DNA of 63,773 nucleotides, counting the filler, from Globobulimina sp. (taxonomy: Eukaryota): the NCBI GenBank assembly GCA_003354225.1. It is 30 parts of 30 records of this genome, joined end to end, with 100 filler letters (N's around TTAATTAATTAA, not from the genome) between each part and the next. Parts side by side here need not be neighbours in the genome. Positions count along the whole stretch, not along the records: positions 36,206 to 38,234 come from PIVH01009617.1; 29 more parts are not named here. The stretch is one strand, 5' to 3'. Below are positions 1-63,773 of the stretch, one piece after another (the first letter of the stretch is position 1; each line of letters starts with the position of its first letter). The notes under the pieces are model-generated. The model saw nothing but the letters and a program-made list of their open reading frames with translations. It was not told the origin of the DNA and made no database searches. The position numbers were made by a program, and so were the translations under genes.

Positions 1-32
1 AAAAAATTCCTAAGGAAATCTTCGCTGGGTAA

Positions 33-91
33 TATATATATTAGCTGTAATCATATATATTAGCTGTAATCATATATATTAGCTAATCATA
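33..91 (+). repeat. 19-bp tandem repeat, about 3 copies
   Basis: ATATATATTAGCTGTAATC twice plus a shortened third copy. Confidence 0.85.
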
Positions 92-371
92 TGCGTATCT
101 CTTATCGGGAACACTACTGTAGTTAATGTGTTGACTGCACCAAATCATCGGATATTTCATTTATTGATGTCCGTAATATTTTAATACTATGCACCAACCA
201 AAAAACAATAAATCAAGAGGATTTAGGATAAAAGGTCAGTTCCTTACAAATACAATTCAATTCAATTCAATTCAAATTCCATTATCTTTATTCAATTTCA
301 ATTTCAATCCAATTAATTATAAATCCAATTAATATAATTTTGCTTAAATTCATTTAATTGCTTCAATTTGG

Positions 372-460
372 TGAGGAAACCTCAGGATTTGAACCTGAAT
401 CTTCTGGATTTGATCCATACATCACATCACATCCAGTGCTCTGCTTTGAGCTATGCTACA
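372..460 (-). pseudogene. tRNA-like element (pseudo-tRNA or SINE head), copy 1
   Basis: Minus strand: TA-GCTC-AAAGCA-GAGC D arm, CTGGA/TCCAG anticodon stem around an enlarged loop, TCAGG-TTCAAAT-CCTGA T arm; acceptor stem does not pair. Confidence 0.7.
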
Positions 461-524
461 ATCCATAATCCATAATATATATATATATATATATCCAACT
501 CCCTTTTTGCAGATTGCACAGAAT

Positions 525-884
525 CACTATTCTCCCTCCAACTTCAATGCATAAATATCACCGCTGCACATAAAACCAACCAATTCATCAAAAAAACCTT
601 TACCTGCATGTTCTAAAAATATATATGGATTTGAGACTGGTTTCGAACTGAAATGGATTTAAAAGAAACTAATTCATCAAAAAAGCCTCTTCCCTGTTTG
701 TGTTTTTTTGATAATTATGAGAAATTTCGGGAAATAATGAATTAATTAAAGGCTTTTTTTCGATAATTCTAAAGCCTTCGGCGAGAATACGAGCGATGAT
801 TTCATCACTTCTGGCAAACGAATCTGGTTTAATTAATGCTAATGTTGCTTCAAGGTCGACATTTTCTTTTTTTTCGTCTGCCAT
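525..884 (-). CDS. Nucleoside diphosphate kinase-like (NDK5/7 type), disrupted or chimeric
   Basis: EATLALIKPDS...EIIARILAEGFRIIEK, then EHAGKGFFDELVGFMCSGDIYALKL after an AG at about 613; a partial duplicate (QGRGFFDELVSF) lies between, and a stop follows early. Confidence 0.7.
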
Positions 885-997
885 TCTTTATATAAATTTA
901 GACTGAGCAAAGATAAAACAGTTTTTTCTTCCTCACAATTCGCCTCTTCTCTTCCAACCATTTCCAGTATTCGCGTGTTAGATTAATTGATTTAAAG

Positions 998-2001
998 ATG
1001 TTTATATCGACATTGACATTGACAACGATCTTTTATACAACAATTGGCGAATCAACATTTCTCGATGGTGGAGCAAAACCAGATTCGATTCAGTTAAATA
1101 TATCTAAAACAAGGTTGCATGTACAACTGAAACAATATGCTGCACATATTAGCAAATCTACAAATACTGTTTCCATTTGATCTACAGTGGAAACAATTTT
1201 TGTATGTTTTTGTTTTTGTCTGGTCGCTATTAAATATATAACACAAATTATAGGCATCCGGGTGTTGCCGTATTTGAAGCACGACGGCTTTCACATTCTG
1301 ACCCTGGCTGTCAAACAGTGTCTGTGCTGTTACAATCTGATCGATGGGCTGAAGAAACCTCATTTGAATTTGTATACCAAGGTACTGTCGATGTGGTTGC
1401 GTATCAACCAGAAGATTCTATCAACTCTTCCACATTTACGCGATTTGATTATTCGTTGCAAGGTGACCATTGTTATACATTTACCATTTTTGATAATGCG
1501 GGTGATGGTCTATGTTGCGGCTATGGTGGTGAGTATGTTCAAATTGAAATTGATGACACACCAGTATTTAATTCTAATTTCTCGGATGGATTCAATGCAT
1601 CATTTGACTTTTGTTTGGATGCTTGTGCCACCACAGCCGAGCCCACCACCGCCGCTCCGACAGAAAGTAGTGATTCTGATTCTGAAGATGTGTCGTCGGC
1701 AGATAGTGACTCAGGAAAAAGAAAAAAAAAGTCATCGGGAGAGAGTTATTCTGATTCGGGAGATATGGCACTCGCTATTGCAGATAATTATAAATTGGAT
1801 GATGAGGGTAAGGCTGATGATGCTTCTTTGACTGTGTCGCTATATTGGAATGAAAATCAAATATGGATTTTGTATGCAATGTTAATTGTGTTCTTCGGTA
1901 CAAATGGTTTGGTTTTTGTCTATGTTTGTAAAAACAATAAAAATGTGCAAGTATATCATGTCGATGATAACAATGAAGAATTGCCATCTAATAACATTTG
2001 A
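998..2001 (+). CDS. Single-pass surface protein, probably 3 exons including a 14-nt micro-exon
   Basis: N-terminal hydrophobic signal; introns 1121-1187 and 1202-1253 join the frames; EARRL, CYTFTIFDNAGDGLCCGYG module, PT-rich stalk, C-terminal TM helix. Confidence 0.7.
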
Positions 2002-2030
2002 TTTAAATCTATTTGTATTAATTTTACTTA

Positions 2031-2130
2031 NNNNNNNNNNNNNNNNNNNNNNNNNNNNNNNNNNNNNNNNNNNNTTAATTAATTAANNNNNNNNNNNNNN
2101 NNNNNNNNNNNNNNNNNNNNNNNNNNNNNN
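2031..2130. other. Artificial contig linker (first of 29 identical linkers)
   Basis: N44-TTAATTAATTAA-N44 recurs about every 2,130 nt and gives stops in six frames; contigs decrease from 2,030 to 2,027 bp. ORFs ending in XXX...LIN are truncated by it. Confidence 0.99.
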
Positions 2131-4073
2131 ATTCCAATACATCATCTTCGCCAAACTCATAGGATAGCTTACTTTGTGGATTTAGACTCATTGGCAACGA
2201 TATTATTTCTACTCTTTCTCCATTATTGTTGCTTTTATTTATATTAAATTTAAACCCATTCGATTCAAACATATCTATATTATCAATAATTGCAATTTCT
2301 TGTTGCGACGTTAAACCATTTATACGTTTTGGCACAAGTAAGGACTGCGATTTTATTCGATGATTTTTCATCAAATTTTCAAATCGGTATTTTTCATCAG
2401 ATGCATGTTGATCAATTATAAACAAATCATTTCCTAATTTACAAATTATAAAACCTTTATTAAATTGGCCAATTATATCCATATTCACGCAATCATTCTT
2501 ATTAAATATACGTTTCATTTTATCCAATGATAAATCCAATCCATAATCAATCAGATCCTTATCTTTATCTTTATGTTTATCCTTATCCTTATTCTTATCC
2601 TTAGCATCATACACTTTTCTTAATCCAACCAATGCACGAAATGCAGAGATAAATGCAGTTCCATCAATTTCCAATGGCAATGATACTGACTCAGATACTT
2701 CATCTTCTTCCTCTTCATAATTTGTTTCAACTGCTTCAATTGCTTCGTGATCGATTTTGCGCAATTTACGAGCTGGTCCCTCTTCATGTTGATTAGCGTC
2801 AGATTTCCTTTTTCGTTTCCTTGTATTATTAGTATTATTTTTATTTTTATTATTCATATCATTATTCGTATTATTTTTCATATCCTTATTATTATTCGTA
2901 TTATTATTATGGATAGAAATAAAAGAATCCAATGATTTAACAGAATATGACATATTTTCTGCTTCATACAAGTCTTGAAAAAATATAGACAATTTTTCAA
3001 GCAATTTATTTTCATTTTGTATGAATATGCTCCTTTTATTTGGATCAATATTTATATCATATTTATTTGTTAATAATGTCATATTTAATATAATAATCGG
3101 ATATTTGTGTCTATTTATATTTGATTTATATATTCCATTTATCAGTTTCTGTATTTTAGTAATATCAACGGGCCGTTTATTAACATAAAAAAACTGAATA
3201 TCACTTTTTGTTCTTCCATATTCCATCATTTTATTGCTTACAAATCCATTCAAAGTCAGACTGGTATCATCATCTAAATCAATTTTTTCCTCATCAATTT
3301 TATGTAATTTTTGAACAATTTTCCATCCAAATATATTACCAATATTATTTTTAATACATTCGGATTTTGATTTATTATCATTATCATTATTATTATTGTT
3401 GGTTGTATTTAATATTATTTTATTATCATTTCTCACAACAAACCAAACATTTGTTTGTATGATGGCATACGATTGCAATATGGATAATAAATTGCTGTAT
3501 TCTTTTTTAATATTTTTAGTCAAATCTTTAAATCGAACAGGTAATGTTTTAAATAATAAGGATAAGTGAGTTGATGTGCCACTTGGTTTATTATATGGTA
3601 TTTTCTTATTTTTTATTAGCTCACCTTCGCAGTTATAATGTAACTCATATCCAAATACACAGTTTATTGTTTTTGTAGTAATAATTAAGTTATTACCACA
3701 CATTGCTGATAGTGACGATAATGCTTCACCGCGAAAACCAAATGAATTTAGCGACTCCAAATCGGCAAATTGTTGCAATTTTGATGTTGCGTGTTTCTTA
3801 CAAATTGATTCATGATCTACGGCAGCAATACCTGTACCATTATCACTTACTATTATTGAATCTTTTCCGTATTTTTTTAAAATGATATCTATTTTAGTTG
3901 CGCTATGTTGTATTTTGTGTATTTAATTATTTTTTATTCTTATCTACGAAAGAAAAGTATTACCCCGCATCCAAACTATTTTCCACCAATTCTTTAACCG
4001 CAGTGGCTAAGCTGGTGATTACTTGGCTGGCGCATATTCTATGAATTGAACTGGTGCTAAGAGTCTTAATCAT
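2131..4073 (-). CDS. PMS2: MutL-alpha endonuclease subunit PMS2/PMS1, 3' truncated
   Basis: Exon 1 [37 protein letters not shown], short intron, then [33 protein letters not shown] and the [12 protein letters not shown] endonuclease motif. Confidence 0.96.
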
Positions 4074-4260
4074 CTTGACATGGTTTTTGATTATTAATTC
4101 GAAAAACTGTCGCTTTGCTGTGTTTCAAGCTAGACAATAAAATATCGCAATAAATCAGGTNNNNNNNNNNNNNNNNNNNNNNNNNNNNNNNNNNNNNNNN
4201 NNNNTTAATTAATTAANNNNNNNNNNNNNNNNNNNNNNNNNNNNNNNNNNNNNNNNNNNN

Positions 4261-6290
4261 GATTGATTGCATTACTTTGTCAAACATGGATATTGAACAA
4301 GTCATCAATTATCCAGATACCACACAATATGAATGTCCTTACATCTCTTCCAAAGGCAGCAATACTTTGTGTAAAATGGTGAAATTTTTAGCAACTCCGC
4401 CAATGCCAAGCTATTTGTTAGCATTTGTTATCGGAGAATATCACCATTTGGACCACACCCAAATAAATAAAGAACTAACACCAAATGGTGAGATCCTAAA
4501 TTTTACATTGTCAGTTTGGTTCAGATTATCAAGCTCTGCATATTTTCATTCTGCATTAAATTATTCCGTTTCTGCGCTTTTGTGGTTTGAGGATAAGTTT
4601 GAAGTAACATACAATTTAAATAAATTGGACTGTGTAGCCGTTGTTGAGTATGGCGGAGGAATGGAAAATTGGGGATTAATAATATATGGACCAAATGCTT
4701 TATTAATTGATCCGAATATTGACAACAATCCGAGCTCACTGCGTCCCACATTTGGAATTATTGGACACGGTACGTATGTTTTTATTGTTTTATATATGTT
4801 AATATTAATTATTATAATTATAGAAATTGCTCATCAATGGTTTGGAAATGATGTGACATTGCAATGGTGGAATCATTTGTGGATTCAAGAGGGTTTTGCG
4901 AGATACTTTGAATACATTGTTGGTGGTGAATTGCGTCCCGATTTGCCATTTATGTCAACCTTTTATGGTTCTATTTGGGAGGGAGCGTTGAGACGAAGTG
5001 AGTCAATATTTACGGTTGCGGCCATTCGACAAAATGTAGAGACTCAAACAGAAATATTAGGACAATTTGATGGCGCATCAACATACAGCAAAGGAGCGGC
5101 CATTGCAAAGTTTATAAATAATTATATCGGCGATGAGTTATTTTATCATGGATTGAATGAGTTTTTTGTGACATATTATTATTCTCTGTATACAACGGAT
5201 ACGTTTCTGGCTATATTTGATCCACTTATTCACCAAATTGATTCTCAATACAATGACGAACCGATGTTAGCCACAAAAATGTTTGGTTCCTATGTGAAAC
5301 AGGCGGGAATTCCCATTTTATTTGTCAGTTTTGTTGAGGTAAAGAGGGATTCGATAATAATCAGTGTATCTCAGTCAAGAATGGTGTTGGAAGGACCACA
5401 ATTTTATGACAATAACCATACAAATGTAGATAATGTGTATTATGATCCTGTGGTTCGAGAACAATTTGGCAAACAACGGTGGTATATTCCATACCGAATC
5501 GAGTTAGCAAATGGTGAGATTTTACAGCATTTCCCATTCAATACAAGTTTGGTATCCTTTGAGATTGACAGAGTGATTGATAATGGTTTGGAATATTATT
5601 TGTTTAATCCGAATACTGATTTCTTTTTCAGAACTGTCTATGATGACAAATCATTCAATTTTATTCTCGCTTCATTTGAAAAACTATCATATTTATCTCA
5701 ATATAATATTGTCTCTGATCAGTGGAGATTAATGCGTTCAAATTATGTGTCATCAGCATTGTATTTGCGGTTTATTCAAAAAATAGCAACACCGGATCTC
5801 ATAACGGAAGAATATTGGAATTTCTTTTGGAACACAATTATAAATTCACTCACTGAAATTGATAATGTATTGTGTGAATATCACATTATTTCACCAACAA
5901 ATCAAACACTCATCGAATACAGAAAGAATTATCGCTTTTTTGTAAGACGCACTTTGGAGGCACTTTGGAAACATCTCGGTGATGATTGGCATATCGATGA
6001 AGAAGTAATGAGCACAGATTTTATTAATTTGAAACGGAAATTGATCACAACCTTTATACAAATTGGTGATGCGGATATTATTGAAAGTGGATTAAATATT
6101 TTATTGAATTCAAATTATCAAAACAGGAGTTTGTTGCCACAAATATTCATGGCATCCTTTGCCTCCTTAAATGACACCGTGTATGACATAATTATAAATG
6201 ACATATTTCCACAAAGCAGCAGCAATCAACAGAATGCAATCTTGGCTGCCATTGGAATGCTGTATGCTGATGAATATTTGGTGCAAAATG
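4261..6290 (+). CDS. M1 family zinc aminopeptidase (aminopeptidase N-like), partial
   Basis: TPPMPSYLLAF, GGMENWGL; HEIAHQWFGN...WIQEGFA restored by removing intron 4770-4823; YSKGA. Confidence 0.95.
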
Positions 6291-6390
6291 NNNNNNNNNN
6301 NNNNNNNNNNNNNNNNNNNNNNNNNNNNNNNNNNTTAATTAATTAANNNNNNNNNNNNNNNNNNNNNNNNNNNNNNNNNNNNNNNNNNNN

Positions 6391-6906
6391 GCTTTCTTTT
6401 TCTTTTTCTAATCTCTCCAAACTCTCCTTTCTCTGTTCTACTTTTTCTAATTCTTTTTCTTTTTCTTTCTCTTCTTTTTCTTTTTTGTGTTCCTGTTCTT
6501 TTTCCAGCTCTTTCTGTATACTTTGAATTTCTTTGAATTCGTCAAATTGTTTAAATTGCATTTGCTGTTCTTCTCTCATTTTGTGCTGTTCTTCAAATAT
6601 TTTTTGTATTGTCTTATCCATTAACTTACTAGTTTTTGACTGCCGCATTGAAAATCTCTTATCCTCAGAAAGTTGCTCTTCTTCGTTGCTACTCATTTGA
6701 CATGATATAATTTCATCATTTTCGACATCTTCAATTTTAAAAAACAAATCTTCGCCATCCCCTGCAAATAAATCTTCTTTTGTTAATGATATAAACCTTC
6801 TCCGTGTTGGTAATTCCCACTCAATGTTTGAACTTTCCTCATCATCATCATCACTTTCATCCAACCTATTTAGTAAAAACTTCCTTGCATTTGTAGAGGT
6901 GGACAT
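6391..6906 (-). CDS. Hypothetical acidic/coiled-coil protein, truncated
   Basis: Open ORF, E/K-rich; no family recognised. Confidence 0.5.
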
Positions 6907-6941
6907 GTTCAACTTCAAAAATCAAAGCAAGTCAGAGGTTT

Positions 6942-8143
6942 TTACAACATTTTCTTGTCACCGATCATGAATTGCATGGTTGAACTGATGATATAATTTA
7001 AGATTAGAAAGCCGACATAAACTCCACCAATAATCGCAAATAATTGAACAACAAAATGTGAACACGTTTCCTTGATCTCAATATATTCAATGGTTATCCC
7101 GGATGGATTATAACGGAAATTGATTATTGGCGTTTGATACAATTGCTCGCTGACATGACTCGCCACAGTGAATTGGTATCCTTCTTTTTCAATATTCCCA
7201 TTCAGAAACTTATATTTCGAGGATACAATTTTCATAAAATATTCATAACTGATTTTAATACTGCTATAAGTATGCGAGTGACCTGCATGCTGTCTGCGTG
7301 TATATTCGTTTCCGCGTTCAATCTCATTTTGTAATTCCTTTACAAATGACGGTGGAGTTATACTCCTGAATCCATTCAATGGCACAAAAGAGATATAGTC
7401 CTCAAACACGTTGCTGTTTAATAATAAATTATTTATGCTTTTATTGCCAATTTCAAAGTGGTGTATAATATGCGACAAATCAATCGATTTTTTATCACTG
7501 TATTTAGTCCAAACATCCACCAAATCATCGTGAGCGTGGCCAGAAATATGTATATTTCCAGGAATATTATTAACCTCCAAACTGGCCTCAATTCTGCAGC
7601 CTTCGGGAAGCAATATTTTTAGATCTGAATCGCTGATAAATTTACCGTTTCTATTTTGAATGACCTCTGCTTTTTTGTATAACATTGTTTTAATGGGTTC
7701 TGAGCTCATTCTGTGTCGACTGTCAGTGTTATGATAATAGAATAATCTGTGCATAATTACCTTTGCTGGATCGTGGGAAAAAGAAAAGCGACCCAATGCG
7801 TCAGATATATCAACTGCAAAAATTGGACACGCCACATTCGGAATTGTAATATTAATAAATATTGGTATTTTAGCATTGAAATCATAATGATGTGGGGTGT
7901 TGACATGCATTTTACTCTCAATGTCAATGGTTTGGAATTTTATATATTCAGTTATTATCAAATAAAATACTGTCAATGAACAAATGATCGAAACTATGTT
8001 CGGAATGATTGGAACATAAATATTTATTTTCTATGTCATAAACATACACATACGTACATACCAATAGCGCCAGTATTTGTGGATTTGATCAGCTCGCGAT
8101 CCACTTCTCGATAAAAGTCAAATCTACGCAGGAACCGTGACAT
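6942..8143 (-). CDS. ER-Golgi intermediate compartment protein (Erv46/ERGIC family)
   Basis: Exon 1 MSRFLRRFDFYREVDRELIKSTNTGAI, GTATGT intron, NITIPNVAC...VDISDALG, EGCRIEASLEVNNIPGNIHIS, HFVVQLFAIIGGV. Confidence 0.92.
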
Positions 8144-8192
8144 TATGAATAATTAAGCAATAAACACTTTAATAAAAACTTTAAGCAGCAAA

Positions 8193-8420
8193 ATGAATAA
8201 ATTATTTGAAGATAGTTTAACCGTCAAAGTAATTAATGTTTGGTTCACTGAAGAATTTAAAATGAATAATAATGGAGGAATACTAAAAATGTTTCCAAAT
8301 GAATTATATGAAGAGATAGCCAAATATTGCCGAATTATTTGTGTATTAGATTTTCTTTGTGATGCAAATGAGTTGGAAAGATTGGCGAAAGTTTGTGAAT
8401 CAGCAGAGAGATATGAAGAA
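8193..8420 (+). CDS. 14-3-3-like protein with an N-terminal extension, truncated
   Basis: ELERLAKVCESAERYEE resembles 14-3-3 helices 1-2 (LxxxAKLAEQAERYxE); preceded by about 55 extra residues. Confidence 0.55.
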
Positions 8421-8520
8421 NNNNNNNNNNNNNNNNNNNNNNNNNNNNNNNNNNNNNNNNNNNNTTAATTAATTAANNNNNNNNNNNNNNNNNNNNNNNN
8501 NNNNNNNNNNNNNNNNNNNN

Positions 8521-10290
8521 CCAGATACAAACTACGTTATCCAGATATCAGCTGAATGGACTTCTAATATCTTATCTATTTTGCTAACATTTGAAGTGGG
8601 TAATGACATTATCATTGACCACTATAATTTAGAGGATGATTGCGCGCAGATCTTTGATGCCACAAACTTGCAATTAATCGGCATGGATAGTATTTGTATA
8701 TGGAATCAAGAAGCTGACGATAGGTTGGAATTAGTGGTTGATTTAGCTTCCACAGCCAGTATTGCTTTAGATTCGACATTAACAATTTGGGATTATGTGG
8801 TTGAGTCAATTGATATTCCATCGTATAGACCAGAACCAAATATTCTATTGTCCAAAGCTAGCGAAATTGGGGCATGCGATGCTTTGGTATTAGATGCTCG
8901 ATCCAGCACAAACTTAGGTGGGAGGGAAGGGGAATTTATATGGACAGTAACAAATATGGATGACGCTGCAGAAATAGCCACAGTTTATCGTGACAAACAT
9001 GTTATTGTTAACAGTGAATTGTTGACAAACGGAGTAACATATAACATTGAAGTAACTGTAATAAATTGGTATGGAGCACTTGCAAGCTCAGAGTATACTG
9101 TGTACAAATCAAATAATGTGCAGCCAGTGGTTTCATTGCATGGCGTAAGTGAGTATTCACCAAACAACCTCAATTTGAATGGTAATGTACTGATTTCTGG
9201 TGATATTAGATTGCAATCGGAATGCACGGAGACAGAAACAGATGAAATACATTTAGATTATGACATTGCATGGACAGTACAGATGCAGAAAATAAATGTC
9301 GATGACTTTGGTGTGGTTATTGATAGGCTAAAATTTAATTTATTACAAGAACGGTTAGCTGCGTTTTCGAATACAGAGTCATTGGTAATATCTGCTGCTT
9401 TATATCTCCAAAGCGGATTTATTTATGATTTTGCTATGCATTTACAATGTGATCCTGAGGGAGAATATGTATGTGATATTAATGCTGTGCATAATGTTGT
9501 ATATCCATATACAAATATTGAATGTGGTATATTTGGTGGAGATATTTTATTAAATAATGTGAATCCAAACATATTAAGTGATATTCATCTTATTTTAAAT
9601 GGTGATGTATTGACGTATGACCCTGAGCTGATGGATGGGGATCATTCTTCCTTACAATGGACATGGGACTGTGTGCAGGATGGCAATGGCGAATTGTATA
9701 TGGATTTATTGTCTGAAGCAGATGCTGCATCGATACAAAATATAGATTTGAGCGCAGTGAATAATACTGATTATGCATCCACGTATTCGTATGTGATAAC
9801 CATGACTGTCTCTGATGATAGTAATGTACATAGAAACGCTTGCGTTGATACAGTGTCGTTGACTGTGAACACTGCAGTTTCGGATATTACAACAGATGCA
9901 AATACATTGATTATCGCAGCAACAGCAATATCAAGCACTGTGAATGTAAATGATGAATTGAGAATATTTGGATATGTAACATTTGCCACGGATACAAATA
10001 ATGAGGATGTTATATATGAATATAAATGGAAGGAAGTGAATGGTTTGTTGAGCCAACACGAACTAGAACCATATCAACAAAAGAATTTGATTTTAGACCC
10101 AAATGTTTTGATGCAAGGCAAAATATATAGCTTTCAATTGGCAGTGACACGAACAACATTGAATGGGGTAACAGTTGGATATGGAGAATCAAATATTGTT
10201 TTGGTTTCTGTTAATAATGCTCCGATGATTGTTGCTGACTCATTTATGCTGGATCCAATATGTTCAAATCAATTTGATGAACATTCTCAT
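8521..10290 (+). CDS. REJ/PKD1-like large extracellular protein, internal fragment
   Basis: LVLDARSSTNLGGR, LILNGDVLTYDP, WTWDC, LILDPNVL...YSFQL, VNNAP: REJ-type beta-sandwich repeats. Confidence 0.75.
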
Positions 10291-10299
10291 CACGCGTGC

Positions 10300-10550
10300 T
10301 AAAGAACACTTGTTTCCATACTTGCTTGCCTGTCTTCTTGCATACTCGATAAACGATTTTAAATTCCTTGTATAAAACATACGGCGATTCTTTACTATTG
10401 ATTCCCATATAGCGGAAGTTTCGAGAATCATATTCTCAGGCGCATGAAGCATGTCCATAGCTACGGTTTGCCCATCACACGCCAATTTCAAAAAATAGTG
10501 GAGTGAATATATTTCTTCATCAATGTCATCTGAATTATCGTTATGATATT
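10300..10550 (-). CDS. Prokaryotic/phage nucleotidyltransferase fragment (T4 NrdC.11-like)
   Basis: DDIDEEIYSLHYFLKLACDGQTVAMDMLHAP...NRRMFYTRNLKSFIEYARRQASKYG matches this family as I recall it; fused tail-to-tail to the REJ gene. Confidence 0.75.
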
Positions 10551-10650
10551 NNNNNNNNNNNNNNNNNNNNNNNNNNNNNNNNNNNNNNNNNNNNTTAATT
10601 AATTAANNNNNNNNNNNNNNNNNNNNNNNNNNNNNNNNNNNNNNNNNNNN

Positions 10651-12680
10651 AGTTTCACAAATCAGCCATTGACATCAGGCCTCTTTACTCCTTTTCAAAA
10701 TGAAATAGCAACAAAGGAGAATGATCCATATTGCTCTGAAGGTGTTGTTGTTGACCCATTGTTGTTGAAACAAGAATTAGTTAAACATTTATACGAAGAC
10801 AATCAAATGGTAACAACTCGCTATTTCTCAGCAATTTTAATTCAAAACAATGATGAATCGACTTTTTTTCTGCAAGAGATATCCAGACAAGAGCTACGGA
10901 ATGAATTTGTAGATGAATTTGAGTTCAATCAACTGAGAGCAGAAAATGGTTTAACGTTTCAAAGTAAACATAAATTCCGCTTCTTTGAACGAAGTATAAA
11001 TAAGGTATATATTTGACATTATATACTATTAATACATCAAGTGTCTGTTGTTAAAAAACAAAGGATTGTCCGTTGGGATTAATTCTCCCCATTAATGACG
11101 ATACATTCTGTATGGAATGGGGTATGTGGATGAAAAAAAGGATCGCAAAATTCCCCAAAACCAAAGGATATTGGAAGATATTGAATAAATATGATACAAA
11201 TTATGTGCCCTTTGATCATTTAAATGCAATATTAATGCTGCTAAGACATAATGCCTTGACAAGTATGGATAACACGCAGCAAACAATTAAAATTGCATTT
11301 TTTGCAAATTGTTTGGTACCGAATAAGAATAAATTTACAGAGCAGGATATTTGCGCTGAATATGTGCTTTCATTTTGGAACAAACGAAAACAACAGAATG
11401 AGACTGCTGCGTTGGCGCTGAACATATTAAAATCAACTGATTCAAAGATGAAAATTAAGCCACACCGACATTATTTTTTTATGCATTTTAACTTTGATGA
11501 GAATGTGGACTGGTTATGGTACAATGACATCGATGCAAAATCAAAATATGAATCTTATGCAACATTGGGGAATGAGCAATTGTTAAAACAGTTAGAATGT
11601 ACATACCAAGCACTGATTGAGTTCCCTTTTGATGATGAAAGGTTTCAGAAACAAAACCAAACTGAAAAACGATTGTTTAATTCCGCACAATTAACGCAAT
11701 TATCTGAGGCTATCCATCGCAAATTAAACCATTCATTTATACCATATGTATTACGATTTAGTTTTGATTCAACAAATATAACAAATATGGAGCAGTTTGC
11801 ATTGGAAGGTGTGGATGATGAGTTTCCTCGGAATGTTAAAAGACGCGTAAATGGACTGAATTGTGTGTTTGAACAACAGCAAAGAATATGTGATATGGGT
11901 ATGTTGATGGTACAGTTAACAAGCAAATATATAGATGTTTGTGTCAGATTTGACAAAAATGTGGCGAACGGCGTTGAAAAAACGTTTGATTTTGCATGCA
12001 GTATACCGGTGATTGAAGAAAATAGATTTGTGAGACTGGTGACTTATTGGCGGAAAGATAGTTTATTTGATATTGATACGACACAAAGTAAATTACAAAT
12101 TATGCAATCAAAAATGTCTTGGGATGACGGCATTGCTCCAAATTTAAAAGTTGTCAAAGATCAACCAGTAAAACCATCGTTTTCCAATGGTTTTTATAGT
12201 AATTATTTGGAGCAGCATATGCATGATGAAATATTTCCAGATTATGACGGAGACAGCAAAACATTTTATGACTTGCAGCAAAATGGAAAATGTTCATTGA
12301 CCAGTAACGAATGGGATATTTTTGACGAATTAGATACATATAAAACAAATGTACCGTTAACAGATGATTCAAAACAAGCGTTGTTATTTGATGTATGGAG
12401 AGAACAACATTCGTCACATTTATTTGAGAAGTTGTTTGAAACGATTTGTTTGACAAAAGTTCAAACAATAATAGCAATGTTAAAGTTACATCCAAGTCAC
12501 AAACCAATTATTATCGCATTATCCAATGAAAAAATGTATGACAATTATTTTAGTCCAAGGTCAATTACAGAGACACAGTGTGACAGTAAGTCATTGACAC
12601 ATATTTTTGATGAAAATGGAAGTATCAAAAGAATTGACAGTAAAGGAAATATTCATAACATCACAATTTCAAATTTTACT
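10651..12680 (+). CDS. Hypothetical protein, 2 exons, partial
   Basis: ORFs 10669-11016 and 11073-12680 separated by a GTATAT...AG intron starting about 11005. Confidence 0.7.
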
Positions 12681-12780
12681 NNNNNNNNNNNNNNNNNNNN
12701 NNNNNNNNNNNNNNNNNNNNNNNNTTAATTAATTAANNNNNNNNNNNNNNNNNNNNNNNNNNNNNNNNNNNNNNNNNNNN

Positions 12781-13740
12781 CACAATTGGGCTTAGCTTCA
12801 TTGCTAATAATTTCCTTCCGTATTTTTGTAATTTTTCCGCTTTCCAATAATTATCAGAGCAGCCTTTTCTGAATCGATCGATCGCAATATAACAAATAGC
12901 GTTTTTCTCGTCCATTAAATCCGCAATAAGCTTCCAACGGATAATGATAATGCGACATTGTAAAGGTTATAAAGCAGATAATTCCCAAAATAGAATCTTA
13001 TTCATATTTTTATAAGTCATTGCAGCTGTACATATTTCCTATTCATTTAAAATAGCATACCAATCATCAAATATTCCAAAGGTGGTTTGATCTGACTCTG
13101 ACTCTTGAGATATCCGATTGACTGTAATAATTAGTCTCCATATTGACAAACATAATGCAAGTGACGAATAGCCCACTTTCATACACATTAACTCATGCAT
13201 TTCGCTGTTAAAATTAATTAAATCGAATACTGCATAGATTTATCCACTGGATACTTAATTCTATAAATTCATTCAACATAAAAATAAATCAACAAATGAG
13301 ATGAGAGGGTAAATGTCATTTGGAATTTAATTATATTTTTACATAATTCCTGATGTAACCACATACAGTAAATAATATACTACGATGATCTTGATCTTTG
13401 TCTAACGTTTTAAGCTCTTACACAATGCTCTTGACTGTTCTCTGTTCTCTGTACATGATATTTGACATACATTTGTTATTGGTATTATACTCAGTGTCAG
13501 ATCATATTTATATTTTTCATCTTGTCGTGATTGAGTGCATAAATGCTTTCCAAAATATGATATGAACCATTGATTTTAATATACCAAGCTCCAAGAATTG
13601 TAAATGTAATTCATGACAGGTTGCAATTATAGAAAGTGTTTGCAATGCATCAGATCGCGCATTTTTATCGCTTGATTCAACTAAATTTGTTATTCGTTTT
13701 ATATGTTTCGAAAAGGCTGCAAATGTTTATTATTTTGAAT
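12781..13740 (-). pseudogene. Degenerate ARM/HEAT-repeat-like coding remnant
   Basis: Fragments such as IKRITNLVESSDKNARSDALQTLSIIA...LELGILKSMVHII interrupted by stops and frameshifts. Confidence 0.35.
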
Positions 13741-13927
13741 ATGATACCAATTTTGCGCAATATTGTAATAATATCTTGCAGCACGGGATAAGGAATTGTC
13801 ATGTTGCATTTTTACAATTAATTAGAAATAAATTCTATTTTTGTGCTGGCATTCTCTTTTTAATTATTGCAGTCATTTTCAACATCCCACATTCAGTCAT
13901 TTTCCGAACTTGTCAGTCGCATCCACA

Positions 13928-14781
13928 ATGTCAACAGAAGTAGCCCAAACAACAACAAACGAGGAAGATTATACCAACACCATTGATGATTACGAAAACG
14001 AAAATGAAACCCTAAACCCAAAAGAAGTTCCGCTATTCCGTACATTGATAATGACCAAGGCATACAACACATACACCCACATACCATACATACTACATAC
14101 ACACAGGACGCCGAAGACTCATTAGCCGCAATGAAAAAACGAGTGGCGGCAATAGAAGCAGAAGCAGCCAAAATATCAGCGATGTCTGCAGTGGATGATG
14201 AAGATACACGCAATTCATCACTAACACCGCAAAAATCGCTATCCAATGAACCCAAAAATACATTAAATACAAATGATTTATCATCAAATAAACCAAACGA
14301 GCAAAAGGTTGAAGTGGCTGCTCCCAAAGAAGGGAGTGCCGCAGAGGAACAATGGCCGTCCACTATTGAAGAGCAGGAAGAGTTAGATTCGCGATCTGTG
14401 TTCATCAAAAATGTATGTTATGCAATCTTAGCTAGCGCAAGGATAGAAAATAAAAACAGCATCATCGCATTCTATCCAACTGAAAGCATGCAATTATTTT
14501 ACATTTTTTATGTTTGAAATTAAACTCTAATTATATTACATTGAAAAGTTCAATTATGTTACATATTTTATTTGTTTTTGTCGCAGGTCGATCATAATAC
14601 AGATGCGAATGAATTAAAATCGCACTTTGAATCGTGTGGCACCATCGAACGTATCACGATTGTGTGCGATAAATGGACGGGTAAACCCAAAGGATGCGCG
14701 TACATTCAATTTAAATCTCAAGAATCCGTGGCTGCGGCGTGCTTATTAAATGACAAAGAATTCAATGGGAGACTTATTAAG
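13928..14781 (+). CDS. PABPN1: Nuclear poly(A)-binding protein 2, 3' truncated
   Basis: Coiled coil LAAMKKRVAAIEAEAAKI; RRM DSRSVFIKN|VDHNTDANELKSHFESCGTIERITIVCDKWTGKPKGCAYIQF across GT-AG introns. Confidence 0.92.
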
Positions 14782-15879
14782 GTTTGTACACAGTATACAC
14801 CTCACCTCACNNNNNNNNNNNNNNNNNNNNNNNNNNNNNNNNNNNNNNNNNNNNTTAATTAATTAANNNNNNNNNNNNNNNNNNNNNNNNNNNNNNNNNN
14901 NNNNNNNNNNTGGACCACCACAATTTAGACCTCGATAAAAGCTTATTTTATTTTATTAATTTTTATTTTTTGACATGGTGGAGTTGCTCCTTATTTTCTT
15001 CAATGTAAACAAGCCAATGTCATATTAAAATGTTGTGTTTTTTTTGCTGTAATTTTTTTTCTTTTCGTTTTTTTTGTGTTGATTGTTGAATTGCCACATC
15101 CATCAAATGTTTATTACCATTTTCGGAAACTATCAAAATGACTGGTTATTCGACGAAAACTAGTTTAACCGTTTGAAACAATTATTTTATATAGTTCCTT
15201 TTTTAAACAGTTCAAACATTTTTTATTAACGTGTTTTTTTTTCTTCATAAAGATTTCTCCAGTTTTTTACTAACAAAAACGAGCGCCTTTATTAAACGAA
15301 CTGGAGAAAAAACCTTATTAACAAAAAATGAAGGCCTTTATTGGGGGATGAAACCCATGAACAAAACCTGTACCTAAATGCACAAAAAAGATTTAAAAGT
15401 ACATTAGCAATTGTTTGCAAAACCATTGCTGATGCAGATAAAAAAACACCAATTTACACAAATTTTAAACTCAAATTCATAATAAAATAAAAAAATAACG
15501 AGAGAACAAAAACAGAGAAAAGAGGATCCAAAAACAAATAAAAGAGGATCCAAAAACAAAGAAAAGTTAGTAAGGTTACAATACGGCACTTTGATTGAAT
15601 CTCAACTTCTGAATCCAATTCAGCGGGTTCGTGATGTTGTTTTGTTGATTTTCGTGAAAGTGATTTTCGCGAAAACGATTGTGATGTTGCGTGATGTTGC
15701 GTGATGTTGTTAAAAAAACCTTACTAAACTCTAAACTCTTAACTCATTTTCCTTGCATTGTCACCATAACAAAGCAAAGCAAACACAACCAAACCAAACC
15801 GATTATCAAAGTCGACATCAACATCAAACTCGTAGTCGTAATCGTAACTGGTATTGTTATCAATTCTATATTGGAAATG

Positions 15880-16145
15880 TTACGAATCATATTTTTTATA
15901 GCAATCGCAGTCATGGCGCAGTCAAGGATGCGATCGAACGAAGACTCCAATTCCCGGCGTACCAGAATCAATCATTATGCCGTAGAAATGACAAACTTTA
16001 TTGCCAAGCCTGCAATAAACCGATCCAACACAAACATAAATCGACAGTCGATCGTCATTTTGGTTTCGATCAAAAGCAAGCGGCGGCATCAAATAATGGT
16101 AGCAAGCATAGGGCGAATTTATTATTATGGAATGCGGCGCAATTA
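15880..16145 (+). mobile_element. CGGBP1-like zinc finger, probably the N-terminus of a hAT-type transposase (fragment)
   Basis: AIERRLQFP...KLYCQACNKPIQHKHKSTVDRH resembles the CGGBP finger (R..EF...KLFC..C...L.H.RKS.I..H); upstream DNA is noncoding with short tandem repeats. Confidence 0.6.
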
Positions 16146-16485
16146 GGAGGCGGTGATTTGGATTATACGGATGTGAAAAGTGGATGGGTTATTTTCCCCA
16201 TCCTGTCACTGCCCTTGAGAATTAGTGCAACGACTTTCTCTGGAACTACACTTGATAGTTTGCAACATATAGATCAAAAAGCAGCTCCATGCGCAGCGCT
16301 TTCATATGGTATCTATTACGGCTCTCCGATTAGTGCTGAATTTTTGAAAATCTTTTCGAACACCTCTCATTTCTTCGTTCAGTTCGAAAAGTCAGCAGCA
16401 TGCCAAAAAGAATAGGAAATACACCAGAAACTGATTGGATCACCACATGGATTCACCATCAAAAACAACAACCAAAAAAATGAAT

Positions 16486-16557
16486 TGTCGCTTAGCTCAA
16501 GAAGAGCACTGGAATGCATGAATTGATATATCCAGTAGATTCAGGTTCAAATCCTGT
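16486..16557 (+). pseudogene. tRNA-like element (Cys-like loop ATGCA), copy 2
   Basis: TA-GCTC-AAGAA-GAGC-A-CTGGA-ATGCATG...TCCAG-TAGAT-TCAGG-TTCAAAT-CCTG followed by an A run; no 3' acceptor strand. Confidence 0.7.
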
Positions 16558-17040
16558 AAAAAAATGTATTTGATGGTAATAAGTATGTAATTATTATAAT
16601 AAGCAATTAAACAAAGAAAGAATATGATTTGGATTGGAATTAATATGATGATGACCTTGTACATGGACATGGTCAGCATCGTCATAAGATTTATATGGAT
16701 TGGAGGATGAAAACAGATTTATATGGAAAAAATAGATTGGAATAGAATAGATTGGATTGGATTGAATAAGTTAAATGGTTTGGATTGAATTGGATAGATT
16801 GAGATTTGAGAGGATAGAGGGTGGATTTGATGAAAATGAAATGTTTGATGATGGCGAATTGTATGGCCATCACCACCCTCAAAAACAACAGAAATGACAA
16901 ACTTATTTTAATTTTTGTTTTTGTTTGTGCGTTTTTATTTNNNNNNNNNNNNNNNNNNNNNNNNNNNNNNNNNNNNNNNNNNNNTTAATTAATTAANNNN
17001 NNNNNNNNNNNNNNNNNNNNNNNNNNNNNNNNNNNNNNNN

Positions 17041-17378
17041 AAATACGAGTACAACCACATATATGTTAATTTTTCGAGATGGTAAATAAATTTAATATGT
17101 AATGGCTGAGATTGGACACTTGTTTTTATGATATTACACGACTGTTTCTGCCGAAAAAAACAACACGTCATTCGACAACAAACTGAATAGCATATTCTAT
17201 GCGATGCAGCAATATAAATGCAGTAAAATAATAAATTAAAAATAATGTTGATAGCAATGGCCCAGCAACCGAATGGAGATGGACTCAGCTTAAATTTCCA
17301 TTCAATATACAAACAAACACCAATTGTAGAAAATATAGTTAATAATAATAACAAGATGAATAAAACCAAAGTCTCCAT
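17041..17378 (-). CDS. Hypothetical membrane protein, truncated
   Basis: Two hydrophobic helices after the ATG at 17378; divergent from the MBOAT gene. Confidence 0.5.
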
Positions 17379-17421
17379 GCTTTTTTTACTTAGCTAGAAA
17401 CTTTTTTCTTTTATATAAAGA

Positions 17422-19070
17422 ATGCTGTCGTCTCGGAAAGCCGAAACAGAAACAGTAGCATTGATAAAACCAGATGTTACAATCGAAGACAAGTACAAAG
17501 ATAACAAACAAGACGAATTTGGGAGAATTAACAGTGGATTGGAACTCATCATTGTTTATTCATTTGTCATCTTCATATTTTTCAATGGATTTAAGAAAAT
17601 CAAATTATTATCGGATGAATTATTATCTCAATCTCTGGCAAGAAACTTAAAACAAGGCTGGATCTTGAATCGAAAGATAGATTTATCAGATATTCAATGG
17701 AGAGCATACAGGGAAAACTTTGTCATTTATTCAGTCTTTGCAACGTTTTTTATCATTGTTTCGAAACTATTGAGATATATTTTGCATTGGTATTACAAAC
17801 AGCAATTAATGTCAAATGCAAATAAATACCATATTCTATGCACCATCTCTTATATTTATAATATCTTTCATATCCTCGTTGGTTGCATATTTATTTTATA
17901 CTTACACGGTTCTTCATGCATTGTCATGATATTATTCATGTCCATAAACTACGGAATTGCAAAGTTGTCGCATTCCTCAAAATATTGCATTATCATAACA
18001 TGGATATATAACGTAATTATGGCATTTATATCATTCCGATTTGACAAGCTGTTCGCTGCCAAATTTCTATTCTCAAAATCAAAAATCGATTGGAATCAAT
18101 CGTACAGATTTGGCATTTTGCGATGTATCAGTTTTAATATGGATTTGTATTATTTGTCAACCAAACAAAATATCTACAAATCAAAGTATAATGAGACATA
18201 TACAGAGCTTATAAATGTGGCTGATTTTTCATTGATTAATTACTTTGCATATTTACTGTACTGTCCCTTGGAATTAATGGGACCAATCATCAGTTTCCAC
18301 GAATGGATAATTCAAATTAAATTAAAGTTTTTATGCCAACGTAATGCTGAATTATCACATAAGAACATCGGAATATATTTGTTGCGCTTATTTATTTTAT
18401 GGATATTGCATGAAATATTGTTACATTATTATTATACACATTATATTTCACGCTTTGGATATCCGCAAAATACCAATAAAAGAGGCGATTATCTGATAAT
18501 ATTGGCATTGTTCAGTTACATTCATTTAAAAATGATATGGTTTAAATTTTCTATCATATGGAAATGTGCCCGGTTCTGGGCATTGTGTGATGGCATTGTG
18601 ACTGTCGAAAATATGAAGAGATGCGTATCAAATACTAGCTCCATTGTTGAATTCTGGAAGAATTGGCATTCTTCATTCAATTTATGGAACATCAGATATT
18701 TATATATTCCATTGGGTGGAAACAAAAGACATAGAATTTTAAACACATTCAGTGTTTTTATGTTTGTGTTTCTATGGCATGGCGATTTCCATTTTTCTTT
18801 ATTATTTTGGAGTTTATTGATGTGCATTGCCATAATTCCGGAGGTGTTGGTAAAACAAATGTGTTTGAAAAACAATAAGATTAAAAATAATAAATATGTT
18901 TATGCCGCAGCAGCTGCTGTCAATGTGATAATATTAATTATTGCGAATAATATTGGATTTGGCCAAGGTTTACATGATACACTCACTGCATTCGACGCTT
19001 TTTTTGTGCAGAAACCTTGGATTGGAATACTGACATTTTTGTGTTGTTATTTGAGTCTGATTATCGTAAT
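17422..19070 (+). CDS. MBOAT acyltransferase, GUP1/HHAT-like
   Basis: KIDLSDIQWRAYR, LRCISFNMD, YCPLELMGPIISF, ENMKRCVSN, FWKNWHSSFNLWNIRYLYIPLGG, FVFLWHG (catalytic His). Confidence 0.95.
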
Positions 19071-19281
19071 NNNNNNNNNNNNNNNNNNNNNNNNNNNNNN
19101 NNNNNNNNNNNNNNTTAATTAATTAANNNNNNNNNNNNNNNNNNNNNNNNNNNNNNNNNNNNNNNNNNNNTATCCATTTCAATCGCTATGCCGCCGCTGC
19201 TATGACACCAATAATCAGTCAAACGACTGAGGTTTTTGCTGAATAAATCCGTTTGGGAATGTATGATTTCGTCGCCAGGGG

Positions 19282-19896
19282 TCATTTCATAGTCGCCTGA
19301 ATTTCAGATATATGCATAAAAGATATATGTATGGTGGTTTGTGGCGGATGCGATTTTGCGTAAAGCACTAAACTGTCGGCATTTTCGTGAATTAAAGTGG
19401 ATGACCAACGGTTATGGTCTCGGTCTTCGTTGTCATCATCGCTCACAGGGTTTTCATTGGGGCCTAGTGAGGGATGCCTATAATGAGAGGTATCGTAGGT
19501 ATTGTTATTGTTTTTGCTGTTTTTGTCCGGCGTATGTTCCTTGGAGCCGCGTGTCTGAACGGCTTGTTCCTCGTCATTGGGACTATAGTCATCATAGTTG
19601 TTGTCGACGTTTTCGTGAATGAAGACATTTGCGTGTTGGTCGTCGTAGTCTTGTGAAGATTGATGAGAAGAGAGCACTGTGGTTTTTTGATCGGTGTCGT
19701 AATCATCCGCAGAGGAGATACGCATAGACCGATCACTCATCGCTGTATTGTCGGGTTGGCCATAAGAGACATCATTGTCGGTGGGATCTACATCATGGAC
19801 ACTAAAACGACGCTCTTTTTTGATGTTTGTGTCGTCTGCTAATTGTAACTCGCCAAAGTCCATGTTTGTGTCGTCTGCTACTTTGGCAAAGTCCAT
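19282..19896 (-). CDS. Hypothetical acidic low-complexity protein
   Basis: 204-aa ORF beginning with a duplicated MDF...ADDTN unit. Confidence 0.5.
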   Translation of the reverse strand: MDFAKVADDTNMDFGELQLADDTNIKKERRFSVHDVDPTDNDVSYGQPDNTAMSDRSMRISSADDYDTDQKTTVLSSHQSSQDYDDQHANVFIHENVDNNYDDYSPNDEEQAVQTRGSKEHTPDKNSKNNNNTYDTSHYRHPSLGPNENPVSDDDNEDRDHNRWSSTLIHENADSLVLYAKSHPPQTTIHISFMHISEIQATMK

Positions 19897-20245
19897 GTTT
19901 GTGATTGTAATTTGTAAAGGTTTTCTTTTTACTTGTCAGGGTTTTTTGTAAACTACTTTAATTAGAAGACTACCTTTTGGACTTTTTGGAAACATATGGA
20001 GATTTAAAATCCTATGGAGATTTACATGCAGTGCAAGGATAATGTATACAATTTCAAAAGAAAAGTGTTTCAAACAGGTTCTATTCTAAAGTATAAGTAA
20101 AAATAACCATTAATTGACACAAAACTGTAACATTATTAAAAATACAAAATTTATACCAACGGTCGAGCGGTTCGCGCTGGTTCAAAAATCATGCTATTAC
20201 TATTATTTTTATTGGATACATGTATATATTTTCTAAATGTAATGT

Positions 20246-20690
20246 TTAATGGTAATTTATTGGAATTGGTACATTTGTTGGGTCTTTTGTTGGGTCTTTT
20301 GTTGGGTCTTTTGTTGGGTCTTTTGTTGGGTAATATGTTGGGTTATATGTTGGGTTATATGTTGGGTTATATGTTGGCTCATTTGTAGGATCTTTTGTCG
20401 GGTTACGTGTTGGGTTATATGTAGGGTGTCGTGTGGCTGTTGGTGCAGTAGAAGGCTGTTGTGTAGGTTCCATCGAAGGTGATTTAGATGGATTTATTGT
20501 TGGTGATTTAGATGGAGATTTTATTGGCGATTTTGTAGGGACTTTGGTTGGTTGAGCTGTAGTGGGAATTGGTGACCTCGTTGGTAATGCTACTGGAACG
20601 AAAGTGGGTGTATTTGTGGGTTGCGGAGTGACTGGATTCCATATTATTAGTATTGCTAAAACGTAAAAAAGACAAAGCATTGGCACTGGG
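20246..20690 (-). CDS. PT-repeat (PTxx) mucin-like protein exon
   Basis: 12-bp tandem units encoding PTKD/PTYN/PSKS. Confidence 0.7.
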
Positions 20691-20909
20691 AAAAAACGTT
20701 GAGTTAAAATACGGAAACGTTACAGTTTTAGTATATGGCAGATAATATTTTTTGAATTGCGAACTTTCCTCAAACTGCTGTGCGTTTCTATGCAAAAATG
20801 TACTATATTTCATAATTACAAATTCTGAAATGTAACATTTATCATATATTAAACACTAAAGATTTATCATATATTCATAAATTCTAAAATGTCATTGATA
20901 TTGTTGCAA

Positions 20910-21200
20910 TTACATTACTATCGTAACAATATCATCATCATTATATTTAGCGTTATCATCAGTTTCCCCATTATTTAGGTTGTCATCCATTTTAGGGCCT
21001 TCTTCAGTTACCCCACAATCCATTATCATATCCGGTAACATCTTGCTTTCTCTCTTCAGTGATAACAGCTGTATATCTCTTGATTTCTCTCTCGTATCAT
21101 ATTCATATCCTGGGCCATTAAACTGTACGTAATCATAATCAATGATATTATTTACGTTATCCATTCCCTGAAAACGTTTTTTATTCACCCAAAAACACAT
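20910..21200 (-). CDS. C-terminal cytoplasmic tail of a membrane protein
   Basis: CFWVNKKRF followed by an acidic tail like other surface proteins in this window. Confidence 0.45.
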   Translation of the reverse strand: MCFWVNKKRFQGMDNVNNIIDYDYVQFNGPGYEYDTREKSRDIQLLSLKRESKMLPDMIMDCGVTEEGPKMDDNLNNGETDDNAKYNDDDIVTIVM

Positions 21201-21415
21201 NNNNNNNNNNNNNNNNNNNNNNNNNNNNNNNNNNNNNNNNNNNNTTAATTAATTAANNNNNNNNNNNNNNNNNNNNNNNNNNNNNNNNNNNNNNNNNNNN
21301 TGTTCGTATTTGTTGTTTGTGTATGATTGGACGAAGCAACGTTGCTCGGAGTTTTTTTTTTAAAATACTTTCATCAAATCAATAGAGTTGCAAATTTGCT
21401 TCGTTTTAAGAGAAT

Positions 21416-21970
21416 ATGGATAAGAAAGAGAATCAGTTGGAGACATTATTACAGGTTGGAGACATTAAATGTGGTGATAAAATGAAAATAAATGGAAAAA
21501 CAGTTACATTTAAAAGTGGAGTATCGGGTGCTAATACAGCATATTCACCATCGTTATCATGTGCTGGAATCCATGAAATTAAATTTAAAATAATAACAAG
21601 TAATTGTGGTATAGGTATTGGTATTTCATCGACCACAGAGCATGCAAATAAATGGTGTTTTGGTAAACGTAGAGATTCATACAATTATGGATACTGTTCT
21701 TATGCAGATATATATAGTGGTGGAAGTAAAGTGAGCCATGAATTTGAATGGGAAGAATATGGAGTTAGCTATGGTTCAAATGATATTATTATTCTTTATT
21801 TGGATTTTAATTATTCGCAAATATCTTTTTATAAAAACGGACAAATTTTGGGTGTTTTGTCAAAGATTAAGGAAATCGAAGGAAAATATTATGTTGCTGT
21901 ATCTATGGGTAGTGGTTGGAGTGATGCATCGGGATCAATAAAGATTTTATCATATACTATCAAACAATAA
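21416..21970 (+). CDS. SPRY/B30.2-domain protein
   Basis: GIHEIKFKI, IGIGIS, YGSNDIIILYLDFNYSQISFYKNG, YYVAVSM. Confidence 0.85.
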   Translation: MDKKENQLETLLQVGDIKCGDKMKINGKTVTFKSGVSGANTAYSPSLSCAGIHEIKFKIITSNCGIGIGISSTTEHANKWCFGKRRDSYNYGYCSYADIYSGGSKVSHEFEWEEYGVSYGSNDIIILYLDFNYSQISFYKNGQILGVLSKIKEIEGKYYVAVSMGSGWSDASGSIKILSYTIKQ

Positions 21971-22172
21971 TTATAGAGTCAACAAACGTATTTTGTTATT
22001 TTCAATTACATTTTTCTATCATTTTGCAATTTCTTTCTTAAGCGATAACGATTGGTGTGTCAGATTTATAAATGCCGATGAAATTTAATTTAAGAAGTTT
22101 TCATTTTGCCGCATTACTACGCAGGAAAGCAGAACTCAAGAAAAAGAGCTGAAAGCAGAACGTAAATAAGTT

Positions 22173-23330
22173 TCATTGACGATGATTCGCGGGATACACA
22201 TTCCTATGATCCCATGTCGGCCACAGCGATGCAAATATCCCAATTAAAAATCTTTGCAACAATTGAACATAATTCAATGGCAAAAGTGCTACTCTCTCAT
22301 TATTATTATTCTCCGATCCATCGTTGGCTGCATTTGGATCTCTATGTTGCACTTCGTTTCTATTTCTATTCCGCCCCATAAACCTACCAAATATCCTATG
22401 CAATATTCCAATTTGATGTAAATAGTAAAAACCGCCCAATACGCATAACATCGTAAATCTATACGTTCCCAAATCTAAACACACGCACAACTATAAAACA
22501 CAACACATCACACACACAAAATACACATAACTCGGTCCAAATAACCACATAAATATACCCAAACGTATCAAAACATTGATATTTAAAATGCGGAAAAACC
22601 ATCCAAACCATCCCTCCCTCACTGCATCATTATTATTTCCATCATTCGCATCATTCCCCACATCATTACCATTATTACCCACTGCATTCCCTCCATTATT
22701 CTCATTATTAGCCACATTTGGAACCCTTCGTTGCCTCAATCCGAACCTCTGCGCATTGGCATCATTACCATCATTACGCACATTATTTTTTTCATCCTTG
22801 TCCTCCTTTGCGTCATTTTTTTCATCTTTCTCCTCAATCTTCGACGGTACAATATGCTGTGGCGGTGTCTGTGCATTTATATTGCGCAAATATCTCAGAT
22901 CTGAGGTAGAATGAGAACGCACTCCAAAATGGCCAAATCTATGAAACTGTGGCATTGGCGGTGGATGGCCATGGGGCTGAGCCATGTAATGGGCATACGG
23001 CGCATGCATGGGATGAAAGGGCGCATTTTGATTGGGATTGGACGCCTGCTGCACCAATGTAGGCGGCGCAAACGGCTGCGATGGATTGGCATAATTGGAC
23101 GGGAGAGATTGGCCACGGTGTGCATAGGCAGAGGGATGGTATAAGTCAGGCATAGAATGGCTGAAATAGTATGGATTGGGAGGCGGCGGAGGTGGCATAT
23201 TGTAATAATGATGGTATGCATGGGGTGGTTGCTGTGCATGGGCGTGCATGTAGTGAGGGGGAGGAGGTGGCCGTGGATGTGAATGTGGTGTGAATTGAGG
23301 GGATATGGTCTCATTGGCCTGGGATGATGT
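22173..23330 (-). CDS. HERP-like ERAD membrane protein, C-terminal part, 1 intron
   Basis: Pro/His-rich region, then VLIRLGIFMWLFG...GGFYYLHQIG and a terminal FLIGIFASLWP. Confidence 0.6.
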
Positions 23331-23430
23331 NNNNNNNNNNNNNNNNNNNNNNNNNNNNNNNNNNNNNNNNNNNNTTAATTAATTAANNNNNNNNNNNNNN
23401 NNNNNNNNNNNNNNNNNNNNNNNNNNNNNN

Positions 23431-25460
23431 CCTTGCCATCCGTGGTCTTGACCCCACGAGCCTGCATCATCTGACCACCAGTTTCCCTCGCAAGAGTTGA
23501 GGTAGCCCATGATTGCCGAGGCAATCGCCCGTGCCACCACCGACCAGTGGGAAGACGAAACTGACGGCACCACCGGACAGCAACACAAATTGGCCGAGAT
23601 CGCGCTGCCCAGCACGTACTATAACAGCGAGTGCGGCGACCAACACAAGATCATCAGCGGCGGGACGAGCAGCATCGGCATCGGCGGCGGCAATGTGGTC
23701 GATTTGTTCATGGATCCATTGCATGAGATTGAGTTCACAGCGGATAATCTGGAGCTACATAACAAGAAATTGGAGGTGCAGCGGCAGCAGAATCGCTACA
23801 ATAAGTTGAGCAGTAAACAGAAACGGGAGCCATACCATTATCACCAGCACCAACACCAACATTTGCACCATCATTACCACAATAACGGAGCGGGCGGCGG
23901 TAGTACCACAGCGGCGGACATTATCAATCAGCAGAATGGGCATGGCACGCATTTGGGGATGAACCTGGGCGGCCTGTCGCATCTAAGTGGCGTCAGTACG
24001 GATTCGCAGGCCTTGGTCCGCGTGTTCCATCCGACGAACAGAATGCGATCCATGTTCCAGGATAAAGAGAAAAAAAAACTGAATTTGCCGGTTAACCCGG
24101 AATCGCAGTACTCGACTGCTGCGGCCTTGGATCCGTTGGACGAGTTGGATAATATGGACGTGTTGAATAACTATGATAAGCACAAGGAGTTAGGGAATGG
24201 GACGGATGCGTTTGTGTATGAAGTTGTAGATAGGTACGTTTTTTGGCATTTTTAATGCAGTGGAAAGTTTTTTTTAATGTGCTTCAGTAAAGCTCATGTC
24301 GACATGCTTGAGTTGCTCCAAATATTCATGCTTCGTACCTTGTCAGATATTGTTGTAACATCTGACAAGATACGGCGCATTTTATTTCATTTTCGCTGTT
24401 GTAAACTGTTTGTTGTACATGCACAGACGTGATAAGTCGCACGTGGCCATGAAATTAACCAAGCGTAAGTCTGGCAGATACAAGACCGAGATCCATTTAT
24501 TGCACCAATTGCGTACGTGTCCCTACGTGGTGAAGCTATTAAATTGCTTGGAAAACGACAACGTCTATGTGTTAATCTTGGAACACGCACCCATGAGTTT
24601 GGAGAACCTGTTGCTTCAACGATGTACCAAGCATCCCATGCAAGAGCGTGTGGCGAAAACCATTTTATCGCAGATCTTGAAAGGCATCCAAGCCATTCAC
24701 AACTTGGGCTTCGTGCACAAGGACATCAAGCCTGAGAATATCTTAATCTTCGCCAACCGGTCTGAGCGCAAATTGATTGCCAAAGTGGCCGACTTCGGCT
24801 TTGCGACTCGCGTGGCGCCCGACAACATGATCAGTATCGACAACCTGCCGCGAGAGAAGTACGTGGAGTTCGAGAAGCATGTACGTGATCGGTGCGGTAC
24901 GCCCGGCTTTTGGCCGCCGGAGTTGGTGACCAGTTTGGCAGTGCTTAAGTATGCCTTTGAAATGGACGTGTTCAGTGCCGGCGTGACATTGTACCGCATG
25001 CTCTGCAACGAAATGCCGTTTGGCATCTTCGAATCGTGGAAATATAACACACATCATAGCCATGGCCAGGCGCACAAAAAACTGTGCAAAGTCAAGCCGA
25101 ACTGGAAGGTGATCAGTTGGATACAGTCGGACAACAAATATACGCCGGTGCTGTCCTCGCGGAAATTGTCGGATACGGTGAAGGATTTGCTGCGGTCGAT
25201 GTTGCGGATCAGACCGGAGCAGCGAGCCAATGTGGACTCGTGTTTAGCGCACCAATTTTTTAGCAATAATAAGAAAGTTAAGCAAAATAAGAGTGGCGGG
25301 TTGCGGCCAAATAACAGCGGCAGTCACATGCGGAACGCGTCGAATAGCAACACCTATTCCAATACCAATACGTATTCGGAGAGTAAGCATAGGAAAAAAA
25401 GATCCAACTCATCGAATCGGAAATATTCCACTCATCGAATCGAAAAAAAGATGAAAATGA
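23431..25460 (+). CDS. Ser/Thr protein kinase (CAMK-like, HKD non-RD), partial; intron 24234-24426
   Basis: LGNGTDAFV, VAMK, HKDIKPEN, DFG, CGTPGFWPPE, DVFSAG. Confidence 0.95.
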
Positions 25461-25842
25461 NNNNNNNNNNNNNNNNNNNNNNNNNNNNNNNNNNNNNNNN
25501 NNNNTTAATTAATTAANNNNNNNNNNNNNNNNNNNNNNNNNNNNNNNNNNNNNNNNNNNNTAAAACTTTTAAAAACGCAAAGTTAGCAGTGTCCAGATGC
25601 TCTGCATGCTTATGCAATAATTTGCATCAATTATATTGGCGTTCTTTAGCACTCATTGCAAGTTCTAATACAACTCATCAATAAATATGGTATCATACAA
25701 AAATCCATTTTATTGATATAGAATTAGTGCATTTAACTGAATTGAAAGCAAAGTATAGATAATTCAGTTGCTTTTATCCGCCTACAATCTATATTAATTG
25801 TTAGTTTTTTTAATTGATATTGATAATTATTTATATGTACAG

Positions 25843-27448
25843 AGTGAATTTGAATTTGGTCCATCAAGCATTTCAACTTTATTCTTTGTTCCTGATTTTA
25901 TTAAACAGCATCTTGACGATCATGAAAAAGAAAGCGATGAAAACAAATCAGGCTCCTCATCATCCACAAAAAACTATTCCTTAAAAGACAACCGAGTTAA
26001 TTACAGATTACACTTCATTCTGAAATCATTTATATAATCTACAGACATACAGAAGTCAGTGAGTGATTATGAAACCATGGCCTTTGTAGCATTACGAGAT
26101 ATTATCAAAATAAGCGATGAGGAATTGTCCAAACTATATAATTATAATAAGAGAGAATATAATACATTCCAAGCTGTTATAAATAATGTATGTGAAATGT
26201 ACGTTAATTTATAGTACACAAATAGTTAATTTATAGTTTAATTTATATACACAGTCAAATATAAATTATGCGAATTTAATAAATCGTGATCAAGTTACAA
26301 TATTATATCAGTTTTTTGCGCGAGTATCTGGTAAAGATTCATGGATTGAAGTTTGTTATGACTTAGGATTTGGGAAATATTTTACATTCGACAATATTGC
26401 AGCGCTTTATGATGACGTTCGGAATTTGCAAATCCGAGCAAAACACCAACAATTATCCGAATTAAGATTTTTTATGCAATTAATAATATATTATTGGGAG
26501 AACCATCATAATACAAACGATATAAATATAACTGAGAATTGTAATGTTAGTTTCTTTTGGGTCCAATCTCTCACTCAAATTATACATTTCATTTCGGAAC
26601 TAGCAGTCGCACGCAATATTGAAATATATTGCCTGTCGACACACAAATGGGTCAACGCTACAATTACAAAAATAAATAAATGCGAGCATCAGTTGTATGC
26701 ACAATATCTGAATGGAAGTAATAACCACCAATGGATCTCGTTTTTTTCATCGAGATTAGCTCCCATTGGATTTAAATATTTTTATACTCCAAATGTAAAG
26801 AAACGGAATAATGTGCCATGTATAGTGTGTGTAGTAGATGAGAAACTAAATAGTTATTCTAATAAAAATATGCAACTCCAATTGCAAGGTATTAAATATA
26901 TATTAAATGGTTATATTTATATATTTTTATTTGTCGGCATGGTTTTGTTTTATAATATATAGTTCGAGCAACTCTCGACAAAAATGAGAATCGCTATAGG
27001 TTCATACCAAGAGAAGGGTGGAGTTATAGAGATATTAATAATAACAGAGTGGGTCCTGTATCTTTGGGTGTGTTGTTTGTACAATGTGCGGAAGTGCGGA
27101 TTGATCAAAATACGCCAGTCTATCATCAACGATATGGAGTGACTGCATTGAGCAAATTACCTGAGATTACAGATGCGTTCAGAAGACATGTTCAAAAATG
27201 CAAAATGAAAAGTTTTGTTGCATGTGCATGTGCTATGTGTTTATGCGGCGATTAATATTTAATAAATAGTTGATGCAGAATATGTTACTTCGTCATCGTC
27301 AGTAACAAATCAAAGAGAGCAATTATCGATATTTACATCAACTGCAAGTAATTCACCATTCAATCCAAATAAGAAAAGAAAGGATCATATGTTTGGTAGA
27401 AGTAATCATAATAATTCAAATGTATTTATTCCCGAATCTGACTTTTGA
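25843..27448 (+). CDS. Multi-exon protein with a Tudor/chromo-barrel-like segment and a GYF-like domain
   Basis: KWVNATITKI...QWISFFSSRLAP; GWSYRDINNNRVGPVSLGVL; several GT-AG introns. Confidence 0.55.
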
Positions 27449-27689
27449 TTTATAGTAATAACTAATTGCTGAGGGCCGGTATATATATATATTATGTTAA
27501 CCGTTTTTTTGCGGAACACCAGTTTTCAGTTTGTGAATATTCTTAACTTTTTTCATTATTTGCTGATTGTTTTTCACTTTTTCTATCACNNNNNNNNNNN
27601 NNNNNNNNNNNNNNNNNNNNNNNNNNNNNNNNNTTAATTAATTAANNNNNNNNNNNNNNNNNNNNNNNNNNNNNNNNNNNNNNNNNNNN

Positions 27690-29718
27690 CGTCCAAGAAC
27701 ACCACCTGAGAGCCGCCAATAAGAGCAATTCCAAGGCTCAATTTCCGCTTCTGGCCACCAGACAAAGCAGGCGGGAATGCGTGCTCTTTCTCTCCAATCA
27801 CCAAATCGCGAATAGTCTCGTCCACTTCCTGTTGAATCAAGCGTGCCGGCACACCTTTTAACCTACAAAATAACTCCAAATGTTCGCGAACAGTCAGCCG
27901 CTTAAACAACACATCGTGCTGCGGACACACGCCCAGCGACTTACGTATGGCCTTCATGCCATCGTACACCGAGTTGCCCAAAATCCACGCATTGCCATCA
28001 GTTAACGTGATCAAGCCAGTCAACATTGAAATCGTTGTGGTCTTTCCAGCGCCGTTATGCCCCAACAAGCAAAACACTTCGCCCGTAAATATATCCATAG
28101 ATATTCCATTCACTGCTCTCACCACTTTAGAACTCATCAACTCCGTGAAGTGCTTTGTTAGTTTTCTGATAGAAATCGCAGGTTTTAAATTAAGTCTTGA
28201 CCCTAACGGTTCAAAACAATCTGTTTCTTCCAACGTGAATTTTCTTTGCAAATTCAATGCTGCCATGGTCTGCTTTTTTGGACACCAAAACGACGGCAAA
28301 CATATAAAAAACGGCGAGGATCTCTGGCCGTATTGCGACGGGAATACGCGGTCTAAATATAGTGTCAATGCTATATATAATACGCTGTCAAGTAATAGCA
28401 TCCAAATGGCAGTGCCGAACGCAAAGCCTTGGTATTCGTCATAGATGTTATTCCATTGCACGCCAATCAGTGATGCTTCATACTGTCCCAAATTGGTCAA
28501 TGACATGGAAAAACAGGCCGGTCCCACTAAACATAGAGCGCCTTTCTGTGAGTCGTCCATAATCATTCCAAAGAAACCGCCATATAATGCTAAAATGAAC
28601 ATAAATACACTGATTAATGACGCAACCCTTGTTTTGTTTAAATATTATAATACAAATATCAAAAATATATATTATAGAAAGAAAATTAAACTTTGGGTTA
28701 TCGAAGATTGTGCTGAGCAGTGTAGCATAACTGACCAGATTCACGCAAAACAATACCATCCACACAAATATTACACTGACATCAGAATACATAAATACAT
28801 CCATCCATTCTCCGATCAACGCAAAGCTCGCGCCCATAATAATAAATTCCATGAAAAACCATAAATACCACGACACCCAAAAGGTAGCAAAGGTCGCCCC
28901 CATCATTTTTAAGCCTTCCTTGATTTTATCAGCCTTCTCCTCCACCAACGCCTTCACAATTTGACTGAAAGGATATACGAACGAAATCAATATAAAAAAT
29001 ATAAATAATGGTTCAAGTGTCGTCCAGAAATCATCAGTCTGGAATTCATCAGTCGGGAATACAAAAAAACCCTTATTCATACTTAAAATCGTGTCATTCA
29101 CAGCGCTCCATGGCGTACTACCTTGCATATCGGCAATTGCCTCCGTTATAGCATTGTCAATGTATGCTTGAACATTTATAAATGCGCTGTATGCATAATT
29201 TGACGAACCATCGGTCCTAAATAACAGCCAATACAGTAACAGTTGTATACTAAATGCGATATAAGCACATACATACCATTGATCATTTAATTTCCGATTA
29301 AAATTATTGATATTGTTCTGGTCTGTAGAGGGTACTGGCAATTTACTGCCGCCACCAATGGGCTGTGGCGGTCCTTGCCCGGGTTGCATGCCTGAGGCAC
29401 CACCGGATGCATTGAAGCGTAGTCGATAGGACCAGGCCAAGCCAGTGGCGTTTGGGCCTGGATCGACAAACGAGATTCCAAAGCCAATGGGTCTGTGCTT
29501 TTGGACAGCATCATCGGTATTGCTGCTGATGCCATATCCTTTGCCATAATTTGCTTCTTTGCAGTAAGAGTCTACAGCACTGTCACTGTCAAAGTATTTA
29601 ATGAGCCATCCTAGAAACAAAATATATGCATGTTTTTGTAGAAAATGTAAGAAAATTCGTAGAGTATATACCTTCCGCAAACGGAAGAGAAAGTATGTAA
29701 TCGACGCATCGGGTTTCG
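27690..29718 (-). CDS. ABCA-family ABC transporter, internal fragment with 3 introns
   Basis: LVEEKADKIKEGLKMMG, Walker A GHNGAGKTT, LGVCPQHDVLF, signature LSGGQKRKL. Confidence 0.96.
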
Positions 29719-29818
29719 NNNNNNNNNNNNNNNNNNNNNNNNNNNNNNNNNNNNNNNNNNNNTTAATTAATTAANNNNNNNNNNNNNNNNNNNNNNNNNN
29801 NNNNNNNNNNNNNNNNNN

Positions 29819-30493
29819 ATGGCAGAAATTGAGATTCAACTATCCCATCAAAATGAACTCAACGTACAAAACCCAGAAACGACTGCCAATGGCGTCGAAG
29901 AGAAAACTAACCAAACCACGCAAAATACAGAGGATCAGCCCTTACCAAAAAGTCCAATAAGAGCGAAATCATCACTCTTCACAGCATATTTTGATGAAAG
30001 CGACGTAGCATCCAAACTATTCTTATTAGAAGGATTAAGATCGAAAATGATCAATGAAAACAAAGAATTAATCAAAGATATGGTTTTTACGGTAAATTAT
30101 CGCTGTTGTATTGTCATATTTGTTTCATTGGGCATTGTTTATTTTGACTATAGAGTCGTTACAAAGTGGTACTGGACTTTTACATTTTTATTGATTGCAA
30201 TCATTATAATGTGCACTGCCATATTTTGTCAAATGCGCAACAAGAAATTAGTGGAAAATGCAGATTGCGTCCCTTGGTTTTATACCATCTCCAAAAATGG
30301 TGTTCGCCCAGAATTAGAATGGAAAATATTCCACGTCGAAGATGCGACTTATTCCGCATTGGTGGCACTGGCTGAGGTAAAAAAAAAGAATGAAAAGGCG
30401 CAGAACCACAAATATAAACATTTCACGTACGACAATGCAATGAATTGGTTCTTAGATATTCGTAATACAATCACTCTGGCACAATCGCCATAA
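29819..30493 (+). CDS. Hypothetical two-TM protein
   Basis: 224-aa ORF with two adjacent hydrophobic helices. Confidence 0.6.
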   Translation: MAEIEIQLSHQNELNVQNPETTANGVEEKTNQTTQNTEDQPLPKSPIRAKSSLFTAYFDESDVASKLFLLEGLRSKMINENKELIKDMVFTVNYRCCIVIFVSLGIVYFDYRVVTKWYWTFTFLLIAIIIMCTAIFCQMRNKKLVENADCVPWFYTISKNGVRPELEWKIFHVEDATYSALVALAEVKKKNEKAQNHKYKHFTYDNAMNWFLDIRNTITLAQSP

Positions 30494-30838
30494 ATTTTTG
30501 ATGCAATTTTTTTTTTTGTCGATAATCCATATTTGATGATATAATCTATTTATTTGTGTGTGTTATTAACTTATTATTTGAAAGAATTGCATTTTAATAG
30601 ACGTGTTGTTAACTTATGTCCATTATAATTATACCCAATTCCGCAACCGTTTTCCTTTGCTTTCTGTATTTCTCCGCTATAATCGCGTTATACCTATGTA
30701 GGGAGAAAAAAATATCTAAAGACGCGATTAAGAAAAAAATTAAACCACGTCTATAAGAGATGTTTATGTCACATATTTTGAATTTTTAAATTCATTATCT
30801 CCATTCAAACATACTTTAAATGGCATCCCCAATGCGAG

Positions 30839-31843
30839 GAAATATATCCAGTCCCAAATCATTATCTCGTCCATTCTGCATCGATTGATATCAATTCCAT
30901 GCCTTTAAACCTAATAATGACGGGATTGTTACTTGATTTGAAGTGATTTCAGTTTTTCAGCTTGGAAATCAACAAACATCAGACATAATGACAAAATGGC
31001 TGCGTCACAAAAGAAAACAAAGATATGTCTTTTTTTATGTTTCTATATTCATTTTAGCATTCAACAAGAACAAATAAGATATGTTGAAAAGGTTGATTAT
31101 TTGGATGGGATAATCTGGATTGAATTGTGTGGAATTGCATGATTGAATTGAATTAAATTATGGAGATTTGGATTTTGTATTGAATTAATTAGGGAGAATT
31201 TAGATTGGTTTGGGAGAATATATAATTGGTTTGTGAGATTTAAGATAAATTTGTGATAACTTATTTGCAAGGCTTATTATTTTAATTCTGTTTAATGATA
31301 TGATTTGCGCAGAAATGCTGCATTTTTTTTTGATTATCCTTGCACTTTGTAACTGCGAAAACTATGGTAATTATCCTTGCACTTTGTACGTTGCTTCATT
31401 GTTTTAAAAAAATGCAGCATTTCTGCGCAAATCATATCATTAAACAAAATTAAATAATAAGCCTTGTAAATTAATTACATATTCTCTCAAACCAATCCCT
31501 AATTAATTCAATCCAAAATCCAAATCTCCATAATTTAATTCAATTCAATCATGCAATTCCACACAATTAAATCCAGATTATCCCATCCAAATAATCAACC
31601 TTTTCAACATATCTTATTTGTTCTTGTTAAATGAATATAGCAACATAAAAATAAACATATCTTTGTTTTCTTGTGTGACGCATCCATTTAGTCATTATGT
31701 CTGATGTTTGTTGATTTCCAAGCTGAAAAACTGAAATCACTTCAAATCAAGTAACAATTCCGTCGTTATTGGGTTTAAAGGCATGGAATTGATATCAATC
31801 GATGCAGAATGGACGAGATTATGATTTGGGACTGAATATATTT
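30839..31843. repeat. Long imperfect inverted repeat (arms about 30839-31329 and 31406-31843)
   Basis: The reverse complement of the right arm matches the left arm with scattered substitutions and indels; the spacer holds two copies of ATTATCCTTGCACTTTGTA. Confidence 0.95.
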
Positions 31844-31947
31844 CATGNNNNNNNNNNNNNNNNNNNNNNNNNNNNNNNNNNNNNNNNNNNNTTAATTAAT
31901 TAANNNNNNNNNNNNNNNNNNNNNNNNNNNNNNNNNNNNNNNNNNNN

Positions 31948-33136
31948 ATGCCGGTCTTATGACTCTAGCTCGTATCATCAAAATAACAGAGCGAGGAGAG
32001 GGCGGAGAAGAGGCGGAAGGACACGGCCGAGATGGCGGGATCGAAGACAATATGAACATAGTTATAATGATCAGAATTACAACGATTATAATTACAATGA
32101 TGGCGATCGAAATAGAAATAGAGATCGCGAGCGGTCGGATAGCTATGCAATTAATGATTATATCCCGACGGTGACACCAACTCCCACACCAACACATAAA
32201 TGGGCGGGAATCCCATCGCCGCCACGGAGACATCGTCGAGACATCGATGAAGAGCTCGAAATGCAAAGCAAAAACACGGAAATCGCAGACAATGATATTA
32301 TAAACAATGAGGATGACGATGACTTTGATGACAATGATAACAACGGAAGTGTCGGGAAAACGACTCCAAAAATCAAACAAAGGAAAAAACAATGGACAGT
32401 GAAACACAATAATGACGAGAATAAAAATATGGATGGAGATGAAGATGAGGACGAGGACGACGAGGCATTTCCAAGCAATACGCATCATATATTTGTCCGT
32501 GACACTCAGGATTTAGATTTTTCGACAATAAAACAAAAGTATCGCGATATTGTAGTAATTTGCCAATTTAGTGCCAAGTATCACAGTAAGAACGGCTTAG
32601 AATTATGTAAAAACCGCACAGTATTACAACGGAGAGAGAATCAAAAGCATGGCTATGCAGTGTTGGATTGTAAGCCAGTGTTTGAAGGGGCGCATTGTTG
32701 GAGAATTAAATGCAAAAACTTTTCGCCGTGGATTTTTATTGGAGTTTGTCGGCCGTTTATTCAGTATACGGATACTTCATGGAACAACAAATATATTTGG
32801 GGCATCTCAACGTGTTCGCAGTCCAACAGGAACGGTCATTGGGCGCTTGATTATTCGGTGAAGACTCCGTGGAAAAATAAAACCGTGGTGGAAATTGACA
32901 TGTTGTTGGATTGCAATGATGGCACTCTAAAATATCAACAAATACAAGGACAGGGACAAGGTGACCCCAATCAAGATGCGGATATTATTAATTTGGATGG
33001 TTTGGACCGAAATGATAACAATTCAGACACCAAAAATGGTCAAATATCGTGGGTTCCCCATTTTAATTTGCATACTCCCGGCTCTTATGTTTCTGTTAAA
33101 AAAATTCCACACACGAGATTTGGACAAATATGGTAA
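31948..33136 (+). CDS. SPRY-like domain protein with RD/RS-rich and acidic N-terminal region
   Basis: GAHCWRIKC...WIFIGV...IWGIS...IDMLLDCNDGTLKY...WVPHFNLH. Confidence 0.75.
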
Positions 33137-34076
33137 GTACGATTCGCTCAAAGATCCACTATGCAATATTTAATTAACACCCATTCTTTTTTATTTATTT
33201 GTCACATATTCACCATTCAAACGTAAAACATGCAATGAATTATTTCCTCCAGTAAAGTTTTTTGGATTGCTTGCTGTTTTTTGGATGTTCACTCATTAAA
33301 CAATTTTAGAAAAAACTTGAGCTTATTTTTATAGCTACAAGATTGTCTTTATTCTGTGAAAACCTTTCAAGTAAAGTAGTACCAGGCTCACAGATTGCTG
33401 GAACAACCCTGCGAGGGAGTAAATAAACCCGAAACTTGGTTCGGGGGAAAGGGTGAAGCATTTATATTTGGCATGGGAGATGGATACCATTGAGGGAATA
33501 ATGAGGTTGCTATTGTTGGGATGGTTCTGTCCAATGCTGAGTCTGTCAGCAATGCAATTGAAGACTTGTTCTTTTCCAAAGTATTATTTGTAAGTCGGCA
33601 ATGTGTTTTTGAGTGGCTTTGAACAAATTGACATAGGTTAATTTATTAACATTTCTGGGCGTGCTGATTAATGAAACAAAAATACGAATATGATGGTAAA
33701 ACACACGGCAAATATAGAAGACATATATGACAAAACAAGTATTGAGTAGTCATCATATACATTATAAAACATTTTTGGTTTCCAGCACATCGAATTAATA
33801 TTCGCAAACTCATAAAATCAAATTTGACAATTTCTGTTTATTGAATTTATATTCATCCACATAAATATAATGATGTTTACCAAACTGAATATCAAATCTC
33901 GTGGCATTTTGGCGTTGTTTATCGTGTATTATCATTTGTAAATAATCCAAATTAATATCAACATACTTAACATCGCNNNNNNNNNNNNNNNNNNNNNNNN
34001 NNNNNNNNNNNNNNNNNNNNTTAATTAATTAANNNNNNNNNNNNNNNNNNNNNNNNNNNNNNNNNNNNNNNNNNNN

Positions 34077-34225
34077 CGTGATCGCGCTGTCAAGGAACTG
34101 ATAGAAACAGAAAAAACATATGTAAACGGCTTGGGAAAACTCATTATAATTTACATGAATCCATTGAAACAAAATGATTATAAAATCATCTCCATGTCGG
34201 ATCATCAAACCATATTTCCGGAAGG
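34077..34225 (+). CDS. RhoGEF (DH domain) fragment
   Basis: RDRAVKELIETEKTYVNGLGKLIIIYMNPL is DH conserved region 1; it breaks off at a probable chimeric junction. Confidence 0.8.
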
Positions 34226-34505
34226 AATGGGTTTGTGAGGTAACAATGAGTTATGAGAAAAATGGACTTTTTCAAATGGAAGTATTCGATGAAACAGGTC
34301 CAGGCCAAAAAGGGAGCTGGCAAGATGTCGTTGCGTGTCCTTTGATGGCAGTGCTTGGCTATATGTTGGATAGCCCGCGTGGGCGCAAATTTTTTCATCA
34401 ATATAATTTGGCAAAATATGGTCGACGGTTTAGTCATGTGCCGTATCTTGAGGTCACTCACCATCGAAAAAGAAAAAAATGGCTGTTGATAGCGAGAATG
34501 AGGAG

Positions 34506-34736
34506 AATATCGCAAATGCTGCCAATATCGCAAATGCCGCCAATGTCGCCAATGCTCGCAAATGCCGCCAATGCTCGCAAATGCCGCCAATGCTCGCCAA
34601 TGTCGCCAATGCTCGCCAATGTCGTCAATGCTCGCAAATGCCGCCAATGCTCGCAAATGCCGCCAATGCTCGCAAATGCCGCTAATGCTCGCAAGTGCCG
34701 CCAATGCTCGCAAATGCCGCCAATGCCGCCAATGTC
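34506..34736 (+). repeat. Minisatellite of 9/10-bp subunits (19-bp higher-order unit GCCGCCAATGCTCGCAAAT)
   Basis: About 12 imperfect units read directly; keeps several frames open. Confidence 0.92.
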
Positions 34737-34755
34737 AGAAGAGGAAAAACGACAG

Positions 34756-35401
34756 ATGCAGCAGCAGGCTCAAATGGCAAGACGAAAAAGTCAAATTTCA
34801 GAAAATATTAACCGATGTCACGGCAGCGAATGTTAACTTCTCTCACGAGACAAATCAAATGAAAACAACCATGGCAATTTTGCAGGAAAAAATTATTTCA
34901 AATGAAAGTGTATCGAAGCGACGTATAATTCAATTAGAGCAAATCATTGAGACGGATAGAAAAAAACAGAAAGAGTTGTTGGCTGAATCAGAAGAGCAAT
35001 GTCGAATAGTTGTAGATGAAATGGATGCATTTAAGGATGAATTGGCTGCATTAAAAAATAATAATAATAATATTGTAAGTGTAACAACCAAAAAAATGTT
35101 GCATAATGTATCACCTTCACCATCACCACCCCAAGATATTACAATGATGAATGTAACAAGGCGAGAAGTCATCCGTCATTTGCGTTTGGATGAAGCAACA
35201 TCGCCAACTCCATCACAGGTGTTGATGCCTCCACCACCTCCGAGATCCAGCAGAGTTGTAGCGGTGGTGTCTGACAAATCCGAGGCTGATCTTACGCCAT
35301 CATCACAACAAGATGATGACTTGTCTCAGCAAAGCACATCAGGATCCAATATTAGGCTAACCTCTGACGACGACGATGACGATGAAAAAAATCAGAGCTA
35401 A
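34756..35401 (+). CDS. Hypothetical coiled-coil/Ser-Pro-rich protein, probably repeat-associated
   Basis: Open frame after the minisatellite; part of it recurs inverted at 35728-35851. Confidence 0.45.
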
Positions 35402-36205
35402 TTGAAGACGTAAAAAAAAGTGCGGCAGATACGAACGTTGTTAAAGAGGTGAATAACGAGCTGGAGGATGAGAAAATTAACAAGGCGCCTGTGGTGGTGG
35501 TCGTCAACGACGAGGAAGTTAAGAAGGAGGAGGAGTTGGTGGCGGTGTTACCAAACCAGGCGACAGTACCGGCTATGTTACAGTATTTTTTTTATTCCAG
35601 AATTCGATGATTCTGATGAGTATTTCGATATGGGCCTAGGTATCGCTCTTTCATTGGCCCTTTCTGCTGAGTGGGCTTTGTCATTTGACGCAGCAAGTGC
35701 TTGCTTTAATGTACAGCCATTTCATCCTTTAATGCAGCCAATTCATCCTTAAAAGCATCCATTTCATCTACAACTATTCGACATTGCTCTTCTGATTCAG
35801 CCAACAACTCTTTCTGTTTTTTTCTATCCGTCTCAATGATTTGCTCTAATTAGACTAAGACTAACTAAGTTCGGAGGTTAAACATTCGAAAAAGCCTCTT
35901 TGTTTACTACCGACGGGCTTTAGCTGCAAGCGTTCTAAAAAGTGATTCACGTCCCTTCGAAACATCCATAAAAAGCATCAGAAATTCCATGTTATAATTT
36001 TTTGTTTGATATTTTGTTGTATATATATATATGTTTTTTTTATATAAAATTACAAAGTATACAAACATATACAACAGAAACACAAACAAAAAACAGAAAT
36101 TAAATNNNNNNNNNNNNNNNNNNNNNNNNNNNNNNNNNNNNNNNNNNNNTTAATTAATTAANNNNNNNNNNNNNNNNNNNNNNNNNNNNNNNNNNNNNNN
36201 NNNNN

Positions 36206-36217
36206 TGGAGTGCTCAT
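36206..36217 (-). CDS. Start of a divergent virus-like ORF (MSTP...), truncated by the contig end
   Basis: Minus strand TATATACAAAGAAT-ATG mirrors the start context of the 36741 ORF and has the AGTCAAT box 72 nt upstream. Confidence 0.55.
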
Positions 36218-36279
36218 ATTTCTTTGTATATAATATAAATACTATTTAAATTTTAAAATAATTTGCCCATAAAAATATT

Positions 36280-36310
36280 ATATTGACTTAAAAATTATAT
36301 GAGTCAATAT
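36280..36310. promoter_or_regulatory. Pair of inverted AGTCAAT boxes (putative bidirectional promoter)
   Basis: ATATTGACT-N13-AGTCAATAT; each half lies 63-72 nt from an ATG on its own strand. Confidence 0.65.
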
Positions 36311-36363
36311 TAAAGCGATATAAAATTAAATTACGCATATAAATATTATATATTAATATACAA

Positions 36364-36633
36364 ATGAATATAAGCGAATACATAATAGCAGAGATTGATT
36401 ATCCAATTTTCATGAATGATTGTGAGGAAATTGATATTATGAGTTATATAAACCATAGATATGGGTTTGGAATTAGACAATATACGATTAGTCAGATTTA
36501 CAATTTTTGTAATGATTATGAAATTAAATTATTTATTAGAATGCGTAATGGATATAATTTAAGAATATCATATCATAGAATGTGTGAAATATTATATGAT
36601 CTATTAAATCATACCGAATATTTTTCAGGATAG
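36364..36633 (+). CDS. Hypothetical protein, virus-like
   Basis: Intronless 89-aa ORF with GAGTCAAT at -63. Confidence 0.7.
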   Translation: MNISEYIIAEIDYPIFMNDCEEIDIMSYINHRYGFGIRQYTISQIYNFCNDYEIKLFIRMRNGYNLRISYHRMCEILYDLLNHTEYFSG

Positions 36634-36668
36634 ATATTTTTATTTAATGAAAATAATATATGACGAAA

Positions 36669-36677
36669 TGAGTCAAT
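36669..36677 (+). promoter_or_regulatory. TGAGTCAAT upstream box
   Basis: GAGTCAAT begins 71 nt before ATG 36741. Confidence 0.6.
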
Positions 36678-36740
36678 TTATTTTATTTATTCATTAATGC
36701 CGCAAAATTTATATATTTGCTTAATATATACAAAAGAATA

Positions 36741-37046
36741 ATGGCTGAAACACCAACAAACTTCACTTTAAAAAAATATAACGGCAAATGTGTTTTTTAT
36801 AAATCTAATGATCCCGTCATAATTAATGGAATTTCATATGGATATTTAAACCCAAATGTTTATTCAATTAATGACGTAATACAAATTGCGATTGATAATA
36901 ACATACACGGCTTCTCCAGAATCGGAGTAGGCTGCGGCAAATGGCGCTTTCAAAAAGCATCTCGCTCGTATAATGAATTACATACCGCAATTGAAACAAA
37001 TACAAAATCTTATCCTGGCCTCGCTTTTTATTTATTGGACTATTAA
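36741..37046 (+). CDS. Hypothetical protein, virus-like
   Basis: Intronless 101-aa ORF starting MAETPTNF. Confidence 0.72.
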   Translation: MAETPTNFTLKKYNGKCVFYKSNDPVIINGISYGYLNPNVYSINDVIQIAIDNNIHGFSRIGVGCGKWRFQKASRSYNELHTAIETNTKSYPGLAFYLLDY

Positions 37047-37098
37047 ATATCATAAATAACCATCAAAAATAAAATATAAAATATATAATTTATGATTC

Positions 37099-37106
37099 GA
37101 GTCAAT
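37099..37106 (+). promoter_or_regulatory. GAGTCAAT upstream box
   Basis: 67 nt before ATG 37166. Confidence 0.6.
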
Positions 37107-37165
37107 TATATATTATTACCAGAATAAACCATAATAAAATTTATTTGTATATCATATATAAAGAT

Positions 37166-37792
37166 ATGTTCTCCTCTAATAATACCCAAAGCGATTTATC
37201 AAAAGATGCCGATACCCTCATTAATTCATTTAATTGCGAAGATGGTGATATAATTGACATCTGCTTTTTTTGCTGTGAAACCGATATATTATCAAATATA
37301 AGATGTAATAATTGCGACGAAGGCAAAAATGTATGTGAATATTGTTATAATTTACTTAAAAACGATAAAATTAAAGAGTTTAAAAAAAATATAAATAATG
37401 ATGATTTTGAAATTGATGATGATGATTGTATGAATGATATCCTATATGACTGTGATTTTATTTTTTATGATAATGAATATATGTGCTTTTGCAATGTAAA
37501 TTCATGTAATAGTTGCGATGAAAAAGGGTATTGGGAAGATTTTCATTGCTGCGAAGAATGCAATGAGACATTTTGTAGTGGCTGTGTGGCTCATGTTCGA
37601 GATTCGACATATTGTGTTGGCTGCTTAGATAAAAAACGTACAATTGGCGTCTGCTGTTATTGCGATATGACGAATGGCGATCCGTGTGCATGTGATGATG
37701 AAGATGAAGATTGCGACTGTGATGATGTATATGATGAAGATATAGCAATATTTGAGATTGATGGGCAATATATGTGTAATAATTGTTTTTAA
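37166..37792 (+). CDS. Cys/Asp-rich multi-CxxC protein, virus-like
   Basis: About nine CxxC pairs (CFFC, CNNC, CEYC, CNSC, CEEC, CSGC, CVGC, CCYC, CNNC), intronless. Confidence 0.78.
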   Translation: MFSSNNTQSDLSKDADTLINSFNCEDGDIIDICFFCCETDILSNIRCNNCDEGKNVCEYCYNLLKNDKIKEFKKNINNDDFEIDDDDCMNDILYDCDFIFYDNEYMCFCNVNSCNSCDEKGYWEDFHCCEECNETFCSGCVAHVRDSTYCVGCLDKKRTIGVCCYCDMTNGDPCACDDEDEDCDCDDVYDEDIAIFEIDGQYMCNNCF

Positions 37793-37811
37793 TTCCGGAT
37801 GAATGATGATG

Positions 37812-37843
37812 ATTTTTAATTTAATTACGCTTAAATTAAAAAT
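37812..37843. terminator. Perfect AT-rich hairpin between convergent ORFs
   Basis: ATTTTTAATTTAA-TTACGC-TTAAATTAAAAAT: 13-bp stem, 6-nt loop, no U-tract or GC stem. Confidence 0.65.
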
Positions 37844-37860
37844 GTTATATAACGTATAAT

Positions 37861-38135
37861 TTAACTTCCTAAATCAAAGTCAATATCGAAGGTTAATTTA
37901 CCACCGATCGCGGTTACATCTGCATCTCCCTCGGAATACATTTCATACCAGTGATCCGACGAATTAACTTTGATAGTAGTGAAGCCGGTTCGAATTGATT
38001 GTGTAGTAAATATGTTCTTTAGAGCGCGTGTTGTTCCAATGGGGAGAACTTCAACGGTCATCGGGTTGTTAAAGTCGGCCGGGTCACCGCCAACTCCACG
38101 TCCATCAATATGAAATGCATACTGCTGGCGTCTAG
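37861..38135 (-). CDS. C-terminal part of a beta-rich protein, possibly structural
   Basis: YAFHIDGRG...GGKLTFDIDFDLGS; 5' end unclear. Confidence 0.55.
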
Positions 38136-38334
38136 CTGAGAACAAAAAAATCTCTGCGAACACATCGATTCAATGCCTAACAGCTCATAAAAGTTATAAG
38201 GGGCCCATTATCTGTGCACATGCCTGGGTGCAGGNNNNNNNNNNNNNNNNNNNNNNNNNNNNNNNNNNNNNNNNNNNNTTAATTAATTAANNNNNNNNNN
38301 NNNNNNNNNNNNNNNNNNNNNNNNNNNNNNNNNN

Positions 38335-39266
38335 CAATATCATGATTTGATCTGCCAACCATAACAAATGCTGTGTGCCCAGTATTGCGCATTTTGCTGT
38401 TTTGCAGGGTCAACATAACTCCATAGAAAGTGTCTTGATTTGTTGATTTGTTATCTTTAATTATAATGAATTCATCCAAGTTATGAGGATCTCTAACTTT
38501 GTGAAATAATGAAATATCACATTTACGCAAGCCATACGTATGGTTTTCAGCTTTAAATGGATGGAATACTTCTCCTATCCTCATACCTGTAATAGCCATA
38601 ACATTGACAGCCACTAAACTCATACGAATATGCATACAAAAAGGATAAAATATAATCTCTTCACGAATAATCAAATAATGTTTGGAAGCAATGATAAAAG
38701 CAGAGGATGATTTATCTGCTTTGCAATATAAAAATTTACGAGTCACAATTTTGTTGAATCGAATTAAATGATCTTTAACGAATGGAATTGCTGTATCATT
38801 GGGATCAGATTTATTTTGTCGTTTACCGTAATCCACTAAGTTCATCAATGATGGATTAGTTGACCAGGAAGTTGGTGTCATGGCCAATTTATTAAAATGA
38901 TCGACTGCACATAATTTGTATCTGACTGTGTTCCATTTATTAACTTTCTTACGTACCCACAGACAGTCTATCATCCAAACCATTAAAAATATGTCTTTTG
39001 TAGGAAATTGAAGGAATTCAGTTTTCGCAATGTTTAAACGCGTCATCGTGTTGCAAAATTCAAAGAAATTTGCAGTGTAAGTATCATCTGATGATAATTT
39101 GATGCCACGTGACATCATAGTCTCTAAACCCAAAGCATGAGTGGGTAGTAATGACCATATATTGTGTGAATAATTTGAGTTTCGTGTACGACCTAAATTT
39201 GTATTGAAATCTAACTAAATGTACATGTTACATTTGTATTTATAATGTGATGTGAATAACAATCAT
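38335..39266 (-). CDS. Tyrosine recombinase, 3' truncated; predicted intron 39215-39260
   Basis: N-terminal helical domain, MAITGMRIGEV (catalytic Arg), LTLQNSK (catalytic Lys region). Confidence 0.85.
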
Positions 39267-40363
39267 AAAAATGAAATGTCGGGATAGATGAAAGGAGTTG
39301 GTCTGCTATCAAAATCTGTTAAATTCCTTGATTTACAATGCAATAAAAACTTAGCTATATCAAAGCGAGACAAATCATCCGCATACAAATTTTCTGATGT
39401 TTTAATATAATTAATTTTAACCCTTAACTTATATTCAAAACAAAACCATACTGTCCAACGAATACAATCCATTAAAAACATATCATTCGTATTCTTGGAG
39501 ATAAAAACAGCTTCACAGTGTTGATTATCACACCGTAGATTTACGTCAATGTTCTCTTGAAAGAAATCCTTATAAGTCCATAGCGCTGCGACTATCGCTA
39601 ACGCCTCAAAATGAGCAATATGCTGTTCTTGAGTATAAACAATAGATTTGTCGGAGTCTAAGTATTTTGTGTATATTGTCATAAATTCAATTGGCACGGT
39701 GTCAAACGACCAATGACCCTTAAAATACGCACCAATCCCTGGCTGCCAGTTCGGTTTCTCTCCATTCGTGGCACCATCAGTATATATATTGACCTTTGGT
39801 CTATCTCCAAAGCCAACAACATCATACACATTAACTCGATCACATATATACATATATTTAATCCATAAATTTGCATCTTTGACTTCGTGATCACAAAAAT
39901 ACATAAAAGTAATATCATCGCCATAACTTCTTTTATGTGCCGTTAATTTCATTCTCATCCTACGCAAGAAAGCCGTACCCGGCCACATCAATGCTGCCAT
40001 CCAAGTTAGTGTACCCATTAATGATTCGAACTTATCACTCATCAGCATTCTGCACGAAACAATAATGATTAATATTAATAGACATTTTTTCTTCTTATTA
40101 GGCCCAGGACCGACTGTCATGTCCGTGGAGTCATAAATTAATCCACAAACCTCCATAATCCACGAAACTAGCTTTCGTTTGGCCTCTTTCTCAATGTATC
40201 CACATAAATGTAGAAATTGAAAAAATTTCTCCATCAAAAATGACTCTCTCTTTCTATCTGAGAATGGAAACGATTTAATGAAACCAATGTGGTCGTCAAT
40301 ATATACAAGATTCTCAATACGTTCATTGTATAATAATAACGGTTGTATCCAATGCTTGAACGC
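39263..40363 (-). CDS. Reverse transcriptase/RNase H (DIRS1-type), 5' truncated
   Basis: NLVYIDDHIG (YxDD) in frame upstream of the tracked ORF; ESLMGTLTW; RNase H IYTDG, HIAHFEALAI, CDN, ENLYADDLSR. Confidence 0.93.
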   Translation of the reverse strand, partial: AFKHWIQPLLLYNERIENLVYIDDHIGFIKSFPFSDRKRESFLMEKFFQFLHLCGYIEKEAKRKLVSWIMEVCGLIYDSTDMTVGPGPNKKKKCLLILIIIVSCRMLMSDKFESLMGTLTWMAALMWPGTAFLRRMRMKLTAHKRSYGDDITFMYFCDHEVKDANLWIKYMYICDRVNVYDVVGFGDRPKVNIYTDGATNGEKPNWQPGIGAYFKGHWSFDTVPIEFMTIYTKYLDSDKSIVYTQEQHIAHFEALAIVAALWTYKDFFQENIDVNLRCDNQHCEAVFISKNTNDMFLMDCIRWTVWFCFEYKLRVKINYIKTSENLYADDLSRFDIAKFLLHCKSRNLTDFDSRPTPFIYPDISFL

Positions 40364-40463
40364 NNNNNNNNNNNNNNNNNNNNNNNNNNNNNNNNNNNNN
40401 NNNNNNNTTAATTAATTAANNNNNNNNNNNNNNNNNNNNNNNNNNNNNNNNNNNNNNNNNNNN

Positions 40464-42469
40464 CAATAAATTGTACTGAATTATCAATTCTTCATAAGCT
40501 ACGATTTCCGTCGTGCCGAGATAAGACAAATTCGATATTGTTCCTAACACTTCGACCAAAAATTCCTGTCTTTGTTGGCAGGTTTTCGCCATTCCTAATA
40601 ATTGATGCAAATGCCTTTTAAATTTAATTTTAATGTCTTCGTTTAAGGAACATGATAAGTTATGGATCAATTTCATTAGCAACGGGTCAAATGTTCGATG
40701 GACCCTTTTAATTAACAATGATAGATATTCATTATTGTCTGCATTACATATAACATCTATCGCTGCCTCGCATGTTGACATATTTATAGCTAAAGCAATA
40801 ATTTCCGACGGTATCAATCTATCTTCAAAATGGATAATCATTTCAATAATAATTACAACGGCGTCAGTATAACAAATTTGTGATTTAAACTCGTCGACAA
40901 TGCTTAGATTATATAAACATTTGACTGCGAATTCTTGTGTATGTTCCATATGAAGACACCGAACCAACCAACCTAACAAACCACATTCGCAAATTTGTTG
41001 TTTACATTTCGTATCAAATGATAAATTGAATAATAACCGAATTACTGACAGTTGGATATCTGCTGATTCTCTGGACTCTGTTTTAGCGGACGCACAGTCA
41101 ATATCATTGCTTATGATATTGTATAAAATATTAATTATTCCCAGGTCGACAAATTTATTTTTATTTTTTGCGAATAATGATAACTTTTTCGAAAATGTCA
41201 ACAGTAAAATAATTAATTCATCCAACCACGTTCTGATCATATTCCTTCGTTGCAATGTCCTGATGATATATTTGACGATTCCTAATTGGACCATTTTGGT
41301 TTCAATTTCTAAGTCTTCTGCTAAATTCAATAAAACATAGAAGCAAATGTATAATAATTTTTCTTGTCTGTGTAGAAATAGTATAAATTTCATTTCTGTG
41401 TCATCCAAATTGTCTGCGTTTTTTCTTTCATTCATTGTCAATTCATATCGTTTGTTTTCATGGCTTATTATTTGCATTGTAGTTGCTCCAATTTTTGAAT
41501 TGATTAAAATTGGATGCAACTCGCTAAAATTTGAAAAACAAAAAAATATTTCTAAGATATTGCTGACGAGTTCGTTGTTTTTCTTCCTGTCTTCCTGCAA
41601 CATTCTACCTAACGCACCAATTAACACTTTATTATCTACAAATTGCGATAAATAATCGGGTTCCTATCTATTTCAAAAAGGATAGAAAATATACATGTAT
41701 TATGACGCAGATATTTATATATTTTAACTTGAACTAATTGTAATATATGATACGTTGCAAATATTTTGATTTTTGCATCGTTTTCATACAGATTTTCGAT
41801 GTATTTATCCAATTTATTGATATTGCCTTTTTCTTTTGGCATATTCTTTTCCATTTCCTTTTCAATTTTTAATTGTTGTTTCATTAATTTTTTCATTTTT
41901 TTTTTCTCTTTTTTCTCCAGTTTTTTCTGTTCTTCTTCCTGTGTTTTTTCTTCTTTTTCTTTTTTTAATTGCTGCTCTTGTTGTTTTACTTCGTTTTCTT
42001 TTTCTTTTCTTAATTTTTCTTGATTCGTTCTTATTCTTTCTTGTTTGAGTTGTTTTTCTTTTTCTAATCTTAAATTTATTTCACTGTCTAATTTTATTTG
42101 TAATTGCTTCAATTGTTCATTGTCTCCAACCTCCGCATTATTATCATTATTCTCGTCTTGTTGTTTCTGGCTAGTCTCTGTTTTAATGAGTCTTTGTTTT
42201 AATTGATTAAGTAATGAGATTATATGTTCTTGTTTTGAGGCAGGTACATATTTACATTGATCAATAATACCTTTTGCTACTTTTGCAACATTTGATTTTG
42301 GATTAAATCTTTTAATTTTTATTTTTTTGTGCGAATATTGTTTTTCCGTAAGGTGTGAATTTCCAGCATCATCTACATATTCTATCTGCATTGCATAGTT
42401 GACAGTAATCATTGGTTCAATGGGGTGTAACTCAATAATTCCTAGTTTTACTTTTTTCTTTTTGCCCAT
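40464..42469 (-). CDS. KIFAP3: Kinesin-associated protein 3 (kinesin-2/IFT), 3' truncated, 1 intron
   Basis: KVKLGIIELHP...VNY, LDKYIENLYE, LIGALGRMLQEDRKK, IFFCFSNFSELH, LLNLAED, RLLFNLSFD, EVLGTISNL. Confidence 0.95.
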
Positions 42470-42592
42470 TGCACTTCGTTGCTTTTTCTGTTNNNNNNNN
42501 NNNNNNNNNNNNNNNNNNNNNNNNNNNNNNNNNNNNTTAATTAATTAANNNNNNNNNNNNNNNNNNNNNNNNNNNNNNNNNNNNNNNNNNNN

Positions 42593-43002
42593 ATTTCCTG
42601 CGCATCGATCCCAACAAGAAGATCACCGTTCTTGTGCCTCTACATTTTATCAATCAGAGTCAATCTGTGGGCGTAAAAACGCAAGGGGGCCAAGCCTCCC
42701 ACACTATCACCGAACTTGAGGTTAGTTGCCTACCCGACAAGCTTCCACAATATATTGAAGTGGATATGCTGGAAGTAGAGCTAAACCAGATTGTTCATAT
42801 CTCCGATATCGTGCTACCCGAAGGTGTTGAAAGTGTCGCTTTGCAACATGGCGAGGAATACGACACTATCGTTGCGCAGATCAGCATGATCAAGGCTGAG
42901 GACCTAGGGGAAGAAGTTGAAGGTGAAGTTGAAGGTGAAGAAGGCGAAGGTGCAGAAGGAGGCGAACCAGAACAGGGCGCTGAGCCTAGCAGCGACGAAT
43001 GA
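42593..43002 (+). CDS. rplY: 50S ribosomal protein L25/Ctc, 5' truncated (gammaproteobacterial type)
   Basis: [20 protein letters not shown]...GVKTQGG...[16 protein letters not shown]...VHISDI, acidic tail; higher GC; adjacent to pth. Confidence 0.95.
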
Positions 43003-43028
43003 TTTGCTGATTCCTGCCGAGCCTCGCT

Positions 43029-43355
43029 TTGAGCCCCACTTTGAACAAGCGCTTGCAGTTGATTGTCGGCCTGGGAAATCCCGGGCCGAAGTATGACGGC
43101 ACCCGCCACAATGCTGGGGCAATCTTTGTTGAAGAGTTGGCGCGCATTTACAGCCTTAGCTTCAAGGCCGAGAGTAAATTCTATGGCCTCTGCGCCCGTG
43201 GCGATGTTGCCGGCCATGACCTGCGACTACTAATCCCCACTACCTATATGAATTGCAGTGGTCAGGCGGTGGCGGCCATCAGTAGGTTTTATCAGATACC
43301 CAGCGAGTCCATTCTGATCGCCCACGACGAGTTGGACATTCCTCCCGGCACAGCA
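43029..43355 (+). CDS. pth: Peptidyl-tRNA hydrolase, broken at a chimeric junction
   Basis: LIVGLGNPG...[25 protein letters not shown]; the expected GGHNG is missing because the sequence switches. Confidence 0.95.
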
Positions 43356-43724
43356 CCCACTCCACCCGTCGCAGCGCCGGCAATGAGCCCTCCCGTCACA
43401 GCTCCGACCAAGAGTAAATTTAATGTCCAGTCGGAAAAGAATTTAATTGACTGAAGAATGTTTTTGGAATTTTTGAAGAATTTAAATGTTTTTTTAAGAA
43501 TTTAAGCTAACTTTTTTCACTACAAATTTCGTCACATTTATCCCTATGGCGAAAGCCAAAACTAAAAGTCACACCAAACCAACCGGTCATTGCTCCAAAT
43601 CAATTAGTTTTTAATCGACCACAAGGTGTTTACACATTTTTTTTTGGACTTTTTAAAATATTTTTTTTGATTTTTTTTTTTGATCGAAAAATGGTGCATA
43701 TTTTCCATAAATTGCATGCAAACT

Positions 43725-44027
43725 CATCACCATCGATCACGGTGACAAAGCTTTTTTTTTTTTTGGATTCGGCACCATTTGAAACCACTATACACATAAA
43801 AGTTTCATTTTGTACGAATCATACCACACAAACATAAATTATTTTAACTTTTACTATTTGTATATGTAGTTTGTATATAATTTTACTATCAGAAATGACA
43901 AACCTTCAAATAATTTTGGTTTGGCTGGTATGACTGATAAAAAATGATACTTTTATCTATATAGTGGTTTTAAATGGTGCTGAATCCAAAAAAAAAAAAA
44001 GCTTTGTCACCGTCATCGATGCTGATG
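43725..44027. repeat. 303-bp segment bounded by 68-bp imperfect inverted repeats (MITE-like)
   Basis: 43725-43792 vs reverse complement of 43960-44027: 4 mismatches, shared T13/A13 tract. Confidence 0.8.
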
Positions 44028-44721
44028 CGTTACACGCTATTTTTAATATTTTTTTATGAATGATACTTGAAATAATGCATTTTTTGCAGTATTTTAACGT
44101 TCGCTGCTGTAAACACATAAAAACATCAAATATTATGTATACAAAAACGTTTCCCATATAATATTTAAACTTTTCTGATATTTTAAATTTGTGTGTCATG
44201 CATCATCAGCCTGTTTCTGGTGATTTTATTGCAAAAAATCTACGTGGTGATTTTACATTAATTTCGGCTGAATTATACGTGGATGGAATGGATACAAACA
44301 AATAATAATATCAATAACAACTATTCGTCGTCATCGGACAGTTGAATTGTCTTTCTGGCCTTGCCGTGACGGCGACGCATGCGTTCTGTGACGAATTGCA
44401 TTGACATGGTGTCATGCAAGAGGAATGTTTTGAAGTTAAGAATTTACGAAGAAGAATTTTCGAACTTTAAGAATTTACGAAGTAGGAATTTCCGAAATTT
44501 CAACGCAATTAATTTTCTCTTGTGATACACTGCATTTTGTGCTTGTGTAATTTTAAAGATTTGCGGTTGATATTTTTTAGATCGATGATCGTATCAAAAA
44601 CGATAAACGACGAATATGATANNNNNNNNNNNNNNNNNNNNNNNNNNNNNNNNNNNNNNNNNNNNTTAATTAATTAANNNNNNNNNNNNNNNNNNNNNNN
44701 NNNNNNNNNNNNNNNNNNNNN

Positions 44722-45569
44722 TTGTAGAATTATGAACAAATAATAAATTATTGATTGATCTCATCTTTGGTTTAGATCCTACTGGCATTACCTGCAAACG
44801 TGTAAAAACGTTGACCAACATTTCTTGTATCTTTTATTTATTATTTAATTAATTAAACATATTAACCCTTGCTATAACCTTGAAACTTGAGTTTCGAAAG
44901 TAACTATAATCCTATGTATAAATTAAAATTCCCACCAAATGCAATTAACAATTTTTTATCATTTTTGTCATCAATAAAATCCGTAAAATCAATGGAATAA
45001 AACTCTTCACACTCACCAAATTGAAATATACTTTGATTTTTAGCTCCAAATGTTGATAAACGATTCAATGTAATCGATAATGGTTGATGCACCATTCGTT
45101 TTTTCTTCTTATTGTGATGTTTAACACTCTCAACACGAATAATTGAAAACGTGTGATCCCATGACGCCGATAACAAATACGGTGCATGATATGACATATA
45201 ATATATACAGTGTTTATGTGTAATGTTTTGTATAACATATGGCTTTGATCTTAGTTTAGTTTTTGTTAATAATCTGTTTATTTTAAACCACAAGGATTTA
45301 TCTTGAATATTAGTATCACGCATTTTATTGAGTGGCAATCCAAGGTTGGGATTAACGGTTTGAGCATAAATGTTAATGTAATTATTCATGTTCCTGTTTA
45401 TTTGCCTAAATGAGCAAATGTCTTTGATTGAACAGTACTGCAGCAAATACAAAAATAAATCTTTGTACTCAAATATTTTCGATAAACAGCAATGATTCTC
45501 ATCTCCAATATTATCTCCACGTTTGCTATCAAAACGTCTCCGCTTGCTGGAGTGCATATCCTTTATCAA
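44722..45569 (-). CDS. F-box/WD40 protein, partial
   Basis: DLFLYLLQYCSIKDICSFRQINR (F-box-like), YLLSASWDHTF (WD). Confidence 0.65.
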
Positions 45570-45716
45570 TTTTTATCAAATAAATGTTTTCCTTGGCTTG
45601 CTCTTGAAAACTTTCTGAGTTGTATCATGGACGACGCTTCACCTCATAGACCAACACCAGCTGACAAACCACTAGAGTGACTAGACAGTGACACATGCTT
45701 TATCATACAAAAGTAT

Positions 45717-46750
45717 TTGGTAGCCTTTGGATGCATTTTAATATCACTGACAATTGGTTCCGTATATTCGTTTGGAAACATCCAACCATATTTATCATCA
45801 TACATAGCCTATTCAAATAAAAATGGCAATGTAGATCTGCACGAGATTTACAGCGACTACCAGTACCAAACGAATACAATCTATTGTTTGCTAATCACCT
45901 TCCAATCGATATCCATGTCATTTAGCAATAGAATCTATTTAATATTTGGCTTCCAACGGTCCTGTTTATTGGGCTGCTTCATCGTATCATTTGGCATAGG
46001 ACTCACATATTTCACCTGTGCCGATCTGTTCCTTTCGTGCCTTACATTTGGTATTATGTTTGGCATCGGCTCCGGCATTATCTATCCAACGCTGATACTT
46101 TGCTGCATGGCATGGTGGCCCAATAAACGCGCATTGATGGCAGCCATCATATCCTCTGCGTACGGCGGCGGTGCCGCTATATTCAATATCGTTGAATCCT
46201 GCTTTCTAAATCCAAACAATATCAAACAAGATAAGCGCTTTGGTTACATGCAACACCATGATTTAATGTATCATTTCCCCGACGTCTTTGTCTTATTAGC
46301 ATTGCTATTTTCGTTGCTGCAGATTATTGGTATATTATGCTTGCGAAATCCAACCGCGTTCTATGCCAAATATTACAGTACAACCACACCGTATTACCAA
46401 TTTGTAAAACATGCGGATGCGAACAATGCGACCGTATCGCCTTATTTTTTAGGGTATGACTAATGTTTTTCATCTGTTTCAGAGGTATTATATCCAATAC
46501 ATTCATATAAACACAAAGTGGGAAGGGACTAACGATGAATGACGAAGTATATTGCTATCAATATACTGCGTTGAAAGAGGATGACAATGATGATTGTACG
46601 TATACGGTGCAAGAATGTTTCTATTTGCGCGAATTTTGGAAATTATTTGTGATTACAATGTTAAATGTAACCATTTGTATGTTCATAGTGGCATTATATC
46701 AAGATTTTAGTTTCAATTATTTGGGTATAAACAATGCATTCTATTTGAGT
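45717..46750 (+). CDS. MFS transporter, oxalate:formate antiporter-like, partial, 1 intron
   Basis: GSVYSFGNIQPYLSSY, FGIMFGIGSGIIY, AWWPNKRAL, REFWKLF. Confidence 0.88.
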
Positions 46751-46850
46751 NNNNNNNNNNNNNNNNNNNNNNNNNNNNNNNNNNNNNNNNNNNNTTAATT
46801 AATTAANNNNNNNNNNNNNNNNNNNNNNNNNNNNNNNNNNNNNNNNNNNN

Positions 46851-47478
46851 AAAATATGATTGTGCTAAACTATCACATTACAAATCAATGAAATCATCAC
46901 ACGGTTCAAGAGCTTTTCTGTCTGAAGGACATAAATTAAATCCGGCTCCATCCACAGCTGCCAATTGCAATGCATATGATATGTTGGCTAACGATAATAA
47001 TTCATGGCGTAACAAAGGGGTTAGTTTCTCTCAATTGCCACGATTTAAATCAAGCACAAGTATAGCTATAGCGGCCAAGATGACATTTATGGATGCTTTG
47101 CAATTCAAGCATACTCTTGAAAGCAGCACAAAATGTAACAGTAACAGTAACAGTAAGTTGTCAAAATCATCGTCCTTTGCAGCTCCTCAATTGTTTGATC
47201 TGCAATCTACAGAATCTGTTATCTTTGAAGCAAATTCAAGATATTGGATTAGAGATAACGTCGGATTTGCAATCAAAAAACAGGTTAAAATTAAAGATAT
47301 TGCAAAGAGCATAGCAAAACCAAACGTAAATCAAGCAAAGAAATTATTCAACTCTCACAAAGAAAGAACACCAATCAATTGCAACCACAAAATGTTGAAA
47401 AAATATCTATATAGAAACACAAATAAACGTTTGAATAAAATATATGTCTTTGGATCTAATTCACTTCAACATTTATGA
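46851..47478 (+). CDS. Hypothetical basic protein, C-terminal part
   Basis: Open ORF with an SFSQLPRF motif. Confidence 0.45.
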
Positions 47479-47704
47479 CACGACACAGTGACTTTGCTTT
47501 CAATTCAACGATATATTGAGAATTTGAGATAGATCGATATCACCCCACTGTATACCGATCGAATATTTATCTTACGTTTCCAACAGATAATGGTATACTG
47601 GTATACAGGGCGAATAATGTAAACAATATACATTAACAAACAACAATAACACTCACAAAATTATTAAAAAATACTTACAACAAAACAAATAAAAATGTAA
47701 TTGT

Positions 47705-48661
47705 TCAGCGTCGATTATCTGAACATGCACTTATTGCACTACACGACATAAAATTTTGCGGACCAAACATACTCCACACATTATCCCAAAATGCAGGGTT
47801 TTTCTTTTTCTTTTTTTCCCCTTTTGTTTTTTGTGTATTTATAATTACATTATCTGATTCTGATTCTGATTCTGATTCTGATGTTGAAGAAGAAGAAGAA
47901 GAAGAAGACGTTGTATCATTTGATGAATAATTAATTTGCAAAGTCGGTTCATGCTCAGGCGGTGATTTTGTAGAATAACCAACGGCAACGGATCCGGATG
48001 GCCATGGATCATTTTTTAATCTCTCCTTTTCATGAATTATAAACAATTCCTGTCTCAGCCGTTCTACTTCATTTCGTAACGTATTTTTCTCACTTTTTTC
48101 TTGTAGATATTTTGCATTCAAATGCAATATTCTTCGCTTATATTCGTGTTTTATTGTTGCTTCCGTCTCCTCCGCGTCATCTTGAATATGCGTTATTTTA
48201 TCTTGGTAGATTTGAAGCTAATATAATATATATAACAATATGTATTAATATCGATATCATACTATACATACAGTGGATTGTTGATCTTTACATTGTTTTT
48301 CTAGTTTTCTAAGTTTATGATTACGACTGCTTTTTGAAGAGAAGGTCATGGCAGAATTTGATCTCTTTTTTCTACGACGGTTCGGGTTGTCTGTTTTTTT
48401 TGCAATTGGATAATTTGCAGACTGTACATCTCTTAATATCAATGGTGTTATAATTATCTCGTCATCGCCGTCACTGTTTGTGTTTGGACGAATATATGTT
48501 TCGTCATCAGACATTGTTGCAATTGTTGATTGTGGTGTATTCGAAATAGAATTTGGATAATCAATATTTTCCGAATCAAATAGTTGAAAATTTGCTAGAT
48601 AATCGATATCTGTGTTTTTATGTCTAAAACGGCCAGAAATCAATGATTCATCAATTTGCAT
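47705..48661 (-). CDS. Hypothetical protein, 2 exons
   Basis: ORFs 48257-48661 and 47705-48127 joined by a GTATGT...AG intron. Confidence 0.6.
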
Positions 48662-49156
48662 TGTGCTATGTAGATTTGTTTAGAATTCGCTACGCAAATA
48701 ATTTTTTAATATAATGAATAAATTGATAAGTGTTATATGCTGGCAGTTGGGTCAATGCAAGCACACTAATGGTGTAAGTTTGTTTTTTGTCAGTAAAAGG
48801 AAAATTTAGCATGTTTGTATAGAGTTTTCCTATTTAACCTTGATTTTGCTCATGATCAACTTTTTTTAAATCATTTGTNNNNNNNNNNNNNNNNNNNNNN
48901 NNNNNNNNNNNNNNNNNNNNNNTTAATTAATTAANNNNNNNNNNNNNNNNNNNNNNNNNNNNNNNNNNNNNNNNNNNNTATCTTGTAACATTTTTGAGAT
49001 TAAAATGTCATTTTCTATCGTTTTACTGGCAATATCAACCATTTCGTGGGCAATATCATTGCCATGATATTCAAATGTTGATAACAAATTTGGAACTAAT
49101 TCCATCACCAATGAATCATACTAAGTAGTGAGTAAAAAGAGTTTGTCTGTCATATC

Positions 49157-51006
49157 ATGTCACTACTAGATGTCAGCAACCTCATCTTGACCTTGTTTGT
49201 CTCAATATCATATTTTGCAGCTCCCACTCAAACTATAGAGAACGAAGGTGGTATAATATTGCGCGATGGCAATAATTATGGTGACGAGCCATACTATGGA
49301 CGCGTTGAAATATGTCATAATGGAGAATTTGGTATGATTAACGATTATGTAACAGCAACAAAATTAAAAACGAAATGTAAATATACTATACATATAGGCA
49401 CAATTTGTGATGACCTCTATACTGGGTTTACAGGCGGAGGGAACCCTCAACAAAATATGGATAATGCGTGCAATGTAATATGTCAACAATTAGGTTATAC
49501 CACATGTGATAGCACAGAGGGATTAATTGATAATAATTATGATCGCCCATTCGCTAATCCCGGGATAGGACGAATATGGTTAGATGATACTGTTTGTGAT
49601 GGAACCGAATCAAAAATTGGTGATTGTACACACGATCCATGGGGTACAGAGAACTGTGGACACACTGAAGATATTACAATTAGTTGCAGTGGTTTTGTTG
49701 GTGGTGGATATATATCAACAGAGTGTGTCCAAACACCATCACCAACAGCAGCTCCCACACCATCTCCAACACCGTCCCCAACACCGTCTCCAACACCATC
49801 TCCAACCAAAAATCCAACCGAAAACCCAACAAAATATACAACAGATAATCCAACAAAATATCCAACAAAATATCCAACAAATAATCCAACAAAATATCCG
49901 ACAAATAATCCAATAATGAGTCCAACAAATGATCCCTCTGTGAGTCCAACAAAAAGCCCAACTGATCAACCAACCGGTTTCCCATCACAAATACCGAGTG
50001 ATTCACCAACATTGCTACCAACACAGAGTCCGACAGGTTAATATTCTATTTGTATACAGAAACGTTTGCATATATCAAATTATAAATCCATTTATGCAGA
50101 AGGTGAGGGAACATCGATTGTGGCCACCGATCCTCCCACAACAGCTGATGCGGATGGACCGACCAATGAGATTACCACTACGCAAAATGAGTCCGATGGT
50201 GATTTAAATAATGTTTCAACAGATGCAGGTGCACTAATATTGGAGAAATTAATTTTCATATTTATCGGAGCCACTTCATGCATTTGTGTATTATGTTTTG
50301 TTTTATTAATCAGACAGCAAAAACAGCGGCGGAATATGTTGCGGATCGCTGGAATTGCAGCAAGCAATAAGTTAAAAATGCAGTGTAATACATCGAGTGT
50401 GTCCCCAATCAGCGGCAGTCATGAACGAAATGCATCGTCCATTTGTATGACTGGTATTATGCATCACGACGATCCGAAAGAGCATGAACCCATGAAACAG
50501 AGATTTGAGAGAGTACAGACTCAGTCAGCTATAAATCCTCTTCATATGCATATGGCTTCCACTTCAATGCATTTTGATGCTGTAGTTCTTGCTCCGGGAA
50601 GCTTTGACAATGCCAACTTAATAATTAATAATAATTCTTTTGGCGGACAGGATGACGATGTGTTGGCAGAAATAAATGAGTATAACAGCGATGTTGCTGT
50701 TATGGATGGGTTAAAGATCAGTAATACGGGAGGTGATATTGATGGAAATACCGATGATATTGATATCGATGGTGAAATGGAAATGGATGATGTGATAAAT
50801 GGCAGTGATGTCGATACCGGAGCTGATGTGGATGGTGAGATAAATATGGAAGAGGATAGCAATGAAAATATGGAAACTGATCAGATAATACTTGCAATTG
50901 GTAGTTTTGATATAAATAAGGTCGATATGGATGAGATAATAGTTGATGAAGATGATACATTGGGTGATGTGGGTAATGATATTATTACAATCGGTGGTTT
51001 TGATGA
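49157..51006 (+). CDS. SRCR-domain, PT-repeat, single-pass receptor-like protein; introns 49332-49397 and 50037-50099
   Basis: Signal peptide, GRVEICHNGEFG|TICDD, VICQQLG, IWLDDTVCDGTE, CGHTEDITISC, PT stalk, TM, acidic tail. Confidence 0.93.
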
Positions 51007-51106
51007 NNNNNNNNNNNNNNNNNNNNNNNNNNNNNNNNNNNNNNNNNNNNTTAATTAATTAANNNNNNNNNNNNNNNNNNNNNNNNNNNNNNNNNNNNNN
51101 NNNNNN

Positions 51107-52360
51107 TCTTCCTGCTGCGACTGCAGCTCCTTCCGCTATAATTGCGTCACTTTTATATATAAAATCGAAAACTTTATAATACTGCGGTTGAGCCAAATTC
51201 TTCCGCGGTACCCGAATAATGTTATTATTGGCTGTCTGGAATGAATATTTAATCTCTACCAATTCTACCAAAAATAAAAGGTTTTCCTGTATCACATTAT
51301 ATGTATACAGTCATTGCAGTGTATATATTATATATTACATACTGTGGAGAATTCTGTCACCAAATATTGCATAAATATGATGAATGACTGATAGTCGGAT
51401 ATTACGATTTCCATTGCTTTGGAAGAGCGAACATAGTCAGATTTATGTGGCGTATCTTGAAAGGAGAGGTATAATTCATTTGATAGTAGCTGCTGTCGGA
51501 TAAACCAGATCGGATAAACTGTACTCATCAAACCAATGGAAATGATCAGAATATATTTGATTGGCATATGTAGCAACCACACAATGCGAGTTGATGCTGG
51601 ATTGACCCCTACGAAGATTACGGTGATCAACAAATCCAAGCATAGAGAACACGCAACGCCTAAACATTGATAGCGTATTTCGTGCCGAATGCCATATATA
51701 TCCACCAATGTTTTGCTTTTATGGAAGATAAATAATGCCATTACAATCAACATGGACTGAATGGATGCGTTCAACACAAAATGCACAATTTCCTGAGCTG
51801 ACAATTAATATACAATCCGGCAGTCAAAAAAGAGGCACAGAGACAGATACAAACATACATAAAAGATAGGGTACGATGGTTTGAATTATAATGGAGAAAA
51901 GGTAAGGAATTAATGCTATTTTAATGCAAAATACGGTGTTTCCAAATGTTTGCTTGTTTGAGATATACCAATCGGTGTCGTTTGGATTTATATCTTTTCG
52001 CCATGACAGAGTGGCAATGGCTATGTTATAGTTTTGTTTATAGTACAAATGATACACTTTAATGATAAATAAAAACATTATGAAATTCCATGTGAATGAT
52101 AAAAGCATATAAATCATCCAAACGGGAATGTTGAGTATTAACCACACTTTGGAACATAACAGAAATGTACGCTCGACAACGACGGAAAACAGGATGGCAA
52201 TGTTTATGGTATAAACTAACGTGGCACTCCGATGCATTTGAGTGTTATTTGTCGATTTGGAGGTTTGATAGAATGCACGCAAAGAATACACCAATATCGG
52301 ACATAACACGAAATAGTCGATGATAATAAATATCAGGGCAGTAACATCAATCGAATCCAT
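51107..52360 (-). CDS. Multi-TM (7TM-like) RGS-domain protein, 2 introns, 3' truncated
   Basis: Hydrophobic helices, DIYGIRHEI, then RGS start FIIFMQYLVTEFST|ENLLFLVEL. Confidence 0.85.
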
Positions 52361-52425
52361 GTTCAAAATGAGACTGAAGTTACAACTCGAAAATCTTTCT
52401 AAAGCATAAGTGCGGCGGTGGAATA

Positions 52426-53134
52426 ATGCAACAACGATCCGATTGGAGCTGCCGTTTTCATGGTTCAGCGAAAGGATGCAAAAATGGTGTTCGATGCCGC
52501 TACAATCATTCGTATCCAAATTCTGTTCCATTATGCCGGTTTTATAAAAGTGGCTGTCGAAATGCAAATCGTTGCAAGTTTCGGCACATTAAGTATCCAA
52601 ATGACCAACAGTCCACATTTGATGAGTTTGGATCGACAACGCATGAAATACTGATATATGGATTCATTCGCGAAGTAAAAACCAGTCACATTGTACCAAT
52701 TGAAATTATCTATGTTTGTAAGACATTTTGTGACTCGATTATTCCCGCATTAATTAGAACAATACAGCCCAAAACCTATCGATTCTCTTTGCTTGAAACT
52801 AAAATCAATGAGTTTTGTTGTAATGTATTGGAAATTGGTAAAGAAGCATCATTGGGAATTGCTCGTGCGATAACATTTAAATATTTACATTCTGATGGTG
52901 TTGATGATGATGATGATGATGTGTTATATAATATGTTCTATGATGAAAACGCGCATTTACGGAAATTAGTGTTGCGAATAAAATTTGAACAGGAAATATT
53001 TGCAAATTATTCTTTTACTGATAGACATAGAAATATTTCAAATATAATATATAACAAATTAAGACCAAAAGTTGAGCCAATATATAATTTGATGATGCAA
53101 CAGAATATCTATAAGAATGCAGACAATGGCTTGA
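52426..53134 (+). CDS. Tandem CCCH zinc-finger protein, truncated
   Basis: CRFHGSAKGCKNGVRCRYNH and CRFYKSGCRNANRCKFRH. Confidence 0.85.
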
Positions 53135-53234
53135 NNNNNNNNNNNNNNNNNNNNNNNNNNNNNNNNNNNNNNNNNNNNTTAATTAATTAANNNNNNNNNN
53201 NNNNNNNNNNNNNNNNNNNNNNNNNNNNNNNNNN

Positions 53235-53847
53235 TGATGATGCGTATGTAGCAGATGGTTATGAGTAAGAATATGTTGATAATGATTACGTATTTGAGGA
53301 TAATGAAGAAGGTGATTATTATGATGATTTGCATGAAAACTATGCCTATGACGATGTATATGGTGATAGTGATGTAAATAATGAGTATGATTCATATGGT
53401 GATGCAGAGAGTGATGGAGATGTATATAATGAGTATGACAGAGAGAGTGACGAAGAGAGAGAAGAAGCAATATATGGTTTTGGGCATAAAATAGCAATCT
53501 CATCAACTTCGTTTTGGATTTTACAAATTTCATCCATTTTCTTTGGTGGATTGATCGTGCTTTGTGTGACCTGCTTTTTTGCCATACTAAAATATGAAAG
53601 GAATGAGAATGATAAAATATATAACTTTGATTTTGGATTTAATTCATTTGATAAGCCGGATATTACCATTCCATTGAAAGTGGGATTAGATGAATGGAAT
53701 GAGAGTGGGAGTGGCAGTGAGAGCGATAATGATAATGATAGCAGTCAAAGTGCGACAGAATTTGAAGAGAATGAGCAACCGCCCGGACATGTTGACATTA
53801 TAAGTGATGCAAATTCAATTGACCCTCTTGTTCAAGGCTTGAAATAA
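53235..53847 (+). CDS. Acidic single-pass membrane protein, C-terminal part
   Basis: D/E/Y-rich repeats, TM helix, acidic tail. Confidence 0.6.
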
Positions 53848-54085
53848 AACAACACAAAAAAAATATTATCAATGGCATTGTGTTGCTATTTTTTCTTTTA
53901 TTTTTTTTTGTTAATTCTGTTAATTTTGTAAAATTTATAGATTGGATATGAATAATAAATGTGTTTCTTTTTTCGTGCTTCATTGTAAATACATTATCGT
54001 TGAGCATGTGTTACAATTTCCGCGTTGAGATTGACTGGTTTTTTTTAAACCTTTAATAGTGTGTTTCTATTGCAAGGCTAGAAGC

Positions 54086-55262
54086 ATGTCACAGTGCCCA
54101 AAGCCGTTATATATTCTACACATTACATTATCAGTTGCATATGGTCTGTTAACACCATTTTACGGTGGTTTAGGTGGCGACAGTATTATTCACGTTCATC
54201 AAGGACAAATAACTGGTATTGCATTGTGGGGAACAGTCCCATGGGAGAGTGACAATGGATTATCGATTAACAACTGGGAGAGTGACAATGCCAGTCCGTT
54301 GGCACAATTAGGAACAGGTACTATTACCAATAACTGTACGCCATTCACACTCTCAAGCACTAGTAATGAAAATATTAATGGATATCGCATTATTTATGAC
54401 ATGGTGTTTCCTCGTTTTATAGGATTTCACACCTCCGATAATAATACATATGTCTGTAATATATCATCACCACTCATGAATAATTTAACTAATTTAACTG
54501 ATACAAACTGGATTATTTATGAAAATTCTTATTTAGTGGGATTTCGGGCTAAAATTGGTGCTGTAATTGATTCAATATCATTCCAATTCGATTCAAATTA
54601 TAATCCATTACAATTATTTAAAACAGGAAGATTAGGGGGACCTGGCGGTATTTTGTATGATGAACAATTTGATAAAGGCAGAATAAATGCAATTACTGAC
54701 TGGGGACATACATCAAATAGCGATTTTGGTGGAGTGCAGATTCAAGGATGGCACAGTGATAATTTCAATTCAACACACGGCTATGGCGAGGTTGACCTAT
54801 TTAAAGCATGTACAGCTTTTACCTTAACAACCAATGAATATATTAATGGATATCGTATAAAGTGGAATGACTTAGTTCGATATATTGGCTTTCACACTTC
54901 ATTGAATAGGACGCACGAATGCGAAGCAATCGCACGAATGTTATTAAATCTATGGAATGATACTGGATGGAAAATTGTCGAACATGATGCATATTTATCA
55001 GGATTCTGGGTAATTTATGGCGGTGTTATTGATGCCGTTGGATTACAGTTTACGATACCACAATCTCCTACGTTCGATACAACGCAACCAACACAATCAC
55101 CTATAAATATACCTACTATACCTATTGTAACAACGTATGGCAACAATGTTTTTTTTTTCTGTCTACTATACCTCTTTAAGGTAGTACCGGAACTAAGCAA
55201 TATAAGGCTAGATTCACGAGAATTCAATGGAATTCAAAAATTCTTTCAACACACAATAGCTA
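54086..55262 (+). CDS. Secreted/surface protein with two jacalin-like lectin domains
   Basis: Two repeats GG.GG...E.INGYRI...FIGFHTS...YL.GF...G.VID.[IV]..QF, then a PT stalk. Confidence 0.8.
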
Positions 55263-55362
55263 NNNNNNNNNNNNNNNNNNNNNNNNNNNNNNNNNNNNNN
55301 NNNNNNTTAATTAATTAANNNNNNNNNNNNNNNNNNNNNNNNNNNNNNNNNNNNNNNNNNNN

Positions 55363-56201
55363 GGGCATATTGATTTAGTCAAATTATTGCAACAAAAACA
55401 AGGTTTTAAATTGGTTGTCGATCATTGTGTGAAAGAGTACGCATTGGAGAATCTATTATGTATCATCGAACTCAATCAATTCAAGAAATATTACATCCAA
55501 TATATGTATGTGCAGTCTGTATACAAATTATATACACACTGTTTTATGCATATTTATATACAAACTGTTTTTGCAAAATATATAGCAATGAAGATGCGGA
55601 TGGGATTGCGAGGAAAAACGAATTTTTATCAGATTTGATTGAGTTTTATCCATCCATTCCGCAGTCGAAAATTGTGTTGAACACCGAAGGCAATTTGAAG
55701 GATAAATTTATATTTTTGTACGAGAAATATATCGATTCAGGCAAGGCTTCGTGGGAAGTAAACATCGCAGCATTGTCCAGAAAACATTTGTTGACTCAAT
55801 ATATGCGATTAAATAATCAGAAGTTGCGAGATGGAGAAAACAGATTAAATGTAAGAACACAATCCGTTAATTCGTCGTCATCGCATTTGGAGTATGACTC
55901 CATTTCAAATAAGGAAATCTATCAAATCATCACTTCATTTAATGGCGCAATAAAAGATGTTATTAAATGTTTAAACGATTCCTATTCGAGGTTCCATGTG
56001 ACAAAGGAATATAAAAAATGGCACCAACAATTTGTTGTAAATGGGAAATTGAAAAATAGTAAAAACAATGAGAGTACTTTCAAAATAAAAGCAAAAATAT
56101 TGTGTGATGTGCCGTCGATTAATGATGAACATGAGGACGAAAAATATGAGAATGATACAAATCAAAATGATAACATTGATATAGAGTTGCAAATAGAATA
56201 A
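55363..56201 (+). CDS. RGS-domain protein, C-terminal part; intron 55506-55585
   Basis: HCVKEYALENLLCIIELNQFK, LYEKYID...WEVNI, LNDSYSRF. Confidence 0.88.
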
Positions 56202-56445
56202 CAAATAAATAAAATAGTGTCTATGTGTTTTGTCATATAATTGTGTTGCTTATCTTTTGTATTTTTTTATGTTGTGGCAAATTCCGCATTGTTTCCTTTG
56301 ATTTCGGAAATTCCGCATTGTTACCTTTTTGTATCGCAACGATAAACATTTATTTGCTGTCACCGTGCACGCTAAAACTGGCTGAAATGCAACGAGAAAG
56401 TATTCAACTTAAAACAGTATAAAATAATATATTATAATATCGGGA

Positions 56446-57390
56446 TTAAGTGTCGACATCGATTCGACATAAAGGACAATTGCCTTTTAATTGCACCCAT
56501 TGAACAATACATTCTTTATGAAAGCCATGATTTTTACAAGTCGATAACTGTACAATTAATCCGTTACACTCCTCTTCCACATTAAACTCATGCAAACAAA
56601 TCATGCATTTCCTATCATTCTCATCCAAATCTTTCAACAGCAATTTCTTAAACAAATTGTCATCATCAACACCAATCCGCCGCACCTCCCTTCTCGTGCC
56701 AGAATCACTATTTATTTGATAAAAATACGTCGAATTCTCATCAAAATCATGATGTTGATCATCTGTTGGATGCTTTACCTTTTTCCTATGCTTTTTCTTC
56801 CTGTGTTTACCGTGTTGTTTATCAAAATATATTCTGTACAAATTGGGACTCGCCGCAAACCATCCTTTGCTTAATGAAACCTCCTTCGCTCCATTTTTAT
56901 AACCGGTCTCTATCTCTGTGGTCTCTGGAATGCCATAAGTTATCCACTACAGACACAGACAGTGCATTTAGTGCAAGGATATGAGCATAGCACATAAAAA
57001 AATAGACTAAACTCTATCAGCTGCCTTCCACTGCCACTGTGCCGGCAAATTTTTCACTTCAAAGCGTGAATAAAAGCACATTACACAATGTAACTCAGAC
57101 GCTGCATTCACAAATGTGCCTATATTATAATGGAAATATAGAGTTTGGAGCAGAAGATAAGAGCAAATAACACACATTTTTCACAATTCCATGGCACGTC
57201 GCCTCCGACTAAATTGGTCATATCTTGTTCTTGTTCGTTTTTGTCATGGACAGGTTGGCCGTACATTGCATCTGAATATCCATTAAAATCCATGGGAATA
57301 TGTGTATTGTTGTTGTGGTTGTTGCTGTTATGATGTATCGGTGGTGCGATATTATATTGATTTATATCATTGTTATTTGATTTTTTAATT
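56446..57390 (-). CDS. RING-H2 E3 ligase, C-terminal part, multi-exon
   Basis: CMICLHEF...CKNHGFHKECIVQW...CPLCR. Confidence 0.88.
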
Positions 57391-57755
57391 NNNNNNNNNN
57401 NNNNNNNNNNNNNNNNNNNNNNNNNNNNNNNNNNTTAATTAATTAANNNNNNNNNNNNNNNNNNNNNNNNNNNNNNNNNNNNNNNNNNNNGTTTGTTGGG
57501 GAAATGAAGGTGCTATAAAACGATGGTATAAACATGGCGAGAAGTCAGGGGAATATGTTAATGCATGGGATTCAACAACACATTCTGGGTTCTGACCTAT
57601 TAAACAAATATTAATGATATACAATTTACATTAAACTACGACATATTATATACTCTTCTTCCTATCACTCCCTCCCACAAGTGAGTTGTTGATGGTTGCA
57701 TCTTGCATCCAACCCAAAATCAAAAACCTTCTCAAACCTTCTCAAAAATTTTAAG

Positions 57756-58860
57756 ATGGTGTCGTTTTTGTTGCTTATTTCATTGATGGTATTAAATTCC
57801 GCAGCGCCTTCAACCTGGTCAACATCTGGTTTATCCTCAGGTGGCTTCTTTACTGTCCAAATGAGTGTCGCGTATTCATCTGAATGCATTGGGGTTGGCA
57901 TAGTTGCAGGTGGTCCATATTATTGTGCAGAAGATTCAGAAACAGCGGCATTAACAGCATGCATGTCAATGCCGATTCAAATAAATGTTCAAAAATTAGA
58001 AACTGAAACTGAGAATTTTGCAAAAGAAGGATTGATTGATGACACTTTGAATATTGCAAAACAAAAAATATATTTATTTAGCGGACAAAAGGATGTTACA
58101 GTCCAAAGTGGGGTGGTTAAAGATTGCCAGACCTATTATAATGATTATGGTGCTACGGTACGTATCACATTACATATACACTATAAATATATATATATAT
58201 AAATGCATGTCATGTACAGACTCATTTAGATGCCTCACAAGATTGTGCGCATGGAATGGTGACAAATTATTATGGGAATCGATGCGGTGCCATTGCGTCC
58301 TCGCCATATATTATTAATTGTGATTATGATTTAGCTGGAAAGCTACAGTATTGCAATATATTTATTCAAATACATTAAAAGCTGCTGTATCACCCACTGA
58401 TGTGCCATATAACAATGTGCTTTCTGTGGATCAGAGCTCCTTTATTCCAGCAGGTAGCACTGCATCGGGCATATCATTGGAGAAAGTGGCGTTTGTTTAT
58501 GTGTCAACAAATTGCTCCATTGCTCCAATGCCAGATGGATGTATATTGCATGTGGTGTTTCATGGTTGTCAACAAACATTGGATACAGTGATGCTTCCAT
58601 CTGGAAAGAAGTTCAATGATACATATGTGCGGAATACTGGCTATAATGAATGGGCGGAACCAAATAATATGGTGGTATTATATCCGCAGGCGGCCATTAA
58701 ACAACTTGCGAATCCAAATGGTTGCTGGGATTGGTGGGGTTATAATACAAAGAATTATGCATTTAGACAAGGAAAACAAATGCAAACTGTCCATAACATG
58801 ATGCAGTATGTAATGACTGGATCGACAAAAGAACCAATAATAAATGTAAATATATTGTGA
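57756..58860 (+). CDS. Secreted poly(3-hydroxybutyrate) depolymerase-like esterase; intron about 58158-58218; frameshift at 58344-58350
   Basis: Signal peptide, SGLSSGG (catalytic Ser), GIVAGGPYYCA, FSGQKDVTV, AHG, LHVVFHGCQQ, NPNGCWDWWGY. Confidence 0.9.
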
Positions 58861-58977
58861 GTTTAATGCATAATTATTATAATCAATTTTATATTGCTCA
58901 TTTCGAACCATCTTGAAAATGCTTAAACAAAAACAAAAACTAAAAAAAGTTCAAACTTTGGGTTTTTTTTTGCAAAC

Positions 58978-59518
58978 ATGAAGCTCTGGTTTGTATTAAT
59001 TGAATGGTTGAGTTTACAAAATGAAATTAATGGACAGAATAATGCAAACACTTTTGATATATGGAACGCAGAAGAATGGAAACTGCAGAATCAACATGGA
59101 ATTGAACCTGGCGGAATAAAGTTTTGTTATCAACCTTGGCATCCATATACAATACGGAAAAATGCGCCAAAAGTTTAGTTTCAAATATGATGCAAAAGGA
59201 TCAGAGAGCATTTGTGTGTTGACAGGTTATTAAATGTGACGGTAATGATATATTATGGGTGTCGTATCAGGTCCATCTGCAACAAATATACAAAAGTAAA
59301 CTGGCATCACTTAATGATCGGTTTGCCGTCGTTATTAGCCATGGACATGAATGCGATGAGCCATTCCCAAACATACATGAAGCCTCGCAAGCAGACTGCC
59401 ATAATTTTGAAGAATTGTATATATTAATTTTTATCTGTTTTCTCTGTGTACATTATTCATTGTAAATATATAGCAATGCTGTGATGGGCGAGAAATGTGT
59501 CAGAAAAAGTGTTGCTGT
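58978..59518 (+). CDS. Hypothetical secreted protein, multi-exon, truncated
   Basis: ATG plus hydrophobic start; exon frames joined by short GT-AG introns. Confidence 0.45.
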
Positions 59519-59921
59519 NNNNNNNNNNNNNNNNNNNNNNNNNNNNNNNNNNNNNNNNNNNNTTAATTAATTAANNNNNNNNNNNNNNNNNNNNNNNNNN
59601 NNNNNNNNNNNNNNNNNNAATGGGATCATAATCATAAACAACTGATAGTTTGCGGTTTTATGCATTTATACGGTATAAATCTACCAAAAGCATTGATATC
59701 ACTTTGTGCGGAATTCACGGAAATAAATTTAAAGCCACTCAGCATAAATAAAACCAATGATTTGAAGGGTTCTGCGTCCGCGGGTTGGATAGATATTGTT
59801 GGCAACGCAGAGATTGGTTTTAACGCAGACTATTCATATCGAACTTGTTTCTCGCGACCTTAATTATCGATCGTTTCTACCTGTTTCCAGTATTCCGTTT
59901 TTTTTATCCACATCTTGCTCC

Positions 59922-60828
59922 ATGGCGGCCGAAGCAGACCAAACATTAAAAGAAGAAGCAACAAACGAACCAGAAGCAGAAGCCAAAGAAGCTAAACAAG
60001 AAGAAAAAAAACAAGAAGACAATGCAGATAACAAAGAGCTTGAAGAAGGACATTGGTTGGCTTTAGAATCTAACCCAGGGCCTTTAAATAAATTTGCATC
60101 ACGCATGGGATTGCCAGATGCTTTCGCTTTTTGTGATGTTTATGGTTTAGATGCCGAGTTATTAGCCTTTGTGCCGCAGCCCGTATTAGCTGTGATGTTA
60201 TTATTTCCATCATCGGACGCCATCAAAGAGTATAAATTGAAGCAACAACAACAACTCACAAAAGACCCGCAAAAAATTAATAAGGATTTATTTTATCTCT
60301 ATCAACATGATAAGTTAACTGACAATATATATATCACATTTGCTTTTATATCATCGCTAGCTCACAAATCGATGCATAATCAGCATAGGCAATGCTTGTG
60401 GCACTATTGCGATGATTCATGCATTGAGTAACAATGCCATTGCAAAGAATTTTAATTTAAAAGAAAGTGCGTTGACCAAATTTATGGATAAGACCAGAAA
60501 AATGGATTGGAGTGAACGTGGATGGGAGTTATTGAAAGCAAAGGACATTCAGGAAGGATCTGAACGGGCTGCCATGGATGAAGAGGATAATCAAACTGAA
60601 GCGCCATCAAAAGATGATAAAACCAATGCACATTTCATCACATTCATACGTAAAGACGGTGAATTGTATGAGTTGGATGGAAGGAAGAAATTTCCGGTGT
60701 CTCATGGTAAAACTAATGGTGCCTCGTTTTTAACTGATGTTGCTGTTGTTGTCAAGGAGAAATTCATGGCTGTTGATCCAAACAATGTCAACTTTAATTT
60801 AATGGCCTTAGCTGCGAAACAGCAGTGA
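59922..60828 (+). CDS. UCHL3: Ubiquitin C-terminal hydrolase (peptidase C12, UCH-L3-like), 1 intron
   Basis: WLALESNP, DVYGLDAELL, QHDN|IGNACGT (catalytic Cys), HFITF, LYELDGRK. Confidence 0.94.
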
Positions 60829-60900
60829 TCAGACTGTACTGTACTGTGTCTGTAATTTATTTATAGTATGAAATCTTACTGGCAAAAAACTTGTTGTGCT

Positions 60901-61646
60901 ATGTCTCATTCTCAGACCATGTTCACCAAAATACTGAAAAACAATGTATGGCTATCAACATCTAAACGATTGCACAACATGCAACACCATAACATCCACA
61001 CCAAATTCGCCATTGTCGGTGGCGGCACAGCAGGAATGAACGTAGCAGCGCACTTACTATCCTCCAAAACCTGTCATCCCTCAGACATCACTGTGTTCGA
61101 ACCGCGTGACACCCATTATTATCAACCGAGTTTCACCATGATCGCCGGCGGTGTATTAGGCGACGATGACACCGCCGTACGGCAACGACTGGGCGGTCTA
61201 TCTCGAAAACCAATGCATCAGGTCTTCAATTCCAATATCAATTTCATCAAAGACTCGATTGGCGCCTATGATGCCGAACAGAATCGTCTATATACTCAGA
61301 ACACGGACACGCAATTCACGTACGACATATTGATCATGTGTAGCGGCATCGAGCTTCGCTATGATTTGATTGAGGGCTTAGTCGACGCATTGGAGGACCC
61401 ACAGTCTCCCGTTGGCTCTATGTTTGACATCAATTATGCGCTGAAAATGAATAAAGTACGCACCAAGTTTCGCGGTGGAAAGGTCATTTCAACGCAGGCT
61501 CCGATGCCCTTTAAATGTGCCGGCGCGCCACAGAAATTTATATATTTGACCGAATATAACTTCCGTACTATGGGCATCCGGCAAGACATCGAATCATTTA
61601 AATTCTACACAGACTTAAGTTGCATGTTCGGGGTCAAAAAATATAA
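60901..61646 (+). CDS. SQOR: Sulfide:quinone oxidoreductase (type II, mitochondrial-type), truncated
   Basis: Basic presequence, IVGGGTAG, HYYQPSFTMIAGG, FKCAGAPQK, MFGVKKY. Confidence 0.92.
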
Positions 61647-61746
61647 NNNNNNNNNNNNNNNNNNNNNNNNNNNNNNNNNNNNNNNNNNNNTTAATTAATT
61701 AANNNNNNNNNNNNNNNNNNNNNNNNNNNNNNNNNNNNNNNNNNNN

Positions 61747-62775
61747 TCTGTAATGGAAAGTATCAGAAATGAAGTAGAAATTTGTGATAATTTGCAAGGA
61801 TTCAATACCTTCCATTCGATTTGTGGTGGAGTTGGTGGTGGATTGGGCACATTGATGTTGCTAAAGATCCGCGACAATTATCCCGGTCGCAGCAGCTTTA
61901 CTTATACAGTATTCCCGTCGCAAACCGCTTGCGGTAATATATCAGCACCATTTGAAATATATAACAGTATATTATCATTTTATCAATTAATGTATAATGC
62001 AGACCTAACTTTTCAAATTGATAATGCAGTGATATTAAATATTTGTAAAACAAGATGTGGTCTAAATAATGCGACATACGATGATGTCAATTGGATAATT
62101 GCGTTAATATTAAGTGGTTGTACAGCATCGTTTAGATTTAATACGGAGCCGATGGTAATGACAAATATGGATCGAATGTTTAAATATCATACTTGCTTTC
62201 CGCGACTTCACTTTTTATCCACTGCAAATTCGCCATATTTTATGTTGGAAAATATGAATGATGGAAATAAAAAGTATAACTACAATGATAATGTGGATGA
62301 GATAAGTAACAATTCATTGGATATGGATATTGCTTCTGGCGTAGAGTTGGAGGATGGTAAAATTTTGAGTTATAGTATGTGTTATCGATCTGATAATAAA
62401 ATAGCAATTGATAAAATGAATGAATATAATGTCAATTTTAAACAAAAATTTGGGGATAGTTTTATAAAATGGATGCCAACGCCATCTGCGTCATGTTATG
62501 TATTGGATAATAATGAATGTTATAAGAAATATACGGCATTGTTGATAACATCAGTTATCAATACAACTGCAATTACGAACAGAATAAATTGGTTATCAAC
62601 TGAATATGCAAAAGTGTTTAGAAGAAAAGCGTTTTTGCATTGGTATAAAGGAGAGGGGATGGATGAAATGGAGTTTTCCGAAGCAAAACACAATGTAATT
62701 GAGCTAATGGATGAATATCGAGAGAAGGAGAATGTTGTATTGCAAGATGAGGATGATGGCAAAGACGATGAATAA
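61747..62775 (+). CDS. Highly divergent beta-tubulin, 5' truncated
   Basis: EVEICDNLQGF, YNSILS, IDN, TASFRF, FPRLHF, FRRKAFLHWYKGEGMDEMEFSEA; GGGTGSG is altered to CGGVGGG. Confidence 0.92.
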   Translation, partial: SVMESIRNEVEICDNLQGFNTFHSICGGVGGGLGTLMLLKIRDNYPGRSSFTYTVFPSQTACGNISAPFEIYNSILSFYQLMYNADLTFQIDNAVILNICKTRCGLNNATYDDVNWIIALILSGCTASFRFNTEPMVMTNMDRMFKYHTCFPRLHFLSTANSPYFMLENMNDGNKKYNYNDNVDEISNNSLDMDIASGVELEDGKILSYSMCYRSDNKIAIDKMNEYNVNFKQKFGDSFIKWMPTPSASCYVLDNNECYKKYTALLITSVINTTAITNRINWLSTEYAKVFRRKAFLHWYKGEGMDEMEFSEAKHNVIELMDEYREKENVVLQDEDDGKDDE

Positions 62776-62819
62776 TTAATGTTCGAAAACCAATCTTGAT
62801 TTCCTTTAGATTCCATTAT

Positions 62820-63773
62820 TCACAATGTCATGTGAGGCAAATTGTACATTTTAATGGCATTGTTGGAACATATTTGCAATATTTGCTCAGTGTCCTCAAT
62901 AGCTTTTACACCACCCACAGTCTCTGCAATCAACGGAATATATCCACTGTGACTTGTCCCTCGATAAGGCCTTGGTGTCATAAATGGCGAATCAGTTTCT
63001 AGTAAAGTCCTATCCAACGGCACCATCTTAACAAGCTGTCGATTATGCTGAGCAGAATCAAAAGTTATTACACCCGTAAATCCGATGAATAAGTTAGGAA
63101 ATGCATTTAACATAATATCCGCCATTTGTATTGAATCCGTAAAACAATGTAAATGAATATTTTGATTTTTATCACAATACTTCTGCATAATAGCAATTGT
63201 ATCTTTTTCTGCTTTACGCGAATGAACAACCAATGGCAAATTCAGATCTCTGGATATATTTATTTGATCGATAAACACTTGTTTTTGAGTTTCAGCATCA
63301 ACAAACATTCTGTAATAATCCAAACCACATTCACCAACACCAACCACTCTTTTATTTACTGATTTATATTATATAAAACAACAAACAATAATTAGAAGTT
63401 TCCATCAATTTCACATTCAAAGGTAACTGTTTGATGTAAGTGCATTGATGGTTTGCTGTCGGAACTGCAGTGTCCATTGCTTGGAATAATGCGGATGACA
63501 TCCAAATGTGACGAATAATTTTTCATAGGTTGCATGATGTGAATAATCATTGAGCATTGCCGATATTTGCTTTAGTGACGAAACAGAGCAACAGTTTGTA
63601 ATACATCCACCGAAATTTCCGAAACAATTTTGTTCCACAAACTTTGGAAATTGATTAATATGGTAACCAGATTTGTTGCTATTTTTTAATTTTGGTAATG
63701 TTTTCTCCAAATGACAATGTGTATCGAAATACTTTGTTTTGAGGTTATGAGTGTAAAGATGTTTCATGGCCAT
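62820..63773 (-). CDS. tatD: TatD-family DNase, 1 intron
   Basis: FDTHCHL, GCHPH, GVGECGLDY, VVHSR, LHCF, LLETDSPF. Confidence 0.95.

Follow-up and report, generated by a model that had tools for sequence, protein, structure and literature searches.

Four small genes lying side by side on a 2-kb fragment of a Globobulimina sp. assembly (GCA_003354225.1) are each preceded by the same pair of short words, AGTCAAT and, next to the start codon, ATATA[C/T]AAA. Judged from their arrangement in the DNA, these two words are most likely the shared on-switch of the four neighbouring genes. We give a probability of about 0.5 to the full reading, in which they form a bipartite promoter module, repeated ahead of each gene on a compact and extremely AT-rich fragment that lacks introns and is most likely part of a non-host element of low abundance. 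A shared promoter grammar had already been proposed from the sequence-only reading of this DNA, and it is still the best reading of the sequence statistics, as the two boxes are invariant, their spacing is fixed, they are oriented toward the genes, the spacers around them show random identity and the boxes are reused elsewhere.

The window, that is, the whole stretch of DNA that was analysed (63,773 nt), consists of 30 unrelated contigs of ~2.03 kb joined through N44-TTAATTAATTAA-N44 linkers. It holds four promoter instances, one of them ahead of a gene with only four visible codons, and all are found in a single contig (Table 1). In its 2 kb this contig contains three ORFs (89-208 aa), one fragment and a possible fifth start. 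Overall it has a GC content of 29%, which falls to 13-21% in the four intergenic spacers of 68-146 nt. The GC content of P1-P3 is 0.24-0.33 versus 0.27-0.48 for the ORFs of the other contigs, and their composition is inside the range of those contigs. P4 is probably a 3′ fragment; it is joined to P1-P3 via a repeated hairpin, and no listed run contig bridges the join. No tRNAs were found in the contig, Rfam returned one sub-threshold match (snoR28, E 0.25), and no 14-mers above chance are common to this contig and the rest of the window.

Table 1. Features of the contig that carries the paired boxes (positions along the window; a dot marks features given without strand).
Feature	Position	Strand	Remarks
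Contig with the finding	36206..38234	.	2029 bp, one contig, N44-TTAATTAATTAA-N44 linker on each side
P0, possible divergent gene start	36206..36217	-	4 codons before contig end
P0 proximal box ATATACAAA	36223..36231	-	5 nt to minus-strand ATG 36217
P0 distal box AAGTCAAT	36282..36289	-	toward ATG 36217; proximal box 50 nt on
P1 distal box GAGTCAAT	36301..36308	+	proximal box 47 nt on
P1 proximal box ATATACAAA	36356..36364	+	last base doubles as the first base of the ATG
P1, orphan ORF	36364..36633	+	89 aa
P2 distal box GAGTCAAT	36670..36677	+	proximal box 48 nt on
P2 proximal box ATATACAAA	36726..36734	+	6 nt to ATG 36741
P2, orphan ORF	36741..37046	+	101 aa, without internal Met
P3 distal box GAGTCAAT	37099..37106	+	proximal box 47 nt on
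P3 proximal box ATATATAAA	37154..37162	+	3 nt to ATG 37166
P3, orphan ORF	37166..37792	+	208 aa; high content of acidic residues and of Cys, with many CxxC pairs
Candidate 3′-end hairpin	37812..37843	.	perfect 13-bp A/T, 6-nt loop, between convergent P3 and P4 stops
P4, stop-to-stop frame	37861..38169	-	102 codons, 44% GC, first ATG not before ~codon 38
Fifth AAGTCAAT	37877..37884	+	inside P4 coding sequence (minus-strand ORF); no proximal box downstream

The upstream, or distal, word is RAGTCAAT. It occurs five times in the 2029-bp contig, where a mean of 0.148 copies is expected, and none of 5000 dinucleotide shuffles reaches five. The enrichment is real only within contig 36206-38234. Across the whole window there are eight matches versus 7.18 expected, and the three found in the remaining 29 contigs are each internal to a long ORF. 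The core AGTCAAT is invariant, and in the four intergenic copies (4/4) it is found on the coding strand, oriented to the downstream ATG. The distances given in the sequence-only reading were confirmed when re-measured: GAGTCAAT starts 63, 71 and 67 nt before the ATGs of P1, P2 and P3, and the minus-strand AAGTCAAT, which runs from 36289 to 36282, has its first base 72 nt ahead of the divergent ATG at 36217. The fifth copy, at 37877, is probably not a promoter. As to whether the motif is common before other genes, none of 36 further ORF starts, crudely called across the window, has AGTCAAT within 110 nt upstream.

The second word was also present before all four ATGs, as originally described, but its wording as TATA(C)AAA had to be corrected to ATATA[C/T]AAA, which takes the form ATATACAAA in three cases and ATATATAAA before 37166. 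This proximal box ends 0-6 nt ahead of the ATG in the four cases, and it was observed at just one of the 36 further ORF starts. The contexts of the 36217 and 36741 ATGs, which had been termed nearly identical, read TATATACAAAGAAATATG and TATATACAAAAGAATAATG. The spacing from distal to proximal box (47, 48, 47 and 50 nt) is tighter than the distance from the distal box to the ATG (63-72 nt), and a box-to-box range no wider than 3 nt has a chance of 1.4e-4. Additionally, the spacers between the boxes share 0.29-0.53 of their positions (0.23-0.57 when the sequences around the boxes are included) versus 0.38 for random sequence, with 100% identity for the distal and 89-100% for the proximal box. 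As the spacers are no more alike than expected by chance, the boxes are islands of conservation.

In the mechanism that we propose, a sequence-specific factor or a polymerase subunit would dock on AGTCAAT. Transcription might then begin at the TATA-like proximal box, producing very short leaders in the manner of the TATA-type initiators of ASFV and poxviruses, or it might begin a few tens of nucleotides past the distal box, in which case the proximal box would be part of the leader. Because P2 lacks an internal Met, its transcript must begin upstream of 36741, which also excludes the role of a TATA box at -30 for the proximal box. The A/T hairpins, finally, would mark 3′ ends.

Several known promoter systems resemble this arrangement to some extent. 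The Mimiviridae, for instance, combine the early promoter AAAATTGA with hairpin 3′-end signals (Suhre 2005 and Byrne 2009, cited in PMC6163669 and PMC5294985). According to the two latter papers, they share with the contig a short invariant word at a preferred distance before many ATGs, A/T-rich spacers of ~100-150 nt, A/T palindromes after genes, which in the contig are candidate 3′-end signals, and many small orphan genes. The analogy with Mimivirus, which had been drawn from the sequence, stands for the layout but not for the word: AAAATTGA has no match on either strand of the contig, AAATTGA is found three times and never in promoter orientation, and the word of the contig is AGTCAAT; its complement, ATTGACT, is similar through the ATTGA that both have in common, yet it stands on the non-coding strand. 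Unlike the Mimiviridae, the contig also has a second box at a fixed distance of 47-50 nt, and it has no Mimiviridae gene. In the late and intermediate bipartite promoters of ASFV and poxviruses, TATATA is located at -1 to +5 and TATTT at -15 to -11 (PMC5294985). These promoters are likewise two-part, and their TATA-like word stands on or beside the start codon region, where it cannot act as a TATA box at -30; by contrast, their upstream element is some 10-15 nt away, according to PMC5294985, while that of the contig is about 50 nt away and contains G/C (AGTCAAT) instead of A/T only. The contig does not match a bipartite late promoter of the ASFV/poxvirus type, which is defined by a TATA/TAAAT initiator at the start site and an essential element 10-20 nt upstream: the TATA-like box is next to the ATG in 4/4 cases but the sole conserved upstream element lies 47-50 nt off. 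A sigma-70 promoter (TTGACA/TATAAT) was rejected, because TTGACT is on the wrong strand and has no -10 partner, no TATAAT-like hexamer being visible by eye 16-18 nt on at P2 and P3. Yeast cytoplasmic linear plasmids use UCS (ATNTGA) promoters and stem-loop terminators, and they are compact virus-like elements of ~25% GC that resemble the contig in having a short conserved word upstream of each gene and hairpins at the 3′ ends, putative ones in the contig. However, ATNTGA has 16 scattered matches in the contig, with no fixed position, there are no plasmid polymerase genes, and nothing in the window's remaining contigs points to a yeast as the main organism. A search of titles and listings for AGTCAAT-type words brought up primers, SNP papers and a WRKY paper, and no viral promoter word of this kind in those records, and neither TCAAT, ATTGAC nor AGTCA is present in the NCLDV promoter review PMC5294985. 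The AGTCAAT / ATATA[C/T]AAA pair is a real and apparently undescribed motif, known from 2 kb of sequence.

Readings in which AGTCAAT is not the promoter element of an autonomous system must also be weighed. It is improbable, to begin with, that the word belongs to the 3′-end or termination hairpin of the transcript of the upstream gene, despite its location. Hairpins of 11-12 bp are present in both tandem spacers. The P2 distal box falls in the loop of an imperfect A/T hairpin (36645-36689), 83% of which is paired, and the P3 distal box reaches into the 3′ arm of a perfect one of 11 bp (37080-37114), so that a 3′-end role is possible at those two spacers. In the divergent spacer, the two distal boxes pair together in a 9-bp inverted repeat (36301-36308 with 36280-36288, ATATTGACT / AGTCAATAT). 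This spacer, however, contains no upstream gene end and yet has one copy per direction, each keeping the usual spacing to the proximal box on its side, and this speaks for a promoter, not a terminator. Furthermore, the distance from the upstream stop to the box varies (37 and 53 nt), unlike that from the distal to the proximal box, and the sole clear 3′ hairpin between convergent genes (37812-37843) is devoid of the box. With regard to the Mimiviridae-type hairpin rule, by which an A/T-rich palindrome follows the stop codon at the 3′ end of the transcript, the folding energy was ordinary for such composition (z = -0.84). Further contigs of the sample repeat the stretch 37812-37838, with a word depth of 25.5 versus ~5. 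Recurrence also bears on another reading, in which the boxes would be alike because a promoter or repeat unit was recently duplicated, or through faulty assembly, with no selected function; we consider this very unlikely. Three runs of one sample (X1, X2 and X3) were compared with the contig. Contigs of X2 cover small parts of it only and those of X3 none, which is no proof of absence and no measure of abundance. The sample does hold paralogous copies and repeated modules, with a joint from 37048 to 36665 and shared 24-31-mers. Reuse at other loci, that of the hairpin stretch 37812-37838 included, also counts in favour of the promoter module: in runs X1/X2 two further ORF starts are preceded by the stretch 36341-36364, which includes the P1 proximal box, the 30-mer 36665-36694, with the P2 distal box, is also present in another X1 contig, and a loose end before 37128 in runs X1/X2 bears AAGTCAAT at the same 21-nt offset next to an unrelated spacer. 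Against duplication or artefact, the boxes are invariant while their surroundings show random identity, and pieces 1 and 2 of run X1, which span 36220-37208, agree without a single difference. As the run contigs probably derive from the window's own sample, these copies represent further loci and not independent data. Finally, the host factor suggested earlier, a bZIP protein reading the distal box as an AP-1/GCN4-type site, has lost most of its appeal and is now a very improbable candidate. TGAGTCA is present in the P1 and P2 copies (ATGAGTCAAT occurs twice), but the P3 and P0 copies read CGAGTCA and TAAGTCA and lack the palindrome (CGAGTCAAT and TAAGTCAAT), so that only 2/4 promoter copies have the site. 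Moreover, the invariant block, AGTCAAT, continues 3 nt past an AP-1 site, into AAT, and it is strictly oriented, something that the palindromic TGA(G/C)TCA need not be. The W-box, TTGAC(C/T), is the motif of WRKY factors, and TTGACT is found in the complement of the five copies (5/5); this is a resemblance only, and fixed orientation and spacing are atypical of W-boxes.

If the bipartite promoter reading is preferred, we must still ask what kind of genome uses it. We infer that the fragment most likely comes from a non-host element present at low abundance, which would be a large DNA virus of unknown kind or an episome associated with a virus. In its more specific form, which we propose tentatively and consider somewhat unlikely, the contig would come from an unsampled, very AT-rich lineage of large DNA viruses, or from a virus-dependent episome of the transpoviron kind, with its own machinery, a new promoter and hairpin 3′ signals. 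The viral grammar proposed would then consist of AGTCAAT at about -50 and an ATATA[C/T]AAA initiator at the start codon. The alternative is that the module belongs to a cellular genome, with tandem, small, lineage-specific genes, of an AT-rich protist with few introns, which may be the main organism or a second eukaryote in the sample; this is possible, if doubtful. In such a genome, a nuclear factor would read AGTCAAT (its complement, ATTGACT, includes the W-box core TTGACY, and the word itself ends in CAAT), and an A/T-rich initiator would adjoin the ATG. The minimal promoters of Giardia, with an A/T initiator at the ATG and a CAAT-like box ~45 nt upstream, count in favour of a cellular origin, as do the recurrence of TTGACT just mentioned, the ORF start at 17422, in another contig, with TATATAAAG immediately before its ATG, and the lack of any viral gene on the contig. 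The other contigs of the window also hold long intron-less ORFs at a similar GC content, and hence compactness by itself is no mark of a virus. By contrast, the genes of 36206-38234 are much smaller and more tightly packed than those of the other contigs, the other ORF starts of the window are all but free of the two boxes (0/36 and 1/36, see above), and its four products have no homologue among 1.84 or 5.8 billion proteins.

The contig was originally labelled virus-like, but nothing on it bears this out: the fragment is just 2 kb long, it contains no hallmark gene and no homologue, and the composition of its ORFs is ordinary for the window. The search for Nucleocytoviricota, virophage or Polinton-like markers (major capsid, PolB, A32 ATPase, VLTF3 and others) that had been suggested returned, for the four ORFs, no Pfam or PHROG family (the best results being two PHROG matches at E 0.17-0.18) and no relative in IMG/VR. 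The visible genes have no relative among about 15 billion public proteins. P1, P2 and P3 had no homologue in a word-indexed search of 5.8 billion proteins limited to near lengths, while P4 obtained two matches with HMMER against 1.84 billion representative proteins (E 2.7e-4 and 9e-4). The first of these showed a weak, repeat-wise likeness to FN3 repeats and is too weak to give P4 a name. No related locus was observed in protein scans of IMG/VR with P1, P2, P3 and P4, of metagenome contigs with P3 and P4, or of prokaryote genome contigs with P2. Predictions with AlphaFold2 from single sequences had a pLDDT of 38.6 for P4 and 36.1 for P3. In the ESM Atlas, nothing was found for P3 (0.83); for P2, small proteins without a name scored 0.92 and clusters of the PAN domain 0.89, which offers a lead only. 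The motif was also sought directly in viral sequences. A scan of IMG/VR for AGTCAAT-N44-52-ATATACAAA yielded at least 118 stretches with one match each and, among the matches listed, no enriched locus. A full scan of IMG/VR for GAGTCAAT-N45-50-TATATACAAA gave 18 single-match stretches, two of them in giant-virus MAGs; none of the 18 has AGTCAAT above background, and none pairs enrichment with the right geometry.

With four copies on 2 kb and glimpses elsewhere in the sample, the bipartite promoter reading is a well-supported lead and not a discovery. Promoter words at fixed positions are among the few ways to recognise and bin unknown compact genomes made of orphan genes. Should AGTCAAT / ATATA[C/T]AAA turn out to mark many of the source assembly's contigs, the pair would serve as a handle for extracting an entire hidden genome, be it viral or cellular, and for predicting its gene starts and expression classes.

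The whole finding lies within a single contig of 2029 bp (36206-38234), in which three plus-strand ORFs (P1, P2 and P3) and a putative divergent start at 36217 (-) are preceded by upstream regions that share two short boxes. When these four regions are aligned, two invariant blocks are observed: a distal box, AGTCAAT, and a proximal box, ATATA[C/T]AAA, which reads ATATACAAA at three sites and ATATATAAA before 37166. Their distance from each other is nearly constant (47, 48, 47 and 50 nt in the four promoters), and a spread of at most 3 nt has a probability of 1.4e-4 if the distal box takes a random position in the spacer available to it. Under the same model, the range of 63-72 nt from distal box to ATG has a probability of 1.6e-3. 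The proximal box stops 0-6 nt short of the ATG. The extended motif RAGTCAAT is not enriched over the window (8 matches vs 7.18 expected). In the contig, five copies are found vs 0.148 expected, and in its AT-rich part alone four vs 0.106 expected, numbers that were reached in none of 5000 dinucleotide shuffles in either case. The three copies found in other contigs all fall within long ORFs, and the fifth copy of the contig, at 37877 (+), sits within a minus-strand ORF and is not followed by a second box.

Re-measurement returned the coordinates and box-to-ATG distances (63, 71, 67 and 72 nt) of an earlier sequence-only reading, and the shared promoter proposed there is supported by the enrichment within the contig, the constant spacing and the conserved boxes. 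Its set of four ORFs stands for three of them (36364, 36741 and 37166); the putative gene at 36217 (-) has just 4 codons inside the contig and is unverifiable as a gene. The most fitting interpretation of the motif pair is a bipartite promoter whose spacing is fixed at 47-50 nt, and we put at about 0.85 the probability that the boxes have a promoter function.

Features of the contig at 36206-38234 and ORF pairs of two other contigs
Feature	Position	Strand	Remarks
Distal box GAGTCAAT	start 36301	+	63 nt before first ATG of ORF 36364
Distal box GAGTCAAT	start 36670	+	71 nt before first ATG of ORF 36741
Distal box GAGTCAAT	start 37099	+	67 nt before first ATG of ORF 37166
Distal box AAGTCAAT		-	72 nt before ATG 36217
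P1	from 36364	+	89 aa; tandem with P2, P3
P2	36741-37043	+	101 aa; tandem with P1, P3
P3	from 37166	+	208 aa, many CxxC pairs; tandem with P1, P2
P4	37864-38169	-	102-codon stop-to-stop frame, 44% GC; convergent with P3; first ATG not before about codon 38
G/C patches	36325-36340, 36696-36706, 37118-37133, 36262-36272		CGCATA, CGCAAA, ACCATA; GGCAAA on minus strand
TATGA sites	36295-36300, 36659-36664, 37091-37096	+	
Perfect A/T hairpin	37812-37843		13-bp stem, 6-nt loop; between convergent stops
ORF pair	38336-39214 with 39266-40363	-	contig 38335-40363
ORF pair	40464-41663 with 41639-42490	-	contig 40464-42492

Outside the boxes, the regions are only as alike as random A/T-rich DNA (pairwise identity of 0.29-0.53 in the spacer between boxes and 0.23-0.57 upstream, vs 0.38 expected), so the boxes are islands of conservation rather than remnants of a recent duplication. 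As P2 lacks an internal Met, transcription of P2 must begin upstream of 36741 and, consequently, the proximal box 6 nt before that position cannot be a -30 TATA box. By eye, a single small G/C patch with CA at its end can be seen in each spacer (about 14% GC), 16-27 nt past the distal box; this patch could be a start site or a third element. Additionally, the three plus-strand promoters have TATGA 3-11 nt ahead of the distal box, and the minus-strand one does not; its recurrence may be due to chance in A/T-rich DNA.

The tandem spacers between P1, P2 and P3 measure 107 and 119 nt, and the divergent spacer, from P1 to 36217, 146 nt; spacer GC is 13-21% throughout. In both tandem spacers the distal box is located in the loop or the 3′ arm of an 11-12-bp hairpin, and in the divergent one the two distal boxes base-pair with one another over 9 bp, so the box may serve 3′-end formation. 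However, there is no gene end in the divergent spacer for it to serve, and no distal box in the clear hairpin between the convergent stops (of ordinary energy for its composition, z = -0.84). Moreover, the box lies at unequal distances from the upstream stop (37 and 53 nt), whereas its distance to the proximal box is constant.

As for the origin of the fragment, Pfam and PHROGs gave no families for P1-P4, a word search of 5.8 billion proteins gave no match for P1-P3, and no relatives were found in IMG/VR (P1-P4), metagenome contigs (P3, P4) or prokaryote genomes (P2). HMMER with P4 against 1.84 billion representatives produced two matches near E 1e-3; in one of them, residues 16-51 of P4 weakly resemble, in a repeat-wise manner (~35% identity), the FN3 repeats in a protein of 1830 aa. 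Single-sequence AlphaFold models of P3 and P4 were unusable (pLDDT 36-39). In the ESM Atlas, whose results are leads only, P2 scored 0.92 to three unnamed clusters whose proteins measure 84-91 aa, with one recorded from a haptophyte, and 0.89 to PAN-domain clusters; Pfam gives no PAN domain for P2. As P1-P4 have neither a family nor clear protein matches, the contig has no viral hallmark and no taxonomic anchor. Although its dense small orphan genes, its extreme A/T spacers, the repetition of both promoter module and hairpin, and the absence of the two-box grammar (the pair at fixed spacing before an ATG) at 36 further crude ORF starts in the window argue for a non-host, viral or virus-associated fragment, the lack of a hallmark gene weighs against it, the ORF composition is inside the range of other window contigs, the host itself is intron-poor, and a complete IMG/VR scan for the exact two-box pattern returned 18 stretches with one match apiece, never more than one per contig. 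We consider a viral or virus-associated origin to have an even chance or slightly better, and a cellular one to be rather unlikely.

Regarding known promoter systems, the bZIP/AP-1 recognition that had been suggested is weak, as the heptamer TGAGTCA is present at just two of the four promoter copies. The W-box core includes TTGACT, which is found in the complement of all five copies, a resemblance by sequence only. The described giant-virus words AAAATTGA, AAAAATGA, AAATATTT and A/T-flanked TCTA have no match in the contig, and TAAATG has one, inside P3 on the other strand. The motif pair is apparently so far undescribed: no description of a viral promoter motif of the AGTCAAT type was found in the literature searched by motif letters, and TCAAT, ATTGAC and AGTCA do not occur in an NCLDV promoter review (PMC5294985). 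According to PMC6163669 and PMC5294985, Mimiviridae have a short invariant word in A/T spacers of ~100-150 nt, post-gene hairpins and many orphans; the layout is alike, but the contig's word and its strand differ. The ASFV late promoter, as outlined in PMC5294985, has a TATATA initiator and an upstream element at -15 to -11; the TATA-like word near the start codon is similar in the contig, but its sole conserved partner is ~50 nt off.

The window is a concatenation of small unplaced contigs and not one molecule, as it consists of 30 stretches of 2027-2030 bases each, in descending length, joined by linkers (N44-TTAATTAATTAA-N44); any linker-spanning feature in 1-63773 is an artefact. No 14-mers beyond chance level are common to contig 36206-38234 and any other window contig. 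The others hold mostly long ORFs without interruptions, with GC of 27-49%, and one is bacterial-looking; the assembly probably derives from a eukaryote that is AT-rich and intron-poor, with some admixture. Contig 42593-44621, with ORFs of 122 aa and 141 aa (the second at 55% GC) that we take to resemble bacterial ribosomal protein L25/Ctc and peptidyl-tRNA hydrolase, may derive from a bacterial contaminant or symbiont. Two further contigs each have two long minus-strand ORFs abutting or overlapping in different frames; these might represent a retroelement-like pair, or else one gene interrupted by a frameshift or a very short intron.

Three runs of one sample, all non-RNA, contain the stretch or are recorded alongside it; these are probably the source of the assembly and, thus, their contigs are not independent of the window. 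None of the listed run pieces spans 37796-37804 by 31 nt, the one that covers P4 diverges from the contig both left of 37796 and right of 38126, and 38127-38234 has no cover in run contigs, so the right end of the contig (37796-38234) is doubtful and P4 and P3 may not really be neighbours. At ~38130-38146 (-), ahead of the P4 frame, a T-rich run followed by CAG is splice-acceptor-like.

Further copies are found in the same sample. The proximal box with its 5′ flank (36341-36364) precedes two different ORF starts in other contigs of the runs X1 and X2, taken from loose ends behind 36360 and 36364. A loose end before 37128 has C-AAGTCAAT, 21 unrelated letters and then the 31 nt of 37128-37158, with the distal box at exactly the offset seen before P3 and a different spacer. 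The 30-mer 36665-36694, holding the P2 distal box, is also present in another run contig behind a P2-like 3′ end and 36 letters (joint 37048 to 36665), an arrangement that suggests paralogous copies. Other contigs also contain the hairpin stretch 37812-37838 (word depth 25.5 vs ~5 beside it), which in one X2 contig directly adjoins the proximal-promoter stretch. The motif pair, for which the evidence comes from 2 kb of orphan sequence, is real and statistically solid for its size and, as boxes and hairpin recur at other run-contig loci, the grammar is in use beyond this contig.

Follow-up and report, generated by a model that had tools for sequence, protein, structure and literature searches.

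Contig PIVH01009617.1 of Globobulimina sp. fills positions 36206-38234 of the window, the 63,773-nt stretch of DNA analysed here, in which 30 unrelated contigs of about 2 kb are joined by N spacers. It is present as a whole (2029 bp), flanked by N44-TTAATTAATTAA-N44 spacers. Three complete genes (ORF1 to ORF3) follow one another on the plus strand, a fourth open frame (ORF4) converges on them, and a divergent gene start (ORF0), recognized by its upstream signal and not by an open frame, lies at the left end (table 1). The initial annotation had counted four proteins here; three of them stand as complete genes, the fourth is startless, and ORF0 adds a fifth start.

Table 1. Genes, upstream elements and inverted repeats of contig PIVH01009617.1, in positions of the window.
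Feature	Position	Strand	Remarks
ORF0	36206-36217	-	ATG at 36217-36215; 4 codons on the contig, runs off its left end; divergent
Composite match of ORF0	36223-36288	-	ATG 5 nt after
Divergent distal pair	36282-36308		AAGTCAAT on minus strand (36289-36282), GAGTCAAT on plus strand (36301-36308)
ORF1 proximal element, ATATACAAA	36356-36364	+	Final A is shared with the ATG
ORF1	36364-36633	+	89 aa; uninterrupted; orphan
ORF2 distal element, GAGTCAAT	36670-36677	+	Pattern match
ORF2 proximal element, ATATACAAA	36726-36734	+	6 nt before ATG
ORF2	36741-37046	+	101 aa from first ATG; uninterrupted; orphan
Inverted repeat after ORF2	37080-37114	+	Perfect, 11 bp; 23/1000 shuffles reach 11 bp
ORF3 distal element, GAGTCAAT	37099-37106	+	Inside the 37080-37114 inverted repeat
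ORF3 proximal element, ATATATAAA	37154-37162	+	One change relative to the others; 3 nt before ATG
ORF3	37166-37792	+	208 aa from first ATG; uninterrupted; acidic, cysteine-rich; orphan
A/T hairpin between convergent ORF3 and ORF4	37812-37843		Perfect 13-bp stem, 6-nt loop; 0/1000 shuffles
ORF4	37861-38163	-	100-codon open frame; TAA end; GC 0.44; orphan

The lengths of ORF1, ORF2 and ORF3 are far above chance: when the left 1655 bp were simulated 2000 times under a first-order Markov model, the longest ATG-initiated frame never reached 208 aa (0/2000), the second longest attained 101 aa in only two cases (2/2000) and the third never attained 89 aa (0/2000). The frames are closed by TAA and TAG, as in the standard code, and a ciliate code was rejected, since neither triplet occurs in frame. 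ORF3 contains 30 cysteines among its 208 residues and nine CxxC pairs, which bears out the earlier remark on one protein with many such pairs; its product is probably a multi-zinc-binding protein.

The situation is different for ORF4, whose first in-frame ATG does not occur before residue 36 and which is preceded by stops in all frames. It probably represents the 3' portion of a longer gene, and it is doubtful that it belongs with the rest of the contig. Therefore, the description of these genes as intronless holds for the uninterrupted ORF1-3 and is not supported for ORF4. A J-domain start in another frame ('YNFYELLGIES', 38180-38212), joined to ORF4 by a small intron, was considered and rejected, as the spacing to any HPD-like motif is wrong and that part of the contig has no Logan contig support.

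The genes are tightly packed, as had been claimed, with spacers of 107 nt (ORF1-ORF2), 119 nt (ORF2-ORF3) and 68 nt (ORF3-ORF4); overall, the spacers span 68-146 nt and have a GC content of 0.13-0.21. Each ATG has an A at position -3, and no GGAGG-like Shine-Dalgarno sequence is visible upstream of the ORFs, in agreement with the initial annotation. Scans of the contig for tRNAs and Rfam families gave nothing (the snoR28 match, at 23.5 bits, stayed below its gathering score of 45). There is no cellular marker gene on the contig, and tblastn and blastn revealed no paralogue of the ORFs or of the contig in the rest of the window.

By the searches that each received, ORF1 to ORF4 are orphans. The earlier statement that they belong to no recognizable family was upheld, with no Pfam match at E<=1 and no credible PHROGs match for any of the four. 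At E<=10, ORF1 and three segments of ORF3 returned only sub-threshold Pfam matches (US22, E 0.095; zf-C5HC2, E 0.16), the latter being the best segment match of ORF3, which at 12.7 bits falls short of the cut-off of 22. Accordingly, ORF3, for which the whole protein has no Pfam match, was not assigned to zinc-finger families (RING, B-box, C5HC2 and others). A word-indexed search through 5.8 billion proteins, confined to candidates of near length, found no relative for ORF2, ORF3 or ORF4; among PDB sequences, none of the four ORFs had a match below E 0.1. With ORF4, a full HMMER search of 1.84 billion representatives produced only two marginal matches, both to repeat proteins and each covering a different half of ORF4. 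They were rejected because their scores sum over repeats (in the fn3-repeat match, seven short ones of about 37 residues), and fibronectin type III, suggested by the fn3-repeat match (E 2.7e-4), was discarded along with them, ORF4 having no Pfam match. The Atlas offered only leads, namely unnamed clusters (0.92) and PAN (0.89) for ORF2, and at most 0.83 for ORF3. A PAN/apple domain was rejected for ORF2, which has two cysteines and no Pfam match and shares 123 of 256 features in the Atlas lead. Single-sequence AlphaFold2 models were too poor for a search by fold (pLDDT 41.3 for ORF2 and 36.1 for ORF3).

Searches among viruses, which the initial annotation had named as a check on its viral reading, came back as empty as the profile searches: tblastn confirmed relatives among IMG/VR viral contigs for none of the four ORFs, and none of 82 pattern matches of ORF1 in metagenome contigs was confirmed. 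Likewise, no DNA similarity of the contig to IMG/VR contigs was found. According to Pfam, the four ORFs include no hallmark gene (major capsid protein, PolB, A32 ATPase, VLTF3 or D5 primase-helicase), just as had been noted at the outset; this negative result covers 2 kb, and the rest of the genome may carry such genes.

The new result of this analysis is a two-part signal at the gene starts. ORF0, ORF1, ORF2 and ORF3 are each preceded by RAGTCAAT, a gap of 47-50 nt and ATATAYAAA, followed by the ATG at a distance of -1 to 6 nt. The distal element lies 62-71 nt upstream of each ATG, and there is no -35/-10 arrangement. The composite pattern AGTCAATN{44,56}TATACAAA has three matches in the 63.8 kb of the window, where 0.01 would be expected; all three fall in this contig, and none of 100 shuffles reached that number. 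Taken alone, the distal GAGTCAAT has six matches in the window, three of which are in the contig, all on the plus strand; the other three (5000 and 8803, within long ORFs, and 42657) fall in ordinary coding contigs. The divergent pair AAGTCAAT/GAGTCAAT between ORF0 and ORF1 forms a 9-bp inverted repeat. An AP-1/GCN4 site (TGAGTCA) was rejected as an explanation of the distal element, since only two of the four copies contain it and the conserved core is AGTCAAT.

Inverted repeats also follow some of the genes. The two-part element is absent from the spacer between the convergent ORF3 and ORF4, where the perfect 13-bp hairpin is found instead. Stems exceed chance in two of the three gene-end spacers, the exception being the one after ORF1, in which the best stem (8 bp) was equalled in 415 of 1000 shuffles. 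Minimum free energy z-scores of the spacers are weak (-0.26 to -1.95).

Composite DNA patterns were also sought in IMG/VR and metagenome contigs, where each locus had a single match among the matches listed. No public viral or metagenome locus among at least 352 showed more than one genuine composite copy. Two loci with two relaxed-pattern matches were rejected, the first (L234) being a satellite of about 118 bp and the second (L124) consisting of overlapping matches with a single proximal element in common; the most motif-dense loci have no gene-start arrangement. No pairing of AGTCAAT with a giant-virus promoter was found among the literature matches listed, and the string 'TCAAT' has no occurrence in a review of NCLDV promoters.

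Logan contigs, produced by an independent assembler, match 36220-38126 at a low and even depth (3.3-8.3), with no difference in the long pieces. They part from the window sequence at 37796 and 38126, leaving 38127-38234 (about 108 nt) uncovered, and none among those listed bridges the repeated hairpin between ORF3 and ORF4. Several stretches turn up again at other loci in this sample, namely 36341-36364, 36665-36694 (a 30-mer), 37128-37158 and 37812-37838, as judged from the Logan contigs of the single study that contains the contig; the last ~23 nt of ORF2 also recur at another locus of this sample. Two loose ends of Logan contigs open with ATG or AATG and run into other reading frames, and one loose end bears AAGTCAAT. 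That study, the only one in which the contig was found, may be the source sample itself. The shares of the contig in three runs of the sample are 0.86, 0.06 and 0.00, figures that do not count as evidence for want of a host-contig control, and no RNA sequencing run containing the contig was listed.

Among known systems, one likeness in architecture is with the Mimiviridae, in which a conserved upstream octamer and hairpin termination are described as marks of the family (PMC6163669; PMC4402537), with the motif AAAATTGA highly prevalent upstream of genes (PMC6163669). Like the contig, these viruses are portrayed in the passages cited as AT-rich, with spacers of about 100-150 nt, a strictly conserved short motif in the spacers and many small ORFans; palindromic hairpins past their gene ends are described as well (PMC6163669; PMC5294985; PMC4402537). 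However, the contig differs from them in the motif itself (RAGTCAAT), in having a second element that abuts the ATG at a fixed spacing, and in having above-chance stems in only part of its gene-end spacers. The mimiviridid early motif AAAATTGA does not occur in it, all eight matches in the window being in other contigs.

The ATATAYAAA element abutting the ATG resembles, by analogy, the late promoters of ASFV and poxviruses, which are described as having an A/T initiator and very short leaders; in ASFV, TATATA is reported as essential and occupies positions -1 to +5 relative to the transcription start, close to the ATG (PMC5294985). What sets these promoters apart from the contig is that they lack a conserved distal octamer some 50 nt further upstream. 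These viruses share no sequence homology with the contig, whose elements are putative promoters. The cytoplasmic linear killer plasmids of yeasts are also AT-rich and compact, with an upstream conserved sequence before every gene that is read by an element-encoded polymerase. The contig differs from them in both motif and distance, and no polymerase or terminal-protein gene is present on the fragment.

No foraminiferan virus was found among the literature matches listed, in keeping with the initial statement that none has been characterized. This statement needs narrowing within the wider group, because ChlorV, giant viruses of chlorarachniophytes, have been published and show that Rhizaria host giant viruses (PMC13196603). 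The motifs given for ChlorV, AAAAATTGA and TCTA (PMC13196603), were not seen in the spacers of the contig; TCTA in particular is not visible in its three upstream spacers. This comparison covers the motifs, and none of the four ORFs has an IMG/VR relative.

The best explanation of our data is that the contig comes from a compact, AT-rich genome organized unlike the other contigs of the window. As to which kind of genome, we tentatively favor that of a large DNA virus or a virus-like element, whether free or integrated, with a confidence that stays somewhat short of even. The two-part element shared by the genes, the hairpin between convergent genes, the regulatory stretches recurring at other loci and the deviant dinucleotides all fit such an element. 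On the other side stand the lack of a hallmark gene on the fragment, of a related viral contig in the databases searched and of the Mimiviridae motif, together with GC and GC3 values that do not set the fragment apart from the other contigs and ORFs. The architecture is virus-like; the viral origin that we infer from it is unproven.

A host-specific gene cluster is the next reading in order, unlikely in our judgment and still a serious competitor. The contig had been described as very AT-rich and unlike the host contigs, and in overall base content it does not stand apart: its GC (0.294) lies between the extremes of the other 29 contigs (0.279-0.489), and the GC3 of ORF1-3 (0.18-0.28) overlaps that of ten other long ORFs tested (0.20-0.67), both in favor of host DNA. 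What survives of that description argues the other way. The contig has the largest share of 100-nt windows with less than 20% GC and is the strongest outlier in dinucleotide-signature distance (rank 1 of 30), with a CpG o/e of 1.42 against 0.95 ± 0.13 (z = 3.5) and a TpA of 0.93 against 0.74 ± 0.08 in the 30-contig comparison. The proximal element is similarly divided. Favoring the host, ATATACAAA is somewhat enriched elsewhere (7 matches outside the contig vs 2.76 expected for the whole window), and the TATATAAAGA-ATG context is also found upstream of an ordinary MBOAT gene on another contig. Nevertheless, 15 ORF starts on other contigs all lack a correctly spaced distal element, that of the MBOAT gene alone having a similar proximal context, and the composite pattern is found nowhere else in the window. 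The recurrence of promoter stretches and of the ORF2 3' end would suit any duplicated family, orphan genes are numerous in poorly sampled protists, and viral marks are entirely absent. On the other hand, spacers of about 100 nt and predicted near-leaderless starts are unlike the long ORFs of the other contigs, which mostly have no ATG start, and the contig is well represented in only one of the three runs of the sample, a count that is no evidence by itself.

Another compact, AT-rich eukaryotic genome, such as that of an intracellular parasite, a symbiont or a prey nucleomorph, is distinctly less probable. Very short spacers and abundant orphans are typical of compact parasite and nucleomorph genomes, in which short leaders are the rule as well. 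The deviant dinucleotide signature, the low depth, the compact intron-free genes, the A at -3, the missing Shine-Dalgarno sequences and the use of the standard code, with TAA and TAG as stops, would all be compatible with such a source. Four to five consecutive genes with no homologue in searches of 1.8-5.8 billion proteins would, however, be unusual for a cellular genome, and the contig has yielded no tRNA, no known RNA and no cellular marker.

An assembly artefact or chance ORFs are very improbable as an account of the locus. The low depth, the uncovered last ~108 nt and the position of the ORF3-ORF4 junction inside a repeat speak for an artefact, a reading that can apply only to the right-hand end, whereas the exact reproduction of 36220-38126 by an independent assembly and ORF and motif statistics far above chance speak against it. 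Bacterial, phage or plasmid DNA, which bacterial-looking contigs in the window (e.g. 42593-44621, by eye only) might suggest, is the least probable source of all, given genes with neither Shine-Dalgarno sites nor credible PHROG matches, the failure of blastn to match any of 50,697 phage and 72,556 plasmid records, a conserved element so far upstream of the ATG in place of -35/-10 boxes, and a protein with 14% cysteine, which is atypical for bacteria.

Returning to the virus-like element, its genes would be stand-alone cassettes, each with a distal element and a proximal element abutting the ATG. A single transcription factor or polymerase may bind the distal element, and transcription would start in or at the initiator-like proximal element, resulting in near-leaderless mRNAs. 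One factor or polymerase would serve the shared element, and therefore all genes of the block would be co-regulated. The A/T hairpins past gene ends may act in termination or 3'-end formation, as in the Mimiviridae, and the products would be small, fast-evolving orphan proteins.

A more far-reaching proposal, and one that we regard as rather doubtful, is that the contig offers a first glimpse of a lineage of large DNA viruses or autonomous virus-like elements without a sequenced relative, associated with the protist or its food. Such a lineage might conceivably have a promoter grammar of its own, made up of RAGTCAAT, about 48 nt and ATATAYAAA at the ATG, a supposition with the balance of probability against it. 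That it would have no protein in common with any known virus or cell is speculative to a like degree.

Should the block prove viral, it would point to a lineage of DNA viruses among hosts for which hardly any viruses are known; only in 2026 did the first report of giant viruses from any rhizarian appear, according to the source cited (PMC13196603). Homology-based virus finders would miss such a lineage, because no protein on the fragment has a relative. The two-part signal, for which 0.01 matches are expected per 64 kb, is specific and could be used as an assembly-wide probe for further contigs. If the block is instead host DNA, it would give a rare view of core-promoter structure in a poorly studied protist.

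The contig at 36206-38234, which is precisely one of the 30 contigs (each 2027-2030 bp, ordered by descending length, with joints N44-TTAATTAATTAA-N44) that compose the 63,773-base window, carries the same two-part element at every gene start: AGTCAAT, 47-50 nt, ATATAYAAA and then the ATG. It precedes three orphan ORFs of the plus strand (ORF1-ORF3), and the same arrangement is found on the minus strand at the left edge, where four codons follow before the contig ends; this is a fifth, divergent gene start (ORF0). As the contig is one of 30 joined pieces, the DNA flanking it is unrelated, and neighbour context is meaningless anywhere in the window.

Gene starts and reading frames of the contig, with their upstream elements
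Feature	Span	Strand	AGTCAAT	Proximal element	ATG	Proximal element to ATG	Description
ORF0		minus	36288-36282	ATATACAAA 36231-36223	36217-36215	5-nt gap	left-edge gene start
ORF1	36364-36633	+	36302-36308	ATATACAAA 36356-36364	36364	1-nt overlap	89 aa, uninterrupted
ORF2	36741-37046	+	36671-36677	ATATACAAA 36726-36734	36741	6-nt gap	101 aa, uninterrupted
ORF3	37166-37792	+	37100-37106	ATATATAAA 37154-37162	37166	3-nt gap	208 aa, uninterrupted; 30 Cys, 9 CxxC pairs
ORF4	37861-38163	minus					GC 0.44; incomplete gene

All three matches to the composite pattern AGTCAATN{44,56}TATACAAA that the window contains lie within this contig (0.01 expected; at least three in 0 of 100 shuffles), and the two-part arrangement occurs at none of 15 ORF starts compared from other contigs. 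Three of the six window matches to GAGTCAAT alone are in the contig, the others lying in contigs that bear ordinary coding sequence. ATATACAAA alone is mildly enriched outside the contig (seven matches there; 11 against 2.76 expected in the whole window), and this window-wide excess includes two copies on the minus strand of another contig, 13 nt apart within AT-rich non-coding DNA (43857-43878). Among 352 fetched IMG/VR and metagenome loci, none repeated the composite signal, the matches listed being single and at chance level; two matches in a metagenome contig (L234:1400-1700) were discarded as part of an unrelated tandem satellite of ~118 bp.

When the left 1655 bp were simulated 2000 times under a Markov-1 model, the longest ATG-ORF per run had a mean of 62 aa and a maximum of 163 aa, and the observed lengths of the longest, second and third ORFs were equalled in 0, 2 and 0 runs, respectively. 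GC drops from codon position 1 to 3 in each of ORF1, ORF2 and ORF3, a trait of real genes in AT-rich genomes, and each of the four ATGs is preceded by an A at position -3. The initial annotation had described tightly packed ORFs without Shine-Dalgarno sites, one of them rich in CxxC pairs, and this description holds: the spacers measure 107 nt (ORF1-ORF2), 119 nt (ORF2-ORF3) and 68 nt (ORF3 and the convergent ORF4), with a GC of 0.13-0.21, no Shine-Dalgarno sequence is visible upstream of the gene starts, and the CxxC-rich protein is ORF3. Of its four intronless ORFs, only the three on the plus strand are confirmed, since the first in-frame ATG of ORF4 comes no earlier than residue 36 and stops close every frame upstream of it. 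A peptide resembling a J-domain start (YNFYELLGIES; 38180-38212, minus strand, another frame) was rejected, with no HPD at the right spacing and no Logan support for this end of the contig.

The convergent ORF3/ORF4 spacer, from which AGTCAAT is absent, contains a perfect A/T hairpin whose stem is 13 bp and whose loop is 6 nt long (37812-37843), a stem length reached in 0 of 1000 spacer shuffles. A perfect 11-bp stem 3' of ORF2 (37080-37114) surrounds the distal element of ORF3 (23 of 1000 shuffles), the stem 3' of ORF1 is within chance (415 of 1000), and MFE z-scores of whole spacers are weak (-0.26 to -1.95). Elements at starts and stems at some ends suggest a rule by which the element marks gene starts and the hairpin marks gene ends, the hairpin half of which is only partly supported. 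Distal RAGTCAAT and an initiator-like ATATAYAAA at the ATG would produce co-regulated, near-leaderless transcripts, whose 3' ends the A/T hairpins may mark.

No search returned a credible homologue of the ORFs, and the absence of any recognisable family, already remarked upon, persisted in profile searches of the four proteins against Pfam and PHROGs. A word-indexed search of near-length candidates among 5.8 billion proteins gave nothing for ORF2, ORF3 and ORF4, and nothing was found for the ORFs in PDB sequences or among paralogues within the window, for all four in IMG/VR, for ORF1 in metagenome contigs, or for the contig in phage and plasmid records. When ORF4 was compared with 1.84 billion representatives by full HMMER, two matches emerged (E 2.7e-4 and 9e-4), rejected as short-match sums over internal repeats of long proteins that involve different halves of ORF4. 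Atlas neighbours were unnamed, or PAN at 0.89 (ORF2), and AlphaFold2 without alignment gave pLDDT of 41 (ORF2) and 36 (ORF3), which makes a fold search meaningless.

Our best reading is a stand-alone gene-cassette block from a compact AT-rich genome. That this genome is a large DNA virus or virus-like element is a tentative proposal, at somewhat less than even chances. Such an organisation would resemble that of Mimiviridae, which combine a conserved upstream octamer with a hairpin rule (PMC6163669; PMC4402537), and its proximal element would resemble the A/T initiator that late promoters of ASFV use (PMC5294985). Membership in Mimiviridae is not supported: AAAATTGA is absent from the contig, no TCTA was seen in its spacers, and the fragment bears neither a viral hallmark gene, as first reported, nor a similar protein. 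"TCAAT" appears nowhere in the NCLDV promoter review, which places AGTCAAT outside the motifs listed there. Rhizaria are now known to have giant viruses (ChlorV; PMC13196603), and none was found for foraminifera among the literature records listed. With its 2 kb and its orphan proteins, the fragment does not suffice to prove a virus.

A host lineage-specific gene cluster is the next reading, although an unlikely one. Among the 15 compared starts, only that of the MBOAT gene (17305-17421) has the common TATATAAAGA-ATG context; there TATATAAAGA abuts the ATG, with ATATACAAA 117 nt upstream, and the resemblance of TATATAAAGA to the ORF3 proximal element might reflect an initiator context used by the host. 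Base composition alone does not set the contig apart, contrary to the initial annotation: its GC (0.294) falls within that of the other contigs (0.279-0.489), and the GC3 of ORF1-ORF3 (0.18-0.28) overlaps that of other ORFs (0.20-0.67). Its dinucleotide relative-abundance distance is the largest among the 30 contigs (0.152; next 0.131), a signature that is noisy at 2 kb and measured against contigs themselves mixed, with CpG o/e of 1.42 vs 0.95 +/- 0.13 (z = 3.5), TpA of 0.93 vs 0.74 +/- 0.08 and GpC of 1.55 vs 1.22. Independently of the motifs, these values speak for a contig foreign to most of the assembly. A second compact eukaryote among the sampled organisms would also be foreign in this sense, and we consider it rather improbable.

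Ordinary eukaryotic proteins are the products of long ORFs on ten of the other contigs, eight of the ten with Pfam matches (MutL, M1 peptidase, REJ-domain protein, MBOAT, protein kinase, ABC-2 transporter, kinesin-associated protein and jacalin-like protein). The protein-kinase ORF of contig 23431-25460 (GC 0.489) has a GC3 of 0.67 vs 0.20-0.40 in other ORFs, so this contig may derive from another organism than most of the window. Contig 42593-44621, whose GC-richer left half has acidic, bacterial-looking ORFs, one resembling a peptidyl-tRNA hydrolase by eye, is probably a bacterial or organellar fragment. Two long minus-strand ORFs of contig 38335-40363 (284 and 324 aa, the latter without Pfam match) resemble mobile-element parts.

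In public reads the contig was found in one study, which may be the source sample, with 0.86 of its words in one run (X1), 0.06 in a second (X2) and none in a third (X3); no RNA dataset is listed among the runs that contain it. Over 36220-38126 the Logan contigs of X1 are identical to the window, with word depths of 3.3-8.3. Their breaks coincide with short stretches recurring elsewhere in the sample (36341-36364, 36665-36694, 37128-37158 and 37812-37838), where the adjoining sequence is different. Two loose ends begin with ATG or AATG, one bears AAGTCAAT, and in one record an ORF2-like 3' end is followed by 36 other letters and an ORF2-like promoter. The source genome therefore re-uses these regulatory modules and contains at least one ORF2-like paralogous locus. 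Logan cover is absent over 38127-38234, and the single long record over ORF4 departs from the window at 37796 and 38126. Misassembly at the repeated hairpin may have affected both the joining of ORF3 to ORF4 and the final ~108 nt. An artefact would concern only the right-hand end, and together with bacterial or phage DNA it takes up the small probability that remains.

The two-part signal of this gene-cassette block is highly specific, and can be used to retrieve the rest of the genome from the assembly and decide its origin.
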